Source: a virus
DNA length: 24,124 nt
Virus genome (UHGV): UHGV-0149432
Direction: 5' to 3' (one strand)
Shown: positions 1-24,124 of the stretch, one piece after another
How the letters are laid out: the number at the start of each line of letters is the position of its first letter
How positions within the stretch are numbered: the first letter of the stretch is position 1
Position numbers and translations under genes: made by a program
Notes under the pieces: generated by a model
Seen by the model: the letters and a program-made list of their open reading frames with translations, nothing else
The model's database searches: none
What the model was told of the DNA's origin: nothing

Positions 1-15807: not shown

Positions 15808-15837
15808 TGCCTGAAATCTACCAATGAGGACCCCAGC

Positions 15838-17034
15838 ATGAAACGCAACCGCGTTAACGTGCTGACCGTCGTCAACTCCGCTTCAAACATCACCACTGAA
15901 ACCATCGACGGCAAGCCACATATCGTGGTTCGCGGCATCACGCCTGTCGTGGACGATATCGTGATGAACCGGAAGTTGTACCCGGCAGCAGAAATCGAAA
16001 AGGCCTACAACACGCTCGAGCGTAACCCGATGCCGCTGGGCCACCCGAAAGTGGACGGCAAGCATGTGTCGGCACGTGATGTCCGGGCAGTGAATGAGTA
16101 CCACGTCGGGGCATGGCTTCAGAACGTCAGCCACAAGGACGGGAAGGTGATGGGCGACATGTACGTTAACCGCCAGTACGCCGAGTCCAGCGACAAGAGC
16201 AAGCGCCTGATTAACCGTTTGGATGAGATGCTGGCCGGCACCAACTCCGACCCGATTCACATTTCTACCGGCCTGCTGTATTCCGGCATAGCCGCCAACG
16301 GCGAATCGAAGGGCAAGAAGTACAACGAGATCGCCACCAACATGATGTTCGACCATGTGGCGGTGCTGCTTGATGAGCCTGGCGCCGGAACGCCGGAGGA
16401 GGGCGTGGGCATCTTCGTAAATGCTGAGGGTGATGAAGTCGAAATCGAGGTCGTCAATCTCGAAGAGTCCAATTCCCCAGACCAGCAAGACCCCGCATTC
16501 AAATCATTTTTCAACCAGCTAAAGGCGTTATTCGGCGCCAACAGCGATTCAACCCAGAAGGAAACAGACCCGATGAAAGAGCTCATCGTTAATGCGCTGA
16601 AGGCCAAAGGTAAATCGGTTGACGGTAAAACCGATGCCGAACTGATGGACGCATACAACCAAATGCTGGCAGAAAACGCCGGCAGCAAAGAAGAAACGCC
16701 TGAAGAGAAGGCCGCCCGTGAGAAGAAAGAAGCGGAAGACAAGAAGGCTAAAGAGCAGACCACCAACAGCGAAGAGATGCCAGCGTGGGCGAAGGTCCTT
16801 ACTGAGCAGGTCTCCGCAATTAATAGCCAGATCAATGCCAACTCTGACAAAGAGAAAGGCGAAAAGCGCGCCGCTGTAAAGCTGGCAATAAACATGAGCG
16901 ACGACGAAGTTGCAGATCTGGACGGTAAGGCGCTCGACGCCATGTACGCCAAGTGCCAGACATCTTTCGGCCTGAACGGTGCATTCCGCAACCAGGCTAC
17001 CAATACCCAATCAGTCAGCGAAATGCCGGAGTAA
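15838..17034 (+). CDS. putative head scaffolding / prohead protease-like protein
   Basis: 398-aa ORF with GAGGA SD; C-terminal half is Lys/Glu/Ala-rich and helical-looking (EEKAAREKKEAEDKKAKEQ), typical of scaffold proteins; position between morphogenesis and capsid genes. Confidence 0.6.
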   Translation: MKRNRVNVLTVVNSASNITTETIDGKPHIVVRGITPVVDDIVMNRKLYPAAEIEKAYNTLERNPMPLGHPKVDGKHVSARDVRAVNEYHVGAWLQNVSHKDGKVMGDMYVNRQYAESSDKSKRLINRLDEMLAGTNSDPIHISTGLLYSGIAANGESKGKKYNEIATNMMFDHVAVLLDEPGAGTPEEGVGIFVNAEGDEVEIEVVNLEESNSPDQQDPAFKSFFNQLKALFGANSDSTQKETDPMKELIVNALKAKGKSVDGKTDAELMDAYNQMLAENAGSKEETPEEKAAREKKEAEDKKAKEQTTNSEEMPAWAKVLTEQVSAINSQINANSDKEKGEKRAAVKLAINMSDDEVADLDGKALDAMYAKCQTSFGLNGAFRNQATNTQSVSEMPE

Positions 17035-17037
17035 AAA

Positions 17038-17481
17038 ATGGCTAAAGACGGAAAACACGTAATTCACGCGGGCGGCATTTTCGCTAACCCGCAACTTCAT
17101 CGCGAAGGTGCTGCTGCGGCAGCCACTCAGCCAGGTACTGTCGGTATTTTTGTTGATGGTAAGTTCACTGCTTCAACCGATGGCTCAGAAGCAGCAATTC
17201 ACTACGTTGCCAACTATGACTACCTGCGCTGCAAAACAGTAGACGATACAATCGCCGCTGGTGACTGGGTAGTTGCATTTCACCCCACTCCTGGTGTGTT
17301 CCTCAATTTGCGAGCAGCGGCGGGAACGTACTCAAAAGGCGATCCGGTTGCCGTGGACAATGGTCGGATCAAACTGGCAACGACTACAGGCGAAACGCCT
17401 GACACTGTGTTCGCATATGTAGAAGAAGACAAAGCGCTGACCGCTGCTGCTGGCGATCTGGTTCGCGTCGTATTCAAGTAA
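17038..17481 (+). CDS. putative head decoration / accessory capsid protein
   Basis: 147-aa Ala/Gly/Thr/Val-rich ORF immediately upstream of the major capsid gene; GGAG SD. Confidence 0.5.
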   Translation: MAKDGKHVIHAGGIFANPQLHREGAAAAATQPGTVGIFVDGKFTASTDGSEAAIHYVANYDYLRCKTVDDTIAAGDWVVAFHPTPGVFLNLRAAAGTYSKGDPVAVDNGRIKLATTTGETPDTVFAYVEEDKALTAAAGDLVRVVFK

Positions 17482-17492
17482 GGAGAGACTGA

Positions 17493-18503
17493 ATGTTTGC
17501 ATTTTCTATGAAAAAGGCGAAGGAGACCCGAAACTTTGAGGCCAACCAGGCTCAGTTTCAGGAGTTGCAATTCGCACGCAATGCTAGCGCTCAGGCTGTG
17601 GCAGATTTCATCTCCCGCGCGCAATTTCGTGGTGAGGCATCCAACGCCCCTGTACTGGATGTTGTTAATGCAGTAGACGATATCCGCCGACTGTATAAAG
17701 CGTATGACCAGACAGTACTGGCCGAGTTTGAGCCGACCACAGAGTTTACGCTACTGAATGATCTGATGCCGCTGTCCCGTTCCGTTCGTCTGGAAGAATC
17801 AGTGTACGAGTATGCCCGCAAAGGCGGACGAGGCTGGGCTCACACTTCTATGTCAGGTCAGATTGGTGCCGCTCTGGACGCGAAAAGCTACACCTTTGAC
17901 GGAACGATGGTGTCGATCCATGACAGCGGCTTTAAGTTCAACTGGCGTGATCCGGTATTCAACAAAGGTTCCGCTCTGGCATCACTGTCTGACGCTCAGG
18001 CAGGCTCTGTTGATGATGTTCGCCGTCAGTATGTGGACTATATCTGGAATGGTTTTCGCGACAGCGAAGGCAATTTCATCAAATTTGATGACTATACCTG
18101 GAAAGGGCTGCAGGCGGACGAGCGCGTTGCTCAGGTAACACTGACAGTAAACTTCGCGACCAGCACTGATCCAGACGCTATGCGTGCTGCCGCGATTGCG
18201 CTGCGCGATGTACTGAAGCTTCAAAACTATCAGTATGGCCAGCAGACCTGGCATGTGTCGGCAGAAATCATGTCCAACCTCGAGCAGTACTACGACACTC
18301 AGAATAAAACCCGCACCGTGCTGGAAGAGATTCTGAAGTTATCTGGTATTTCCGCAGTAAAAGAAGATGCTCAGTTGACCGGCAACCAGATCCTGATTGT
18401 TCCGCTGGGTGCTGGAGTTATTGCCCCCATTATTGGTCAGGCGTTCGGCACAGTAGCCGACCCGCGCCTCTTCTATAACAGCGATTATGTCTGGCGTACC
18501 TAG
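17493..18503 (+). CDS. putative major capsid protein
   Basis: 336-aa ORF with AAGGAG SD 7 nt upstream; size and position (after scaffold and decoration genes, before connector genes); ends on TAG. Confidence 0.65.
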   Translation: MFAFSMKKAKETRNFEANQAQFQELQFARNASAQAVADFISRAQFRGEASNAPVLDVVNAVDDIRRLYKAYDQTVLAEFEPTTEFTLLNDLMPLSRSVRLEESVYEYARKGGRGWAHTSMSGQIGAALDAKSYTFDGTMVSIHDSGFKFNWRDPVFNKGSALASLSDAQAGSVDDVRRQYVDYIWNGFRDSEGNFIKFDDYTWKGLQADERVAQVTLTVNFATSTDPDAMRAAAIALRDVLKLQNYQYGQQTWHVSAEIMSNLEQYYDTQNKTRTVLEEILKLSGISAVKEDAQLTGNQILIVPLGAGVIAPIIGQAFGTVADPRLFYNSDYVWRT

Positions 18504-18583
18504 GGTGCAGCTGGCCTGATGGTTAAGCAGGACATCAACGGTCACTTCTCTGTCGTTTTCGCTTCGAGCTAAGGGGGGGCGGC

Positions 18584-18790
18584 ATGGCACTGGTAAAAGT
18601 GGTCTCATCTAACCTCTTTTCCGGTGCCAATCTCCAGAAGTTGGAGGTTGGCATGACGTTAGAGGTTAGCGATGATGTTGCGGAACGCTGGGAATCTACT
18701 GGTCTGGTTGAGGTGATCGATGGCGGAGAGCGTCATATTGAGGTTGCCGCTCCAGCAGAGCCGAAAACCAAAGCGAAGAAGGGTAAATAA
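18584..18790 (+). CDS. hypothetical small head-module protein (68 aa)
   Basis: ATG with G-rich SD; within the structural operon. Confidence 0.45.
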   Translation: MALVKVVSSNLFSGANLQKLEVGMTLEVSDDVAERWESTGLVEVIDGGERHIEVAAPAEPKTKAKKGK

Positions 18791-18792
18791 CC

Positions 18793-19173
18793 ATGGCTGA
18801 CCCAATCACAGCGGCAGACGTGCAGGCGTTCCCCGGTGAATTGGGTTACTCCATTCCGGGCTCGCTGCTGGAGCCGATCCTCTGCGTAGTGAACAAGATT
18901 ATCCCATGCCTCGATGGCGCGGGGTATGACGAGTGCACCGCGAAGCTGATCCTGATGTACGCCGCCGCATTGATGGCTACGTCGTCCGGCGCGCGTCGCA
19001 TCAAATCGCAGGGCGCTCCGTCTGGCGCGTCCCGCTCGTTTGAATATGGCGACGACAGCATCAACTGGCTGCGCGACTCACTGGCGAAACTCGATACCAG
19101 CGGCTGCACCGGCGACCTGCCAATCAGCGCCGGGAGCAGCGTCGGCCTGTTCATGGTGGTCGGAGGCTGCTGA
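18793..19173 (+). CDS. putative head-tail connector (gp6-like adaptor)
   Basis: 126-aa ORF in the usual connector position after the capsid gene. Confidence 0.5.
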   Translation: MADPITAADVQAFPGELGYSIPGSLLEPILCVVNKIIPCLDGAGYDECTAKLILMYAAALMATSSGARRIKSQGAPSGASRSFEYGDDSINWLRDSLAKLDTSGCTGDLPISAGSSVGLFMVVGGC

Positions 19174-19346
19174 TGACGTACAAATCAGTTAAGCACGGGC
19201 TGCCGCGCTCTTTCACCCGCGTCTGGGTGATGACCGACACCGGGCGGGAGACGACTGGCCACGTGAAATCGGATGGCGAGTGGTTCATCAACTGCCCGCG
19301 CATCCGGGCGACCGGCGCGAAGGTGCTGCGCTGGAAGGAGGGCTGA
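19173..19346 (+). CDS. hypothetical small structural-module protein (57 aa)
   Basis: ATG overlapping upstream stop (TGATG); stop overlaps the next start (TGATG); translationally coupled. Confidence 0.35.
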   Translation: MTYKSVKHGLPRSFTRVWVMTDTGRETTGHVKSDGEWFINCPRIRATGAKVLRWKEG

Positions 19347-19687
19347 TGTCGAGCATTGCTTCGTGGAGCTATACCGCCACGGCGACCATCTGGCGCAAAC
19401 TGGAAGGCAATGACGAATACGGCGACCCGCTAGGCTATGCCGAACCTGAGCAAATCATCTGTGATTACGAGGGCGGACTCAGCAAGAAGCTAGCCAGCCT
19501 GGGCGCTGAAATCGTCGTGAAGAATACCGTCTGGACGGAGTTTGCGCTGGCGGCCGCTGGTGATTACCTGCTGATTGGGGTTTCGACTGAAGCAGACCCG
19601 GTTGTGGCCGGTGCCGACGAGGTGCGCCAGGTTATATCCGCTACGCCGACACGTTCGAACGCCTGGCGGATGATTACGCCATCCTGA
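19346..19687 (+). CDS. putative head-tail joining / head closure protein
   Basis: 113-aa ORF with AAGGAGG SD; position between connector and tail-completion genes. Confidence 0.45.
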   Translation: MSSIASWSYTATATIWRKLEGNDEYGDPLGYAEPEQIICDYEGGLSKKLASLGAEIVVKNTVWTEFALAAAGDYLLIGVSTEADPVVAGADEVRQVISATPTRSNAWRMITPS

Positions 19688-19733
19688 CGGGAGTATGATA
19701 GAGTCTTCTAAACCCACGCGTTGAGAGGAATTT

Positions 19734-19907
19734 ATGTCTGAAGTCAGCGGTTACAACACTGGTAATTTCACTCCAGAGTCAGCGGGAGTTGTTGCGGATA
19801 AGCTTAATGAAATTGCAGAGCTAATTCGTAATGATCCGTCTCTTCTCATTCAGTTGGAATGGAAAGAGTCAGAGGATTCAAAAGAAATCAGCATCATGTA
19901 TAAGTAG
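19734..19907 (+). CDS. hypothetical small acidic protein (57 aa), accessory insertion
   Basis: ATG with GAGAGG SD 5 nt upstream; AT-rich; followed by an intrinsic terminator; below the track size cutoff. Confidence 0.45.
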   Translation: MSEVSGYNTGNFTPESAGVVADKLNEIAELIRNDPSLLIQLEWKESEDSKEISIMYK

Positions 19908-19925
19908 CACAACGCATTCAGATAA

Positions 19926-19949
19926 GGTCGCTAAGGCGGCCTTTTTTAT
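19926..19949 (+). terminator. Rho-independent terminator
   Basis: GGTCGC-taag-GCGGCC stem followed by TTTTTT; near-identical to the 15784 element. Confidence 0.6.
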
Positions 19950-19963
19950 TGCCTGGAGAAAAA

Positions 19964-20332
19964 ATGGGCATCAAAGTGAAGGGCGTCAACTAGGCGAAGA
20001 GGCACCTGAACACTATTGTTGGTGATATACAGGGGAGAAAAGTCGTTCGTGCTATGCAATCTGCTTTGATTATAGGCGGAACGCAGGCGGCTCTGTATAC
20101 ACCAATTGATACTTCAACCCTCATAAACAGCCAATTCAGAGAGATTACGGTGAACGGAAATCGTGTTACTGGGCGCGTTGGATACACTGCTAACTACGCC
20201 GTTTATGTCCATGATCCGAATGTACCGCAGAACTTCCGCCGGGCAACGGCCAAGAAAGAATTTCTTACTAAAGGTTTCGAAGAAACCCGGCGACAGATAG
20301 ACGCTGCAATCGCCAAGGAAATGTCGTTATGA
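19964..20332 (+). pseudogene. HK97 gp10-like tail-completion protein with in-frame amber at codon 10
   Basis: ATG at 19964 gives MGIKVKGVN then TAG (19991-19993), then the same frame continues AKRHLNTIVGDIQGRKVVRA into the track ORF 20054-20332 (ALYTPIDTSTL...VGYTANYAVYVH); typical family N-terminus is split by the stop. Confidence 0.6.
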
Positions 20333-20555
20333 CTCCTCCAATGTACGAACGAGTACGTAATCGTCGCCCAGCAGCAGAAAAGGCATAGGAAATCATCAAT
20401 TATGTCGAACAGAACGACATTGCCGATGAGTGCCTTGGCCTGATTCAAAACCTCGGGAATATGCCAGCACCACTCCTGACTGAAGAGGGACGATTGGTCT
20501 TCCGACTTCAGTTCATGTGCGTTTACGGCGAATAGCCCCCATCACCAACCCATCA

Positions 20556-20580
20556 GGCTGCCATCCGGCGGCCTTTTTTA
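20556..20580 (+). terminator. Rho-independent terminator
   Basis: GGCTGCC-atcc-GGCGGCC stem (one G.U) followed by TTTTTT. Confidence 0.55.
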
Positions 20581-20594
20581 TTTGAGAGGTACAC

Positions 20595-21404
20595 ATGCAA
20601 GGCTGTGCTAATGATTTTGGCAAGCTGATCGGGAAAGTAACTGTGCTACGCATGGCCTTTGGCTGCCCCGACGCAGTGCCAGCGCTTTCCGAGTGGAAGC
20701 GTCTCGGCGCTATGACGACCAAGGGCATCGACTATTCGATGAACACCATCAACTCCGAAGCAGATGATGCTAAAGGGCTGGTGGAGAACCTGGTCAACAA
20801 CATGGATCTGACGATCTCCGGTGAAGGTGAGTTTCGCAAGTCGGATAAAGATAACGAGATCGGCGCGTGGCGTCTGTCGAAGTACATCTTTGATGAAGTG
20901 CAGGCAGGTCGGCAGCCTAACCTTTGGGTACGCTTCGACTTCGCTGGTGAGAACGCTGGCACCTACATTCAGGGCTACATGAATACCACGTCATGGTCTG
21001 GAGACTTCGGGACCAACGACATTTCCACTTTCTCTGGTGAGTGGAAAGTTTACGACGCTGACACCGTGGTGTTCGAAGTGGCTGATTCAATCGCTGTTAC
21101 TGGTGTTGAAGTTACTCCAGCTACATTTGATAACAAAATTGCAAATGGATATTATGATGGAACAACTCGCTGGGCTTGGTCTAATACATATACAGTACAG
21201 TTAACTACAGCTAGTATTACATGTTTTGGAACAGCTAACTCTGTTAACTTTGTAAAGCCTCCGCGCCTGCCAAGTTTTACTACCGCAGGAAGGCCCGCCC
21301 TTGGTCTTGTTGACGCAGGTGCGCAGATATTAGATACAACTTTAGGTTACGCTATAACATGGACCGGATCAGTATGGAAAAATGGTACTGGGACGATAGT
21401 GTAA
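20595..21404 (+). CDS. putative major tail (tube) protein with AT-rich C-terminal extension
   Basis: 269-aa ORF with GAGAGG SD 5 nt upstream; position after the gp10-like gene; C-terminal third is compositionally distinct. Confidence 0.5.
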   Translation: MQGCANDFGKLIGKVTVLRMAFGCPDAVPALSEWKRLGAMTTKGIDYSMNTINSEADDAKGLVENLVNNMDLTISGEGEFRKSDKDNEIGAWRLSKYIFDEVQAGRQPNLWVRFDFAGENAGTYIQGYMNTTSWSGDFGTNDISTFSGEWKVYDADTVVFEVADSIAVTGVEVTPATFDNKIANGYYDGTTRWAWSNTYTVQLTTASITCFGTANSVNFVKPPRLPSFTTAGRPALGLVDAGAQILDTTLGYAITWTGSVWKNGTGTIV

Positions 21405-21432
21405 AAACAGGCCGCGTTCGCGGCCTGTTTTT
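21403..21432. terminator. bidirectional Rho-independent terminator
   Basis: AAAAA-CAGGCCGC-gttc-GCGGCCTG-TTTTT between the convergent major tail gene and gtrC. Confidence 0.65.
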
Positions 21433-23131
21433 ATTCAGATAATAATTTTAATGTCTTAGCATTATTGTATAGTTCATTCCATTGAGGGTACATATTAACT
21501 ATGTTTTTTATAAAATCTTGGGACTCAGACTCAGTAAATGGCCTCTGCTTTTCATAGATATATGCAGAAACCCCTTTACTTAGTTGATATTTTTCATCAA
21601 GTTTTTTATATGCCGAACCTATACCTTTTCTATTTAACAATAAGGTCGCAGGGTAAGAGATGACCCTTTGTCCGTCCTTGTTTAAATGCAACTGTATGGG
21701 GTTAGTAACCACAACATATTTTGTGGAGAAAGCTTCCATCCTGAGTTTATCGCGCAAATCTACTTGAGATACACGGAATACACGAGGGGTAAGCTTGAAA
21801 TTAGATATTGTAAGTAACATATCATCATTTAAGATGTAGTTAGAGCTAAATACAGATATTTTATCGCCACTATTCGTAAGGGCTACAAGTCTATCACTCA
21901 GCCTTTTGTACTCGTCGAAATTGGAAACTTTATATGGGTATAATCCATCAGGAAATATATGGAAGCCATTTTTATAAGAAGGGAATGGTTTGTTAAAAGT
22001 GCTAACAGATATAAGCGTCATGCCTACCATAATTATGGTAAGTAAAGAATGTTCGGCATCCTTGCTCTTGAATAATGATGATATGTAATTTAGCCCAAAA
22101 ATAGAAACAAACAAGAACCACAGAGAGAATGGTAGAACATGATGAATGCCGGGTGTCTGAGTACCAGTAAATAATAGTACACTGATAACAAACGAGAAAG
22201 CAGAGAAAAGAACAAAAACGCTTTGCTTTGTTTTAATGTTTGAAATGGCACTAATTATGCCAAATATAAAAAATGGCATCATAAACAAACCAATATCTCC
22301 AAAAATCACCATAAGTGATTTTGAGAATCCATATTGGTAAGCTGAATACATGGTTGAGTAATCTGTAGATATTATTCTGGCTATTAACTCTTTCTGAATT
22401 AATAATGCAAGGGCAACAGTGATTATTCCTGAGATGAAAAAGTTAATCAATATGTTTTTTGCTTTGTTTAACTCGAACTTAAACTTAACATCATGATAAT
22501 AAGCCACAAAAAAAGGCAAGGTTATATATAAGGTGATGACCGTAAATATATACCATCTTCTAAATGCAAATGGCATCCATAACAGAATGCCGAGAAAAAC
22601 TGATTTAAATAACAATACTCTGTTTGATAAGTTATTTTTTATCGTAAAATAAATCACACAGAGAATAGGTATCAGTCCGACAACATCAGGCAAACCTCTA
22701 AGAGTTGGTTTCCAGAATGGAGTATATAATACAACAAGAATAGCTGTTGTTATTACATAGAATGCTGACTTGTTTTCAAATATTTTTAATAAAATAAATG
22801 TTGCCAATAAAATTACAGGGATTAAATATGTAATGGTTATAGCGTATATGTAAGCACTTCTTGAGTCGATGGGCAGAAATTTAAATGGAAATAATAATGC
22901 TGTAGACAGAGCGTTATAGTCATCCTTTGTTACTGTTGTATAAACAGACATGCCCCAGTCCAACGGGCTCTGGAACAACAGATCGGCGTATCTCATCCAT
23001 TGCATCCAAAAATTTTTGGAGTCCCAAAAGTACACGCTCTGTTCATTACCCATGAATACATGCACATTTAACAGAGCTAAAACTAACACAATCACAAAGG
23101 ATATAAAATATACTTTATTATTCTTTGTCAT
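21431..23131 (-). CDS. gtrC: GtrC-type serotype-specific O-antigen glucosyltransferase (polytopic membrane protein)
   Basis: 566-aa AT-rich ORF with many hydrophobic segments and a hydrophilic C-terminal domain; start overlaps the gtrB stop by 14 nt; canonical gtrA-gtrB-gtrC order. Confidence 0.65.
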   Translation of the reverse strand: MTKNNKVYFISFVIVLVLALLNVHVFMGNEQSVYFWDSKNFWMQWMRYADLLFQSPLDWGMSVYTTVTKDDYNALSTALLFPFKFLPIDSRSAYIYAITITYLIPVILLATFILLKIFENKSAFYVITTAILVVLYTPFWKPTLRGLPDVVGLIPILCVIYFTIKNNLSNRVLLFKSVFLGILLWMPFAFRRWYIFTVITLYITLPFFVAYYHDVKFKFELNKAKNILINFFISGIITVALALLIQKELIARIISTDYSTMYSAYQYGFSKSLMVIFGDIGLFMMPFFIFGIISAISNIKTKQSVFVLFSAFSFVISVLLFTGTQTPGIHHVLPFSLWFLFVSIFGLNYISSLFKSKDAEHSLLTIIMVGMTLISVSTFNKPFPSYKNGFHIFPDGLYPYKVSNFDEYKRLSDRLVALTNSGDKISVFSSNYILNDDMLLTISNFKLTPRVFRVSQVDLRDKLRMEAFSTKYVVVTNPIQLHLNKDGQRVISYPATLLLNRKGIGSAYKKLDEKYQLSKGVSAYIYEKQRPFTESESQDFIKNIVNMYPQWNELYNNAKTLKLLSE

Positions 23132-24074
23132 TTTCCGTTACCTCAGAAATAAAAAACTTTGGTCTTTTTTTACTTTCAATATATATCTTACCAATATACT
23201 CGCCAATCACACCAAGGCAGAGCATTTGAACTCCACCTATAAATAGTACAGCTAAAATCATCGACGCCCATCCACTAACAGTATGTCCAAGAAAATACTG
23301 GGCAAGAGTATATATAACTCCAATTGATGAAAGTATAGAGATAATAAAACCTAAAGCGGTTACGATCCTCAACGGAGTTACTGAGAACGATGTGATTCCT
23401 TCAAGGGCAAGAGCCAGCATTTTTCTGAGCGGGTACTTTGATTCTCCTGCCGCTCGCTCATGACGAGAATAGTACACTTTATCACTTGGATATCCGATCA
23501 GGGGGATAAGACCCCGAATATATAGGTTTTGTTCTTTATACTGTAAAAGGGAGTTGAGCGCCCTTCGACTTAACAGCCTAAAATCAGCATGATTTTCAAC
23601 CTGATTTACACCAAGCCTGGTCATTACCTTATAGAATGCTTCTGCTGTAAACTTCTTAAAAAAACTATCTGAGGTTCTGTCGTTCCTTACTCCGTATACT
23701 ATGTCGTGACCAGAGAGATAGGAGTCAACCATTTTTTCAATCACAGCGGTGTCATCTTGCAAGTCAGCATCAATACTTACAGTAATGTCAGATGTAGTGC
23801 ATGATGATAACCCTGCCATCAATGCAGTCTGATGGCCTTTATTTCGTGAAAGTTTTACCCCTTTCACCAGACAACTGTCACTTGATGCTTCTTCTATTAA
23901 TCGCCAGGTATTATCTTTGCTTCCATCATCAACAAAGACTATATGACTTTCTCTATCTATTTTCCCTTTGTCTTTCATTTCACTCATACGAGATGATAAC
24001 TCATTAAGACAAAGGCTAAAAACATCTTGCTCATTATAGCAAGGCACAACAATGGAAAGAACAGGCGCTTTCAT
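23118..24074 (-). CDS. gtrB: bactoprenol glucosyltransferase GtrB (GT2 family)
   Basis: 318-aa product; N-terminus MKAPVLSIVVPCYNEQDV, DDGSKD and DADLQDD motifs, two C-terminal transmembrane segments; strong resemblance to GtrB/ArnC-like GT2 enzymes. Confidence 0.9.
   Translation of the reverse strand: MKAPVLSIVVPCYNEQDVFSLCLNELSSRMSEMKDKGKIDRESHIVFVDDGSKDNTWRLIEEASSDSCLVKGVKLSRNKGHQTALMAGLSSCTTSDITVSIDADLQDDTAVIEKMVDSYLSGHDIVYGVRNDRTSDSFFKKFTAEAFYKVMTRLGVNQVENHADFRLLSRRALNSLLQYKEQNLYIRGLIPLIGYPSDKVYYSRHERAAGESKYPLRKMLALALEGITSFSVTPLRIVTALGFIISILSSIGVIYTLAQYFLGHTVSGWASMILAVLFIGGVQMLCLGVIGEYIGKIYIESKKRPKFFISEVTENDKE

Positions 24075-24124: not shown

Follow-up and report, generated by a model that had tools for sequence, protein, structure and literature searches.

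What is a 57-codon open reading frame (ORF) doing between two morphogenesis genes of a lambdoid prophage? We examined this question in a stretch of 24,124 nt (the window), a defective prophage in a Citrobacter chromosome adjoining purB-hflD-mnmA-nudJ-rluE-icd. An earlier note on this DNA had described the ORF as a small acidic accessory gene with a good Shine-Dalgarno sequence, lying in an AT-rich block between head-completion and tail-completion genes, followed by a repeated terminator and interrupting an otherwise conserved structural gene order. The features on which the analysis turns, here designating the ORF cargo A, are as follows.

19346-19698, + strand: upstream neck-region gene, ancestrally 116 aa, phrog_797 (no assigned function); a pseudogene here
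19694-19704, + strand: -10-like motifs at the upstream stop codons, from sequence inspection and taken as a lead only
19699-19963, + strand: the whole inserted cassette, about 265 nt relative to relatives with an empty slot
19723-19728, + strand: Shine-Dalgarno sequence GAGAGG of the cargo A gene, 5 nt before the ATG
19734-19907, + strand: the 57-aa cargo gene A
19924-19949, + strand: predicted intrinsic-terminator hairpin, AAGGTCGC-TAAG-GCGGCCTT, with its T-run
19950-19963, + strand: conserved right junction, TGCCTGGAGAAAAA, in which GGAG (19955-19958) is the ribosome site of the tail-completion gene
19964-20332, + strand: downstream tail-completion gene, phrog_5 ('tail completion or Neck1'); a pseudogene here

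Sequence, variation and relatives of cargo A

The translation of the ORF is identical to the 57-aa peptide quoted in the earlier note, and the ribosome site is as good as had been stated. The block is also AT-rich: GC content is 40.8% in the cargo A ORF (0.41 at third codon positions, GC3), compared with 58.6% (GC3 0.67) in the upstream gene and 55% across the head-to-neck block at 17038-19687. The product is acidic, as proposed, with a pI of 4.29 and a net charge of about -6.5, and hydrophilic (GRAVY -0.44); no hydrophobic segment or hydrophobic helix was found, either from the hydropathy of the sequence or in an AlphaFold model. Using a shallow alignment, AlphaFold2 reached a mean pLDDT of 74, and the model predicts a disordered N terminus, a short strand, a helix (residues 14-33) and a beta-hairpin (39-45/50-56). 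Cargo A would encode a small acidic cytosolic protein without a catalytic or DNA-binding signature.

Among 5.8 billion proteins searched, the clusters to which cargo A belongs hold 8 protein variants, each exactly 57 aa long and 81-100% identical, from prophages of Citrobacter, Lelliottia nimipressuralis and Enterobacter hormaechei. At the DNA level, 9 distinct versions were obtained from 21 loci; they diverge by up to 13%, keep a constant length of 57 codons and all retain the ribosome site. Codon position 3 accounts for 20 of the 33 variable sites, and pairwise dN/dS (Nei-Gojobori, 35 pairs with dS > 0.05) has a median of 0.21 and a range of 0.00-0.53. Judged by this variation, cargo A is a genuine gene under purifying selection. 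The window copy from Citrobacter differs at residue 55, which is Met (ATG, 19898-19900) here and Thr (ACG) in all 7 other variants; this T55M change is compatible with relaxed constraint.

Searches for a known family, fold or function returned nothing convincing. Comparison with Pfam, PHROGs and NCBIfam gave no family match, structural families included, PADLOC models gave 0 families at E up to 1, and PDB sequences, a set that includes solved anti-CRISPRs, gave nothing below E 0.5. Foldseek likewise found no significant match for the model in PDB or BFVD. When 1.84 billion representatives were searched exhaustively with a HMMER profile, the single 50%-identity cluster of cargo A was recovered; the other matches were spurious, being long proteins matched in several short stretches. 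Because the family consists of one such cluster, profile methods have nothing to reach. There was no match by tblastn in 50,697 GenBank phage records or in PLSDB plasmids, by megablast in complete E. coli genomes, or in a scan of GTDB species-representative genomes, and a literature search returned no paper describing the cargo A gene or the neck/tail slot. Two other readings were dropped along the way: Rfam assigned no RNA family within 19300-20700, which disposes of a known sRNA, and no partner gene adjoins cargo A as a toxin-antitoxin or acr-aca pair would have it.

An insertion slot with six cargos and one 3' module

In the Klebsiella phages KY271396 and MK448231, the genes that flank cargo A are 2 nt apart, stop to ATG. 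Exactly between the flanking stop and ATG, about 264 extra bases are present both in the window and in an E. hormaechei prophage, so that the conserved gene order is indeed interrupted; across these and other prophages, the insert measures 264-270 nt. A slot survey was based on the 80 closest IMG/VR contigs of 496 relatives, in which the upstream protein is 93-100% identical; 79 of the 80 hold both flanking genes. The slot is empty in 51 of these 79 contigs (65%), with the flanking genes 5-8 nt apart, and in 28 it is occupied by one or two of six small cargo genes.

Cargo A: 57 aa, soluble and acidic; 2 contigs of 79
Cargo B: 61 aa, soluble; 2 contigs of 79
Cargo C: 62 aa, one hydrophobic segment; 7 contigs of 79
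Cargo D: 82 aa, soluble; 3 contigs of 79
Cargo E: 74 aa, acidic; 1 contig of 79
Cargo F: 95 aa, two hydrophobic segments; 10 contigs of 79
C+F tandem: 2 contigs of 79
C+E tandem: 1 contig of 79

A C+A tandem is also present, in loci L013 and L101. Pairwise comparison of cargos A-F revealed no mutual sequence similarity, and all are named 'hypothetical protein' in their sources. For cargos B-F, no family in Pfam, PHROGs, NCBIfam or PADLOC rose above threshold. Below threshold, cargo F matched DUF2542 at 19-23.5 bits (cut-off 25) and cargo B matched SduA at E 0.01 over 25 residues, the sole PADLOC match among the cargos.

Cargo A was always found in the neck/tail slot, and in prophages that are apparently complete from the portal to the tape measure and beyond; an example of an intact carrier is E. 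hormaechei GCA_027886545.1 (CP115696.1, prophage at around 1.187-1.203 Mb). The tail-completion alleles adjoining it are 100%, 73% and 48% identical to the E. hormaechei reference (L003), and it is accompanied by different scaffold and major-tail types. This variety of tail-completion, scaffold and major-tail partners speaks against dependence on any single assembly partner. In each locus, cargo A is followed directly by the tail-completion gene, with no HTH gene. The earlier note would have been refuted by homologous phages with a conserved structural gene at this place. Related prophages with the same gene there do exist, but they are a small minority (2 of the 79), and the gene matches no structural family, so that this refutation does not apply in spirit; reading cargo A as a structural gene was rejected, given a slot that is usually empty and otherwise holds unrelated genes. 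As read from these comparisons, the neck/tail slot is a hotspot that takes several cargos, all with a common 3' module, and cargo A is an accessory gene. The accessory status proposed earlier thus stands, on the strength of the empty slot in most relatives, the presence of five further small genes, unrelated to it, in most occupied slots, the foreign GC content and the terminator.

Leader, ORF and terminator make up the inserted cassette, together with a new ribosome site that serves the downstream gene. Where the slot is empty, the tail-completion gene has its ribosome site within the 3' end of the upstream gene. The predicted terminator is an 8-bp GC-rich hairpin (19924-19943) followed by TTTTATT, and begins 17 nt past the cargo A stop. 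It is repeated, as had been claimed: the window contains three copies of the 15-mer GGCGGCCTTTTTTAT, at 15793, 19935 and 20567, against a chance expectation of 0.07 and with 0 of 100 shuffles reaching three copies, and near-identical copies of the hairpin lie at 15782-15801 and 20555-20574. All six cargos end in the same 3' module, in which the GC hairpin is followed by TTTTTTATTGCCTGGAGAAA and then by the tail-completion ATG. Across 15 versions, 91.7% of the hairpin stem cells are paired, compared with 25-61% in slid controls, and two stem pairs are swapped from G-C to C-G in cargo-F versions, although these swaps may represent a single event. The pairing of the stem and the compensatory swaps therefore show that the hairpin is maintained as a structure.

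The other two copies of the hairpin lie elsewhere in the window. The one at 20555-20574, AGGCTGCC-ATCC-GGCGGCCT with a T-run (about 4210-4230 in L001), stands directly before the major tail protein gene, is conserved in Klebsiella phage KY271396 and may act in termination or in stabilising the mRNA. The module at 15782-15801 closes a second variable accessory region of the window (14937-15801), located between a Mu_F-like minor head gene and the scaffold gene. This region contains low-GC ORFs of 189 aa (phrog_4350, function not assigned) and 60 aa (no family); in relatives it holds a 171-aa gene (L003) or an opposite-strand Rap1a-family gene (L015, L098).

Tandem arrays (C+A, C+E and C+F) were found in loci L013 (7734-8231), L036, L049, L059 and L101. 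Their first unit has no terminator, and their second is preceded by a remnant, about 27 nt long, from the 3' end of the upstream gene, such as TTACGCCATCCTGAAGGGCGTATGATAG in L013, repeated with different codon usage. This repeat at the tandem junction records how the units came to be stacked. Recombination probably swaps cargos, acting at the conserved end of the upstream gene on one side and at the terminator/ribosome-site module on the other, and occasional illegitimate recombination would stack two units. In the leader of cargo E, about 98 nt separate the upstream stop from the ribosome site (L072, 2849-2950; L036). It contains a long inverted repeat, GTTGTGGC...CCCGG-AAACGTCA-CCGGG...GCCACAAC, a candidate regulatory RNA structure or operator.

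Decay of the carrier prophage and transcription of the slot

The earlier note's view of the neighbouring genes needs correction. Its tail-completion label holds for the downstream gene, which matches phrog_5 and is annotated as HK97 gp10-like in a Klebsiella phage; 'head-completion' for the upstream gene follows from position alone, phrog_797 having no assigned function. Nor are the two genes intact, as had been assumed. Near 19633-19636, a 2-nt insertion (TA/AT) shifts the frame of the upstream gene, so that its ORF now stops at 19685-19687 and the ancestral C terminus, RYADTFERLADDYAILTGV with its TGA stop (19696-19698), lies in another frame. At codon 10 of the tail-completion gene, an in-frame amber TAG (19991-19993) stands in place of the CAG or GAG of relatives, and an ORF finder therefore lists just a truncated 92-aa ORF from 20054. 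Two further genes are damaged.

7082-7765: Q antiterminator gene, split by an in-frame stop at 7385-7387
20329-20535: tail-terminator gene, 69 codons with a stop at 20386-20388; PF23842 and 127-129 aa in relatives

The two adjacent Q ORFs match positions 1-100 and 102-218 of Pfam Phage_antiter_Q, and the tail-terminator gene has lost about 60 codons to an internal deletion. Past the major tail gene, the distal tail genes are replaced by low-GC (29-42%) genes of glycosyltransferase type on the opposite strand (21431-24074, - strand). These lesions indicate that the carrier prophage in the window is dead, and cargo A is here probably an unexpressed or weakly expressed passenger as a result. Its intact survival in a decayed prophage is no evidence of selection there, because 174 nt can escape lesions by chance.

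The replacing block resembles a gtr-type module for O-antigen modification, placed at the end of the prophage. Its 318-aa ORF corresponds in position and size to the Glycos_transf_2 gene of L009-L012, beyond which a GtrA-like gene lies in L010-L012; its 566-aa ORF has no convincing Pfam match. A second decayed remnant, independent of the Citrobacter one, was seen in E. hormaechei GCA_018596605.1 (L006, 5590-12232). It keeps the capsid-to-neck genes and cargo A, followed by a truncated tail-completion gene that is fused next to a tailspike fragment and gtrABC-like genes.

A simple consensus scan of the + strand found no -35/-10 promoter upstream of the cargo in the window or in L003, L019 and L072, loci chosen to represent cargos A, E and F. 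Inspection of the left junction revealed TATGAT at 19694-19699 and an extended -10-like TGaTAGAGT at 19696-19704, neither of them with an acceptable -35. Similar -10-like motifs occur at the left junction in most A and E cassettes, and TATGAT reads TGTGAT in L015. The leaders of cargos B, C and D are 16-21 nt long, which leaves no room for a promoter inside the cassette. For cargo A, 35 nt separate the upstream stop from the ATG, and the gene is on the late strand. Lambdoid features lie upstream, namely the Q antiterminator gene (PF06323), a PR'-like promoter at 7749-7777 and, beyond Q, a strong terminator with a 12-bp stem at 7830-7857.

In lambda, Q-modified polymerase reads through intrinsic terminators. 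On the basis of the late strand, the 35-nt gap and the lack of a recognisable promoter, we infer that cargo A would be transcribed at least with the Q-dependent, antiterminated late operon and, as Q-modified polymerase ignores intrinsic terminators, would be made with the late proteins. The hairpin would act solely on RNA polymerase unmodified by Q and could keep local or read-in lysogen transcription out of the tail genes, while a weak -10-like element at the left junction may give some expression in the lysogen. Late-only expression would leave the conserved terminator without an obvious role; it might stabilise the 3' end of the mRNA. The multi-cargo slot with its common 3' module, the lack of a recognisable promoter and the defective state of the carrier all go beyond what the earlier note had described.

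Competing explanations and known systems

Taken together, we think that cargo A is probably a moron-type accessory cassette in a hypervariable slot between the phrog_797 gene and the tail-completion gene of lambdoid siphophages of Enterobacteriaceae, co-transcribed late, exchanged at its flanks and encoding a protein that binds a partner. Stoichiometric binding is suggested by the size and charge of the protein, its lack of membrane or catalytic features and its slot-mates, which include membrane proteins; most likely, it binds and blocks another protein in phage-host or phage-phage conflict. We also propose, tentatively and as less likely than not, that the slot serves specifically for the exchange of conflict genes of very small size, with the terminator/ribosome-site module as the recombination handle. 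Cargo A would then represent a new family of acidic inhibitors, made late or loaded into the virion, that neutralise a specific defence or competitor; host immunity, competing phages and tail-stealing satellites would be candidate targets.

A different account, which we judge somewhat unlikely, makes cargo A a classical lysogen-expressed moron that has its own weak promoter at the left junction, is closed by the terminator and protects the lysogen against other phages or alters host physiology. It would explain why a conserved terminator lies directly downstream, since in a Q-antiterminated operon this matters for non-Q transcripts alone. In most A and E cassettes, the upstream stop is spanned by TATGAT and TGaTAGAGT, and in tandem arrays the -10-like motifs travel with the unit and the ~27 nt of the upstream gene. 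Slot-mates C and F are membrane proteins, like the exclusion protein HK97 gp15 (PMC3594210), and defence by small morons of late operons has been described (PMC10884400). However, the consensus scan found no -35/-10 promoter in the window or in three related loci, TATGAT is changed to TGTGAT in L015, the leaders of cargos B, C and D are just 16-21 nt and cargo A has no PADLOC match. Tab, the moron with a mapped promoter, is on the opposite strand, unlike cargo A (PMC10884400).

The late strand and a position exactly between the neck and tail-completion genes would equally suit a dispensable virion or assembly accessory that is made late and aids head-tail joining or decorates the neck in carrier phages, as would the translational autonomy of a gene with a good ribosome site and no promoter by scan. 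We nevertheless find such a role quite unlikely for a cargo whose slot is empty in 65% of phages with an upstream gene at least 93% identical, which is interchangeable with unrelated proteins, membrane proteins included, and whose tail-completion partners are down to 48% identical while major tail and scaffold types vary; its foreign GC content and the lack of a structural PHROG or Pfam match point the same way. That cargo A has no function at all, as a chance ORF in a terminator-carrying spacer or as a decaying remnant, appears very improbable. The ORF is short, its homologues are confined to one narrow cluster, the window prophage is full of lesions and the window copy has its unique T55M; yet ORF length is invariant across 9 DNA versions that differ by up to 13%, the dN/dS (median 0.21, 0.00-0.53) and third-position bias indicate constraint, the ribosome site is conserved, the predicted fold is of moderate confidence and cargo A is present in apparently complete prophages.

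Taken alone, cargo A is another uncharacterised accessory gene of a phage, and its carrier is a dead prophage. The comparison with relatives defines a precisely bounded slot in a common prophage lineage of Enterobacter, Klebsiella and Citrobacter, where six orphan families of small proteins (57-95 aa) come and go, all with the same terminator module. Comparable slots have been a productive source of anti-defence and exclusion proteins. The clean contrasts between empty and occupied slots among near-identical phages lend themselves to straightforward functional tests by isogenic cargo swaps.

Several known systems resemble the slot in part. In Mu-like phages of Pseudomonas, anti-CRISPR loci lie in the structural region as small, often acidic orphans in a variable slot, are exchanged among otherwise near-identical phages and have their own promoter and an adjacent aca repressor gene. 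Cargo A differs from these loci in that it adjoins the tail-completion gene, with no promoter or HTH gene found. Tab and anti-Tab (gp30) of Pseudomonas phage JBD26 are likewise small orphan proteins encoded among late morphogenesis genes and present in just some members of a group of closely related phages (PMC10884400). Tab, of 83 aa, illustrates what such a protein can do, as it blocks an assembly or replication step of invading phages (PMC10884400). The gp30 gene shares the late strand and is presumably co-transcribed with the late genes, as we propose for cargo A; Tab is encoded on the opposite strand from its own promoter between the terminase genes, whereas cargo A sits at the neck/tail junction without a partner gene (PMC10884400).

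The hotspots of P2 and P4 share with the slot a fixed site between conserved phage genes at which, from one close relative to the next, unrelated cargos replace one another (PMC9122126). They differ in carrying recognisable, multi-gene defence systems of kilobase size, whereas the slot holds single genes of 57-95 codons with no convincing PADLOC match among them.

Among characterised systems, late-operon morons such as HK97 gp15 and the Tab/anti-Tab pair of JBD26 come closest to cargo A. Morons are defined by Juhala and Hendrix as extra DNA of deviant composition with its own promoter and terminator that is expressed from a repressed prophage (PMC3594210). Cargo A shares with them its presence or absence among relatives, foreign composition and its own predicted terminator; as to a promoter, the left junction offers -10-like motifs without a -35, and the consensus scan gave no match. 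Like the lambdoid morons of HK97 and HK022, among them HK97 gene 15 between tail genes, it occupies a fixed point of the late operon in some of a set of close relatives, and it is a single small non-structural gene of differing base composition with a terminator directly downstream (PMC3594210). It differs from them in having no recognisable promoter of its own and, from HK97 gp15 in particular, in its product, which is soluble, acidic and without a transmembrane segment where gp15 is an inner-membrane protein. What further sets the cargo A slot apart from the lambdoid morons is that six alternative cargos share one 3' module.

Follow-up and report, generated by a model that had tools for sequence, protein, structure and literature searches.

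Introduction

Among the cryptic lambdoid prophages of enterobacteria, of which the decayed prophages of Escherichia coli K-12 are examples, the recurring features are a flanking integrase, nonsense, frameshift and deletion lesions, the loss of modules and deletions that vary between strains. All of these are seen at the locus described here, a remnant in the chromosome of Citrobacter koseri that was analyzed in a stretch of 24,124 nucleotides (virus genome UHGV-0149432; this whole stretch is referred to as the window), and like such prophages it has kept a cargo module beneficial to the host, here gtr. The gene on which we focus resembles the HK97 gp10-like or Neck1 proteins of siphoviruses (PHROG 5; PF04883) in its size of about 122 aa, its match to PHROG 5 and its position; it differs from them in being broken at codon 10, and is not expected to yield a protein. 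The third system of relevance is Dcm, which methylates the inner cytosine of CCWGG: Coulondre, Miller, Farabaugh and Gilbert are said to have reported in 1978 that amber hotspots in E. coli lacI fall at Dcm CCAGG sites and arise by deamination of 5-methylcytosine.

We conclude that the gp10-like gene was interrupted by a one-step change of CAG (Gln10) to TAG, very probably a neutral one, in a lambdoid prophage that is fixed in the C. koseri chromosome and very probably can no longer form virions. Cryptic lambdoid prophages are already known to contain ordinary nonsense pseudogenes of this sort; such modest interest as the locus has lies in the additional lesions surrounding this gene, in the order in which they can be placed, and in the sequence context of the ambers.

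Results

The Reading Frame of the gp10-Like Gene Is Interrupted at Codon 10

The original prediction described a frame opening at ATG 19964 with MGIKVKGVN, meeting a TAG, and staying open beyond it, and each of these elements is present in the DNA: behind the TAG the same frame continues with AKRHLNTIVGDIQGRKVVRA, the in-frame sequence starting AKRHLNTIVGDIQGRKVVRAMQ, and it is open until the TGA at 20330–20332 (table 1). The further claim that the ATG at codon 31 has no Shine–Dalgarno sequence nearby also holds, the nearest GGAG (20034–20037) lying 16 nt upstream and thus beyond the usual spacing. The upstream sequence TTTATTGCCTGGAGAA is also found in the intact alleles L071, L072, L074, L024, and L030.

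Table 1.— Coordinates of the Features Discussed, in Positions of the Window
Feature	Position	Strand	Description
phoP (chromosomal)	50–724	−	Response_reg + Trans_reg_C; left boundary of the remnant
Prophage integrase	795–2081	−	Arm-DNA-bind_2 + Phage_integrase
ninG	6386–6948	+	ORF without the first 39 Pfam profile positions; N-terminal residues in another frame (6386–6460)
Late-gene antiterminator Q	7082–7765	+	Amber 7385–7387, TGG>TAG, CCTGG>CCTAG
Major capsid gene (MCP)	17493–18572	+	Amber 18501–18503, TGG>TAG, CCTGG>CCTAG
phrog_797 head–tail joining region gene	19346–19698	+	+2 (AT) frameshift at 19636–19637
57-aa moron-like ORF	19734–19907	+	Between neck gene and gp10-like gene
Intrinsic-terminator-like hairpin + T-run	19924–19953 (hairpin 19924–19943)	+	8-bp stem, 5 GC pairs, T tail
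Shine–Dalgarno GGAG	19955–19958	+	5-nt spacer to the true start ATG 19964–19966
gp10-like/tail-completion (PHROG 5) pseudogene	19964–20332	+	369 bp, 122 codons, codon 10 = TAG
In-frame amber	19991–19993	+	CAG (Gln10) to TAG, single C>T; inner C of CCAGG, now CTAGG
Internal ATG (Met31, codon 31)	20054–20056	+	Start of called 92-aa ORF 20054–20332; not conserved as start
Tail terminator pseudogene	20329–20535	+	In-frame 177-bp (59-codon) deletion + amber 20386–20388 (CAG>TAG)
Chimeric 269-aa ORF	20595–21404	+	Codons 1–177 major tail protein; unrelated sequence from 21125
gtrC-like (566 aa, membrane protein) + gtrB-like (318 aa, GT2, PF00535)	21431–24074	−	O-antigen modification genes

Alignment with intact members of the family gave the same Met1 and a sense codon at position 10. 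A tblastn search found 322 phage records, 314 of which cover at least 80% of the query, beginning at residue 1, and the 44 genomic homologs start at the same Met with a GGAG-like motif in front of it; their codon 10 most commonly encodes Gln (CAG or CAA), and otherwise Glu, Lys, Arg, or Asp. The length of the protein is likewise constant: 1676 database proteins match at E ≤ 1e-20, and the top 120 of these are all of 122 aa except for one of 139 aa. Since K4, G7, R29, and A30 are invariant in an alignment of 24 sequences, the N-terminal 30 residues are part of the protein. Residue 31 is Met in the closest alleles only and Leu, Ile, or Val elsewhere, indicating that Met31 is not a conserved start.

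The closest relatives are intact 122-aa alleles in C. koseri itself (P0001–P0010), which share 95–99% protein identity and all have Gln10; across the gene, the DNA of the intact C. koseri prophage alleles is 97.8–98.7% identical. The context of codon 10 is AAC CAG GCG in four of these prophages (L071–L074) and AGT CAG GCG in a fifth (L075), where the window reads AAC TAG GCG: a single C>T change that created a nonsense codon thus accounts for the difference, and the start has not been mis-called. The amber that had been predicted within the gp10-like gene is thus genuine, and the function of the gene has presumably been lost, as judged from the sequence; some natural readthrough of the UAG at a low level, or a restart of translation at Met31, may occur.

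Family Assignment and Gene Order

When the stop is replaced by Gln, the resulting protein of 122 residues matches PHROG 5, "tail completion or Neck1", over residues 1–120 (E = 2.5e-19, 71 bits). Pfam, including PF04883 (HK97-gp10_like), gave no match to the family even at E ≤ 10, the only hits being spurious ones to CagZ and DUF2977, and the NCBIfam model for HK97 gp10 gave none at E ≤ 0.01. Near-identical proteins carry the NCBI name "HK97 gp10 family phage protein", and the NCBI naming rule is therefore looser than, or different from, the NCBIfam scan run here. A profile search of PDB sequences detected no relative among solved structures, and an AlphaFold2 model built from a shallow alignment (24 sequences, 86–99% identical) reached a mean pLDDT of 39, too low for the model to be of use. 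The gp10-like label is supported by the PHROG 5 match, by synteny and by the name given to near-identical proteins, and should be read as a sequence-based assignment.

Synteny was compared in phages and prophages of Klebsiella, Erwinia, E. coli, and Citrobacter. The 369-bp gene overlaps a 384-bp tail terminator gene by 4 nt, and behind these come the genes for the major tail protein, the chaperone, and the tape measure; every intact relative has the 122-aa gene overlapping with a terminator gene that encodes 127 aa (PF23842), with the major tail gene behind it. The position in the window is the corresponding one, between the head–tail connector genes and the tail terminator and major tail genes. 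The intact relatives keep the full tail module after the gp10-like gene, including DUF6246, tape measure and distal tail genes.

The terminator-like hairpin lies just upstream of the gp10-like gene and downstream of the 57-aa ORF, and its tail, together with the GGAG upstream sequence, is common to the intact prophages L071, L072, and L074. The corresponding spot is occupied in some intact C. koseri prophages by an ORF of 71 aa, accompanied by this hairpin tail and GGAG, and in others by nothing. The stretch 19925–19961 is a 94.6% match to Edwardsiella phage GF-2.

Lesions Elsewhere in the Prophage

The census of lesions was taken by mapping the proteins of an intact E. coli relative onto the window, followed by comparisons with Pfam and with C. 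koseri prophages that are intact. This gave four ambers, two frameshifts and one internal deletion of 177 bp; in all there are at least eight lesions. The original prediction had counted the amber in the gp10-like gene as the second TAG to lie in the frame of a late gene, independent of the first, which is right but understated, homology mapping giving four TAGs; the one counted as the first is probably that in the MCP gene.

In the antiterminator gene Q, HQKAW is replaced by HQKA and a stop, with the Pfam Q profile matched over positions 1–100 before the TAG and 102–218 after it; one copy (L006) has an extra 8-bp deletion just upstream of the amber site. The defect in ninG is likely a frameshift or a small deletion. 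The product of the phrog_797 gene is divided between two frames, with residues 1–102 in one and 97–116 in another. In the tail terminator gene the deletion is of exactly 177 bp, with a 4-bp overlap at the junction (20358–20361; mapped against L072), and the match of the remnant to PF23842 is limited to profile positions 70–125 of 125. Relative to Gifsy-2, the early region is short by about 7 kb.

The most extensive loss is seen at the chimeric ORF. Its codons 1–177 are 97% identical to an E. coli prophage homolog, the match stopping at residue 177 of 251 (positions 1–178 of 254 for phrog_853), and the DNA homology to intact C. koseri prophages stops at 21124. Comparison of the window with the intact relatives showed that the genes for the chaperone, the tape measure, the distal tail and the fibre are all absent after this fused ORF, which marks a deletion that took out the whole tail module. 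That its last 93 codons represent the C-terminus of a tail fibre is no more than a guess: tblastn against phages found nothing, and the only support is a weak match to phrog_20787 over the last 43 residues.

Two further elements were observed in the vicinity of these genes. Directly downstream of Q, at 7781–7857 on the plus strand, the Rfam family isrJ, an Hfq-binding sRNA, is matched with 55.5 bits against a gathering score of 37; in lambdoid phages this place is that of the short late-promoter transcript. A second terminator-like hairpin with a T-run is found at 20555–20574, also on the plus strand, in the interval that separates the terminator pseudogene from the major tail gene.

Chromosomal Setting

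Exact-protein look-ups with the unique chimeric 269-aa ORF, covering 69 index blocks with 24 contigs read, were used to find further copies. The remnant is present in complete genomes and, across studies unrelated to one another, in clinical isolates and in metagenomes of the human gut, and is always arranged as roxA-phoQ-phoP-int ... gtrCBA-purB-hflD-mnmA-nudJ-rluE-icd. The order roxA-phoQ-phoP-int at the left end is seen in L007; at the right, the gtrC-like and gtrB-like genes directly adjoin the truncated tail gene, and GtrA (PF04138) comes next in L006 and L007, beyond the window, followed by purB-hflD-mnmA-nudJ-rluE-icd. Between the neighboring purB and its E. coli counterpart the identity is only 89.5%. 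L006 is CP052059.1, the genome of C. koseri SCAID-URN1-2019 (PMC10269928). A scan of representative genomes showed the remnant to be absent from the representative of the species C. koseri.

The element has an integrase at one junction and is flanked by host genes at either end; several of its essential genes are inactivated and an essential module is lost, and together these features characterize it as a defective prophage. The retention of the gtr genes may explain why it has persisted. In L006, gtrC is split into ORFs of 339 and 153 aa (10837–12358).

Distribution of the Lesions and Order of Decay

Lesions were genotyped in 12 copies, taken from isolate genomes, infant-gut metagenomes and SRA-derived contigs. 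Three lesions are present in 12/12: the gp10-like TAG, the deletion in the terminator gene, and the junction at which the tail gene is fused. Other lesions are polymorphic: L006 has TGG at the MCP site, with an MCP of 359 aa, and does not have the two-base AT insertion in the phrog_797 gene, and the terminator amber site is CAG in L006, L014, and L016. Large internal deletions differ by strain (L007, L008, L009), L007, for example, being without 5125–17951. Across the segment 19734–23131 the copies do not differ at all, against a pS of ~0.02 for housekeeping genes; the presence of the gp10-like TAG in every copy therefore goes back to one common ancestor and does not represent 12 events. The decay of the prophage is stepwise and ongoing, and on the sequences compared the gp10-like amber belongs to its oldest layer, common to all sampled copies.

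It should be noted that the remnant is a mosaic. Between L005 and L006 the 3.4-kb segment 19734–23131 is identical, whereas the segment from DUF7370 to phrog_797 (18793–19690) has a pS of 0.16–0.27, and this contrast between neighbors indicates recombinational exchange inside the dead prophage. A test for relaxed selection using dN/dS between C. koseri lineages was uninformative, as 19734–23131 has zero differences; the neighboring segments, with a pS of 0.16–0.27 against 0.02 for housekeeping genes, are recombinational imports, so that their dN/dS reflects history in functional phages.

Sequence Context of the Ambers

That all four in-frame stops are TAG is expected and nothing special, because CAG and TGG are common in the codon usage: 57% of the transition-type nonsense targets in the affected genes give TAG, and four of four would be TAG with P = 0.10. 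Their immediate context, by contrast, is not random. CCWGG is the site of three of these ambers, the exception being the terminator amber at ACAGG, which is not a Dcm site, and this context is shared by 21 of 354 (6%) transition-nonsense targets (P = 0.0008 for at least three of four; P = 0.004 when conditioned on targets that produce TAG), these values being optimistic as the test was conceived after the sequence context had been seen. The likeliest origin of these three ambers, which we propose with moderate confidence from the motifs at which they lie, is spontaneous deamination of 5-methylcytosine at putative Dcm sites, escaping very-short-patch repair, because the base changed in the gp10-like gene is the inner C of CCAGG (now CTAGG) and the MCP and Q ambers are the mirror-image CCTGG>CCTAG.

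Substitutions outside the ambers showed no such pattern. Between lineages there was no excess at CCWGG (3 of 84 target columns against a background of 2.3%, P = 0.30), and among near-identical copies none of about 21 recent SNPs fell at Dcm targets, both comparisons being of low power. These data fit only a moderate Dcm hotspot, of roughly 10–20×. A search of the literature on Dcm in C. koseri found nothing specific. That host Dcm methylation could be the main source of the point mutations inactivating the prophage is a broader suggestion, which we put forward tentatively and hold with less confidence than the origin of the ambers themselves.

Alternative Explanations

Several other accounts of the TAG were weighed. 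A functional gene with a later start, at Met31 (92 aa) or by reinitiation after the early stop, would agree with the 92-aa ORF called by gene callers in 18 contigs and the 108-aa ORF in two NCBI genomes, and with the Met31 of the closest alleles. We regard it as very improbable: all homologs examined begin at Met1 and none starts at the position of Met 20054, the first 30 residues are conserved and residue 31 is not, the GGAG nearest to this ATG is badly placed, and the partner tail genes are deleted, so that a product would have nothing to complete. An artefact of sequencing or assembly, such as a nanopore base-calling error at Dcm-methylated CCWGG, which is known to be of a systematic kind, has to be considered as three of four ambers fall exactly at such targets, and CCWGG motifs were reported behind most cases in which Illumina and ONT data disagree (PMC8106442). 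This explanation is even less probable, the recurrence of an identical gp10-like TAG in 12/12 independent assemblies of varied source ruling out the error at this codon that the original prediction had allowed for; the MCP and terminator sites segregate by lineage and not by data source, and Dcm targets account for none of the roughly 21 further differences between copies that are nearly identical.

The original prediction also implied late genes dependent on suppression or recoding, and the use of TAG at all four in-frame stops, each in an otherwise well-conserved frame, could be taken to mean that the ambers are read through, by a suppressor tRNA of host or phage, by programmed readthrough or by reassignment of TAG, leaving the late genes conditionally functional. 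This part of the prediction is unsupported, and we consider readthrough of this kind highly improbable. Four TAGs of four are what codon usage and transition bias would give, and the window contains neither a tRNA gene nor a recoding RNA family; at each of the four positions homologs carry a sense codon, and TGG or CAG is retained in sister lineages, so that the ambers are recent mutations and not a conserved signal, and the frameshifts, the 177-bp deletion, and the missing tail module are beyond rescue by any such means. Least probable of all is a laboratory origin: although multiple ambers in essential late genes recall the classical conditional-lethal phage stocks, a multi-amber mutant or engineered lysogen would not be expected in clinical isolates and human gut metagenomes of unrelated studies, fixed at a single chromosomal site and with natural polymorphism in its lesions and deletions. 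A capsid-forming satellite, with a head but without tail genes, was considered as the nature of the whole element and rejected: a lambdoid early and lysis region is present, the MCP amber is present in those strains whose head module is complete, and L006, the sole copy seen with an intact MCP, is without terminase and portal.

Discussion

The neutral nonsense mutation in a prophage unable to form virions thus remains our preferred explanation, and its consequences can be outlined as follows. With Q broken, antitermination of the late operon would fail; the damage to the capsid, neck and terminator genes, together with the deletion of the tail module, would prevent any virion from forming. The gp10-like gene would then be left without partners or function and would not be under selection, and the amber would be neutral: it would persist because nothing selects against an amber in a dead prophage. 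Ribosomes starting at ATG 19964 would release a peptide of nine residues, and any 92-residue product from Met31, itself unlikely, would be without the conserved N-terminal 30 residues and would find no tail to complete. As the tail module is deleted and Q is broken, complementation or suppressor tests would restore nothing.

For annotation, this means that the locus should be described as a pseudogene in a defective C. koseri prophage and not as a "hypothetical protein" of 92 or 108 aa. Beyond annotation the gp10-like TAG itself is of little importance, and it should not be read as pointing to amber suppression or recoding. The remnant as a whole, of which we found no description at phoP/purB in C. 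koseri, is of modest wider use as a clean and population-sampled case of a prophage decaying step by step, in which the lesions can be placed in temporal order and the gtr genes have been kept. The three ambers at CCWGG provide a cheap hypothesis on methylation-driven pseudogenization, open to a genome-wide test in thousands of cryptic prophages; if it is true, Gln and Trp codons within CCWGG would be "fragile codons" that bias the death of prophages in Dcm-positive enterobacteria.

Compared with the known systems, the ambers resemble the Dcm hotspots of E. coli lacI in that three of the four are CAG>TAG at CCAGG or TGG>TAG at CCTGG; they differ in that the pattern is drawn here from four natural mutations, with the other SNPs showing no detectable excess at CCWGG. 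With respect to known cryptic prophages, the remnant is set apart by the state of its structural genes: its head module is unusually complete in some strains, whereas its tail module is entirely gone.
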